A stretch of DNA of 63,201 nucleotides, the filler included, from Octopus bimaculoides (lineage: Eukaryota): NCBI RefSeq assembly GCF_001194135.2. It is 4 parts of 4 records of this genome, joined end to end, with 100 filler letters (N's around TTAATTAATTAA, not from the genome) between each part and the next. Parts side by side here need not be neighbours in the genome. Positions count along the whole stretch, not along the records: positions 35,359 to 52,008 come from NC_068999.1; 3 more parts are not named here. One strand, 5' to 3'. The notes beneath the pieces were generated by a model. That model was not told where the DNA came from. It ran no database searches and saw only the letters and a program-made list of their open reading frames with translations. Below, in pieces: positions 1 through 63,201 of this stretch. Position 1 is the first letter of the stretch. Each line of letters starts with the position of its first letter. The position numbers and the translations under genes are program-made.

Positions 1-154
1 TATATATATATACATGATCAAAATAAGCAGCAAGGACATCCAGACGCATATATATAGTGAGAATTTACAAAATAAAAACAGCGAGTAAGCATCTGCGCTA
101 TTACTCAGCCTAGTTGAAATAGCGATGAAATCGCCTTCAAACCATACTCTACAC

Positions 155-392
155 TAGTGGTCCCCAAAGTGGGTGGTACTGTGGAAAGGTGCAAGGTGTC
201 ATTGAAGAAAGGTGGGACGATAATGGAGTAGCTAAAAGAGGGAACGTCGTTTGTAAAAAAATAATGGGTTGATTAGGTTAAATTTTATTTGTAGCAGAAA
301 GTTGTCTGCGTTTGTATTAGTGATTGGGGGTGGTTTAGTATGTGGCCTGGGTGCCAAGGGGAGAGCAGCCTGAAGAAGTTTGGGAATCACAG
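155..392. mobile_element. hAT-type MITE (non-autonomous DNA transposon)
   Basis: Imperfect terminal inverted repeats TAGTGGTCCCCAAA (155) and TTTGGGAATCACAG (ends 392), flanked by a degenerate 8-bp duplication ctctacac/ctcaacgc (6/8), the TSD length typical of hAT elements. Confidence 0.6.
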
Positions 393-675
393 CTCAACGC
401 TATAAAGAAATTGATACATTGGAAAGAGTGGACCTGGTAGATAGGAAACAAACGTATTTGATCGTCGACCTCTTACAACAGAAACAAAAAGAGTAATAAC
501 AACAATAAGATGTAGAAGAGAAGGACCTAATTGATACAAGAAAATGTGAAATGTTTGGGAAGTTTTCAGTAATGCTGGAACTTATTATGCCAAAATAAGA
601 ACATTTGAATGGCATTTGCAACAGCAGCAGTAACAAAACTTTCATGCAGCAGCATGAAAGAAAAATGCAGCAGAG

Positions 676-677
<2 letters not shown>

Positions 678-733
<56 letters not shown>
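678..733. repeat. (GTA)n microsatellite
   Basis: Pure trinucleotide array; source of the poly-Leu ORF at 566..769. Confidence 0.95.
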
Positions 734-734
<1 letters not shown>

Positions 735-857
735 TTGGGAAGATTTGGAAAAGGTGAATGACAGTACATTTTTTATTTCCATTTCTGTGATATATATGTA
801 TGCGCGTTATATGTTTGTATGTGTGTGAACAAATATATGTATGTGTGCATATATGTG

Positions 858-888
<31 letters not shown>

Positions 889-950
889 TTATCTATCTCT
901 TTCTCTCTCTCTCTCTCTCTTTCTATATATATATATATATATATATATAT
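858..950. repeat. compound (CTAT)n/(CT)n/(AT)n microsatellite
   Basis: Seen directly. Confidence 0.95.
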
Positions 951-1704
951 GCATTTGTGTATTATGTATATATATTATATAAAATGTTTTCGCCTCTAAA
1001 ATTGCCCGACGGCAAATGAAATAAGCATGCTTTTTTAAAAAATTTTCTTTTCGTTTCTAACTTTGTAGTTTCTGTTTTTGATTTCTGTCTACATTATAAT
1101 CAATCGAAAAACATTATTATAACACCTCTGACTATTCGTCACCCGAGGTATCTGTCGTCGAGTCATGCATAGGATTGAATAAATATAAATATTAGTTTCC
1201 TTAACTTGTTTTTGCACTACCATTTGTGACGTGTCCAAAATTGGATTTTATTTAGACCCATTTCTAACTGCCAGTTTTAGCTACGCGGACCTCATTGAGG
1301 TATGCCTCACATTTTCAAGAAATGAAAGGCTACAGTTTACGTATATTCTACTTGTCGGTGACTCTGACGCTGTATTTTTTCTGATAAGGAAAGTTTCCAA
1401 TGGAGATTTGCATTATTGAGGCAAGATAGAAATGTGTTTATCCTATTGATTTAACTTTTTGTTGTACCATGGGAGTGAATTTATGACAGGTCAGAAACGC
1501 GAGATACTTTCAAGCCTTGGTTAATGAAGGTTCAGATGTTATAAACAATTAAAATATATGAAAGTTCAGTTCTATATTTAAAAGATGAGGAATTATGTAC
1601 AGTATGTATGTATGTATGTATGTATGTATGTATGTATGTATGTATGCATGTATGCATGTATGTGTGCATGTATGTATGTGTGAATTATGTATAGGTATAC
1701 TGGA

Positions 1705-1773
1705 AAATTCAGATAAATACGAGTATGAATTATTAGTAGATAAATTCAGATAAATACGAGTAGGAATTAATAA
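1705..1773. repeat. 37-bp-period local tandem duplication
   Basis: aaattcagataaatacgagta(t/g)gaatta occurs at 1705 and 1742. Confidence 0.85.
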
Positions 1774-2744
1774 TTTCTACGTGTGTTTATCGGAATTTTG
1801 TTCTACTTACACACTAATATGTACAGTTGTAGACTTTTATATTGGAAGTAAACACATACACACACACACATGTATGAATGTGTGTGTGCACGCGCACATC
1901 TGTGAACGCGTGTTAGAGCTATGTGTGGATTGTCTTTAAGAATGCGTTTGTATGATTATCTATATATCAATTGCCATGCGAAATCTTTGTAACTATGAGA
2001 TGCGCCATTTCGGAAACACTAGGTCCACTATACCAGATTGACAGTAAACTGATGTGTTCGTTACCACTAACAAGAAAAGCACCATTAATAATAGACTATT
2101 CGAAAGACTGAAAACCTCATCAAGCTTTGACAATGTCGCTCCCGAATGGCTTCTGATTTTACTTTGAATAATATCACAAAATATATGAAATTCTTGTTAC
2201 AATAATAATGTCTTCAGAATATTCTGTTTCACACATTTATAATCATCAGTTTCCCGAAATAAGAATATTTTATTGAATATTAATAAAATATTTACACATA
2301 TTATCTCCAGAGATATTTAAATGATTATACCTTGATGATGAGTCAAACATCTTTCATAAATTGTCATCACTTAATTAACTCTAAAATTGCAATATACTAC
2401 AACAGGCCAATTAATATTATTTTATAAAAATATTATCTAAGGATTTTGAGCGGAAATTCAATTGAAGACTGGAATCCGCATCTCTGCAGATTCTGGTTCC
2501 GAGATAAGCATTTTGCATTCATCTCAGATGTTAAAATAAAAAAAAATCTCTTCTTCCTTAACCCTCACTTCCGATAGCTGTTCTCTGTAGATTCATCTAT
2601 TTCAAAATCTGAATTTTATCATGAAGGATGATGCGATTTAAATAATTAATCCAATAAACTAATTAACTTTTCAGGATCCAACCATTACACTATCTCGTCT
2701 CGAGCTCAAAAATATAAGTTACTTCCAAATTATACTTTCTCTAC

Positions 2745-2850
2745 TCTCGGCACAAGGCCCGAATTTTTGAGGGAGGGGGCCAGTTGATTCGATCGACCTC
2801 AGTACGCAACTGGTACTTAATTTATCGACACCGAAAGGATGAAAGGTTTT
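2745..2850 (-). mobile_element. SINE fragment (octopus-type family)
   Basis: ggcacaaggcc...tcgacctcagt...ctggtacttaatttatcgac...gaaaggatgaaagg matches the many other copies in the window. Confidence 0.7.
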
Positions 2851-2884
2851 TGTGTTCATATATTTGCCGGTATGTATGAATTGA

Positions 2885-3912
2885 CATGTGTCACATCGGC
2901 TATCATTGCATTTGGATACAGTGAATGATTGGTCTTTGTTGCTAAGCCCGAACTTTGCCTCAATATTTTTTCAAGTTTTTCGGTTGTCTTTTACTAAGAA
3001 CCATAGCTAAGTCTGTGATTATATCTTTTTATTCATTACTTTGAGCAATGATTGGTAAGTTTGCTTTGGTAATGTTGAAGATATTCTGGTGACGTGGGTT
3101 GTGTGTGACAATAAATGGTATGACTTGTTCCTGTTTTCCTCTTTTTTAGGTTGTCCTCGGGTATTTTTTAGGTATTTTTATAGCCCTCTGTATGCTTTTT
3201 TCTATAAGTAGAGACGGGTATTTTTGTTTGAGCAAAAATTCTCTTAGTTCTGTTAGACATTTGTTCTTGACATTCGCATCTTCTACAATGGTACACATTC
3301 TTCTGGCTAGGCAGTATGGGATGTTGCGTTTTTTATGTGGTGGATGGCAAGACTTAAAATTGAGGTATTGATGTGTGTCCGTGTGTTTGTAGTATATATA
3401 TGTGGTAATGGTGGTGTCCTTTTTAATTACTGTTATATCTAGGAATGGTAATTTGGTACTACTCATTTACTTTGTAAATTGGAGAGATGAACGTAGGTTG
3501 TTCAGGAGGATATTAAACTCTTCCAGAGTATTTACTGAGTCTGTCCAGATTATGAAGCAATCGCCAAGGTAACTCTTCCATGCCTTTTCAATATAATTTC
3601 TAAATTCAGTGCTATAGTTTTCCTTATACTTCTTGGTAGAGTTGTTGTTTTAAATATCCCTTTACAGAGTTCGCGTAAACGCGAGTAAACCTCGTTCTCG
3701 TCGCTGTGCCTTTAATTTGGATGTACTTCTTTCCATTGAAGAAGACTGTTGTTTTCCAGAATAAGTCTGATTATGTCTAATGTAAATGGCACTGTGAATC
3801 TGTTGGGGATCGCTTCTGTTTTTCTACCCAGTATCTAATCGCCTCTATTCCTAAATCATGTGAAATATTGGTGTAAAGGCTTACCACATCAAAACTAAGT
3901 AGAAGTGAATTT
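2885..3912 (-). mobile_element. Penelope-like retroelement fragment (decayed RT and downstream region)
   Basis: Minus-strand translation gives FDVVSLYTNISHDLGIEAI, FFNGKKYIQIKGTA, WKSYLGDCFIIW (YxDD-type motif, mutated) and KLPFLDITVIKK...YYKHTDTHQYLNFKSCHPPHKKRNIPYCLARR, typical of PLE RT and its C-terminal extension; stops and frameshifts present. Confidence 0.85.
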
Positions 3913-3951
3913 GGATATATATATATAATCTGTGTATATAGTCATATATAC

Positions 3952-3989
<38 letters not shown>

Positions 3990-4837
3990 AAAGATGGTTT
4001 TATACATATATGCATGTAATTTCAACTGTAAATGTGAGGCTTGCTTTTTGTGTATATATATGTGTGTATATGTAATTGTGTCGGCGTATTTTTGGACCTC
4101 TGTGTATTCCGACTAGGCGGTCCAGTTATCAGAACAGCTCAGAACAATAAACAGACAATTACAATGTTTAACTGGTTATTCATTTGAAAAATATAATTTA
4201 TTCTTCTGATTTAAGAGACAGCCGTAATTAGAGTGCAAACACTCCAAATATAATTTTTCTTGGTATTTAGTTTCCAGAAATATCAAAATGATGTGTTTGG
4301 AATAGATAATTGTAAGCATTATTAAAGGTCATGTGTGTGTATGTTTTAAAATTATACGCACGTATCTCCTGGACTTTACGTCTATTCATCTACGTTCACT
4401 CAAAGGATTTTTCCTGTAGATATATTGCGATGAAATACACGTACGTCTAGAATCAGTGTGTGTGTGCGCGCGCACGTGTGAGTGTGTGTATGAGAGAGAG
4501 AGAGAGAGAGAGAGGGGAGAGAGAGAGAGAGGGGGGAGAGNNNNNNNNNNNNNNNNNNNNNNNNNNNNNNNNNNNNNNNNNNNNNNNNNNNNNNNNNNNN
4601 NNNNNNNNNNNNNNNNNNNNNNNNNNNNNNNNNNNNNNNNNNNNNNNNNNNNNNNNNNNNNNNNNNNNNNNNNNNNNNNNNNNNNNNNNNNNNNNNNNNN
4701 NNNNNNNNNNNNNNNNNNNNNNNNNNNNNNNNNNNNNNNNNNNNNNNNNNNNNNNNNNNNNNNNNNNNNNNNNNNNNNNNNNNNNNNNNNNNNNNNNNNN
4801 NNNNNNNNNNNNNNNNNNNNNNNNNNNNNNNNNNNNN

Positions 4838-4900
<63 letters not shown>

Positions 4901-5734
4901 GTGTGTGTGTGTATGCATGTATGTATGTATGTATGTATGTATGCATGTCTATATATGAATAAAATCTCCTAATACATTTTAGACAGTTTTTGTGGGCGTA
5001 AGAGGTAGAATTCTTTATTTTACATTAATATATTTAAAAATACGCTTTCAAAATTATATATCTATTGATGCACAATGGCTTATTAAATACGATCTGAGAC
5101 TCATGTTTTATTCCATCGTTTGTATATATTCTGGAATAGAGCCGTTTCTAATCTATTCCAAGAAACAGGATAATGCTGTTGCATAGCAGACTTTTCATAT
5201 GACATACTGAAAATATCCTCCAAATTATGTTTAAATAACTTAGTAATCACACAGCAATGTCTATCCCTGCAATTTTAATTCACTGGTCTTGTTTTACATC
5301 AACTATGCCAGTAACTACTTTAAAAATCAGTTTTTATGCAGCAAGCATTTGTGAATATTCTCCGATGTTGTTTCCCCATTCAGAAAAACGGTTTCCTTCT
5401 AAAATCATGCGGTCACCATTAGATTGTGTTGATTGGAGAAGGTGTAATAAGTCCGAAACATTCTATGAGTTGTTCCCACTGCATTTTATATTCAATTCAC
5501 TTCAATAAGTCACCATTTGTTGACTTTCAACAACATGTCCGCTGAATTCAAACCTCGTGATTCAAAGTCGGTGGGCGGAGGCTTTGTAAAAAATTAGCAA
5601 AAAAATGGACATCCCTTCATCAGAGACGATGTGAGAAGGTTAAAGAGAGATAAATATTTGATTTCGAAATAAGGAATTATAATGGAAAAGGAGGGGATAA
5701 CTTTGTGATTGGAAAGCAAACTTCTTACCACACA

Positions 5735-5824
<90 letters not shown>

Positions 5825-6699
5825 TGCGTGCGTGTGTGGAGCTTGAAATTTAGATCCGAAGCCAATAGATTTGAGGAAGGGTTTTAGCGATACAATTGAT
5901 CTCAGTAATTGGCTGCTATTTCATTTTATCGACTCTCGGCGGATGAAAGGTGAAATTCAAAGATAAAATATACTTCTATTCTATGCCCTTCGTATAATGA
6001 AAAGTAAATTTAGAATTAATCATCATTAACAAGCCGAGTTTACGTCCAAACACATCCAAATTGTTATGCTGAAAGATAAACAAATTACATTCATGATATT
6101 CCAACAAGCAATTAAATGAAGCTCATTAAAAAGGCAACAGAAGTGTTCAAGAATAAGGTGACATATATAATTTCGTTAACAAAAGAATAATGTGAATATA
6201 TTCATCACAATATTACTTGTGACAACCACTAATTAACATTATATTAACCCTATTAGATTCATTTAGGAATATTTTGAAAAATGCTAAACTTAATTTCAAT
6301 TCCCATTTATTTATTATTAATTATATTCCTATTTTGTTGAACGTGTTTTGTATATTTTAGCTGTATCCTAAGTTTTGTCAGAAAAGAAACAGGAATATTT
6401 CCTGAGACAAAACAAACAAAATTCTTTTTATGAAATGCATTATACGCTTTAACAAAGAATATATTTTATGTATATTCTTTATAAGATACAATGTTGAATC
6501 ATTTAATAGATGTCTACGTTAACTATGATATTCATACATTTTAATCTGTTATATGCAATACAAGCATTATTACATTAAGATAGCAAGCTGTACATTATAC
6601 TTAATGTAAAATATTCTTCAAAAGCAAAGTTACAGCGTTTTCTTGTCCGGAAATACATATATTATATTAGAGGAAAAAGCAAGACCAAAGCAGAACGAG

Positions 6700-7400
6700 T
6701 ATCTCCAGGCATTTGTTTTACAATTTCTCTGATCCTCTTTCTGTTATGTGTAGGAACTTTCGCTTGTAACGGTGTGTTTTTGAATCCGGTGCATTTATAA
6801 TTTTTTCCGCGAGTGGATCTGATTTTTGATTCGTTAAGGTACAGGTGATGTCTTCTTTTTCCAGAACTGCTTCAGGTGAAGTAGCGAGTTGGACGCTGTC
6901 GCTCTTGTTTGTGCCTCCTGCCGCGAATCGCAGATATAAAGCTGTCCAGACGTTTTCTGAAGACTTCCATGTCTACACCTTGCAGATCCCTGATGTGCTG
7001 TGGTAAGGCATTAAAATGTTGTGGTCACTTGAATCTCAATTTATTGCAATATTGGGTACGTATCCTCGATAAAGAAGATGGGACCTTTAGTAGTGTACAG
7101 TGCCGTCCAGTTCCGAGATTGTTGTAGATTTCAATTCCGAAAGTTGGAGCCAGACCTTCCATTATTTTTCACATGTATAGCACTGTATATCTCTCACGTC
7201 TCCTCTCCAGAAAGTAGAGTCCTAGTTCTCTCAATCTCTCCCAGTAGCCCATGTGTTTTACTGAATCTCTTCCCGTCAAGTGTCCCAGATGAACCTACCT
7301 CGTGGCAGGAGGCACAAAATGAAGGCAGTGACATCAAACTCCCTTATTTACCAAATGCCACATATCAAAGGAGGCTCTCAATCATAAGAGTTTATTAAAA
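6700..7400 (-). mobile_element. CR1/L2-like LINE, 3' part of ORF2 (decayed)
   Basis: Minus-strand frames give YWERLRELGLYSLERRRERYTVLYMWKIMEGLAP and PQHFNALPQHIRDLQGVDMEVFRKRLDSFIS, the characteristic post-RT C-terminus of CR1/L2-type LINEs. Confidence 0.8.
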
Positions 7401-8317
7401 CGGCGGTGCCCCAGCATGGCCACAGCTTTGTGCTGAAGCTGATTAATGAATATATGTGTGTGTGTATGTCTGTAGGGAAGAAAATATATGTGCACATTCA
7501 TGTTCGTATACATACATATATAGAAATGGGGATAGATAGACACACATATATGTACTTATATTAGTCTGTATTACTTGTACGTGTTCACAGCTTGAGTATT
7601 CCGCAGATGTTGATATTCAATTAACTCAGATTAATTCCGGAGAATATTCTCAGCACTGCAAATATGCAGATTCTATTCCACTTTTAAATTCCGTTTTGTT
7701 TACTCATGTTTTTCCCTTTGAATGCTTATGTTTGTGTGTGTTTGTGCATCTATGGCTGTGTCTTTGCTTCTGATTGTATTTGTATTTTGTACCCACTTTT
7801 CTGTACACTGATGTAAAATAATGCGTAGAGCCGTGTGCTTTTTGGAAACACCGTAACGCAGACATGGATAGAATAAATCGAGACGGATAAAATAATTACC
7901 ACATCAATCTCTGCACCTGAAACAGCTTTTACTGCTGTCGATATGATTGACTCTAACCATTGCAATCGGCGCCTCACTTTTGCTACAGTCCCCATAACTA
8001 AAACTAGTAAAAACAAAAAATAATAGATTCTATATTTGCGGATGAAGCTGAATGGTTGTATGGAAGTATTAGTTTCTTAAGTACATCGATGATATTCTAT
8101 GACATGGTATAAAATTCGGGGAAATATTTATGCTTTGTTATGCGTTTGTGTCATAACACAGTCGATGTTATATAACAAAAAACATACTTGACACAACATC
8201 AATATTCCTGTAAAATTATGGAAGTGACATGATGGAACGTTCTATTGATAGCTTCAACCAGGGATGTTAAGTGTTGCTAAAAGAAAACGTGCTGAAAACA
8301 ACACAAGCAAACGCACG

Positions 8318-8351
<34 letters not shown>

Positions 8352-9859
8352 CACACACACACCATATGCACACACAAACGAACACACAAACACGCAGGTA
8401 TATACAAGGAAACACGCACGCGCTCACATGTTCATACAGTTATTAGCTTAACGTCAACAAACAGAGGTTATTTTGCGTGATTCAAATATTATAGAAACTG
8501 TTCGCCAATAAGAAATCATTAGAGATTAAGAAAATGTTTGTGGATTATCAAAACATTAATAAAATATCAACACGTTGAAACAAAATCAATATGGAGGAAA
8601 TAATTAATGATTTGTTNNNNNNNNNNNNNNNNNNNNNNNNNNNNNNNNNNNNNNNNNNNNNNNNNNNNNNNNNNNNNNNNNNNNNNNNNNNNNNNNNNNN
8701 NNNNNNNNNNNNNNNNNNNNNNNNNNNNNNNNNNNNNNNNNNNNNNNNNNNNNNNNNNNNNNNNNNNNNNNNNNNNNNNNNNNNNGTGGCGGCGGTGTTG
8801 TTTTCGACTGCCAATAATTTGCCTGAAGAGACTTTTAACGAAATGAAAATATATTTGTGACATACATGATTTTTTTTTCCTATCGCATGTTATTTTATAA
8901 TTTACTTTATTTTTCGACTGGTTGCAGTCATTGCACTGTGCCCATGCTGGGGCACAACTGTCAAGTGCTTCAATCGATCATATCACCCAGTACATATTTC
9001 AGCTTCGTGCTGATTTAACTCTATTTATTTATCGAATCATTTAACACAGAATTCATGGCTACAATAACATTTATCAGTTATGTAACTGAAAGTACCCCAG
9101 GATAATGTGTGGCAGAGAGAGGACGTACAAGCCTGAATCATGTCTAAATACTTTCACCGGTTGTTTTTCAAGATATGATCTACTCGTTTATTTTGCATAC
9201 AATTCGATCAGATTATTTTATTCGTCTTATCTCCCTTGATTTTATTTCTAGATCTCTAAGCATTTCCAGAAGAGAATTTTGACTACATATTGTAGGCGTA
9301 ATATCAGTTTGAGAAAGCCTTATATTTTGCATTAGAACATGTTTATTGAAAGCTACCGAATATATATATGTGCGCATGTATGTGGCTATGCATGTAAGTA
9401 TGTATGTAGGTATTTATATACGAATGTTTGTATGTGTAGTGCATTGTGCAAATTGAAATGTTCAGTGACACACAATGATCAAGGGATTCTTTTTATTATG
9501 TTTGAGAGAAACATTTACGGGACGCGTAATAGTCACAAACATCAAATTAGAAAACATTTGCATATGTTTTATCGCGGATTGCTTTACACCATTTAATCAT
9601 TTCCTCTGTACAAATCCAAAGAATTAATGGCGAAAACTCTTTTACATCTGGTATTATTTTTATCAAAGATATGCTTGCTGATCCGTCATATATCGGTATT
9701 AGTGGAGTTGATCAATTTGATTGTCGTTTTATGGTTGAAAACCGTCGTATGATCCTTGTACGTGAAGAAAGGCTTCTGAGCAAACGGCTCCGAACGGTCA
9801 TCGATGAGTAGTTCGGGAGTTAATTCTTACTCTAATTGGCTACCTGCCTCTTTCTTTCA

Positions 9860-9868
<9 letters not shown>

Positions 9869-9905
<37 letters not shown>

Positions 9906-10140
9906 CACATATCTATGCATATATATATGTATATATATATGCATATATATATACATATATATATTCATATGTATGTATATATATGCATATATATGCATAT
10001 ATATATATATATATGCATATATGTCTATATATATATGCATATATATGCATATATATGTGCATATATATGTATATATATATGCATATATGTGCATATATAT
10101 ATGCACACTCACATATGTATGTATGTATATGTGTAATATA
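9869..10140. repeat. complex (AT)n/(ATATGC)n low-complexity array
   Basis: Seen directly; source of several YI/MH-repeat ORFs. Confidence 0.9.
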
Positions 10141-11146
10141 CACAAACACACTCAGACACTTATATCTCATATAAAGTGGGTTAAAAATCCGAGTGCTTCT
10201 GTGGATAATCTAAGTGTATAACTGTTAAGAACATTATCCATACAAACTGAAGTTCCCCGTCAAAAATAGTTGAGACTTTGTCTTAAGAACTGCAGATGGT
10301 TTACATCGATAACAGTATATAACTGTAATAATACTACTATAAATGGTATTGTTTATATCGCTAACGAAGGATGAATCAACCAGCATCGCCGTCGTCAGAC
10401 CTTCCAGCAGATCACGTGATTTTGGCCCTTCTTCACTATGTTAATGGTAGACGGCCGCAGGATGGAAATATAGAGTGCTAATATGCACCAAAAGTCCATA
10501 GGAGTTTTCTCGTGCTGACCGTCACAACGTTCTAACACAATATTCACAATATAGCACAATATAAGTGGGATTAAATATTACCTACTCGTATTAATATTGA
10601 TTATGTTGCTATTTACCATTTTTTAGTAAGTCAACTGACTCTTTGCGACACCAGTTCCTGATTAGACGTTGTGATTCTATGTAGAGCACTAGCGGAGAGA
10701 TCACTTCTATTTCGAGCCTCCGGGCGTCTAACATTGACAAGTACAAGCAAGGCCGAGATGATGTGATCTGGCTGTCCCAGTGGTGGTAATGACAGTTGAT
10801 TTATCCGCCGCTGGCGATGTAAACAAGAGTGCTTATATGCATCAAAATTCCAAATTAGAGGTTCACTAATGTTAACTCAGTATCCTGTGTTTATCTAACA
10901 CGACACCCACTTTTAAGTGGTCATAACTATTACCTTTTGGTATTAATACTGCTTCTGTCGCTATAAATTATTTGATAGTTATAAAGTTTCACTTTTAAAT
11001 AACTAAAATGTATTACTTCCCCGATGTCATCTAGGAAGCCAAAACGGGTAATAGCGTGATTTTAGTAGTCGCAAATTTCCATGATACCAGAGTCTAGTTA
11101 CGGTTCTAATAATAAAAGGCAGGAATTGGCAAACTTTTTTCTAGAA

Positions 11147-11217
11147 GCGGGTCGCTTGAGACATAGCTAATCTTCAGGCGGGCCGCTTGAGACATAGCCA
11201 ATCTTCAGGCGGACCGC
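11147..11217. repeat. 31-bp tandem repeat (2.3 copies)
   Basis: gcggg(t/c)cgcttgagacatagc(t/c)aatcttcag twice plus partial gcggaccgc; no spacers. Confidence 0.9.
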
Positions 11218-11921
11218 AATCACTAAAGATTTCAAGGTAATTTCGTTAGACGTGCATTCAGAATTCCGGACGGGCGGTAGTTTGCGCATGGCCAACATGA
11301 AGTATCAAAACTTTTTCCTTGTGTATCGACCACGCGGTCAATCTTTTGTTCCTCCTCTATTGAAAAGCTTTAGGCTGCAAGTTCCATCGGAAATTGGGTG
11401 GTTAGGACTGTTTTTTTGTTTTCTCCTGTTTTTTTTTAAATATTTTTTCACATTGTTATAATTTAATATTTTCCATTATGATTAATTTTCCATTCCTTTG
11501 TTCTTTACTTATCTAATTATTTGATGAATTTATCACATGTTAATTTGATAATGCCATTCTGTCGATGTATTGGACAGGAAGCTGCTGCTTAAGGCAAAAC
11601 TTTGATATGCAGTTCTTTGAAATTATCGATTTATACATCGATCTATGCGTGACGATGTGCAAATGGGGACGGAGTGGAATTTCTTTGTGTGATTCTTCTC
11701 TTTCTTTTATACTTGTCGGACTGGTAATTGTTTATAGATTTATATTATTTGTTTTTCGTCCAAATTGTTAAGTTCTCTCTTCATTTATTAAGTTCTCTTC
11801 TCCATTCAATATGGATTTATAATATATGATAATAATATTTCTTATATTAGATCCTATGAATAAATTTTAGTTTATATTTTTCATATTTACACAAAAACAT
11901 TTATACACTTACGTACGGATG

Positions 11922-12460
<539 letters not shown>

Positions 12461-12778
12461 AAATATATACGTACATGTTTTGTAAGATTCATGAATCAAA
12501 AAAGTGTGCTGAAACATGTCATATCAGAGAAAGACAAAATGGAATTAGCAGGACAAGAGGAGACACATGGGACAGACAGTAGTTGAGGAGGTCACAATGT
12601 GTGACGAAAGAACATTGACAAATAAACAATAATAATAATAATAATGATAATAATAATAATAATAATAATAATAAAATAATAAATGCCCTTATGCAGTAAC
12701 AGTCACTGGCTCTCATGTCTTCTGATCTTAATTAGTCATTCCCCACCTCTTTTTTAAATATATATACATATATTTCAA

Positions 12779-12784
<6 letters not shown>

Positions 12785-12833
<49 letters not shown>

Positions 12834-12943
12834 TGTGTGTATAATATATATATATATGGAGAGAGAGAAAGCGAGAGAGAGCGAGAGAGACAGACAGACA
12901 GGCAGACAGACAGATAGACAGACAGACAGACAGACAGGCAGAC

Positions 12944-12980
<37 letters not shown>

Positions 12981-12987
12981 GGCAGAC

Positions 12988-13027
<40 letters not shown>
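12785..13027. repeat. compound (GT)n/(AG)n/(AGAC)n/(GATA)n microsatellite
   Basis: Seen directly. Confidence 0.95.
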
Positions 13028-13447
13028 CAAGATGCTTTCGTACACCGAGGTGCTTCTGTATTAAATGAATAGGAGAAAGACAGGAGAGAAAGTACGACTT
13101 ATTCGTGATCAGAGTCGTTCGAAAACCGAGGTTCTGCTGTATATATATGCGTGTGTGTGTATGTACGTATTTCCTATGAACGTGTTATTACGTTTTTGTC
13201 GAGTTCGACGCTTCATAAACACATTTGGTTAGACAGTTGATTTGGATATAGTCGTGTTTACAAACCAGTGGCGTAGAGAATTTCAAACAGCAATTTTCCA
13301 ACTGAACGAATATAATGAAGAGCTGGACAACTGCCTTCAACAAACTTCCTGGGACTATAATGCTCATCTGACCAACTGTCAAATACGTTCAATACACAAG
13401 AAAAAATGATAGCTTAAATAATTGGTATCGAGTGGAAAACATGGTTA

Positions 13448-13868
13448 ATACTGATTTCAAATTTTGGCACAAGGCCAGCAATTTCGTGTAATGAGCTAAG
13501 GCGATAACATTGATCCTAGTGCTCGAGTGGTACTTATTTTATCGACCCTCGAAAGGAGGGAAAGTAAATTTAACGGTGATAGTGTTTGAACTCAGAAAGT
13601 AAAAACGGACGAAATGTCAATAAACATGTTTTCCGGCGTGCTAACGATTCTGCCAGCTTGCCGAAGATTTAGCACTCCGGAAAACATACCGAGCAGCATT
13701 TCGTCCGTCTTTACGTTCTGAGTTCAAATTTTGCCGTGGTCAACTTTGACTCTCGTCTTTTTCAGGGTCGATAAAATAAGTAGCAGTTAAGAACTGGGAA
13801 TCGATGTAAATATCTTACTTCCTACCTCGAAATTGCTGGCCATGGGCCAAAATTTGAAAGCAATATTA
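13448..13868. mobile_element. two SINE copies in inverted (head-to-head) orientation
   Basis: 13448-13665 is the reverse-orientation copy (tttgaactcagaaagtaaaaacggacgaaat); 13668-13868 is the forward copy (atttcgtccgtctttacgttctgagttcaaa). Confidence 0.8.
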
Positions 13869-14769
13869 ACAGCGTCATTTTGAGAAACCTTCAGCTGTTT
13901 TCTTTTCTTATTTTCTTTTTTTCCGCGTTTAATGTTGTGTCAAGTTAGAAGTTTTAACGTTGTTTTATTGTTCAGAAGTTACTTTTCTCTCCACCGTATT
14001 TGATTCACTGTTGTTTTTTTTTATATTCTATCTCTCTCATTTTATACGAGATTCTTTATCAGAGTTATTGATCTACTTCTAAGTTATCACAAAAAGCCGA
14101 ACGAAATTTCTAAGTCTGCTTAACGACCAGGATTCACGTCACGTTTCTCATAAATACTTTTTTTTGTTGTTTTGTTTTACGAAAGAAGTGTAGTGAAGAA
14201 AGTTATAAAAGCAATTGTGTGTCTACCATTCACAATTGTAGCCAAGGAGTCTTTACAACAATAAAAAAAAAAACGAGAAATTCCAGCTGCTTTCATTAGG
14301 GGTTAAGCAGGATGACACCTTTCGCTGTCCTGCATTTACTTTATATGGTTAAACTACAGCCAAAGCTCAAGTGGAAATTAAACTGCAGCAACCACATTCT
14401 CAAAGGCCCGGTACCTTGCAGTAAATATAAAACGAAATTTAAATCGATGTAGCTGAGATTTTTATAATGTCTTGTAATAGTAAGTAATATTGTTACTTCA
14501 TTGATATTACTTACATTTTTTTTTCTTCTAACATAGAAGTAATTCTTCAAATTTGAGCAGTAGATTAGTCAGTTATATTTGTTACAACTGGTATTTTTTT
14601 CCACTCCAAAGGACAAAAGAGCCGGGGTTTAGACAACTTAGTGCCAACGCCAAACAACCTACACTGTACACACACACGCACGCACACAAGCACATACATA
14701 CATACATTCATAGATACATACATACATACATACATACATACATACATACATACATACATACAAAAGGTG

Positions 14770-15760
14770 AGTTCAAAAAGCCTTTGAATGTTGCAGTATG
14801 TCACTCATACAACAGTAAAGAAATAAATGAGTACATTTCATGCGTACTCAAAAGTGAGAGCAACAGCGTCTTCAGGTACTCTCAGAATACAGCTGTCTCG
14901 TGCGACCTAAAGAAGGCTGGGCTGGTCTGCCTAAACAATAGCCTGGAGGAGAAGCAGACATCATTCTAGCAAAATGCAATACATGGATACATATCCTGTA
15001 ATCTTGAGAATAGCAACAGCATTGAGCAGAAGAGTAGCTTCTCCTGGACCTTCGCTGTCCAGGGACAGATGATAGCTACTAAAAACATGAGGGACAAAGA
15101 TATCACCAAACTTCTATGTTGTAATAAAAATAATTCGGTTCTGCTATACTAGTGCGGAAGATATCAACCACACCATGAGCAGCTGCCCCCAAATATCTCC
15201 GAGTTGCTATCTGTCTCCTAGGCATTATATAGTTGCAAAGACTAGTTACAATGATATTCGCAGGAAGGATTTCCCTGCGTATACATCAAAAACTTGTCGG
15301 AACCAGCATGTATTCACATCTTTAAAAACAAAGAATACTGATGAAACAAGGAAAGCAACAGTTCAGTACAAACTTGACAGACGTGATATCGTTCTGTAGG
15401 CCAGAGTACAAAAGTAATGCAGAGGCCAGAGTACAAAAGTAATGCAGAGGCCAGAGTACAAAAGTAATGCAGCGACCAGCTGCCCAGCGGATGTGAATGT
15501 TCAATCAAAAGTTCAGGGAAAAGAAAATATTTATAGTGAAGTAATGCAGAACTCAAAGCTCTTGCCCCCTAACCATAAATTTCCATTTGTACCTACTGTC
15601 GTTGGTACATTGGTACCAATACATTTTCACTAATACATAGAAATACCAGGTTTTTGAAGAAAGAGTTAAAGAAACTGGCGCGGATTCCCCAAATCCAATC
15701 TTCCGGTGGCACAGTGAAGTTTTCTAAGACATTCCAAAACTTTTCCATCTAAGATTCTTT
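14770..15760 (+). mobile_element. non-LTR retrotransposon 3' fragment (REL-endonuclease type, R2/NeSL-like), decayed
   Basis: Frames give WTFAVQGQMIATK, EDINHTMSSCPQISPSCYLSPRHYIVAK (zinc-knuckle region with RH motif), RDIVL, and SCPADVNVQSKVQGKENIYSEVMQNSKLLPPNHKFPFVPTVVGTL (REL nuclease end). Confidence 0.7.
15398..15472. repeat. perfect 25-bp tandem triplication
   Basis: aggccagagtacaaaagtaatgcag x3, inside the LINE fragment. Confidence 0.95.
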
Positions 15761-17203
15761 AAATGAATGGATGGAAAGATTTGGGTGTGTGCATCGACAG
15801 CTCAACTAACACACCAACTAAGCCACAAACTTACAAACACAGGCAACTCTCTTAACTTAAAAAGCGTTGTCGTTCTGTTAGCAGCGGCCGACTTGAACGG
15901 TCTTAAGAATTTAAATAAATCTCAGAGAAAACACGCGCGCGCACACACACACACACACACGTACACATATATTTATATTATATATATATATACATAAAGG
16001 TGGAGAGTAAGTGAAACCTCATATTTGACAAAACTTGAATAAAATTATCTAAATAATCTTTAAAATTTTGTCTCCTAGCAATTTACTCTATATTCTGAGT
16101 TCGATTTCTGCTAAGGTCACCTTTATGTTTTTAATAAATTTCTGGGAATGGTTGATAAGCTTACTTACCAGCCACATGACTTCGGGTTCAATTCTTGAGA
16201 CTGTGTTGGATGGTGTCGACATGTGCCCTCCAATTAAAATTTCTGTCCTTGAGTCTAAATCAAAGATCATTACAGTATAGCTGTTAGTAAAATACGTGGG
16301 TTTTTCTTCAAAATTATCTTTTTTATTTTATTATATTTCATTTGCTTTTGTGTCTTGCTTTTAACTAATTATTACGAAAGTCTGAAATTCGAACAAGAGA
16401 AATTCGAACCAGGGAATGCCAGATGAAATTTTGACTTAACAGTCAAGTCTTCAATTGTTTATATCGCGTCTCGAGCGTTCTGCTGTGTATAGAACCAATG
16501 CACACAACTATCTCTTGATTTAATATATGAAGCTGGAAATATCTTGTTAAAGTTGTCTCTAAGCTTTGCTTGTCACCATTAGGGTCTGGGTCATTAAGGA
16601 AGTACACATGATACACAAACACACACACAAACACACACACACACAAATGTACATAGCAAAAGACACAAACACTTACACACACATTCGTATATTGAGAACG
16701 TACAACCTCCTCTATCATTGTGACTTTGGTCATTTTAGTCTTGTCACCTTCGAAACTGAGAAAATCTGTCAATTTCAATGGTGATTTCGATAAATCAAAC
16801 ATTTCCATGGCGCATCAGTAAATATATTATATTTAAAAGGTCTTTGAGGTGTTGTGTTTAGCACCAAGTCGTCATTGTATAAGCAGATCTATAATGGATG
16901 GCACCCCAACCATAATCAACCTGTCTTACTGAAATAATTCATTGAGGAGAATTATGCGACCCTTTTTCTATTAAGACAAAAGGAAATCGTTTATCTTTCA
17001 TCTTTTACTGGTTTTAGTCATTGGACTGCAGCCATTCTGTGGCACTGCCGAGAAAGTTTTAGTCAAACAAACCAACCCCAGTACTTATTTTTTTCAAAAT
17101 CTGGTGCTTATTCTGTTAGTCACTTTTGTCAAAACGCTACTAGAAACCGACACTGGTTGTGAAGAAGTGTGTGTTTGAAACTAATGCAGATACAGACGTA
17201 CAA

Positions 17204-17253
<50 letters not shown>

Positions 17254-19063
17254 ATAATATGGGTGGCTAATTCATAATTTTACAACCTAAAGACAGAAAA
17301 ATATACGTCACTAAAGGGAACAAGTGCACTAATCAGCACCAGTATTGCTAGAAATAAGAGCCAAAGCAACTGAATAGCCACATTAACAATCCCTTGTCTG
17401 CTCATTAATGTAGTGCTTTTGAGGAGCTTTGACTCTTATTTCTAGCAATNNNNNNNNNNNNNNNNNNNNNNNNNNNNNNNNNNNNNNNNNNNNNNNNNNN
17501 NNNNNNNNNNNNNNNNNNNNNNNNNNNNNNNNNNNNNNNNNNNNNNNNNNNNNNNNNNNNNNNNNNNNNNNNNNNNNNNNNNNNNNNNNNNNNNNNNNNN
17601 NNNNNNNNNNNNNNNNNNNNNNNNNNNNNNNTATATATATATATATTTGAATGTGTATGTGTGCGCGCTTGCGCTTTATCTAACTCTATCTCGCTTTTAT
17701 TTAATATTACTTTTTTTTTCTATATTTTCCTTTCTATCTAAATGACTTCTGATTATTACTTAGACTATAAAACCCAATGTAAATTTGGCTTTCTTTTGAT
17801 TCTCTCTTTCATGAAAATCTAATAAAATATGTCTTACGTGTTTTTTTTCTACAGATACCAGATACATTTTTGTAAATCCTATTAGGAAATGAAACACGTA
17901 GAATGGAGAAGAAATAATGCCAAAAACAATTTTCGAATCAAACGCAATGACTGAATCTTGCAAAATGAATAAAAAATGTATAATCCATATATATTAACAC
18001 TGCAGGCGCGCTCTTGTGTGTTTGATTATCTTAAAGTAGGGGGAAAGACCTTTATATTGAAACAGAAATATACTTCTTTACCAATTTCCCATTTAGTCCC
18101 CAACCTTTAAAGCATTCACCAATCTACGTTTAGCATCTCGTAGGGAGTGTATACTCTGGTAAAACCCAAATGATTATCATGCGCCGAGCTTGCACATAAC
18201 AGCAATTCATTGACTGGAATCAATAAAAAAAAAATGGAAAGCAGATCTCTATACATAAGTTTGGTAAGGTTACTTTATAAATGTTATGAGTGCTACCCGA
18301 CTTTTGACGCTGTTTTGATTTTATATTCGAAAACATGACATAAAATGGCGCCTACTTTTCAATAGAAAGTCGAAAACATCATTTTATCATATCTTGATGT
18401 TTAGTACTAGTTTATAGGATTGTTTACCTAAACTTAACAGTCTCAATTTCTCACTTAAATTTCTAAGTGCAATTTCAGTTTATAATGTGAGATAAACATA
18501 TTTTTGTGAATCTACATCCTTTTTATGTCTCACATATTTATATTTTCTGCCACATGCAGTACAGTAAACTGTGAGAAACATTCGCCTTATCCGCCACACT
18601 TTTAATAAATCTACGTGGAATTAGCTCAATAGACTTCAGAAGAACGTGTATTGTTTGGTGTGATAGGAATGATTTTTCTAAGAGTGTAACTGACATAAAT
18701 AACATCAGAGCATGTCATTTGAGAATCAAAACTACATTATAAATACTGATCGGCACAAATCTAGCAGAATTCCTCCGCTTTCTCTACCAATTGACACCAA
18801 AAGATCAAAATAAATTATTCTGCTGAGCTGAATAAAACAAGCCATGTAACATGTTCAAAGGATCTGAGAAATGTTGTTGTCATTCGTGTTCTGATGTTTT
18901 ATTGCTATTATTTCCGCGAGTACCCAGGAATGTATGTTGCATATGCATATACACACATATATACATTTATACACATATGCACTTATACACTCACATATAA
19001 ATATATATACAAAAATATATATTATATATATATATGTTTGTAAATATGTAGTACTTATGTATT

Positions 19064-19119
<56 letters not shown>

Positions 19120-19210
19120 TGTGTATGTATAAATATATACATATATATNNNNNNNNNNNNNNNNNNNNNNNNNNNNNNNNNNNNNNNNNNNNNNNNNNNN
19201 NNNNNNNNNN

Positions 19211-19242
<32 letters not shown>

Positions 19243-19973
19243 TCACATGCATACAGATATACGTATATATGTAGGTATGCATCAAGAAAAAGGAGAGGAA
19301 GTGAAAGGGAGAGTTAAGGGTTCCAATTCCAAACAGAAAAAAGTGCTCAATACATGTAGTACAGTTTGATTAAAGGGACACCTTCGCATCGAAGACCGGT
19401 GATTGTCGTGCGCTGACGACGGGTAAATACCCAGAAACCTGGGTCCGTGCGTATCACGTCAGGTCAACGATGGGAAGGATGGCTTCCCCTTGCAAATACT
19501 GATAGGGCACAGAAAGCGTGTCAATAGCCAGCTGGAGGAGGTTTTCTCCTGGGGCTACAAGCTATAGTAGCAGCCACCCTCAAGGGTTAGCCATATTCAA
19601 GTGGCAAATATACTTCACGTATATATGTGTGTGTGTGTGTGTGTGCGTGTATGTATGTATGTATGCATGTATGTATGTATGTATGTATGTATGTATGTAT
19701 GTATGTATGTATGTATGTATGTATGTATGAGGTTAGGTTTTTGAGGAGGAAGATCTTATGGAATGGTTGCATTTCCTATTATATACTACGCAGAAGTCAA
19801 ATACCAATAAAATGAATTCAAAATATCACTATTTGGTTTTCTCTCACTTTTATAACTTATGTAACACAATGACACAACAACCGAGAGATTTGTTCGTGCG
19901 TTAGCATTTTGCATGTATGTATATACAAATATATATGTATATATATGTACCTGTCTCTGTGTGTGTGTGTGTC

Positions 19974-20010
<37 letters not shown>

Positions 20011-20326
20011 NNNNNNNNNNNNNNNNNNNNNNNNNNNNNNNNNNNNNNNNNNNNNNNNNNNNNNNNNNNNNNNNNNNNNNNNNNNNNNNNNNNNNNNNNN
20101 NNNTATACATATATAGGCAAATCGAAAATTTAAAAATAGCAAAACAAAAGTCAAAAGGACGTAGACAGGGGAGGGAAGTATTAGCTTGACGGTCAGTATA
20201 AGATGGAAAAAAGAGAGGGTGTGTTAGGTTTGGAGCATGGTTCTTTCTGAGAAAAAAGAGAAGAAAGGTCCGGAGAAGGCTAAATGTTCAAGAAAAGCAC
20301 TTATGTGGTTACATGTCTATACACAT

Positions 20327-20379
<53 letters not shown>

Positions 20380-20797
20380 AGTGTGTCTGTCTGTTTGTTT
20401 ATGCTTGTATTATACATACGTGTGTGACCCGGAATGATATTGCTTCCATCTAACATTTTCATTGGATGTTAAGGAGGAAATTTAGAGTGTGCAGATCGAA
20501 TGTTCCTCGCAATGAAGGCTTAGATTTACGTTTAATCGTTACTAACGCTTAGATTAAGTCAATGAATCTCTTTTGCACATATTGCCGTAACCATTTGTTG
20601 CGATAAGCTAATGGATTTTGTATTCCGATACTGATCATAACATATAAACAAATATGATTGCACAAAGGCCTGCCAATTACGATTCTAACAGATGTATTAT
20701 TCGTATTTTCAGGGCAAACAGAAGACCACTATGAAGTATTTGTTAAATATGGGTAGGAGTATTTTATGGTTTTCTTGATTCAATTATATACGTGGAA

Positions 20798-20857
<60 letters not shown>

Positions 20858-21165
20858 GTTGTTGTAGTTGTTGTAGTTGTTGCTGCTGCTGCTGCTGCTA
20901 CTGCTTAGTAATATACCTTTTCGAACCGACCTCTGATCAAAGACATTCTAGCGATGAAAGATATTTCGCCCTGTCTATTATTTCGGACATTGTATATCTG
21001 TGTTTCAGTTTCTTTTTCAGATTATAAAGTGTGATTTTGAGGAAGACTTTGCCTTCTATTCTCGTATCACAAATGTTTTTTCCCCCATCATTCTCTAATT
21101 ACGCTAATTAATAACGAATTGTCAGAGGAAATTCAGGTTGAAATAAAAATAAAAAAAACTCTTAC

Positions 21166-21230
21166 CGTATTTGATAGCATAAAAGGAGGAGGAACATGTT
21201 AGAAACACCTCAGTTCCAGCAGTGCATATT
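21166..21230 (-). CDS. candidate isolated coding exon, unknown product (ICTAGTEVFLTCSSSFYAIKY)
   Basis: Acceptor atttccacag| at 21231 and donor |gtaaga at 21165; only one of three frames is stop-free (phase 2 in, phase 1 out). No recognised homology. Confidence 0.3.
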
Positions 21231-21334
21231 CTGTGGAAATGTTTTTGATGAATTTAACCTTGTAATCTTGCAGTAAATTACAAGACATTATAAAAGTCGC
21301 TTTTCCAGTATAAGTAATAATCCGTTCCACTATA

Positions 21335-21540
21335 AGCACAAGGCCTGAACTTTTGTGTGGGTGGGGGTAACTTGTCAATTACCCTGACCCCAGTGTTACA
21401 CTGGCACTTAGTTTTTCGAATACGAAAGAATGAAAGAAAAGGTGGAACTCGGCGAATTAGAACTCAGAACGTAAAGATGGACAATATGCTGCAAAGCGTT
21501 TTGCCCGGCGTGCTAACGACTTTACTAGCTCACCGCCTTA
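21335..21540 (-). mobile_element. SINE copy
   Basis: ggcgaattagaactcagaacgtaaagatggac...cccggcgtgctaacgac...ctcaccgcc matches the family seen at 59845. Confidence 0.75.
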
Positions 21541-21546
21541 GTACAA

Positions 21547-21665
<119 letters not shown>

Positions 21666-21799
21666 NNNNNNNNNNNNNNNNNNNNNNNNNNNNNNNNNNN
21701 NNNNNNNNNNNNNNNNNNNNNNNNNNNNNNNNNNNNNNNNNNNNNNNNNNNNNNNNNNNNNNNNNNNNNNNNNNNNNNNNNNNNNNNNNNNNNNNNNNN

Positions 21800-22063
21800 T
21801 AGTGCTCATGGGAACTGCCCATATCCTACGTAAAATACTGTCTATGTGATCTCAAATTTTAAAACAAACACATAATCTTCTTATGGTTTCTTAAACATTC
21901 TCTAGAACAACACTGTACAAATCCAAACATATGGTACCCTAGGCATAACACCTACATGAACTTCTAATTTGTTGTCTCTTGAGGTCTCTGGGTGAGACTT
22001 GGATCCAACTTGTACAAATGCAAAGCAAAAGTTAAACATAATAATAATAATAATAATAATAAC

Positions 22064-22120
<57 letters not shown>
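21800..22120 (+). mobile_element. 3' terminus of REL-type non-LTR retrotransposon with (TAA)n tail
   Basis: VLMGTAHILRKILSM* is a typical C-terminus of R2/R4-like ORFs; followed by a ~190-bp 3' UTR and a (TAA)n tail. Confidence 0.7.
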
Positions 22121-22121
<1 letters not shown>

Positions 22122-22279
22122 TTTAAATACATGTTATTATTTTGGAATCAGTATAGGCAGAAGAGACTATCTGAATTAAGATTAGCCTATAGCAAGGCAT
22201 ATCCGAGATAAAACAAGCTTAGAAGAGGCCCAACTCCATATTTTGGTTTCATATATGGTAGTTCTATCTCTTAATCAAG

Positions 22280-22560
22280 ATGGCAGGCGGTGCTTATCAT
22301 TTTTTTAGAGTCCTTAAAATTGGTAGAGGAGATAGGGAAACGTATCATCAAACGGGAAGCATGATCCGATTGCTTCCAAAAGAGTCGACACTACTAAAAG
22401 CACTCAACGGTGCTTTTGGTAAACTATTTTGCAAAACCGAGAGAAATCGAAATGAAGTCTGTCATAGAATTAGGCCGCAAACAGATTTGGATTTGAGACG
22501 TATAATACAGGAAGAAATACTGCAAGGCGACTCACTTCACATTCCAATAAATTCCGCCAG
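22280..22560 (+). mobile_element. possible decayed Merlin/IS1595-like transposase fragment
   Basis: KIGRGDRETYHQTGS...GAFGKLFCKTERNRNEVCH...DLRRIIQEEILQGDSLH weakly resembles the ISXO2-type pattern (KRKYHRG...WVFG...TLLPIIxxxILPGTTIH). Confidence 0.3.
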
Positions 22561-22739
22561 TCCAGCACCGTATATTAGTAATTTATTTACCAACCCCAGA
22601 AAGAGAGAAAGCAAAGTATGACTTTGGCAGAAATTGAACCTCAAAACAGTAGAAACCGGAATACATACCGCCAGGCATTTTCTGAAATACTTTTACGCTT
22701 CTGCTCTTTAGTTGCCAAGTGTAGACTAAAAGAACACTC

Positions 22740-22838
22740 GAAGTAGGTGTATGCTGTCAACTTAATGTGACAGTCCCCTGAAGGGAATAATACTACTGTT
22801 GGGACTGTCACATGAAGTTGACAGCATACAACTACTTC
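22740..22838. repeat. near-perfect inverted repeat (38-bp arms, 23-nt loop)
   Basis: Arm 22740-22777 versus reverse complement of 22801-22838: 36/38 identical. Confidence 0.95.
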
Positions 22839-23251
22839 CTCGTATCACTACTGCATGAATCTCTCTGAGAGATTTAGAAATGTATTATTTCCAAAAGAAC
22901 ACTCGTTGTTCAAATATAGAACATGCTGAATTTTCCACATTCTACTTTTTAATATTTTTATCTTTCAGTATCCTACCTTCTCAACGGGTAAACAACAAAA
23001 ATAATCGTAAGACATATCACAGGTAGTGCACAACAGCTGCAAAACCTGCATTAATGGAGAATATAGAGTTAACGGTTTTTCTAACACATATCACATTCAC
23101 ACAGTGAGTTGGATATCTGATTCTACAAGTGAATATCGGTTTGTTTTGTTGGTTTCTTGTCACAGAAAATCAAATATGGCCTGACTGATAGATTTGCTTG
23201 GATGAATGTTCTAACGTAAATATTAATAGTAATGAAGTAGATATTGTCATC

Positions 23252-23306
<55 letters not shown>

Positions 23307-23564
23307 NNNNNNNNNNNNNNNNNNNTATATATAGGCGCGCGTGCGTGTGCACGGGCGTATTTATGCATGTATGTATGTATGTATGTATGTATGTATGTAT
23401 GTATGTATTTATGTATGTATGTGAGCATGCATGTATGGTTCGGTTGTATCTACTATGCAGTTCTCTTGGGACAATCGTTCCTGCAAAACGTATTATTTTC
23501 GAAAGTACTTGCCGCATGATTCTACCTATCCAAGAACTAAGAGTATCTACAATTCAGTAATTCA

Positions 23565-23596
<32 letters not shown>

Positions 23597-24050
23597 GTAT
23601 ATGTATGTGTGTGTGCGTGCGTGCGTATGTGTGTATGTGTATGTATATGTATGTACATATACATATGCATACATACTTTACATATCCATGTATATATAAG
23701 TAGACATTGTTTTGTGTGTGAATTGTATGTTTTTTTGTGCCCACACGAATATATATATCTATAACCACTGTCATGGAGGCGAACGATAGTCACATTTTAC
23801 AACTCATATCCTATGTGCATATAATTTGTTATCAAATAAATAGCATTCCATAGGAAAAAAAAAACTGAAACATCGATTTTCTAATCGCAATCCCCTTGAT
23901 TAACAGGCCGACTGGAAACGCTTTGATGCTTTTTCAGCTTTTACTCTTTCTTTCTTATCATATTTATTGATAATCCATTTGGTTAAAGCCTCGTCTTTCG
24001 CATCTATTACACGAGAGAATAAATGACATTTGTAATATCACTCACTCATC

Positions 24051-24129
<79 letters not shown>

Positions 24130-25149
24130 CCTCAGTTTATCTCTTTCTATCTCACCCTCTCTTTATCTCTTCCTCACTCTCTAAAGCACATCCACAAGCA
24201 CACAACACATATACATAATTCTGGTCACACACCTGAGGATGTGAATGTGTTTTTAACATATATTTAATCTCGTTGGCTAAATAGAAGAAAAAAAGTGTCT
24301 GCCTCAATCTATCACTTTATATGTTTACTAACCATTTGCATTTCCCTGGAGACAAAATCAGACGAGGGTTAAGCGATGTGACAATAATTGCATCGAAGAA
24401 TAAAAGTTCATACGAATCTTTGTGTGTGTTTATGTTATTTCCAGTGTATGTAACGTTGTATAATTGTACCGTTCCTATTTGTATTAACCAAGACATGTTT
24501 GTTTGTGCGCTGTAATCGTTGGTTGTTCATGTGTCTATATCTAGGCCAGATTTACGTTTATTTGTTGATCTCGGTGAGTGAATTTCTGATTAAACTTGCA
24601 CAATATACTTTTCTTTATACGTGGAGAGAAAGCATTTTTCAGGCATTGTTTGTCAACATGTCTTCGTGCTGTTGTGGTTAAAATGTACATCAGTCTACTC
24701 TGAATGATGGAATGATCTCATTCACACTAACTGATATACATATATATGTATATATGTATGTATTTATCTATCTATTTCCTATCTAGTTATATATATACAT
24801 TTATATAGATGTGTGCACGCGTGTGTGTGTATGCATAGATATGCATACATATAGATGTATGTGGGAAAAATGGCGACAATGTGGGTGCTTGTATAAGGCA
24901 TACTCGCGTACTAGCCGTGCACCTCTGCTTTTTATTAAAGTTCTGTATATAATTATGACCTATCCATGTATGCGTGTATTATGTAGTTATGTATGTATGC
25001 ATGTATGTATGTATGTATGTATGCCTCTAAATATGTATGCATGCAAGCATCTACTACTCTCTTATCAATTAATATATAATCCATCAATACCCTATCCACT
25101 ACTGTTTCTCCCTCCACCCTCCATCATGTGAACTTATATATATATGCAA

Positions 25150-25499
25150 TCAAGCCCTATGCATAGCACTCGTGGAAACTCACCTCAACCCTGATATAGA
25201 GGATGCAGAAGTACACGTACCAAAATATGTCATACTGCGAACAGACAGAAGGGAAAGGAGCCATGGTGGAGTTGCTGTATACATCCGTGACGACCTCATA
25301 CCCCAGGTCTTACTGTCATACTCAAATTCGGTATGCGACACCCAAATTGTATACATAAGACAACATAATATAGTCATATGCAATGCATATTGCCCACCGG
25401 ATACTCCAAACCACATTGGCAAATTTGAAGATTGCCTCACTAGAATTAAAGAAATCCTCATGAAACTGGAACATCATGTGACCATATTTCTTATGGGTG
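25150..25499 (+). mobile_element. LINE apurinic endonuclease (APE) domain fragment, truncated by spacer
   Basis: ETHLNPDIEDAEVHVPKYVILRTDRRERSHGGVAVYIRDDL...ICNAYCPPD...IFLMG matches the ETW/DR..GGGVA.Y/YRPP/GD motifs of LINE APE domains. Confidence 0.85.
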
Positions 25500-25599
25500 N
25501 NNNNNNNNNNNNNNNNNNNNNNNNNNNNNNNNNNNNNNNNNNNTTAATTAATTAANNNNNNNNNNNNNNNNNNNNNNNNNNNNNNNNNNNNNNNNNNNN
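25500..25599. other. artificial scaffold spacer (44 N + TTAATTAATTAA + 44 N)
   Basis: Exactly 100 bp, identical design at 35259 and 52009; the 12-mer gives stop codons in all six frames. Confidence 0.95.
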
Positions 25600-25879
25600 T
25601 TGATATGTATTAGTGAATATTTATTTATAAGTAATATTTTTCATAAAAAAAAAACGTTTTTATGTAAAATTGTTGATGAAAATACTTATGAATATTCAAA
25701 TGTGCTCACAGCAATTTATGTAGATATGTAATATAAAATATTGTTCATAGACATATTTCTCAATACATATTGTTCTTCATAAAATATTTACTTTTATAAA
25801 GTATTAACGGAAATGCTTATTGCTGTGGCAATATTTTTAATACCACTGTTCATTACTAAATAGTAAAATTCTCATCCAT

Positions 25880-26190
25880 AAAGAACCTCGGCGGAATTTG
25901 AACTCAGAACGTAAAGACGGACGAAATTATGCTAATCATTTCGCTTGGTCTGCTAATGATTCTACCAGCTCGCCGACCTACCACAGCGAAATATTGATTT
26001 CAAATTTCGGCTAAATCCAGCAATGGATAAGTCGATTACATCGACCTCAGTGTCTAACTGGTATTTATTTTTATCGACCCAGAATGTATTAAAAGCAAAG
26101 CCAGCGTTTGAACTCAGAACGTAAAGGCAGACAAAATGCCACTGAGCATTATGGCCAGCATACTACCAATTCTGCCAACTCACCGCCCTA
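25880..26190 (-). mobile_element. two stacked SINE copies
   Basis: Two tttgaactcagaacgtaaag...ctcgccg/ctcaccg units, each followed by accacagcgaaatattg / accgcagcgaagtattg (probable target-site duplication). Confidence 0.75.
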
Positions 26191-27466
26191 CCGCAGCGAA
26201 GTATTGTTGATAAATATATTTACTCTTATGTAATATTGTTAACAAAATATTCATCAATATTTATCGATATTTATTACTGATAAAAATGTTTATCCTGGTT
26301 ATTTCAATATGTTCTTATCTACAGATAATATTTTCCTTGCTCGTCGTGTACAATATATTGGCAATTAATTATACGTTTTAATATTTTTTTCGTGTCATTG
26401 CATTTAATACATTAGCCTCCACTTAAATATATATTCTTCATGCATCTCCAATATATTGCAGCCAAATCTCCAACTAATTACACAATACCGTTTCTCGCGA
26501 ACGGAACACAGTATGGAATACCTTAAATAATGTAGGCCTAGACACGCTTTTCCTTTATCAATGTCATCTAACTTCATACAGAGATCATAGAGTATTAGAT
26601 ACCCACTTCTATTCTTTTAGTGATTTAGACAATAACGAGCGATGATAGCAATGTCACTTGTATTAACACAACTTCGCTCGACCATGGGTCAAAGGGCAAT
26701 CTTCATCCACCTGGCCTCCTAGAAATAGTAATCGAAAACAGCGGTTATATGCCACTGACTTACAAAGTCCCCAATATTACGATTTTACTCTTTAAATTCA
26801 AAATTTCTTAGGTATGCGACTTATATTGAAGTACTGTTTTTGTTTAGAGCTTAAAGAATTTTGTTTTGGTAAATTAAGTTCTAGAGACATAAGCAACATG
26901 ATATTTCATATAATTGCCGACGAGATTTTGTCTGTTGGTTAGGGTTTCTACGCTTGTGTGTGTGTGTAGAGAGAGAGATCGATGCTGCCATAATCTGTGA
27001 TTGCTCTTGTTCATTTCAAAGCCGTGTCTGACCTAACGAGGTCTGTAATAACAGGCGTTACAACCATGACAGTCCCGTCTTTTTGAGATACCTAAAAAAT
27101 ACATTATCTAACAGTTTTTTCCTCTTAATTGCTTAACCTCTATTAACGCCTTTCAGTGCCTCACTAAATGTTCCAGGGATCAGAACCCTGGCACAAATAT
27201 TTGTAACAAAGTAGACCCTCCTAAACACGCCTAAGGTCCAATTTGTGATATTACACCAGGCGCCGGAATAAGTCTGTCCCCACACCCACATCCACATCCA
27301 CCAACCCACCCACACACACCTATCAAGATGGTTGACTGTGATTTATGGCAGATTTGGCTACCATTTATACTGGCCGAACGACAGCTTAGAAACTTTGTCG
27401 TTAACTTGTGATTTATATTACAGTTAACATTTTTGTTTTTATTGTACCATATATAAAAACACTTAC

Positions 27467-28381
27467 AGCTTGCTGCAGCATTTCTGTCACTTGTGCCTTG
27501 AGTGAAATCCCTGGTCATTCCTGTTTTACCTATCTGAGCAGTAGTCGATACGTCGTAGTCTGTTTGTTCGTATGACGCTGATTGAAAGTCAGTCGAAAAC
27601 ATGGTCGCTGTTTCCGTTGAAACGTCACTGCTGTTGCTTACCGTCGTTTCTTCAGTACTCTGGTCTTGGGTAAAATATGAGGTGCTTTCGTTGTTGGTTG
27701 ACGAGAAAAGGAGACTCGCAGTTGCTGTTCCGTTGTTTGAACTGGAACTTGATTCTGAAATCGGTGAGCTTCTTGTAGCAACGGTACCAGATATTACGTT
27801 TGTCATTCCGGCAGATTTTGTTGTGTGTGATGTACTTGATAAGTATGTGGTAGATTCTGCTCTGGTGTTTACATTTGTAGATAAACTATTTGATGATGAT
27901 GGTTGATTAAATGTTGTCACTGGTAAGCTTGAGAGCGAAATGTCAGAGGCAGCTGAAGTCTGTTTATTGTTTGATGTAGAGGCTGAACTGTTATCTATCA
28001 AAGTTGACTTTTCGCTCGTCGCTGATGTTTTCGTATTTCCTGTCGAATACACGGCGCTACTTGCCCCTGTTGTTTCTCCTTGTGTCACAGATGTTGAATC
28101 CAAAACGGTGCTTATTAACGTTGATTTCCCGCTTGTTGCCGAGATCTTTGTTGTTGAGATCTTTGTACTTCCTGTCGAATACACATCACTACTTCCGCTG
28201 CTTTTTGTGGATGTTGAATCTGATATAGTACTCGTCAAGGTTGATTTCCCGGTTGTTGTTGAGGTTTTTGTACTTCCTGACGAAGAAATCTGACTGCTAC
28301 TTGTCGATGTTCCTTTGCTCGTTGCTACTGTATAATTTTTTCCAAATAAGCAAATAAGGATTGTAACCAACACAAGGGTCA
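27467..28381 (-). CDS. Ser/Thr-rich mucin-like exon of a putative secreted or cell-surface glycoprotein
   Basis: 915-nt stop-free frame between a strong acceptor (tttctttcag| at 28382) and a canonical donor (|gtaagt at 27466). Non-microsatellite S/T-rich sequence with ~2.5 degenerate 33-37 aa repeats (TKTSTTTGKSTLTSTISDSTS / TKISATSGKSTLISTVLDSTS / TKTSATSEKSTLID) and several N-glycosylation sequons (NYT, NSS, NGT, NES). Confidence 0.75.
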
Positions 28382-28454
28382 CTGAAAGAAATTAGAAAAT
28401 AAGAAATAAAGATTAAAATTAAAATGTTATAGAAAATTTTTAAACATGTGTTAC

Positions 28455-28485
<31 letters not shown>

Positions 28486-28573
28486 GTTGTTGTTGTTGTT
28501 GTTATTGTTATTGTTGATGTTGTTGTTGCTGTTATTATTAAGCGGTTCATCCCACATCACCAGTTCTGCTTAC

Positions 28574-28636
28574 CAAAAGTGGCCCACTCGGCACCGTGCA
28601 TTCGTCGCAATGATAACACAACTTATACAGCCGCCT
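28574..28636 (-). CDS. candidate small Cys-rich exon upstream of the mucin-like exon
   Basis: Acceptor ttctttag| and donor |gtaagc; 63 nt; open as (R)GGCISCVIIATNARCRVGHF or RRLYKLCYHCDECTVPSGPLL. Confidence 0.35.
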
Positions 28637-29029
28637 CTAAAGAATTCAGGTCATGTGTTTATAATAGAAAGGATTATATTTTACCAGATATGTCTGTAGT
28701 CCTATAAATTTTTATTTTAAATTTTGACTGCTGTATTCCAAAATGCAGTCATGAATCATTTTTATTTATTTTTTTTTGTTCTATCAAGTCTTCCTTGATC
28801 CTTTAACATCTCATTGAGAATTTTATAATTAAGTCTTACATTTTTGTTGTTGTATTTTCATTTAACTCCTTTTTAAATATTGACCATTTTACTGCGGAAA
28901 TCAGATATATCCACTCAAAATTTCACTACTCTTAACTGCGGAAAGCAAGAACATCCTTCCTGATCAAGTCTACTTTCGCTGTTTTGCCTTCACTGGCCAA
29001 TTTAGTCCGGTGAAACATACAAACGACTG

Positions 29030-29520
29030 ATGAATGTAGATGCGGAGAGAAAGCAACAGTGAGACATGTTCTGTCAGACAGCAGGTTAGCACTAGACAGA
29101 TATACATGGCGTCACAATCAAGTCCTTGGTGTCATAAGCGCAGCGCTCAAGGAGAAGATCGGGGGATATAATAGGGGAGAATACGCAAAAGTGGAAAATC
29201 ACGGAAGGATATACTTCCAGAAGGAGGGAAAAAGACATAAGACCAGGCCTTCAAATAAGATATACGAGACAGACGAAAGATGGAAGGGATACTGGGAGCT
29301 ATCCACGGATTTGGAAAGACTGTTAATATTTCCACTCATAAAAACAACAAAAAGACCGGAAACAGCGTCGTTAGGCGAAGCTGGCAAGTACTTAAGCAGA
29401 ATTGCTGCTTGACAGGTGGGCAAAGGGCGCGATCTCGTTCATTGCGCGCCCTCTTCCCCAATAGTTCGAAGGCTTGTACCACCAGAAGGTTAGTCGGCTC
29501 TGGCTGCTGGAACTGAAACT
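29030..29520 (+). mobile_element. REL-type non-LTR retrotransposon fragment (zinc knuckle region)
   Basis: DECRCGEKATVRHVLSDSRLALDRYTWRHNQVLGVI contains the RYTWRHNQVL motif typical of these elements; downstream KRPET may be the PD-type nuclease remnant. Confidence 0.75.
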
Positions 29521-29798
29521 AACACGACACTGTTAGAGGGTAGGTTTAGAGAGGGCGCTTGCCAAAACTACGCGTCCTTTCCCTCCATTGTTCAGTTGAA
29601 GCTTAGATAGTGTCACGTGACATTTAGCCGGTGCTGGCTGCTGGAGCCTACTGGTGAGTCTTTTAAAGGAAATCTGGCAGGATGGTCATTCGCCCGCTGC
29701 CATTTGTTGACGCTGCATCAAAGAAACCAAAAAACAAAAGACCAAAAAAGAAAAAAAAGAGAAATAAAAAACGCAATCAACACCAGAGCTGAAGACAC

Positions 29799-29908
29799 CT
29801 CCGAAAGTGGGTGAGGGGCACCACGTCGAAAACGGTAGAGGAGTAGGGGCCGAAACTAGACGTGGTTCCTCCTGATGATGTCTTTAGCCACTGGGTCCTA
29901 TAAAGGAG
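29799..29908 (-). CDS. candidate exon (LLYRTQWLKTSSGGTTSSFGPYSSTVFDVVPLTHFR)
   Basis: ccccaacag| acceptor and weak |gtgtct donor; phase 0 in / 2 out, compatible with the flanking candidate exons. Confidence 0.25.
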
Positions 29909-30283
29909 CTGTTGGGGTAAAAAACCACGAAACGTGGTTGGAATTCTTAGCAATCTATTTTTTGTTGAGGAATATCATGTTTGAAGGTACCTTTTGAGGA
30001 GATCTGTCAAGTTTATTGAAGCAACGTGACCAACAGAAAATACGAATTCGGTTTTTGTTGGATATTTAACATTCTTGCCGTAATAACCATGAAATTTAAT
30101 TTCGCACTAAAAGGGTCAATATAATGCATCTTCAATATTCCCTTCTAACTTGCGTGTTGTATTCTATCTAGTTCTCAATTTCTAATTATTTGTAAATCTG
30201 TATTTGGTTTAATCGTTTTATCTTATACCATTATCTAATATGATATTAGTAGTCCTAATTAATTTTTCTCTCGTTCAGGTTAC

Positions 30284-30366
30284 CTTGACGCAATTTCCTA
30301 ATCCGAATTTCACATCATTTCCTCTAGTAAATCCGCGTATTGTCTTGACATTGTCATTTCGTACTT
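30284..30366 (-). CDS. candidate exon ((E)VRNDNVKTIRGFTRGNDVKFGLGNCVK)
   Basis: Acceptor tcttttgtag| and donor AAG|gtaacc; only one frame is stop-free (phase 1 in, 0 out). Confidence 0.35.
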
Positions 30367-31029
30367 CTACAAAAGATCATTGATTATCCTTTCATAACAT
30401 TTGTAACCGATTCCAGTCTACATGAACACACTAATTACTAGTATTAGAGCGTTAGACAGTAAAATGAGTAGGAAGAGAGTGTTATCTTGAAAACTCCCTC
30501 TTCTAACTGTGAGTTTATGTTTATAATTCTCTCTTTTGTTTGCCATGATGCCTTTGGTGTACCAGCTGCTTATTGTTAAGGCTACTTTACTCGTGGCTAA
30601 TATTTCCAGAATCTACTCGTAGTGATTATAGTCATTGAACTTCTGTGAGTCAATCCATGTCTTACTTAAACACCTATTTCTCCTCCTATAAGCTTATGCC
30701 ACATCCCCTGCCCGGTATTTAATGCTTGAGAAATGGCCTTAATTCCAGTTGGCATAGCCAGTTGTTGTTGTTTAACCCTTGGTCACCTTTGATCGGGTAA
30801 ACCTATGATGAAAAGCATTAACATAACATTACCCTGAATACATTATTCTAAGTAATATACATCTTTTAATATACATATTAAGGTGTGGTGTGATTTAGAT
30901 TTTGCTATTATATCTAGCAAGTCAAACCATCACATAAAAATTGCCCGACTGGAATCGGTTCCAAAATATATATATTATTGGTGTGGAGGCGCAATGGCCC
31001 ACTGGTTCACTATAACTGGTTCTGTTACG

Positions 31030-31335
31030 ACCAGCGCAACCACCACCATTACTACACCTAAAGCACAACGCCTACCACTCACTACTAGCGCCACTACCAC
31101 AACCACTATCACACCTACGATTCCTTGTGATCACCACTCTGCCACCACCGATACTATCAGCACCAGCACCATTACCACCAACTCCACCATCATCTACGTC
31201 AAACACGACTGCCACCTCCACCGAAACCACTTCCACCATTATTAGCTATACCTCCACCTACCACCACCACCACACTCACCAACACTGCCACTACCACCAC
31301 CACCGCCTTCCCCAACCACCACCACCACCACTGCC
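31030..31335. repeat. degenerate (ACC)n/(ACT)n low-complexity tract
   Basis: Seen directly. Confidence 0.85.
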
Positions 31336-31369
31336 ATGAGAATACTTTTCAAAAAGCTTTTTTCTTAAG

Positions 31370-31760
31370 ATAACACGAGCAATTTTCGTGGGAGCATTGG
31401 TCGATTGTTAAGATCCCAGTACTTGATGGTCCTTTATCTTATCGACCCCGTGAGAGATTAAAAGCGAAGTTGATTGCGGTTGAATGTGTGAAATTAGAAC
31501 GTAAAGAGCCAGAAGAAATGTTGATTGGCCCTTTTGTCTGACGCGCTAAAGATTTTACTAGTTCGCCATGAAGACCGTTTTTTCTTTCTGCTATAGGTAC
31601 AAAGCCAAAAATTCGTGCGGAAAAGGGTTGATGTTCAACTGGGGCTTATTCTATTGACTCTGAAAAGATGAAGCAAAATCTCAGCGGCATTTGTGCTCAG
31701 AACGTAAAACGGGAAGATGTGTCGCTAAGTATTTTGTATGATGCATTTACGATTCCGCCA
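31370..31760 (-). mobile_element. two tandem decayed SINE copies
   Basis: Repeated ...tcgaccccg / ttgactctg...aattagaacgtaaag / ctcagaacgtaaaac units. Confidence 0.65.
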
Positions 31761-32623
31761 GCTTAACATCAAGGTTTATAGCTAAAACCAAAACAAGATT
31801 GTTCGTTGCTCTTCATTAAAGCCCCTGTTTTTATAACTGGTTTTGTCACAGGAAGAAGGTGAAAGCACACGATCCTTTTCATGCCTAGGAGAAGGAAGAA
31901 AGGAAGCTATTGTCAGACTAGAAACCTAGATTTATTGATTGCAATAGACTGGACCGTTAAAGAAAAGACCCGGGTGTAGTTAAATCACGACTAAATTCAG
32001 TCTTTCACAGTTTCCAGCCTCCAAATTAGCTGAACCCGGGCTTATGGGGAAAAGACAGTTGTCCAAAGTGCAGCTTAATGACACCGAGCCTGAAAACAAG
32101 ATGTTATCTTGGGAAGATAACATCTTAACTACACAACATCCCTGCACCCGTCATTATTTCTTATCCATTATGACAAAAAGAAACTGCAATTCAGATTAGA
32201 TACTAGTTTGCATTGTCCTTCCTTTATGACACTAATCTGATTGATAAAAGCATGAACGGTATACGTTTCTCATATTTTCCCTATGCGTTTTGTAACCTTG
32301 TAACCGTGTAATGCAGGTGCAGAGGTAAGATATAAAGCCACTTGGGTTCACACAGCGTTTAAAGTGGGATACTTTCATATAGACAATTAAGCACTTGATG
32401 AAAATTATAGTCTAGTTTTCCCGTCGTCTGATGTTCGACTAAGGTGTTATATGTTACAGAAGAAAGAAGTATTGACACATCTACTTCAGAGATTCACTTA
32501 AAAATTACTTTTGGGTGTGATAACGAAAATGCATATCATATTTGTGGCTTTCAAAACGACCCAACATTCATGAACAAACAGTGTATTAATCTTATGTTAA
32601 ATACATACATATATACATACATA

Positions 32624-33502
32624 CAAAGTCTTATCAATAAGTATCCAGACTATTGCCATAGTAACGAAACCAAAGCACGCAGAGTGAAACCGCTTGGCAT
32701 AAATTGACCTTGAATAGGGCTGTGCATGTTCACTAAGTTTTAACACTCTAGCTCACTTCCGCTGTTTACAGCAGTGCTTGGAAGGAACGTGTGTAGAGTG
32801 TGATCGTCACATTTACTATGACAGAGAAAGTTGTCATGGAGATACCTGTTCAGAGGCCTACGCAAAGTTGCAGAAAAAGTATGGAGAGGAGTGTATGAGC
32901 CGCATTGAAGTCTACGAGTGGTTCAGACGTTTCCAGCGTGGCTGAAAAAATGTCGATATTGACGAACGTTCTGAGAGACCCGTAGCCAGAAGAACGGAGA
33001 AAAGAAATTGCAGATGTGAGTACAGCTGTGAGGGGAAATCGACGAATCACCATCTGTGAGTTATCAGAGGATGTGCAGTTTAGTTACGGTTCAGTTCAGT
33101 CCATTATCACTGAAGATTTGGGTATGAGACGCGAGTCTGCCAAGATTGTGCTAAAACTGCTTTCAGCTAACCAAAAAGACATTCAGGTTTCAGTTACGCA
33201 CGATCTCCTTGACGATGGAAACTTTTTGAACCCTTTCCGTAGACCCCTGAGCAGGTACCGCCATGCTTTTGGCAAAATTTGATGCAGATTCTCGGCTCAA
33301 CTTTCTCTGTCATGGTCAACAATCACACGCTTTACACCTTCCTTCCAAGCACTGCTGTAAACACGAGAAGTGAGCTAGAACATTAGAACTTAGTGCGCAT
33401 GCACAGCAGAGTTCAAGGTCAATCTGTGCCCAGCGGCTTCACTCTACGTACTTTGGCTTCGATACTATGGCAACAGTCCGGATACTTATTGATCAGACCA
33501 CG
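32624..33502 (+). mobile_element. non-autonomous mariner element with long inverted repeats (foldback)
   Basis: TA on both flanks (32622-23, 33503-04); ends CAAAGTCTTATCAATAAGTATCCAGACT versus rc CGTGGTCTGATCAATAAGTATCCGGACT; internal transposase remnant YAKLQKKYGEECMSRIEVYEWFRRF...DERSERP...RRITICELSEDVQFSYGSVQSIITEDLGMRRESAKIVLKLL (mariner HTH region). Confidence 0.9.
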
Positions 33503-33700
33503 TACATACAGAGGAATGGAAGAATAATGTCGGTAATCCTTTTAAATATGGCCTCGAAGTTGCTGCACAGAAGGGAAACAGTTTTTTCGAACCCGAAACC
33601 TGACATTAATGCATACAACAGCGAACGTTAATCACACTAAAACAAAACACGGGCGTGCGCGCGTGCGTGTGAGTGCGTGCGTATGTGTGTGTGGGCGCGA

Positions 33701-33737
<37 letters not shown>

Positions 33738-35001
33738 CATGCGTATGTCTGTGTATGTGTGTGTGTGTGTGTGTGTACATGCGTGCACGCTGTGTGTGTG
33801 CCTGTGTGAATAAATGAATGAATGAATGAAGGAAGGAAGGAAGGAAGGAACTCCTTTCATATGGGCTTTAGATGGTAGATTACATAAATCAACTCAAATA
33901 TTGCCGAAGATATGCTGGACGCACCTGGGTCTTAAAACGAGATAGTTTCCAGATCATTAAGAATTTGGTTCAAAATTGGCTAGATTATACCGATTGAAGG
34001 TTATTCCAAATCAACGTTGACATCATCTAGTACATTCCGAATGTTTACTTAATTAACATCTCCTTTGGTAACAATATGCGATTTGTTTATTGGATTTTTT
34101 TTTTTTTACAATTTCCACCACAGCCACCATCATATGGAAACGCGGTCTGTAAGACAGACCAAGAAATACTATAGATAATTTTCTTTTCAGTTAGTTGCCG
34201 AATTAGTTTTGTCAGGGAGGTACTATGCTCGTTGGTTTTATTTCTGAATGAGGTAGTATGGTTTTTCCGTCTATACTTGAAACAAGCAGCGGTCGAACCT
34301 ATATGCCTGTATATGGTATCATTCGTATGGTACTGCTAGTCCTTTCTATCGCTTTAATTCTCTCTACACATCTTTAATGCTATAACACCCTTTACTCAAA
34401 ATACCTTTAACCCTTTACATACTTCTACATACGTACATACACCAAAATATATATACACCTCCTCCTTGTGCCCATCTCAATACAAGAATACATTCCTACA
34501 CACGCACAGACTTCCACCCCTTCTTCGTTCTTAAATTCTATCTGGCACTTATCCCCTTGTCCGATTCTTTCTCCTCCAAATAATTTTTACGTTTGCACTC
34601 TCTACTTTTCTATATATATGTTTTCTGATGAAGGATTAATATCCGAAGCGTCATGGCACTTTCCATTGCTTGTATTGTTGTTGATGGTGGTAGCCATCGT
34701 GATAGTAGCGGTAGTATTGGTGTAATTACTACCCAAATCATTTTTGATATAGAAATCTATTGACAAGTCCCTTCAGTTACAATCCTGTCACTTTTTGTTT
34801 AACCAGCACTACATTGTTTCTAAATTGTTACTGTTTTAAGACACTATAGTAAGTTATGAGAGAGACTTCAACTGCTATTTCTAGAAGGTCGAACGACAGC
34901 ATAGAACGTTCTTCATTTTATTGATATATTAAAGCTGTTGCAAATACAACAAAACAGACATGGATTTAGAAAAAGTCAAGATTATGTGACCAACTGGTGC
35001 A

Positions 35002-35042
<41 letters not shown>

Positions 35043-35059
35043 CTCTATCTATCTATCGA

Positions 35060-35258
35060 TCTATCTCTGGAACTTCATTGACGACGGTGAACAGGTGTGG
35101 GCGCCGTTTGTGAGGCACGCCTTCCCGCAGCTCGTCTCACTCACCGAACTGCAAACATGGATCAGGAAGAGACCGAAACTGGGCGATTGGCACCGCGAGT
35201 GTCGCCAAGCTCTGCAACAGCTCTGCCGTCCGGGATCAAACTTGTGCAACTTCCAAAC
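35060..35258 (+). mobile_element. L1/Tx1-type LINE ORF2 C-terminal fragment, truncated by spacer
   Basis: GC-rich open frame LWNFIDDGEQVWAPFVRHAFPQLVSLTELQTWIRKRPKLGDWHRECRQAL resembles the post-RT region of Tx1-like elements. Confidence 0.55.
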
Positions 35259-35358
35259 NNNNNNNNNNNNNNNNNNNNNNNNNNNNNNNNNNNNNNNNNN
35301 NNTTAATTAATTAANNNNNNNNNNNNNNNNNNNNNNNNNNNNNNNNNNNNNNNNNNNN
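35259..35358. other. artificial scaffold spacer (44 N + TTAATTAATTAA + 44 N)
   Basis: Same design as at 25500 and 52009. Confidence 0.95.
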
Positions 35359-35960
35359 ACTTTAAATATATTTAATATTTCAGTTAAGAAGTCTTTTTCT
35401 TTGTCATTTATGTCTCTTATGGCAATAATTACATCATTGATATGATCAAAGAATGTGGAATACATCATTAGTGATAGATGTTTGTTGTTCATTTCCTTTA
35501 GTATGAAAGATTTCAAACTTTGCCTCAAGACTTTCAAAAACAATGTTGTTGTGTGAAGATCAATTGGTTTATTGAGAAAGTATTTGAAGCATTCTTCACA
35601 GGATCCTAACTTTAGACAAATACTGTTTGCATCCTTCTCAATCAGGTCTTGAAATAATTTCAAGTTTAAACAACATATTCTGTGTTTGGAACATTCATGA
35701 GTTCTTGTCCAAGGATCATTTTGAAAATCAAGTTCAAGACTTTTCCATTTTATTTTAGACTTTTTAGCTTTATATTTCTTTCCATCAGAAGACACTGATT
35801 TTGACTGTTGGTTTTTATCAGATTGTTCTGAATTATCTTTCTGAAATTTATTTTGATTCAATTTAACTCCGTCATATTTTGTGTCTGTTGCTAATTTCTT
35901 ATAAATCACATCTGGGGTTTTTTCCGGTAATGTTTTGGATTCTTTATTGTAGTTGTCCAT
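35359..35960 (-). CDS. first coding exon (N-terminus) of a probable second ZNFX1-like gene, truncated by spacer
   Basis: Acceptor ttatttcag| at 35966, ATG at 35960. A charged low-complexity N-terminus is followed by LNLKLFQDLIEKDANSICLKLGS...FKYFLN...LFLKVLRQSLKS...LSLMMYSTFF, which aligns by eye with the recalled human ZNFX1 N-terminal helical region (LGYKFLESLLQKDPSEVVITLATS...LICQVLRKACSS...LGILKNSKFL). Confidence 0.65.
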
Positions 35961-36009
35961 TATTCCTGAAATAACATAAATTATTATATGAGTAATAACA
36001 ATAATAAAA

Positions 36010-36950
36010 GTTTCTGATTTAGGCACAAGGCCAACAATTTTGAGAGGAGAGGATTAATGAATATCATTGACCCATTGGTACTCTATTTCCTTAACCCCAA
36101 AAAGATGAGTGACAATAACTCCTTGTAAAGACACAGAACCTGAAATTTGGAAGAAGGGGTTAGTTGATACTACAGATCCTAGTACTTGACTGATACCTTT
36201 AATTTATTGATCTAAAAGCACAAAAGACAAAGTTGACCTTAGCAGGATTTGGACCCAGAATGTAAAGAACCAAAACAAAAACTCAACATTGTAATGGACC
36301 TGCCAATCCACCACTCTTAATAACTGTTTCTAATCCTCTACCCTTAATAACTGTTTCTAACATAGGCACAAAGCCTGATATTTTCAAGAAGAGGATCAGT
36401 TAATATCCTCAACCCTAGTACATGACAAGTCCTTTATTTTATCAACCTTAAAACAATGAAAGGCACAGCTGAACTTGGTAGAATTTTAACTCAGAATGCT
36501 AAGAGCCAGAACAAATTCTGCAAGGAATTTTATCCAATGCTCTAATGGGTCTACCAATTCTGGCCTCAAATCTTTGGGCACAAAGTCTGAAATTCGATGG
36601 TGGGGGCTTAGTTAATTAAATGAACCTCAGTACTTGGCTGCTATTCATATTTCATCAACCTAAAAAAGGATGCAAGTTAAAATTGCCCTAGGCAAGATTT
36701 GAACATAAAGAGCTAGATGAAACAGCATAAGGTATTTCTTCCAACAGTAAAATGATTCTACCAATCCACTTCCCTTATAATTGCAATAATAACGAGCAGG
36801 TATGGCTTATTTTTAAGAAGTTCTCTTCACAACCATAGGGTTTCAGGTTCTTTTCTGCTATATTGCACTTTGGGCAAGTGTCTTCTACCACAACTGTGGA
36901 CTGACCAATGTCTTGCAAGTGATATTTGGTAAATGAAAACTACAAAATTT
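36010..36950. mobile_element. cluster of about five decayed SINE copies
   Basis: Repeated ggcacaaggcc/ggcacaaagcc starts near 36020, 36363 and 36576, with agttgaccttagcaggatttggacccagaatgtaaag-type bodies, followed by a tRNA-headed copy (ttgggcaagtgtcttctac) at ~36800-36950. Confidence 0.7.
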
Positions 36951-37799
36951 TGTGATATACATGTATATTTATAGTCTGAGTTAAAGATTCAGATGCATAC
37001 TTGAACCCCTTGACACACATACCAACCCCTAACAACTGGTACCTAAATCCCACTCTGTTGGCAATCCCTACTCAGTGTTTCTTTTGTTTTTCTTGAAAAG
37101 GGATATAACTCTTGATGGAATACCATCTATTGACTATCTTCCCCAGCTTCATTTCATCATTTTTTATGGCACCCACAAACCAAATATGACACTTACTCAC
37201 TTCCAATAACAGACTGCAATAGCTATTTTTTTCCATACCTGCCACTCTGATGAGTGTGGTTTAGATAATCTGATTATCTAATATTCTATGCAAAACCATT
37301 TGTTAAGATCAGTTAAATGGATCTATGATACTGTATTCTTTGTTTTATATATATATATATATATATACACATATAAACAGGGTTGGTAAGCTGACGGGTT
37401 GCACCAGATTCCAGTCTGATTTGGCAAGGTTTCTATAGCTGAATGCCCTTCCTAACGCCAACCAGATTGTAATGGGTGCTTTTACATATCACCAGCACAG
37501 GTGCCAGTTAAGTAACAGCTGTATCTGCCATGACTATGATTTCACTTGGTTTGTTGGATCTTCTCAAGCACAACATACTGCCAAAGATCTTGGTCATCTG
37601 TCATTACCTCTGTAAGGCCCAATGCTCAAAAGGCACTTTGTACGTGATACCACCATCAGCCACATTACCTCTGTGAGGCCCAACGCACAAATGGTGCTTT
37701 TTACATGCCACTGGTACAGGTGCCAGTTACATGACACCAACAATGGCCATAACCATGATTTCACTTGATTTGCCAAGGCCTCGGTCACTTAGTCATTGC

Positions 37800-38340
37800 C
37801 TCAGTGAGGCCCAACATTTGAAGATCATGTTTCACCACCTCGTCCCACGTCTTCCTGGGTCTCCCTCTTCCACAGCTTCCCTCCACTGTTAGAGATCAGC
37901 ACCTCTTCAAACAGCTGTCAACATTCATCTACATCACGAATATACTAACACAGTCATCTCCCTTGCACACCACATCTGATGCTTTTTATGCCCAACTTTT
38001 CTCCCAAGATGCTTACACTCTGTTGTATATGCACACTGACATTGCACTCCCAGCGAAGCATACTAGCTTCATTTCTTTCAAGCCTACACATGTCCTTGGC
38101 AGTCACAGATCATGTTTCACTACCGTGCAGCATAGCTGTTTGCACACAGGTATCATACAATCTGCCTTTCATTCTAAGGAAGAGACCCTTTGTTACCTAC
38201 AGAGGTAGGAGCTCTTTGAACTTTGTCCAGCCTATTCTTATTCTAGCAGCTATTCTCTCAGAACATCCACCTCCTCTACTGACTTGGTCACCTAGATAAT
38301 AAAAGCTATCAGCTACTTCTAGCTTCCACCCACCCACTGG
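37800..38340 (-). mobile_element. RTE-clade LINE 3' fragment
   Basis: Minus-strand GSCGRGRPRKTWDEVV, the classic RTE C-terminal motif, with upstream decayed RT-thumb sequence. Confidence 0.75.
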
Positions 38341-38689
38341 CATTTGATGGAGTCTATTTTCTGTATATTTTTAGTGTTTATTGTACCTCTTCACCTTCCA
38401 CACACAAAAACTAGTTTCCCTGTTAACCTTCCTCTGATATTTGCTGCACCTTTTATGTGTCCATAGCTAACAGTGGGTACATCTTATGCAGTTTCTACCT
38501 ATGCCTTTCCTACAGTTCAAGCAAGCCCATCTACCTGAAGGGATATGTGATTTGTCTACTTTCCTACTTACTAAGACTTTGGTTTTTGTTCCAGTCAAAC
38601 TGTCCGACCTATGGATGGTCTGTCTTCACATTGACACCACGGTTTGTCCAACATGGACAACAGATGTTAAATGATGATGATGATGATGC

Positions 38690-38820
38690 AGCTGTGTGGT
38701 AAGAAGCTTCTTTCCCAAGCACATGGTTCCGGGTTCAGTCACACTGTGTAGCACCTTGGACAAGTGTCTTCTACTATAGCCTCAGGTCAAGCAAAGCCTT
38801 GTGAGTGGATTTGGTAAACA
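38690..38820 (+). mobile_element. tRNA-derived SINE 5' part
   Basis: gctgtgtggtaagaagctt...ggttccgggttcagtcacactgtgtagcaccttggacaagtgtcttctactatagcc. Confidence 0.8.
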
Positions 38821-38939
38821 GTTCGAGTTAGCGTGTTGGATTGTTGGTTCTTAAAAGACTGTTGTTACGTTATGTGTGGTTACTGTCATTTGCTTTGATT
38901 CTATTGTTATTCTACTGTTGCAGTGTATTTGTTTATCCA

Positions 38940-39137
38940 TAAGTGCAATGAACCTCTGCAAGATGTGTGGGAAGAGGGTCAAAAGTGTGACTTACATTGT
39001 TAGTGCTTGTGAAAGTTTTGCACAGAAAGAGTACAAGCACAGACACAAGGTAGCCCAAAATCTTCACTGGCTGCTATGCCAGAAATATGGATATGAGGTA
39101 ATGGGTGCTTGGTACCAACATACACCGGAAAAGGTGT
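38940..39137 (+). mobile_element. REL-type non-LTR retrotransposon zinc-knuckle fragment
   Basis: CKMCGKRVKSVTYIVSACESFAQKEYKHRHKVAQNLHWLLCQKYG matches the CxxC..H(I)..C....Y..RH..VA..HW.LC pattern. Confidence 0.75.
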
Positions 39138-41179
39138 AGCTCTGATGAAAACAGGCTTTCCCTATCATATTTGTTCTCCTTATGCAACAACTTCGCACAG
39201 AAAGCAAGTGTAATTATATCCTTGTGAACAAAGATTTCTCCAAATTTTTAATTTATGTTAACTCTATTTTTGAGTTTTTAAGTTATTTATCTTGTTACCT
39301 GTTATCTGCTAATTATGTAATTGAGCTTTTACAAATAGAAATAAATTAACTCTTTAAATTTTTGCCCTATCAGTTCCAATCCACAAATATTAAATCATTT
39401 ATGTATAAATCTCATAATATATAATACAATATTGTTTCTTTCATATATGTAATGATTTGCTTCAGTGCAGTTGACTATAGAGTTGTATAGAAGTGATTCT
39501 ATTCTGATTTCAAGCCTATTATTCTACATTGGATTTATCTCAAGTCCTGAATTGCACATAAGAATTGATTTCAAGTCTAAGAGCAAATTACAAGAAACAC
39601 ACCTTCTAAGTAAATGTTATTCAGGCATCAGAAATTAATACATAGCAATTTACCATATTTATTCTGGTTTAATATGAACCCATATGTAATGTCCACCACA
39701 AATTTTGGGCTATGAAATCCAAGGTAAAAAATATCCCTGGTGTATGATATATACTGACCTTTCTAAGATGAAGTGTTTATTATAATTGCTGTCTCAAATA
39801 TATCAAGAAAATTCAAGCATACTAAACAAAACAGAAAACATATTGAAAAGTGTTTTATGAATTAAATTTTAACAATTAAAAGTGGCCTAGAAACTTAACT
39901 GGCAAAAATGTGGAATTACTGCCAGCAACTTTCAGCACAGGACAAGACGTAATGCAAAATGTAAAAAGTTTTATTATCAAATGCATTCATTTAGATACTT
40001 TCATTAAATCCATGAGACTTTGTTACAATGAAATAAACACTTATAAACTGATTTTAAATGAACTTTATTAAAAATTGTATTTATAAAATTCATGCAATGG
40101 CTTCATGAGTTAGTTATCACTACCAATTTGCTAGCCAATTTCTGTTCATGAATCACATTTACATGTGGAAATTTTGAGCAATACTATATTTACTTGTATT
40201 CATAGATAGCAGTAAGCTATCCATCAATAGTTGTGAGCTATCTATTAGCTTTTGTTCTCATAGTTATACAAGTAACAAATCTATTCCTACATAATTTACA
40301 TGCACTCATATATCTTTCTCAGACTTCCCACATTGAGATAGTTTAGCGCATCTTGTTTTAGCATTTTCTTGAAAGTTCTTTTTGCTTCCACAAATACCTT
40401 GATTATATGTTACACATAAAATACTCCTTCAACACTAATTTCCACACTCATAATCATATTCAATAATACACAACTCAGAAACAAAGCTCATAACTCATTT
40501 GCTTTCAAATGTTCATGGCTGCTTTTTTTACATCATCCTTCTCTATCAAAAATAGCATGAATTTTTTTAGCATTTCTGCCAACAAAACTGTGTATAAATA
40601 TGAAAGGTTAAGACAATTATGAGCAGTATATGTGCCACATCATAAAACACCTTTGCTCTTGAACCAAATTCGAATTTTCCATAAGCAGTTTTATTTGTTT
40701 CTGTACATGACAACAACTTTGTTTACAATGCCAATACTCATACAGACTGCATAGTGGCATATATTCAATCATTTGTATTTCAAACCTGGAGTAAGGTTCT
40801 GTAGCTAAGATGCCAGTAACTTTTTCTATTTTTTTTAGGTAACTTTATATGAATAAAACATTGTGACTTATCTATGAGTATATACAGTGTTATCATTTGT
40901 TAAAAATATATATATTAGCAACAGAGGCTAATATTACCGAGAGGTAATATTTGTCCCCACTTAAACATGGATATTCCATTAGAACTATGCTGTGCTAGTT
41001 ACCATGAAAGAAACTCTCATATTGGCTTTTGGTGCAAAATGCTAGTAGGGAGATAAATCCCTTCAGTACTGAGACCACCAAATCATGTAATTTCAACCTT
41101 CCTTAGTCTCATCGATAATGGACACGCAACCGCTAGAGATAGCAGCAACTCATCCACCCACAAGCGATATATAGAAAAA

Positions 41180-42140
41180 AGTCACTGGGGTCATGATTAG
41201 CCAGTGAGCTTGTTAAAAAAAAATTTATTTTTATTTTTTTAACATTCTCACTGGCTAATCAGTCCCTTCCTATTCATCATTAGTCCTCCAGGCCATAACA
41301 GAGGAGTACGAAACCAGTTACTACCCATGGAACTCCTTTATGCTGATGACCTTGTTAATATAGCTGAATCTTAGTAGAATTAAAAAAGAAGTTCCAAGTA
41401 TGGAAGTAAAACCTGAAATGAAAGGGCCTCAAAGTTAACTTAGCAAAAACGAAAGCTTTAGTAACTAAGAAAACAGACATATCTGTTTCCATCAGGGAAA
41501 TGGCCTTCTTCATTACATAGAAAAAGAAAAGCTTTGGCATGGCATACCCAATGCAAACCATGGACATACAAGAGATGCAGGGGTATCACAAGCAGGTTAA
41601 GAGAGAATGTAGAGTTCACATGCAGCAGATGCTCAGAAGTAATAAGCAATAAGACCTCATGGAAAATAGACTTTCTCAAGTGTCCTATCTATTTCCTAGG
41701 TGACTTAATTAGCAACAGAGAAGGATGTTCTGTAAGTATAGTTGCTAGAATAAGAACATGCTGGGAAAATGTTTTACAAATCTTTTATTACTGTGGGTAA
41801 TTAAAACTTTCTCTCTGAGAATGAAAGAGTATAAGTATGATGTTTGTGTACAAACAGTAATACTACATGGTAGTGAGAATTGGGCCCTGAATGCAAAGGA
41901 CTTCCAAAGATTAGAAAGAAATGAAGCTAATATGCTTCATTCAATTTGCAACATAAATGAGCATGATGACAAAGTACAAATGTGTTGATAGAAAAATTGG
42001 GCAGAAGAGGAATCAGGTGTAGTGTGAAAGAAAGATTGCACTGGTCTGGGCATATAATGCATATGGGTGAGGACAGCACTATACACAAGTGATGATGGGA
42101 TTTGTGGAAGAGGGAAACCCAAGAACACATGGGACAAAAT
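41180..42140 (+). mobile_element. RTE-clade LINE RT fragment (decayed)
   Basis: PWELLYADDLV, MKGLKVNLAKTKALV, YFLGDLIS, TVILHGSENWAL and GRGKPKNTWD motifs across broken frames. Confidence 0.85.
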
Positions 42141-42369
42141 AAACAAAAATAAACTCTGTTGGTATCTGTTCAACAATCACAATCTACTACCACTGCTACA
42201 TAAACTTCTTAGACACTTTGTCATGAATGGCTATGGGATTACACCTAGAAAGTTCACCTCCAAAGCACAAGTCCAAGAAAGGCTGTTTGTGGAAGACCAG
42301 CAGTCACCCATGCATACTAGTTTCCTCTCTCTATGCCACCAATGTTGTCTAAGGGAAAGGCAAACACCA

Positions 42370-42540
42370 GTAAGTTTGGCACCACTGACATCGCAGCTCA
42401 TTTCTACAGCTGAGTGAACTAGAGCAATGTGAAATAAAGTGTCTTGCTCAAGAACACAACACAGCCTGGTTCAGGAATTGAACTTACAACTTAACAATTA
42501 TAAGCCCAATGCTCTAACCACTGAGCTACGTGCCTTCACT
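42370..42540 (-). mobile_element. tRNA-derived SINE 5' part
   Basis: Reverse complement begins gtgaaggcacgtagctcagtggttagagcatt...gttcaattcctgaacc...gtgttcttgagcaagacac (A/B boxes followed by SINE core). Confidence 0.75.
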
Positions 42541-43999
42541 ACATTGACTTACACAGTTCCAGTAATAAATTCCAGTGACTGTGATGATCCCAGTTAATAA
42601 GTTGAAGGAATCATCAGCATCTCATCCAGAGCATAAGTTGCCACGTGTTGGAAATCCAGCTGTACATCAGCCCTGCAGGAGTGTACATATTACAAAGGAA
42701 ATATGCAAACCACAAAAAAAAAAAATTGAATTTATGAGACATCTAAATTTTAAATATGCTAAGTGTCATGTGCATGATTCTCTCTATTGATGAGGAGGAG
42801 CTACTGCAATGTTATAGTCGTCTATATTATTATCACTTTGAATTATTCTTTGTTTGTATTTCAATGTTCCATGCAGCACCTGTCAAGAAGACAATTCCTT
42901 CACTCAGCTGATCACATCTGCTTGCATCTGGATTTGGAATTTGTCATGGTGTGAGTTCTTTCTAGAGATTCCTGTACAAAATTGTATAATCTTAAAACTT
43001 AACACATAATGTAATATTTCCTCAGTCCACAAAAATTTGATAAAAATTATTTTTCAACTAATTTTTCCAGAACAATTCTTCACTAAGCATCTTTGCCTGT
43101 GTTTTTGAATAAACAATGCAAATTACATTTCTGATTATTTTTAATGCTGTCTAGCATTAAAAATAGCCCTACGTTTTATCTTATATGGTCATGTATGTAT
43201 GAAAATCCCAAATTTCTATCATGTTCTTCATATTTGCTTAATTTTTATTATTATTTTACATACATCTTTTACTTTCTCTTCATCAAATGCTAACATTGAG
43301 ATTGGAATGATTTCAGTACTTTCCAGCAATATCACTTTTCTCAGTAATGCCAAGCAACACTGATGCAACCAAAAAATGTTTGGGATTTTTTAGCCAGCAC
43401 TATAGCATACTTTTTCTTTCATTATCCAGGCAGCAACCTCAAAAGGTGGGACAGAGGACAGTTGTAACCACTCCACCCATTCAGTAACTATTTTGTTTTA
43501 CCATTTGTTCTCTGATGTCAGCTTTGGTTTTTCTCTCATATGCTTCTGCCTTATCCATGAATATTTTCTGCTTCCCTCTTCAAGTTGTGAATCACTGCTC
43601 TACTATTTTTCGTAAATCCAATGTCAGCCAGGTAGAACACTGTATCTAATTATAAATTCCCAACACCCCACTTCTATTGGAACTACTAAACATTATCATC
43701 CTTGTGACTAACACAATTCCCTAAGTACTTCCTATTTCAGGACTTTTTTGTCTGTGACATTCTGTACAACCCTACCAACTCAACAAGGATAAACATGTAT
43801 TAGTAATACTGTTAAATTGCTAATAACTTTTCTTCTCTTCACAGCGATAATTTAAATGGATTAAAAATTATATTCGGTTTATCAATCATATACTGTGAAA
43901 GGGGTGATTTGCACACTGTCAGAATATGTCCAAAGGATGTACAGCCTCCACACTGATGCCAGTGTAACTCAAGCAAATGATGGAAACAAAGTGCACGTT

Positions 44000-46100
44000 G
44001 CCACCATCAGAAATCAGTTGGCTTTATTTTACACGTTCCAGGCGACTTTCCTTGTTCAGCAGTCTTTCACATACATTGGCTTTCCAAGCAACTGTTTTAG
44101 TCTCACATTCCACCTCTTCAAGACGACGAATATTTTTTGGTCACAGTATTTCGCTTGGTTTTCTTATTCTACTGCATTGCAGCAAAGGATATCCTATCCT
44201 TTACCATACGATATTCTACTGCGTTGCCGCAAAGGATTCCCATCTAGTTTCATTTTGTTTTTGTTGCTGATCTTCGAGACAATTTTCTTTATTCCAACGC
44301 TACTATAACAAATTACTATCTTCCGTTTACATTTTAAGTCTTTTATATTGTTATTGATGTAACTTACCATTTCATATTATCTTCAAAGTTATTGGAAGTT
44401 TAACTACAACTACTATTAAGTAGTAGTAACAAAAGGGAACTTTACTTTCTGGCGATTTACTAGGGAAGTGAAATAACTCAATAAGTTCTTTTTTAATTAC
44501 AATTTGTTTTTGTTTTTTTGCGTAAAAAAAGGGGACATAACTAAATGCACCAAAATATGTTAGGTTTGGCTCCAACAAAATCCCATGAAAATTAGCGGCT
44601 TTGATGCTAGTGGACAACCAGTGAAGATAACTTTGATAGGTTTCGTCAAGTATAGGCCCAGACCATGTCTAACTTAATAGCACCACATGAAAGTAATATT
44701 TTTCATCGAAAATATAACCACGGTGAGTGGCACCCTGCCCATTGGGTATTCGGAGGAATATTTGTCTGTTAAATTTATATATATTTTTTTTTTATATTTT
44801 TATGTGACGAGTTAATCACACGAAATATTATATATGGTAATTGTTCAGTTGGTGGAAGTAAAGAATACGTAGACCCGGTGTTTTGGGTTAGGAGTCTTGT
44901 TACGCCGAAAACGGGTGGTGTAGGTATTCTTTACCTCCGCAAATTTATTTTACTACGTTTGACGAAATCGTCGAACTTCTACGTTCTCTTTGTGAAACAT
45001 AAATGAAATCAAAATAAATCTTTGCAGAAATATACGCGACGTTTAAATTTAACCATTTTTTTTCACTCATTCATTTTGTATTTGAGCGTAGACTTTCAAT
45101 CCCTGGTCCCAGAGTTTCTGAACCAACTTCTCACATGTGGATCCACCGAAATTCACTTATTTGGATCGTTTAAAAGATTTACTTTTCACAATTTTTGGTC
45201 ACCAATAGTTAATGTTGATGTTATATACATTTCTATTTTCAAAATTCTAAAATGCGTTTCGTTTGTTAGTTTCCTATTTTAACTCATAAAAACTCCATGC
45301 AACTTACGCAAGAATTACATTCAGAGATCAAAACAATTAATTGGTCACGTAACGCAAATTGCAAAGAATTTCCGTGACTTCAGTGGCCAAATGAAACGTC
45401 TACTTACCATATTATTTAGGTGATATCTGTTTATGTGTTTCTATTGTTTTCAGATATTCTGACAGTAATCTCCAATGGCATAGGCTGCCGTTTTACCTCT
45501 AAAAATACATTTTAAGAAGTACAAGGCCGCACACTGACGGAATTACTACGGTGTACAGCGTTAGATTAGTTTTCAAGAATTCCAAGTCGTCTCCCTTATT
45601 TCAAGAGTGGAATTAGATTCAGTCATTAATTACAAATTCCAGCAACTCAAGATTGTTATTGTTTTTTTAGTTTTATAGGGTAGGGAATTAACAGAACTGT
45701 TTGAGCATTCATATTCCGAGTTCAAATTAGGTCCTCTATCCCTTTTTTTTTTTAAATATATTTATTGAGTTACTTCCCTTCATTTATAATACCTGTTAAT
45801 TACGTTGGACAATTTTTTTTAGATATCAGTTGCATGCGATGTTTTTATTGCTTCTTTCAAATTTGTAATCGGTTTTGCTCACCATGCTCTAGTTTTCTTG
45901 CAATTCGAAAATGAACTTTTTATATTTTGTTGTGTCTGGGGAGAGTCATTTTCTTTTTGTACCATATAATTTAATACACTCACCGGTAAAATTTCCACTT
46001 ATTTCTTATTTTTATTTTCCTAAAATTTTCGTTGCGTCTTGCAACCTTTTCAATAGTGTTGACTCTCTCCGTTATTTACACTGCATTCCTTTCTGTTTGT
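44000..46100 (-). promoter_or_regulatory. CpG-retaining region; candidate promoter/5' exons of the downstream ZNFX1-like gene
   Basis: CpG dinucleotides are visibly frequent here but scarce in the flanks of this segment; minus-strand donor-like sites at 44367 (ATG|gtaagt), ~44934 (gag|gtaaag) and 45407 (ATG|gtaagt). Confidence 0.4.
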
Positions 46101-46182
46101 TTGTGCGCATGTGTGTGGGTTAGTGTGTGTATGTGCCTATGCATGTCTATGTATGTGTGTATGTATGCATGTGTGTGTATGT

Positions 46183-47425
46183 TGGTCACTCAGTCCATTT
46201 ACAACAAGAATACAATGACATAAAAATGGTTATTGGCCAACTAAAATGCCATGAGCACAACTGGACCATTTGTGTAGATTTGAAAATGGTCAATTTCCGC
46301 CTCAGCCAACTGAAAGGTTTCACAAAGTATCCTTGCTATCTCTGCATGTGGGACAGCTGACCTCAAGAGTAACACTGGATTCAGAAGTGGCCCATTTGTG
46401 AGACTCTGGAGGTAGGCATGCCTAATATTGTGAATGATTTAATTGTCAGCTGAGGAAAGATTATTTTCCAACCACTCTATATAAAGCTGAGCTTGATAAA
46501 GCAATTCACTAAGGCATTGAATATTGATGGTGAATGTTTTCCACATATAGTCTCTGCATTTCCTGGGTTATCATTTGAAAAGATCAAAGCAAGTGTGTTT
46601 AACAGAGCTCAGATTCATGCGCTTCTACAGGGTAAGGAGTTTGTAGGAAAAATGAATGACAAGGAAAAAGCAGCATGGCTGTCATTCGTAGCAGTCATAA
46701 AAAATTTTCATGGAAACAGAAAAGCAGACGACTATGAAATTCTTGTAAATAGTATGCATAGTCACCTCAATCAATTCCTTGAAAACCTTGGAGATGTAAG
46801 TGATGAACAAGGTGAGTGCTTCCACCAAGACCACAGGACCATGGAAGAGTGTTATCAAGGGTGATGGAACAAAAACGTGATAGCAGACTACTGCCTGAGC
46901 ATTAAACAACATTTCCCTGAGAATGTCTACAAATGCAAGAGCTCCAAGCATAAATTCTTGTCTGGATAAGATCTATTTGTGTTTTATCTTATATCTTAAT
47001 CAGTTTCTCAACTATGTACACCTATCATTTGTACATAATATATATTTTCAACTGAAAAGCAGATGGCAAAAAAATGGCATATAACATTTATTTTACTCAG
47101 CATCAGAATAAGAAATATTATTTTTATAGCCTAATTCTTATTGTGGTGTAGAAACTCGTACATATGAATAAAGTTAAAATCTCAATGCATAGATATTTGT
47201 TCTTTTCCACTTAGTTTGAAGATAGTATAACTAGAAAGTTATCAGATGGATTATATCATATCTCAGGAAATATTCAAAATTTGGAAAATATATTTTTAAA
47301 AAACCTTAGTTGCAAGAAATCTAGAGCTTACAGAGAAAAACTAACTTCATATTTGAATTCTGCATACTCAAATTAAATAATACCAATTGTTGATATCAAT
47401 GCAACAAAAATTTTATTTGCCAGTG
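46183..47425 (+). mobile_element. Chapaev(3)-like DNA transposon, 3' half with decayed transposase
   Basis: HNWTICVDLKMVNF...GFTKYPCYLCMWDS...PPLYIKLSLIKQFTKAL...EKAAWLSFVAVIKNFHGN...HSHLNQFLENLGDVSDEQGECFHQD...YQG; ends in tttatttgccagtg (rc CACTGGCAAATAAA), a CAC-starting TIR. Superfamily name from recall. Confidence 0.7.
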
Positions 47426-48749
47426 TTGTTTTTACTTAACCAATTATATTTATATAAAACACTAGAGTAGCCATGCCATCATGCTAAACATGGATGGAAC
47501 CTGCAGAAAATGGAGACCTTGAATGAAGTAGTGAAGATCAAATTCAAAATATTGAGCTTGAGAGAGGAGATGAGAAAGTACCAAAAAGAGTGGTGATATG
47601 CTGTGCTAGATATAACCTGTCCATCTCAGCAAAAATGAGATCCTGTCAAATCTAACAGCAGTACAAAGCACTTAGTTTCTGTAAAGGATGCTATCATCCC
47701 CTGACACTTCACATTATTACCGTTATTTTCCCTTATTATCTTCTCCCCTCTTTGACCCACTCATATTTCCTTCCCTTCTTCACCAAACTGGATATTCAAT
47801 GTCCACATCAATCCTCAAGTGTAACCATATCACACTTCAGTGCACTTACCTATGCACTCACCCTCTCTGTTCCTCTATCTCTATTTTCCCTCTCATGTTT
47901 ACTTTGTCAAATGCTTAGAATGAAAAATATTGAGGAATTAAAGAAACAAGCCAGTAATAATGATAATTTTCTTCTTTATTTTAACTGAATATACAAGCAA
48001 ATTTTGTAGGAAAGGAAGTATAGAGGATTCCAGTGTAAAAAATGTACTTATGTAAATGTAACTGTTAAACTACATCTAACACCATGTTTCCTTTTTTTTA
48101 AACGCAAATCTATAAAAAAAATACATGGAAATTATATATATATGCTATTTTAAAAAAAGGAATATAACAAAATATTTCCAAAGTTATTAAGCAAATAGCC
48201 AAGAAAAATGCATTATCTGCTTATTATGCTCATCAATTATTCTTACTTTTAAAAATTTCTTAAACAAGCAAAAAAAGGCTTTTATATTTTTGACACAAAA
48301 TAACCAATTCTTACATTNNNNNNNNNNNNNNNNNNNNNNNNNNNNNNNNNNNNTATATATATAGTTCATAGGCTTAAGAGTGGTTCAGTAAAGAATTTTA
48401 TAGCACTTTCATGGTTTCTTTATTCTAAAAAATTATCTTTCGCTTTATTTTCACAACCAAAGTGCAACTGGATTTGGTTAGTTAAAGTGTTCATAGATAT
48501 TTTGTATTGAAATTAGAGTAACGGTTAGTTTTGGTTTAACAAGTTTATATGCATATTTTCAGTTAGGTTTGAACTGTGGTTAAGTTATTACAGGTAAAAC
48601 AATACAAAGAGAAAGCAGCGTGGTCAATTGCTCAAATATATTGTTATGAAAGAAATAATAATTAAAAGAATGTTTAGATTTGCTTACAACTTGAATAGAT
48701 AACAATTTCATTTTTCAAACATATAGAACACTGTATATTTCAATAAACT

Positions 48750-48780
48750 TTTATTAGATCTTGTAGAAATAGTATTTATT
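48750..48780 (-). terminator. candidate polyadenylation signals (AATAAA x2) of ZNFX1
   Basis: tttatt at 48750-48755 and 48775-48780, just downstream of the stop codon at 48794. Confidence 0.4.
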
Positions 48781-48793
48781 GAACAAAATCTTT

Positions 48794-48975
48794 TTACTGA
48801 ATCAAATTCAAATTAGCAGCATCAGACCAAGCAGCGTACTCTGCACCATCCATTTCGTTAGCCAATGTATTACTTGCTAATAACTGATGAGACGTTCCTC
48901 CTATCTCGCATTTACACTCAGGACAAGTGCTTGTCACTACAGCACCTCCACAGTCTCCGATAGCATAAATATGAC
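48794..48975 (-). CDS. ZNFX1: ZNFX1 last exon (C-terminal half of RZ-type zinc finger)
   Basis: Acceptor ttgtttcag| at 48976, phase-compatible with the previous exon; joined sequence KGHWFKCKNG|HIYAIGDCGGAVVTSTCPECKCEIGGTSHQLLASNTLANEMDGAEYAAWSDAAN closely matches the ZNFX1 C-terminus; TAA ends at 48794. Confidence 0.93.
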
Positions 48976-50121
48976 CTGAAACAAAACTATTAATGTTAAT
49001 AGAAGCATAAGAGGAAGTTTCTTTAGTGAAAATTGTAAAGATATGAAATGATTTTAATAATTGTAAAAGAAACACTAAGTTTGCTGATATTCTGAAATTT
49101 TTTTTTCTTCTTCTTTATTTGACAGGAATAGCAGCCAAATCTCCCTCATATATCACCCCACTGCCTTGAAAAAAAAAAGTGGTGTCAGTGGATAATGAAG
49201 GGATGCTCATGATGGAGAGCATCTAATTTGGTTTGCTAGATCAAGGCTATCCTAGGGATAAACAACAATAAGAATATTCAGCATAAAAATGTCGGAATGT
49301 TGACCAGTTAGCTAATTTGAAGGACAAGGCTTGGGGAGGTGTTATTGTTCAGCAAGACAATGATTTTCAAAATAACAAATGCCATTCACCATCTCAAATA
49401 TTAATGTAATTTTTGCTCAACCCTATTAATGAAATGAAAAAATAGTTTGTATTCATGTGATTCTTTTTTAGTTTTTGAGCTTTTGGAAATACTAAAACAT
49501 TTAAAACCTAATTTTATTACACATTTGAAATTTCACAGCTTCCATCCCACCATAAGATGACTGCAGAACATTATGTGTTGCCTTAATTAAGCAGTAATCA
49601 AGCAATTCATTGGACATAGAAGAGATTACTATTGATAAAGTGGTGGGTTTGGAATTGAGAGATGAAGGATATTTGAAATGGTAGAGTAAGTGTGTTAAGA
49701 ATACATATAGATGTGGTTTCAAACTGGTTGAGAATAAGAAGCTATTTCGGCTCTTTTCAAACAGCTATGATGTCATGGGAGTGCAAAAACCAAGACTTTA
49801 TATCAACTACGACAATGATTTCAAATGAGAGAACTACATATATGGTTGCTCAACTTGTTAGATACAGTTACCAAATTTCTCCTTATTTCCTTAAAAAAGA
49901 GAAAGACACATTGGATAATGTAGTCTCGTTATTAGATGTTGTGGGCATTGTATGGATTCCGACAGGGGTACATGAATAGGAAATCACAAGGACATCACAC
50001 TATTGAAAGTGTCAGAATGTGTTATATCAAAAATAATAGAAGTAATGATAAACTCCATGAGATTTTACTATCGTAACTAAACTGAATTATTTGCAAACAA
50101 GTTATTTTAACATTTACTTAC

Positions 50122-52008
50122 CATTTTTACATTTAAACCAATGTCCTTTAGGAAGTTGCAAAGCTTGAACAATTTCAAATCTTTCCTTCTCAGAAATCTT
50201 CAAACTGGGCTTTAAAGTTTCTATTTTATTCAGGATTGTTTCAATTTTTGATTGCTTTTCTTCTGAATAAAATCCTTCCAAATAAGTGGATGCTTCTTTT
50301 AACAAACTAGAAATATCAGACATGCCTTGTGTATCAGTCTTCAAATTTTCTATGTTCTCAAGTACTTGAAGATGTTGCACTTCTAAACTTGCTTCCTTCA
50401 GCTCTTGAGCAGTAAATCTAGCTTTATGATCTACAAACCATTCAACCAAATATTGAATATTTATTGTACTCAGTTTAGACAAAACTTCTAAATACTGAGC
50501 CTTAGTTTTCATAGAGATAAAATGCTCCTTACTTATTATGCTCCCAATATGGAAATGTTTTTCTAACTTTCTTAAATGTCTAATATTATTTGGATTTGAA
50601 TTTATATAAGATTTTAATGTAAAAACTTCTATAGGATCAGCATTCAGTTTTTCTTTTACTTTTTCAATGTCTTGTAAGGTCTTATTGATAAGATTTCCAT
50701 ATCTATGATTACGCCTGATTGGAGTTTTACACTTTGGGCACAATTTTAGTTGAATTTCAGAATTATTCAAATCAACTTCCATCCAATTATCCAAGCCAGT
50801 TACTTCAAAAATGTGTTTGCAATCTTCAAGTTGAACAAAACGAGCACCATTTTCATCTTCATTGCCAAAAAATATTTCTTTAAGCTCATCTTCATTACAA
50901 ATTGAGCACAATTCAGGGCACTGTTCTCCACAAACACCAACACACTGGTGACTACAGTCAAGTAATTTTTCGCAAGGTGCATTACATGCTGGACGATCAC
51001 AGGGTTCGTGACATAACTTACTGCATTTGTAATGCATACACTCCCACTGACAAGGCTCATTGCACTGCTTACAAGGTTCACCACATTTCTTTTTACATTT
51101 ATTGTGTAGACATCGGTTTTCACAAGGCCTTTCACAAGGTGTACAAGAAGAACAATCTTTATTTTGACATTTGTGACCACAGATTAAAATTCTGTCGCAT
51201 CCTTCCATACATGGCTTGTGAATATGAATTCCATGACACTCAAAACAGTATCCCTTACAAAAATGGCCACAGTCGAGAAGTTCTTTACAAATTGCAAAAC
51301 ATTTTTCCTTTTGATAGCACTCTATATTTGAAGTATGACCGTAAGGACAAGTGTTTTCAACGATTTGATGACATTCACTCAAACAATTTTCTCCACATTT
51401 ATTTAAACATTTATGACCACAAGGAAATTCTAATGGACATGGCTCCTGGCAAATAAATGTGACAGGATCTTTGGAACAAAACATTTCCTGATGGTGAGAG
51501 CAATTTGGTATTACTTTTGTAACATTCATTATGCACGGCATACAACGTTCAGAGCAGCTTCTTAAACATGGATGATTACAAACAGGGAGAGTTTTGACAC
51601 ATTGTTTTTTACAGATATAATCAGTATGTTCCTTATCATAAGGATGACACATTAATGCACAAGTGTGTCCACAATCTAGACGTGCTTCACATGGTTTTAA
51701 ACATCCACCTTCTGGTGCCTTACAAAAGTCTTCAAAAGATGCCACTTGAGCATGTGTTTCAGGATGATTCTGACATTTCAATATCATTGCATCAACAAGT
51801 ATTTTCTTCTCCTCTAATGATAACAAAATTTCTGCCCATAGTGGACTGTTTGTAGCAAGAAGCTTAAAATTTCCAATGACATATAAGCCTTTCTTTGCTC
51901 TTGATAATGCAACACATACTCTGTTATCAATTTTTAGATATCCAATTGAATTATGCTCATTACTTCTGACTAAAGACAATAAAATTATGTCATTTTCTTC
52001 TCCTTGAT
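50122..52008 (-). CDS. ZNFX1: ZNFX1 penultimate exon: end of SF1 (UPF1-like) helicase, NF-X1-type zinc fingers, helical region, start of RZ finger
   Basis: Open frame from the spacer: QGEENDIILLSLVRSNEHNSIGYLKIDNRVCVALSRAKKGLYVIGN (helicase C-terminal motifs), CQNHP, GGCLKPC, many CGHxC repeats, CPKCKTPIRRNHRYGNLI, then KGHWFKCKNG; donor G|gtaagt at 50121. Confidence 0.95.
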
Positions 52009-52108
52009 NNNNNNNNNNNNNNNNNNNNNNNNNNNNNNNNNNNNNNNNNNNNTTAATTAATTAANNNNNNNNNNNNNNNNNNNNNNNNNNNNNNNNNNNN
52101 NNNNNNNN
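52009..52108. other. artificial scaffold spacer (44 N + TTAATTAATTAA + 44 N)
   Basis: Same design as at 25500 and 35259. Confidence 0.95.
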
Positions 52109-52111
52109 ATA

Positions 52112-52530
52112 TATTCTTTTATTCTTTTGTTTGTTTCAGCCATTTGAGTGCGGCCATGCTGGAGCACCGCCTTTTTTGTCGAGCAAATCGAACCCAGGAT
52201 GTTTTCTTTGTAAGCCTAGTATTCATTCTATCGGTAACTTGTGCTGAATCCCTAAGTTACAGGGACGTAAACACACCAGCAGCGGTTGCCGAGTGATGTT
52301 GGGGGGGGGGGACAAAGACACACACACTCACACACAATCATATCCATATATATATTTTTTTTTTTTTCGACAAGCTTCTTTCAGTTTCCATCTACCAAAT
52401 GCACTCACAATGCTTTGATGGGCCGAGACTGTAGCAGAAGACATTTGCCCAAGGTGCCATGCAGTGGGACTCAAGCCGAAAGCATGTGCTTGGTAAGCAA
52501 GCTACTTACTACACAGCCACTCCTGCGCCT
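52112..52530 (-). mobile_element. near full-length tRNA-derived SINE
   Basis: Reverse-complement homologue of the 12031-12460 copy (gcggccatgctggagcaccgcc ... gcccaaggtgccatgcagtgggac ... aagcaagctacttactacacagcc). Confidence 0.85.
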
Positions 52531-53007
52531 CTATATATATATATGTGTGTGTGCGTGTGTGTATTTTTATATTGTATATATATATATATACATACAAATA
52601 TACATACATACATAATACATACATGCATACATACGAACATGCATATAGATGCATACATATATAATGTTTGCTTTTTATTTCACTTTAGACAGGAAAAGAA
52701 GTTTCGATCTGACCGGTTTCAACTCTAGTCAGCATTTTAATCCGAGACATTACATACACGTGTGCGGCTATATATATCTTAAACTGAGCGTCAAGTTAAC
52801 GTATTCCATGTGCACGACCTTTTCACTTTTGTTGTTTTGTTATTTGCTTATATACATACATATATANNNNNNNNNNNNNNNNNNNNNNNNNNNNNNNNNN
52901 NNNNNNNNNNNNNNNNNNNNNNNNNNNNNNNNNNNNNNNNNNNNNNNNNNNNNNNNNNNNNNNNNNNNNNNNNNNNNNNNNNNNNNNNNNNNNNNNNNNN
53001 NNNNNNN

Positions 53008-53041
<34 letters not shown>

Positions 53042-53929
53042 TATATATACACACACAGAGATATTCTATAACTATAAACATAATTATAATCAGGGGTCAG
53101 CTAATTGTTTCGCCACGCACCGAATTTAGAAATAGGGGTTAAATGCCTTTTCTACTACCATAAAGATCTCCCAGATAGTAACACACTTTTTTAAGTAGGT
53201 AAAAAGAAAAAATAACGAATCCACACGACTCAGATTAGCTACATACGCGTTTCGAGATTAAAGTAAAGCTATATTTACTTATTTCTTATCTTCAGTGCAG
53301 TATTTCGAAATATAAATTTGAGAGTATTAGGATTAAATATGTAAGCGATCAAGCATCATCGCATTACTGATATTCAACCAACACCTCTGAAAATATACAG
53401 CCGAATGTGGATACGTATTAATTCTTAATACCCACGTGTGTGTTACGAGTAATCTCGCAGAAATTGCAGTTTTTGATCAGGGATTAAATTATATAATATA
53501 TATTATGGCTTCGTTATATCGGTTAGCCCGATTAAACGTTAAAGAAAACACTACAATGTAGTTCTTAATTTATTTCGTCATTAACACTTTGTTTAATTGT
53601 TAGCATGTTGTACCAGTAATTCACTCTGTATCTGTTTACTCTAGTTCTTAGAAATAACAGCCGTATCTCGTAGAAAATTAAGAACAGTTGAGATAGTGTA
53701 TTTCTGGTACAGACAGTTGATTGAAAAACCGATGGGATGGTCATGACCGCGTTGCCAGTCATTAGGTGTTCCATTTGATCGAGGATCTTTTGGGGTTAAT
53801 CGGTAGCAGTAGCAGCAGCGGCAACAGCATCAACAACAGCAATAACAACGTAGATTGTTTTGGCGTAATTAGTACCCATGTAAGGTTTCTACTTGAACAG
53901 CCATTTTATTTCCAGCACGATGGGTACCA

Positions 53930-54003
53930 CTACCAACCACGTAATCACCAACACAACCATCACCACTACTACCGTTACTGTAAATACAACTGAAACAACA
54001 ACA

Positions 54004-54035
<32 letters not shown>

Positions 54036-54276
54036 AACCACCCAAACAGTTACGACAGAAACCACCAAAACCAGAATCGTCACTCCAAACACCACCACCA
54101 CCACCACCACCATTAGCACTCCTACCATCACCTCACCATCACCAACGTCAACACTACCACCACCACCACCACAACCACCAACACAACCACAAGAATTAAC
54201 ATCACCACTACCACCACTACAAAGACTATTACTACTACTACCACTACTACTACTATCACTACCACTGCTGCTGCTG

Positions 54277-54320
<44 letters not shown>
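53930..54320. repeat. degenerate (ACC)n/(ACT)n tract
   Basis: Seen directly; source of Thr/Pro/Leu-run ORFs. Confidence 0.9.
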
Positions 54321-54576
54321 GGCATCATATTACCGCAATGGCCACACCACTCTAAACATACATTCTAGTGTATCATACGACATGACATCACACCATACAA
54401 TCAGAAAAATTACAAACACGAATATACACACATACATATACACGAAAACATATATTTATACTCAAACACACTAACAGAGACACAAACACATTCTTAAACG
54501 TAACTCTGCGCACACAATCACACACATAAACATGAACACATACAAAACACAGTAACAGAGATTCATACAGAAACAC

Positions 54577-54639
<63 letters not shown>

Positions 54640-55789
54640 CATATATGCACACTAGTGTACACACACATACATGCGTACACAAATACACTCATTCATACAT
54701 ACGTAAATATACGCATAAAAACATACTGATAATCACAAATACACGTGTATACACGCAAACATACGTAGACTAGTACACTCTTGAATACAAATATGCATAG
54801 ACGCACACACAAACACATATATACAACACGCATACGCACAAATAAACATAAATACACGTAAACACACACTCACACACATACAAACCCACGCACACATACA
54901 CAAAATGCGTCTTATGATGTATGTGCAAATACAAACACAAACACGCGCTTACACACGCATTGACATACACGCAGTAACACAGTGGAGAACACAAACATAA
55001 ACACAAATACACACACACATAGAGACATACACACACAAACCTATCAATATATATACAATCATATACACTAACACTACCGCTGTGATGTTGTCGCATTGTG
55101 ACGTGTTCGTACTCTGTGATCTCTTAGCAAGACTCGAAACCGGATCGATGTCGTTACGCCTGACATCACATGTCATCTCTGTGAGTATTCCCCGCCATTT
55201 TGAAAGCCATGTTGTCATGGCTACCTGATGAGTGCAAGCCTGCACCTCCTGCCACCTCTGCATTATTACTCCTACCACTATACCTCACCTATTTACTAGT
55301 TAGGCAAAGATGTTCCAAAATAACCTTCAGACGTGTGTTATTTTGTTTTTGGTGGTGGTGGTGGCGGCGGCGGCGGTGGTGGTGGTGGTGGNNNNNNNNN
55401 NNNNNNNNNNNNNNNNNNNNNNNNNNNNNNNNNNNNNNNNNNNNNNNNNNNNNNNNNNNNNNNNNNNNNNNNNNNNNNNNNNNNNNNNNNNNNNNNNNNN
55501 NNNNNNNNNNNNNNNNNGGCGGCGGCGGCGGCGGTGGTGGTGGTGGTGGTGGTGGTAATTGTGGTGGCAGTGGTAGTGAAGGTGGTTATGTTGGTGTTTA
55601 TGTGAGTGATGGTAAGCGTATTTTTGTTGGTGTGGGTGTTGATGATGGTTATAGAGGTGGTGGCAGTGGCGGATGTAGTGTCCTTCTTGGTAGTGGTGTT
55701 GACGGTGGTAACACTCATGATGTTGATAGTAGCTATGTCGATGATGATGATGATGATGTTGGTTGTTATCGACAGTGGTCGTCGTCATA

Positions 55790-56045
55790 GTGGCTCAAGG
55801 CCGACAATTTTAGAGCATGGGGCCAGTCCCCACCTTGAGCCCCAGTGCTAAACTAGTACTTAGTTTATCGACCCTGAAAGGATGGAAATCAAAGTCGACC
55901 TAAGTGGAATTTGAACTCAGGGAGAAAAATATAACTGAAGTTATGCATTTGTTTTTTTTTTCTTTTTTATCAGAGGGTAAAGGGCCGGAAAAAATACTGC
56001 CAAATATTTTGTTCGACACGCTAACGCTTCTAGCTCCGCTGCTTT
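55790..56045 (-). mobile_element. SINE copy
   Basis: ggctcaaggccgacaatttt...ttatcgaccctgaaaggatggaaatcaaagtcgacctaagtggaatttgaactcag. Confidence 0.75.
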
Positions 56046-56214
56046 CAATGGTGATTATAATGGTTAAGTTAACCCTCCCGTGATTATAGTCCTTAGGACA
56101 GTTTTTCATTTCTCCTTCGCTTTACCTATTTTTGTCTTGTCTTGCATCCCTAAGTCTTTTTTTTTGTTGTTTTTTGCTCTATTCTATCCATACTATAATG
56201 GAGAAAGCTTATTA

Positions 56215-58810
56215 ATTAGGTTGTTAGCAGCAAATAGAGCGTCTCACAAGCGGTTTCGCGCCCTACCACAAGAAGTGGAAGAGCTATCTTTCCAGCTTGA
56301 TCAACCACGAATCAGGGCAAGGAACGGTTAGGCGGTAGGTGATGGCTGATGCGATGAACACATTGGCTACCTCCGCCCTCCCTTTCAGGGACAGTTACCG
56401 CCAAGACCAGGTCTTGAATATGTGGGTCACCCTGCTCGATACCTCGGCCCAGTTCTTCTCTATTTAGAGGTCTGGTCCGAACCAAACTCCTAGCAACTTT
56501 ATCGGACCCTCCGTCCAACGTCCCACGACGCTGTCAGGAAGCATCGACTTGCCTCTCCAGGTACCGAGCTGCAAACCGACTGACTTTTCACGATTAACTT
56601 TTGCTCCTGCCACCATCTCGGCTTTGCCTACCCTCTGTAGGTGATCCATTTCGGTTACGATGATGGTGATGTCATCCGCGTAAGCTGAAACCGACTTTCC
56701 ACCACCTGGTTGTCTCGGGATGCCGCTCAATTTTCGCAGTAATGGCTCAAGAGCCATTACGTACAAAAGAGGGGAGTGCGGGCACCCTTGACGAACCGAG
56801 CGTTTCATGTTGAACGGCTTCGATAAGAAGCCGTTCACCCGAAATACCGAGTCGATGTTGCCATAGATCTGAATGATCCACCTGAGGAAGTCAAGACCCA
56901 GACCGAACTGTGCCAGAACGGACACCAGGTAGCAATGGTCAACCCTACGGAATGCTTTGATTGGTCTAAATGGACCAATACCTCACCCTTATCAGAATCA
57001 CTATTAAACCCCTCTAAAGTGTACCGTATAAGATGGAGATTAACCTGGATGGTTCTGCCGGGAACGGCATATGTCTGTGCCTCCCCAATAAGATCATCTG
57101 CGACATGCGCCAATCTTTTCGATAACACTTTGGACAAAATCTTCAACTCTGCGTTTAACAGAGTGATGGGCCGAAAATTATCAACGGAATCCTCCTTGTA
57201 CGGGTCCTTTCTGACGAGCGTCACCACTCTCCGGCGCACAGATCTGGGAATAAACCCGTTCTGCTGCCAGTTCGCATAGACATTCGCCAGCAGGTGCCCG
57301 AACAAGTCTGGCATACTCTTATACAACTCATCGGGTAGGCCATCCAGTCCTGGTGCCTTACCAACGCCGCAGTCTGCCATAGCCTCAATTACCTCCTCAG
57401 GTGTGATTGACCCTTCACAGCGCACCGCGCCCCGCCCCGATAGGTATGGCAGCTCGGTGAGGAAGTCCGTTAGGTCCCTTCTACTATCCGGTCCGCCGCC
57501 CCCATCGAAAAGCTGGGCGAAGTGCTCCTGAAAAGCTTCACACATCTCCTCGGTTTCGTCTTTTAACTTACCTTGTTGGTTCGTCAAAGATCGGATCGTG
57601 ACATTATTACCACGTTGGGCTTCCACCACTCGGGCCTGTCCTTCGGCCTTGATTCCCTCACAACCCACTGTACGAAGCCTAACCCTGAAAATGCAATCCA
57701 TGTGTTTGGCTTCGAGGTGCTTGTTTAACGCCACTCTCTTGCCCTTCACTTGAGCCGCAGAGCCAGTTTTCATTGCTTCTTCTAAATCCTTAACTAAAGT
57801 TGATTCCCTCCTAGCCTCTCTAGCCACTAAACCTATGCTATATCTAATAGACTCAAATTTAATGGCTCGCTTCACGGCATACCGCCATTTATTATTAAGA
57901 ATGGAACCGGTTAATGCCCTTTGGATCAACAACTTAATCTGGTCTCTGTACTCCTTAATCGCCAAAAGGGACATATTAAGTTTCCAGTAGCCGGAGCCTC
58001 TATTATATAGCTTATCTATGTCAAGCTTACATGTGACCATTTTATGATCACTGTAGCTGACCGGGTGAAACTGTGGACACCTAGCTATATTTCTATCTGC
58101 TTTTCTAATTAACACTCTATCTAAGAACGACCTGGAAGATCCATCGCTGCTTGATCATGTCCACAATGGAGCGTTCGGAAATTCCTGCCTATATGGATCT
58201 GTCAGCTCAAAGCGGATTAGCAGTTCCTGGAAGCAAGGATTACCTTTTCTATTTGTACACGAGCCNNNNNNNNNNNNNNNNNNNNNNNNNNNNNNNNNNN
58301 NNNNNNNNNNNNNNNNNNNNNNNNNNNNNNNNNNNNNNNNNNNNNNNNNNNNNNNNNNNNNNNNNNNNNNNNNNNNNNNNNNNNNNNNNNNNNNNNNNNN
58401 NNNNNNNNNNNNNNNNNNNNNNNNNNNNNNNNNNNNNNNNNNNNNNNNNNNNNNNNNNNNNNNNNNNNNNNNNNNNNNNNNNNNNNNNNNNNNNNNNNNN
58501 NNNNNNNNNNNNNNNNNNNNNNNNNNNNNNNNNNNNNNNNNNNNNNNNNNNNNNNNNNNNNNNNNNNNNNNNNNNNNNNNNNNNNNNNNNNNNNNNNNNN
58601 NNNNNNNNNNNNNNNNNNNNNNNNNNNNNNNNNNNNNNNNNNNNNNNNNNNNNNNNNNNNNNNNNNNNNNNNNNNNNNNNNNNNNNNNNNNNNNNNNNNN
58701 NNNNNNNNNNNNNNNNNNNNNNNNNNNNNNNNNNNNNNNNNNNNNNNNNNNNNNNTCATTAAGGAAGCGACCTTGCTTCCAGCTTGAGACCAGGCCACGC
58801 ACATTTATAC
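56215..58810 (-). mobile_element. L1/Tx1-clade LINE ORF2 (APE end + reverse transcriptase), mildly disrupted
   Basis: FLDRVLI...SYSDHKMV, RGSGYWKLNMSLL, KAPGLDGLP, NFRPITLLNAELKILSKVLSKRL, LDQSK, SVRQGCPHSPLLY, SAYADDITI; frameshift near 56930 and a few stops; 5' part lost in a gap. Confidence 0.93.
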
Positions 58811-59844
58811 AACCTACATGAATGTTTGATATGACTTACCTCCATTCAGTGGTTCGAGAGGAATTCGTCTTCTTCCTCTTTTTCTTTCTCTCGGGCTCGT
58901 GGTTTTTTTTTTTGTCTTTTACATAGGCCCTCGTAGATATATGGAGAATAGTCCATCCTGAGAGGGCCCACATCATGAAAAAATTCGGACTTAATCCGTC
59001 CGTAATCCTTCCGGCCTATCCTGTAGATGAGAAAGTCTTTTGATGACGTTTTTTCTACCCGTTTAGCAGATGAAATAGCTGCCTAACGGTTAATCAGTCT
59101 ATTATTTAATGCCTTGATGGCCATGTAATTAATGTCCTTCCAATTCACTTCTTCCACCACTGAAGCCTGGAGAATGGTGATTTCTTCTTCCTAGTTCATT
59201 ATTATGGCTGCTATTAGCCAGGAAGTATCTACTTCCGGAGAAATATTTGTAATTTTTATTTTCGATGTACTTCTTCCCATATAAAATAAACACTGGGGTC
59301 GATTTGTTTGACTAAACCCTTGAAGGCGTACTCCACCATGTTTGCTGAAACCATTAAAACGTAGAAGATAGAGGTAAGAAGAAACACGTAAATCTCGAAC
59401 CAAGGATCTATAATTTTCAGATGACATCGCTACTAAAGGAAAGAAATGAATTTTAGATTCTTGTCTCCTCTCATTCATTGAATGTCGTTAATAAAGCTTT
59501 CACTACAGCTTCGTGTTTATTGCTTCCTTTCGTTACCATAGTTCTATTGAAATAGCCTGTCTTTGTTTAAATTATTTTCGAAAATAATGAAGAATTTAGC
59601 AAAATAACTTTGTCAGCTGGTATTTGGAATATAAATTAACATGAATTTTTGATGGAAGTTTTTAAGCGACATCACTTTAAAATTGGAAGTTTGTGTCATA
59701 GAACCAGGAGCAGTTTCAGACAGGTTGATGCCAAAATGGTTAACTAACAATTTCAGAATTTAGCAATCCCTGTTGACTATATTGTTAAATTCCTTGATGA
59801 CTTTACTCGACTCCCCTTTTACCATTAAAATATATATATCCAAG

Positions 59845-60055
59845 GCGGCGAGCCGGCAGAATCGTTAGAACGCCGAGCGAAATGCTTAGTGGTATTTCGT
59901 CTGTCGCTACATTCTGAGTTCAAATTCCGCCGAGGCTGACTTTGCCTTTCATCCTTTCGGAGTCGATAAATCAAGTACCAGTTGAGTACTTGGGTCGATG
60001 TAATCGACTGTCCCTCTCCTCCAAATTTCCTGCTTTGTGACTATAGTAGAAAGGA
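59845..60055 (+). mobile_element. well-preserved SINE copy
   Basis: aaggcggcgagccggcagaatcgttagaacgccgagcgaaatgcttagtggtatttcgtctgtcgctacattctgagttcaaattccgccgagg...; CpGs retained. Confidence 0.85.
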
Positions 60056-60057
60056 TT

Positions 60058-60091
<34 letters not shown>

Positions 60092-60161
60092 TCCTCCAGC
60101 AAGGCCGCAGTCAAATGACTGAAGCAAATGAAAGAAGCTTATCTCCCTCTCTTCTAATCCA

Positions 60162-60548
60162 ATGGCGGAGGCGCAATGACCCAGTGGTTAGGGCAGTGGA
60201 CTCGCGGTCATAGAGTCGTGGTTTCGATTCCCAGACCGGGCGTTGTGAGTGTTTATTGAGCGAAAACACCCAAAGCTCCACGAGGCTCCGGCAGGGGATG
60301 GTGGCGAACCCTGCTGTACTCTTCCACCACAACTTTCTCTCACTCTTACTTCCTGTTTCTGTTGTGCCTGTAATTCAAAGGGTCAGCCTTGTCACACTGT
60401 GTCACGCTGAATATCCCCGAGAACTACGTTAAGGGTACACGTGTCTGTGGAGTGCTCAGCCACTTGCACGTTAATTTCACGAGCAGGCTGTTCTGTTGAT
60501 CGGATCAACTGGAACCCACGATGTCGTAAGCGACGGAGTGCCAACAAC
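60162..60548 (+). mobile_element. tRNA-derived SINE of a second family
   Basis: Head ggaggcgcaatgacccagtggttaggg (A-box-like) and gtggtttcgattcccagacc (B-box-like) followed by ~300 bp of non-tRNA body and a (caa)n-like tail. Confidence 0.8.
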
Positions 60549-61033
60549 AAAAACAACTCTAATCCAATGTAGGTTTTAATTATTAATATATATTTTCGTT
60601 CAATATGTTTTTACAATATTTTTTTATTCTTTGATTGACTCCAGTCATCGAACTGCGGCCATGCCAGAGAAACGTCTTCAAAAATAGTTTAATCGATCGC
60701 ATCGACCGAGTATTTATTACAGTTTAGCATAATTTTATCGATTTTCATTTACCAAAAGGCTAGCTTTTACCTTTATGGAGAAAAAGGCCGTTGTGGTTTA
60801 CACTGCTATATAAAAACATACACGTTCATATATAAATACACACAAACACACACACACATACATAGAACATTGGGCAGTTTCCTCAATTTAACAAATAAAA
60901 TGATTAACTTAAATCAAAAACGCTGTGGATTATGGGTAAATCACGTGATCGTTGTTCGGAATTAAGATAAGGTCACCTGTCAAGCTAGACAATGTTATGT
61001 GGGCCTGCACGTGACTGTATGTGCATGTGTGTC

Positions 61034-61090
<57 letters not shown>

Positions 61091-61344
61091 NNNNNNNNNN
61101 NNNNNNNNNNNNNNNNNNNNNNNNNNNNNNNNNNNNNNNNNNNNNNNNTGTGTTTGTGTGTGTGTGTGTGTGTGTGTGCATGATAGAATTTATGTGTTGG
61201 TGGATATGTGAAATGAAGTGTACAGATATGTCTACGTGTTTGTGATTATTGACGTTGCTGTTGTTTAACCCTTGGTCGGCCTGATCGAGCAGCTCTATGG
61301 TCAAAGATATTTCAGCCGTGATCATATTCTTTCTTCCTTCCTTC

Positions 61345-61350
61345 CATCAT

Positions 61351-61392
<42 letters not shown>

Positions 61393-61399
61393 TTCCTTC

Positions 61400-61434
<35 letters not shown>

Positions 61435-61466
61435 TCCTTCTTTCTTTCTTTCTTTCTTTCTTTCCT

Positions 61467-61502
<36 letters not shown>
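61345..61502. repeat. (TTTC)n microsatellite running into a gap
   Basis: Seen directly. Confidence 0.95.
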
Positions 61503-62224
61503 NNNNNNNNNNNNNNNNNNNNNNNNNNNNNNNNNNNNNNNNNNNNNNNNNNNNNNNNNNNNNNNNNNNNNNNNNNNNNNNNNNNNNNNNNNNNNNNNNN
61601 NNNNNNNNNNNNNNNNNNNNNNNNNNNNNNNNNNNNNNNNNNNNNNNNNNNNNNNNNNNNNNNNNNNNNNNNNNNNNNNNNNNNNNNNNNNNNNNNNNNN
61701 NNNNNNNNNNNNNNNNNNNNNNNNNNNNNNNNNNNNNNNNNNNNNNNNNNNNNNNNNNNNNNNNNNNNNNNNNNNNNNNNNNNNNNNNNNNNNNNNNNNN
61801 NNNNNNNNNNNNNNNNNNNNNNNNNNNNNNNNNNNNNNNNNNNNNNNNNNNNNNNNNNNNNNNNNNNNNNNNNNNNNNNNNNNNNNNNNNNNNNNNNNNN
61901 NNNNNNNNNNNNNNNNNNNNNNNNNNNNNNNNNNNNNNNNNNNNNNNNNNNNNNNNNNNNNNNNNNNNNNNNNNNNNNNNNNNNNNNNNNNNNNNNNNNN
62001 NNNNNNNNNNNNNNNNNNNNNNNNNNNNNNNNNNNNNNNNNNNNNNNNNNNNNNNNNNNNNNNNNNNNNNNNNNNNNNNNNNNNNNNNNNNNNNNNNNNN
62101 NNNNNNNNNNNNNNNNNNNNNNNNNNNNNNNNNNNNNNNNNNNNNNNNNNNNNNNNNNNNNNNNNNNNNNNNNNNNNNNNNNNNNNNNNNNNNNNNNNNN
62201 NNNNNNNNNNNNNNNNNNNNNNNN

Positions 62225-63201
62225 CCACCGCCACTGCCACCACCACCGCCGTCATCTCAGCAACCACCGCCACCACCACTTCCACCAACACAATCACCAC
62301 TACTACAACCACCATCGGAATCTTGACCACTCACTACTACTACCACTACCACCACTAACACTACAACGCATACAACTGCCACCACCAGACCCCCAATCAA
62401 CACTATCATCTCCACACCTTAACACATGCGATAACGCTAACCTTACCCGTATCACCACTACAACTGCTGCCAATACTACCAATGCAGTCATGACCACCAT
62501 CCCCATCACCATCATCGCTTTCATCACCAACATCACAACTGCCACTACATCCATCACCACCGCTGCAACAACTACCATTGAGGCCTCAACCAATACAAAT
62601 AACCCCAGATACTACCACCAATGCCATCTTCCTCATCATCACCTCCGTCGACACCAGTAACACCTCTAACAGCACCGCCACCACAACTACAAGCGATACT
62701 ATAGCTCTACCACTGTTACTACCACCACCACAACCGCAAATACTAGCACCTATACGCTTCTAAATTACTACAATCACAGCTACCGCAAAAAACAATTTAG
62801 AATATATACTACAACGACAATAGCAACACTACAACCGTTACTATTATCCCCTTCATCATCACATACAGCCAACGCCGCCGCCACCACCATTACAAGAAAC
62901 AACTACAACCGCTACTGTAGCCATACCAGCATTGCCTCTACCACAGAAGCCAATACTAACTTCTCGACGCTATCACCAGCTTTACTAAGACTAGCGACAA
63001 CTACTGCCGCCTGAACAGCCAGCCACCACTGCTACAACCACCACCACTATCATTAGCACCATCACCACTACCACCACCACCACCACTACCACCACCACCA
63101 CCACTACCACCATCAACGCCACCACTACCACCATCACCACCACCATCACCACCACGATCACCACCATCACTACGACCATCACCACCACCACTACCACTAC
63201 C
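62225..63201. repeat. long degenerate (ACC)n/(ACT)n low-complexity tract
   Basis: Seen directly; frames are broken by stops. Confidence 0.85.

What the first reader, a model, noticed from the sequence alone, without database searches (positions are those of the whole stretch)
35359..52008. Probable head-to-tail tandem ZNFX1 paralogues (antiviral/RNA-surveillance helicase-E3 cluster)
Seen: one segment carries a complete ZNFX1 3' end (52008 to stop at 48794) and, ~13 kb downstream on the same strand, a ZNFX1-like N-terminal exon (35960 to 35359); that order is impossible for a single gene. Established: ZNFX1 is an RNA-binding SF1 helicase with NF-X1 fingers and an RZ finger, linked to antiviral innate immunity and, in C. 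elegans, heritable RNAi; it is single-copy in human. Inference: a local ZNFX1 expansion with a divergent second copy, notable in an animal rich in edited dsRNA and inverted repeats. This is the best candidate for an under-described system here.
Basis: partly seen in the sequence, partly recalled or inferred. Interest (0 to 1): 0.75.

Follow-up and report, generated by a model that had tools for sequence, protein, structure and literature searches.

The report
Two neighbouring octopus ZNFX1 genes
This stretch of Octopus bimaculoides chromosome holds the tail end of one full-length ZNFX1 antiviral helicase/ubiquitin-ligase gene and, 12.8 kb further on, the start of a second ZNFX1-type gene whose relatives in other octopods are a shortened, helicase-only form; this is a modest extension of a known invertebrate gene-family expansion.

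Summary
On the minus strand, 52006-50122 plus 48975-48794 encode the end of the helicase, the NFX1 zinc-finger stalk, a Miz-like region and the RZ finger of ZNFX1 (human ZNFX1 E 1.4e-55). Bases 35960-35359 encode a ZNFX1 N-terminus, a disordered region followed by the armadillo domain. It is 94% identical to the start of an O. vulgaris/O. sinensis ZNFX1-like protein, and the best fold match is the human ZNFX1 ARM domain.

The 36-N gap lies 441 nt after the stop codon, beyond two AATAAA signals, and interrupts no reading frame. The piece's upper edge is a 2,643-N assembly gap. Before that gap sits a second, diverged copy of the N-terminal exon (copy A). The gap is almost exactly the size of the missing helicase core (2,639 nt in O. 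sinensis).

Best reading (0.7): these are two head-to-tail genes. The upstream one is long: exon A, a core hidden in the gap, then the 3' end seen here. The downstream one (exon B) is orthologous to an intronless, 1,178-1,226-aa ARM+helicase-only paralogue with conserved synteny in Octopus and Argonauta. The two genes appear to be homogenised by gene conversion, which would explain the assembly gaps. Scaffold mis-joining is not excluded. ZNFX1 multiplicity in invertebrates is already known, so interest is moderate.

The parts
50122..52006 (-). Gene A (long ZNFX1, = XP_014781926.1): the 3' part of a giant coding exon, cut at 52008 by a 2,643-N assembly gap. It encodes 628 codons plus 1 nt.
   Evidence: The frame is open from the piece edge. 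PDB 9q9z_A human ZNFX1 matches at E 1.4e-55. All 120 homologues begin aligning exactly at the contig start. The edge coincides with the gap.
51776..52006 (-). End of SF1 helicase lobe 2 including motif VI (QGEENDIILLSLVRSN...RVCVALSRAK), aa 1-77 of the visible product.
   Evidence: Alignments to human ZNFX1 residues 1275 onwards and to UPF1 residues 539-611.
50921..51775 (-). NFX1-type zinc-finger stalk, aa 78-362 (aa 1-380 hold 58 Cys and 21 His).
   Evidence: Aligned to human ZNFX1 up to residue 1451. The conserved Cys/His columns are kept; two apparent misses are one-residue shifts.
50672..50920 (-). Miz/SP-RING-like region, aa 363-445 (C-x3-C-x2-C ... C-x-H ... C-x2-C).
   Evidence: C363, C367, C370, C396, H398, C423 and C426 are conserved in at least 93% of 31 homologues. 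The Miz name is taken by position from Naydenova et al. (bioRxiv 10.1101/2025.10.14.682297). It was not aligned to the human domain here.
50156..50671 (-). Helical linker between the Miz-like region and the RZ finger, aa 446-617.
   Evidence: Translation. Low conservation. The helical character is inferred from composition and was not modelled.
48976..50121 (-). Intron, phase 1, GTAAGT ... TTTCAG (1,146 nt), splitting the RZ finger after ...GHWFKCKN.
   Evidence: Sequence. The joined exons are in frame and restore the RZ motif. Homologues align across the junction.
48794..48975 (-). Last coding exon of gene A: the rest of the RZ finger (the finger spans 50155-50122 plus 48975-48884), the C-terminal tail, and stop TAA at 48796-48794.
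   Evidence: RNF213 RZ finger matches at E 1.4e-4. Pfam PF20173 hits the identical protein. Homologue identity is 47-68%.
48750..48780 (-). Two AATAAA polyadenylation signals, 14 and 39 nt after the stop.
   Evidence: Read directly from the sequence. Their use is inferred.
48318..48353 (.). 36-N assembly gap in the 3' flank of gene A, abutted by (TA)n. It is not in any coding frame.
35968..48317 (.). Spacer between the two genes (the 36-N gap, listed separately, adjoins it). It holds repeat debris and no intact gene. The part from 42224 to 35968 is collinear (88-94% identity) with the upstream flank of the O. sinensis/O. vulgaris short gene.
   Evidence: ORF list, repeats, synteny. No ZNFX1-like coding sequence was found.
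35359..35967 (-). Gene B (short-type ZNFX1 paralogue, = XP_014781925.1): splice acceptor AG 35967-35966, ATG 35960-35958, then 200 codons open to the piece edge. This is the 5' part of what is a single 3.7-kb exon in O. sinensis, O. vulgaris and A. hians.
35685..35960 (-). Disordered Lys/Ser/Gln-rich N-terminal region of gene B (aa 1-92). It carries the KSKIKWK motif shared with the Argonauta short gene.
   Evidence: pLDDT below 50. 68.8% nt identity to copy A, with four in-frame indels. Motif comparison.
35361..35684 (-). First seven helices of the armadillo (ARM) domain of gene B (aa 93-200).
   Evidence: pLDDT above 90. Foldseek top hit 9eve_A, ARM domain of human ZNFX1. 99.4% nt identity to copy A at L001 17219-17514 onward.

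Best explanation
The piece spans the boundary between two neighbouring, same-strand genes of the ZNFX1 family in Octopus bimaculoides.

Gene A is a full-length ZNFX1. Its own N-terminal exon (copy A) lies just outside the piece. About 2.6 kb coding for the rest of the ARM domain and the SF1 helicase core is hidden in a 2,643-N assembly gap. The piece shows only its last 688 codons: helicase motif VI, the rigid NFX1 zinc-finger stalk, a Miz-like region and the RZ finger, which are the parts that make human ZNFX1 an E3 ubiquitin ligase.

Gene B starts 12.8 kb after gene A's stop codon, and the piece shows only its first 200 codons (disordered region plus ARM helices). By flank synteny and by its N-terminal motif, gene B is the orthologue of an old octopod paralogue. 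In O. sinensis, O. vulgaris and Argonauta hians that paralogue is one intronless exon encoding ARM plus helicase only, and it ends a few codons into the first NFX1 finger.

Over the part they share (from mid-ARM to the truncation point) the two genes are kept almost identical within a species by gene conversion. That is also why short-read assembly broke after both N-terminal exons.

Inferred mechanism. Gene A works like vertebrate ZNFX1, an RNA-binding SF1 helicase coupled to ubiquitin ligation. Gene B would give an RNA-binding helicase without ligase modules. It could act alone, or could pair with gene A's protein through the ARM domain, which is the dimer interface in human ZNFX1.

Shown here: identities, domain content, exon structure, synteny, mosaic identity. 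Inferred: the content of the gaps, physical adjacency, gene conversion, and any function.
For: ZNFX1 identity of both ends:
-.

A second N-terminal exon (copy A):
- It lies at L001 16940-17523, immediately before the 2,643-N gap that ends at window 52008.
- In O. sinensis the distance between the homologous points is 2,639 nt of uninterrupted ORF.
- No helicase-core coding sequence occurs anywhere in the 36.8 kb of assembled sequence.
- No core-bearing O. bimaculoides protein is in the database.
- Copy A's ORF runs on past ...NIFK as ...VIL(T), matching O. vulgaris ...NIFKIILT, so there is no intron at that point.

Copy A and copy B are distinct old paralogues:
- Codons 1-93 are 68.8% identical in nucleotides (dS 0.62), and all four indels are multiples of 3.
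- Copy B against O. sinensis over the same codons is 95.6% identical (dS 0.09).

Mosaic identity (conversion):
- Codons 94-202 are 99.4% identical between A and B, with 2 synonymous differences. That is closer than B is to O. sinensis (98.2%).
- The first 127 aa of the visible gene A product are 96% identical to the O. sinensis/O. vulgaris short gene.
- The Argonauta long and short genes are 92% identical to each other there, but only 72-78% identical to the Octopus sequences.

Orthology of gene B to the short gene:
- Window 42224 to 35361 is collinear with the 10 kb upstream flank plus the start of the O. sinensis and O. vulgaris genes.
- The KSKIKWK motif is shared with the Argonauta short gene.

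The short form is real and old:
- It is a single intact ORF of 1,226 codons (Octopus) or 1,178 codons (Argonauta).
- No NFX1 or RZ coding sequence lies within 10 kb downstream.
- The convergent downstream neighbour is conserved between the genera.

The junction between gene A and the spacer:
- It is a 36-N gap beside a (TA)n run, in sequence that is not part of the shared gene body.
Against: - The O. bimaculoides assembly is built from short reads, and nothing here checks contig order independently.
- Both N-terminal exon contigs end within 9 nt of the same homologous position, and their last 335 nt are almost identical. Read pairs could therefore have been assigned to the wrong copy, and the near-identity itself could partly be a gap-closing artefact.
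- With the N-run counted as written, ATG(A) to the QGEEND codon is 3,229 nt, which is not a multiple of 3. Continuity of gene A across the gap therefore rests on size agreement only.
- In Argonauta hians the long and short genes lie on different large scaffolds, so adjacency is not a conserved feature.
- The Octopus and Argonauta short genes do not stop at exactly the same codon (about 14 codons apart, with an internal deletion in Argonauta). Independent truncations are therefore possible, and O. bimaculoides gene B might not be short.
- What follows 35359 is unseen.
- There are no expression data.
Confidence: 0.7

Rival explanations
1. There is one gene and the scaffold is mis-ordered. Exon B, a helicase core lying in a gap, and the contig 48354-52008 form a single full-length ZNFX1. 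The 3.66-kb contig was placed on the wrong side of the 12.96-kb contig. Copy A belongs to some other paralogue or is a partial duplicate.
For: - The O. vulgaris/O. sinensis protein starts with a B-type N-terminus (94% identity) and runs into sequence 96-97% identical to the start of the 3' contig.
- The ends of the exon A and exon B contigs are 99% identical, so a scaffolder could confuse them.
- The old annotation gave exon B no 3' partner.
Against: - The 36-N join between the 3' UTR and the spacer lies in sequence outside the shared gene body.
- The gap after copy A is sized 2,643 N against 2,639 nt expected.
- The orthologues of gene B in three species end before the NFX1 stalk and have a conserved convergent neighbour. 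A full C-terminus on gene B would therefore need a separate loss in each lineage.
- Copy A's contig stops inside the shared region, so copy A also continues into a ZNFX1 body.
Confidence: 0.12
2. The scaffold is chimeric. The long and short genes are both real but are not neighbours in the genome. Contigs from two unlinked loci were interleaved because they share a near-identical 3-kb body.
For: - In Argonauta hians the long and short paralogues sit on different scaffolds of 18.4 and 35.7 Mb.
- The shared body would generate ambiguous mate-pair links.
Against: - The only join that matters (48318-48353) is between unique-looking 3' UTR and spacer sequence and is estimated at just 36 nt.
- 99.4% identity between the copies is more easily maintained by conversion between close neighbours (inference).
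Confidence: 0.12
3. Exon B is a dead remnant in O. bimaculoides: an orphan 5' fragment of a duplicated gene, not part of a working gene.
For: - Only 200 codons are visible.
- RefSeq models it as a 206-aa 'uncharacterized protein'.
- No O. bimaculoides protein carrying its continuation is in the database.
Against: - The ORF is intact, with a conserved acceptor and ATG.
- Against O. sinensis, dN/dS is about 0.2-0.4, though from few sites.
- The orthologue is an intact ORF of 1,178-1,226 codons in three species.
- The frame is still open at the contig end.
Confidence: 0.05

Closest known systems
[quoted passage not shown]
   Same: Gene A's visible part aligns to human residues 1275-1451 (E 1.4e-55) and then continues with a Miz-like Cys/His pattern and an RZ finger. 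Exon B folds like the human ARM domain. Through the O. vulgaris orthologue, the ARM plus helicase region aligns to human residues 165-1406 (E 2.6e-229).
   Different: The human gene is single-copy. Here there are at least two family members side by side. Much of the octopus coding sequence is in one giant exon. The N-terminal disordered region is unrelated in sequence.
O. sinensis XP_036367004.1 / O. vulgaris CAI9736495.1 / Argonauta hians 1,178-aa 'ZNFX1-like' proteins
   Same: These are orthologues of gene B. They share 94% identity over the 200 visible codons, a collinear upstream flank, and the same N-terminal motif.
   Different: They are complete in their assemblies and show the short architecture: ARM plus SF1 helicase, with a stop a few codons into the first NFX1 finger. 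In O. bimaculoides everything after codon 200 is unassembled, so the short architecture is inferred there.
C. elegans ZNFX-1
   Same: It is a ZNFX1-family helicase that naturally lacks one of the E3 modules, the RZ finger (Naydenova et al., bioRxiv 10.1101/2025.10.14.682297). This shows the family tolerates loss of C-terminal modules.
   Different: According to that paper it keeps the zinc-finger stalk and the Miz domain. The octopod short paralogue lacks all three and coexists with a full-length copy.
Multi-copy ZNFX1 families in other lophotrochozoans (Aplysia 3 genes, PMC9334734; earthworm Eisenia 11 copies, PMC7253469)
   Same: Lineage-specific duplication of ZNFX1 in invertebrates.
   Different: Those reports count genes. 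In the passages read here they do not describe a helicase-only paralogue or sequence homogenisation between copies.
RNF213 RZ finger
   Same: The last exon junction encodes an RZ finger that matches RNF213 residues 4537-4578 (E 1.4e-4).
   Different: Only the finger is shared. The rest of RNF213 (dynein-like AAA core, RING) is unrelated.

Membership tests
ZNFX1 (gene A, 3' end in the piece) | SF1/UPF1-like helicase core (motifs I-VI) | tested here: inconclusive
   Only the motif VI region is assembled (UPF1 E 5.6e-12, ZNFX1 E 1.4e-55). Motifs I-V would lie in the 2,643-N gap. No core sequence occurs elsewhere in the 36.8 kb.
ZNFX1 (gene A) | NFX1-type zinc-finger stalk following the helicase | tested here: met
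   Aligned to human residues 1275-1451. The conserved Cys/His columns are kept.
ZNFX1 (gene A) | RZ-type zinc finger at the C-terminus | tested here: met
   Pfam PF20173 hits the identical protein. RNF213 RZ finger matches at E 1.4e-4. The motif GHWFKCKNGHIYAIGDCGG...CPEC is restored by the splice.
ZNFX1 (gene A) | Miz/SP-RING-like second E3 domain | tested here: inconclusive
   A conserved C-x2-C...C-x-H...C-x2-C pattern is present at aa 367-426. There is no alignment to the human domain, because the solved chain ends at residue 1451.
ZNFX1 (gene A) | N-terminal ARM domain on the same gene | tested here: inconclusive
   Copy A encodes an ARM start that is 99.4% identical to exon B's. Its link to the 3' end runs through an assembly gap. 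The size fits (2,643 against 2,639), but the frame cannot be checked.
ZNFX1 (gene B, 5' end in the piece) | N-terminal ARM domain of ZNFX1 type | tested here: met
   AF2 gives seven helices with pLDDT above 90. Foldseek's top hit is the human ZNFX1 ARM domain. phmmer against Argonauta and Haliotis ZNFX1 N-termini gives E 2e-41 to 1e-5.
ZNFX1 (gene B) | SF1 helicase core | not testable with these tools
   It lies beyond the piece edge in O. bimaculoides. It is present in the orthologues (Pfam AAA_11 and AAA_12; human ZNFX1 E 2.6e-229).
ZNFX1 (gene B) | NFX1 stalk and RZ finger | tested here: not met
   Tested on the orthologues only. Their ORFs stop 12-14 codons after the equivalent of aa 127, and no NFX1 or RZ coding sequence lies within 10 kb downstream on either strand in O. 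sinensis, O. vulgaris or A. hians. Gene B is therefore filed as a ZNFX1-derived helicase-only paralogue, not as a full ZNFX1.
Tandem paralogues under gene conversion | Same-strand physical adjacency | tested here: inconclusive
   Adjacent in the scaffold across a 36-N gap. No independent assembly covers the junction. In A. hians the two are unlinked.
Tandem paralogues under gene conversion | Mosaic identity: old divergence outside a tract, and near-identity inside it that exceeds the identity between orthologues | tested here: met
   68.8% against 99.4% on either side of codon 93. B against O. sinensis is 95.6% and 98.2% over the same two parts. The same within-species pattern is seen in Argonauta. 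Caveat: the O. bimaculoides tract lies at contig ends.

The most novel reading that the evidence does not exclude
Octopods keep a two-gene ZNFX1 module. One gene is a full-length helicase-E3. The other is an old helicase-only paralogue that lacks the zinc-finger stalk, Miz and RZ modules. Ongoing gene conversion keeps the ARM domain (the dimer interface of human ZNFX1) and the helicase of the two proteins matched. The short protein could then co-assemble with the long one and tune or cap its polymerisation and ubiquitin signalling, as a built-in regulator of an RNA-sensing pathway.
Probability: 0.12. Interest if true: 0.6.

Novelty: new variant of a known kind. Interest (0 to 1): 0.38.

Why it matters
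ZNFX1 couples RNA sensing by a helicase to ubiquitin ligation and is essential for human antiviral immunity. How its modules cooperate is an active question.

A natural pair of a complete ZNFX1 and a conserved helicase-only paralogue, homogenised over the ARM and helicase parts, would be a ready-made comparison of ZNFX1 with and without its E3 half. It would also add a clear example of concerted evolution in an invertebrate immune gene family.

In practical terms, the result shows that both RefSeq models at this locus (XP_014781926.1 and XP_014781925.1) are artefacts of assembly gaps. It also shows that ZNFX1 gene counts taken from the O. bimaculoides assembly will be wrong.

Tried and rejected
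- The word-index protein search with exon B returned only the 206-aa RefSeq fragment. It missed both XP_014781926.1 and the O. vulgaris protein, which the exhaustive search later found. Its negative result was discarded.
- Direct phmmer of exon B against PDB sequences gave no ZNFX1 hit at E up to 10. The link to human ZNFX1 needed the O. vulgaris orthologue as a bridge and the fold comparison.
- P0001 is not on record in the contig index. As a result, neither the sequence beyond 35359 nor the region more than 10 kb upstream of the O. sinensis/O. vulgaris short gene could be read.
- I first read the 'NIFK|GTAATT' end of the exon as a splice donor. I rejected this because the ORF continues in copy A and in all orthologues.
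- I first computed that ATG(A) to the 3' exon was in frame through the N-run. That used an ATG position off by one. The corrected distance is 3,229 nt, which is out of frame, so only the size agreement is used.
- The RefSeq model P0002 was rejected as evidence for a core-less ZNFX1. Its VLRQ-to-REEND junction uses a cryptic acceptor 6 nt inside the contig to bridge the gap.
- A shared ancestral truncation codon for the short genes was not confirmed. The Octopus and Argonauta short genes end about 14 codons apart.
- A PDB search of the 123-aa spacer ORF found nothing.
- The bacterial promoter/terminator scan at the gap is irrelevant to an animal genome and returned nothing.

Full report
**What the piece is.**

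The piece 35359-52008 is Octopus bimaculoides chromosome CM046619.1 (GCA_001194135.2). The record position is 25,600,032 plus the window position. Its upper edge at 52008 is the first base after a 2,643-N assembly gap. The reading frames that run off both edges are therefore cut by the assembly and not by biology.

**The gap, tested first.**

The 36-N run at 48318-48353 lies 441-476 nt downstream of the ZNFX1 stop codon (TAA, 48796-48794, minus strand). It comes after two AATAAA signals (48780-48775 and 48755-48750) and next to a (TA)n run. No ZNFX1 frame crosses it, so the in-frame question does not arise. The gap matters only as the join between the 3.66-kb contig carrying the 3' end and the 12.96-kb contig carrying the spacer and the N-terminal exon. 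Its truth cannot be proven from this sequence.

**The 3' end.**

- On the minus strand an open frame runs from 52006 to a GTAAGT donor after 50122.
- A 1,146-nt intron ends in TTTCAG at 48976.
- The last exon is 48975-48794.
- The joined 688-aa product matches human ZNFX1 (9q9z_A, E 1.4e-55, residues 1275-1451), UPF1-type motif VI (E 5.6e-12) and the RNF213 RZ finger (E 1.4e-4).
- It is identical to XP_014781926.1, and about 1,100 ZNFX1 homologues match it at E below 1e-20.
- It agrees with 157 of 167 columns that are at least 93% conserved in 31 homologues. The two 'missing' cysteines are one-residue shifts.
- Using the domain map of Naydenova et al. (bioRxiv 10.1101/2025.10.14.682297), the visible part covers the helicase lobe-2 tail, the NFX1 stalk, a Miz-like Cys/His pattern, a helical linker and the RZ finger. 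This looks like a working C-terminus.

**The N-terminal exon.**

- Exon B has an acceptor at 35967-35966, an ATG at 35960, and 200 open codons up to the edge.
- The quick word-index search found only the 206-aa RefSeq fragment XP_014781925.1. A direct PDB sequence search found nothing.
- The exhaustive search of 1.84 billion representatives found four proteins, all ZNFX1 family:
  - the fragment itself;
  - a 1,226-aa O. vulgaris/O. sinensis 'ZNFX1-like' protein (94% identity over all 200 residues);
  - the O. bimaculoides ZNFX1 model;
  - a 1,735-aa full-length ZNFX1 (E 3.1e-6).
- The O. vulgaris protein aligns to human ZNFX1 from residue 165 to 1406 (E 2.6e-229). This places exon B at about human residues 165-335.
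- An AlphaFold model built on 15 N-terminal sequences gives a disordered first 92 residues and seven confident helices.
- The best PDB fold match is the crystal structure of the human ZNFX1 ARM domain, by a hundred-fold margin in E-value.
The ATG lies 12,834 nt after the stop on the same strand.

**What lies just outside the piece.**

- The fetched locus L001 shows a second copy of the N-terminal exon (copy A, L001 16940-17523). It ends at the 2,643-N gap that precedes window 52008.
- RefSeq's 949-aa model joins copy A to motif VI through a cryptic acceptor, skipping the whole helicase core. This is an annotation artefact of the gap.
- In O. sinensis and O. vulgaris the homologous gene is one uninterrupted exon. 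The stretch between the points where the two O. bimaculoides contigs end is 2,639 nt, against the 2,643 N written in the assembly.
- No helicase-core coding sequence exists anywhere in the 36.8 kb I could read.
- No O. bimaculoides protein with that core is in the protein database.
- The simplest reading is that copy A, a core hidden in the gap, and the visible 3' end make one full-length gene.

**Two genes, not one.**

- Copies A and B differ strongly in their first 93 codons: 68.8% nucleotide identity, dS about 0.62, and four indels that are all multiples of three.
- Copy B differs from O. sinensis by only 4.4% over those codons. The A/B split is therefore much older than the split between the species.
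- Exon B plus 6.9 kb of upstream flank is collinear with the flank and start of the O. sinensis/O. vulgaris gene.
- That gene, and its counterpart in Argonauta hians, is an intact single-exon ORF of 1,226 or 1,178 codons. It stops a few codons into the first NFX1 finger.
- No stalk or RZ coding sequence lies in the next 10 kb, and a convergent neighbour is conserved between the genera.
- The Argonauta short gene also carries the B-type KSKIKWK motif in its disordered region.
- Gene B is therefore most likely the O. bimaculoides orthologue of an old helicase-only ZNFX1 paralogue. The full C-terminus in the piece most likely belongs to the other gene.

**Concerted evolution.**

- From codon 94 onward, copies A and B are 99.4% identical (two synonymous differences). 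That is closer than B is to its O. sinensis orthologue (98.2%).
- The first 127 residues of the visible long-gene product are 96% identical to the O. sinensis/O. vulgaris short protein.
- In Argonauta the long and short paralogues are 92% identical there, while comparisons between the genera give 72-78%.
- This pattern, with paralogues grouping by species inside the shared body and by gene outside it, is what gene conversion produces.
- It also explains why a short-read assembler stopped within 9 nt of the same position after both N-terminal exons.
- Caveat: the O. bimaculoides tract lies at contig ends, where gap-closing can copy the wrong paralogue.

**What remains open.**

- Physical adjacency rests on one 36-N join.
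- In Argonauta the two genes are on different scaffolds.
- The Octopus and Argonauta short genes end about 14 codons apart, so independent truncations are possible.
- I could not read beyond 35359, nor more than 10 kb upstream of the short gene in the long-read Octopus assemblies.
- My weights are 0.7 for the two-neighbouring-genes reading, 0.12 for a mis-ordered single gene, 0.12 for a chimeric scaffold, and 0.05 for a dead exon.

**Comparison with what is known.**

ZNFX1 is single-copy in humans but multi-copy in several lophotrochozoans: three genes in Aplysia (PMC9334734) and eleven in an earthworm (PMC7253469). A survey of metazoan ZNFX1 exists (Blasi et al. 2022, cited in those papers), but it is not held in the library and I could not read it. 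A local duplication is therefore ordinary. What I did not find described is a conserved helicase-only paralogue kept homogenised with the full-length gene. A full-text search for ZNFX1 with 'octopus' returned two papers, of which one was listed and read, and it does not address this. C. elegans ZNFX-1 shows that the family tolerates loss of the RZ finger.

**Verdict.**

It is a new variant of a known kind, of moderate interest.

Noticed in passing
L001 10001-23381 (O. bimaculoides; overlaps window 48794-52008): RefSeq XP_014781926.1 (949 aa) bridges the 2,643-N gap with a cryptic splice and so lacks the entire helicase core. Its first 124 aa come from two upstream exons. One of these has an inverted, diverged copy nearby and no counterpart upstream of the O. 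sinensis/O. vulgaris gene, so it is probably repeat-derived. XP_014781925.1 (206 aa) is gene B cut at the contig end.
   Followed up: partly
window 38029-38301 and 41690-41964: An inverted pair of retroelement-tail-like fragments, 70-75% complementary and 3.4-3.7 kb apart. Further diverged copies occur in the O. sinensis locus. Only short ORF pieces remain: each copy is split into 2-3 pieces, and there is no domain-length frame. The classification is from motif recognition and was not tested.
   Followed up: partly
window 46127-46864 (+): Two overlapping-frame ORF pieces (77 and 123 aa) that look like a remnant of a transposon-derived protein, with at least one frame break. There is no PDB sequence match. 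TG/TA-rich tandem repeats lie just upstream (46094-46182).
   Followed up: partly
window 48354-48372: A (TA)n run directly abuts the 36-N gap on the ZNFX1 side. An unresolved microsatellite is the likely cause of the gap.
   Followed up: no
L004 13873-14472 (Argonauta hians): The last ~200 codons of the short ZNFX1 gene are repeated in tandem just after its stop codon (70% identity to the O. vulgaris protein).
   Followed up: no
L002 8027-8653 (O. sinensis): A 208-aa PIF1-domain ORF (possibly Helitron-derived) sits 1.3 kb upstream of the short ZNFX1 gene. It is absent from the homologous O. bimaculoides and O. vulgaris flanks.
   Followed up: no
L002 19879-23681, L003 18779-23681, L004 16090-23537: A convergent multi-exon gene of about 1,670-1,730 aa, with no Pfam hit on record, is the conserved downstream neighbour of the short ZNFX1 gene in Octopus and Argonauta. 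Its identity was not determined.
   Followed up: partly
L005 10001-13915 (Argonauta hians, second scaffold): The long-type Argonauta paralogue is annotated as partial. Its homology to the O. bimaculoides C-terminus stops after aa 292, in mid-stalk, and nothing further is found in the next 10 kb. There may be an intron, or the gene may be interrupted.
   Followed up: no
L002/L003 13650-13660: In the Octopus short genes a consensus GTAAGT lies inside the last few codons, just where homology to the long form ends. The short mRNA may use it as a donor to an unknown downstream exon instead of reading through to the annotated stop.
   Followed up: no
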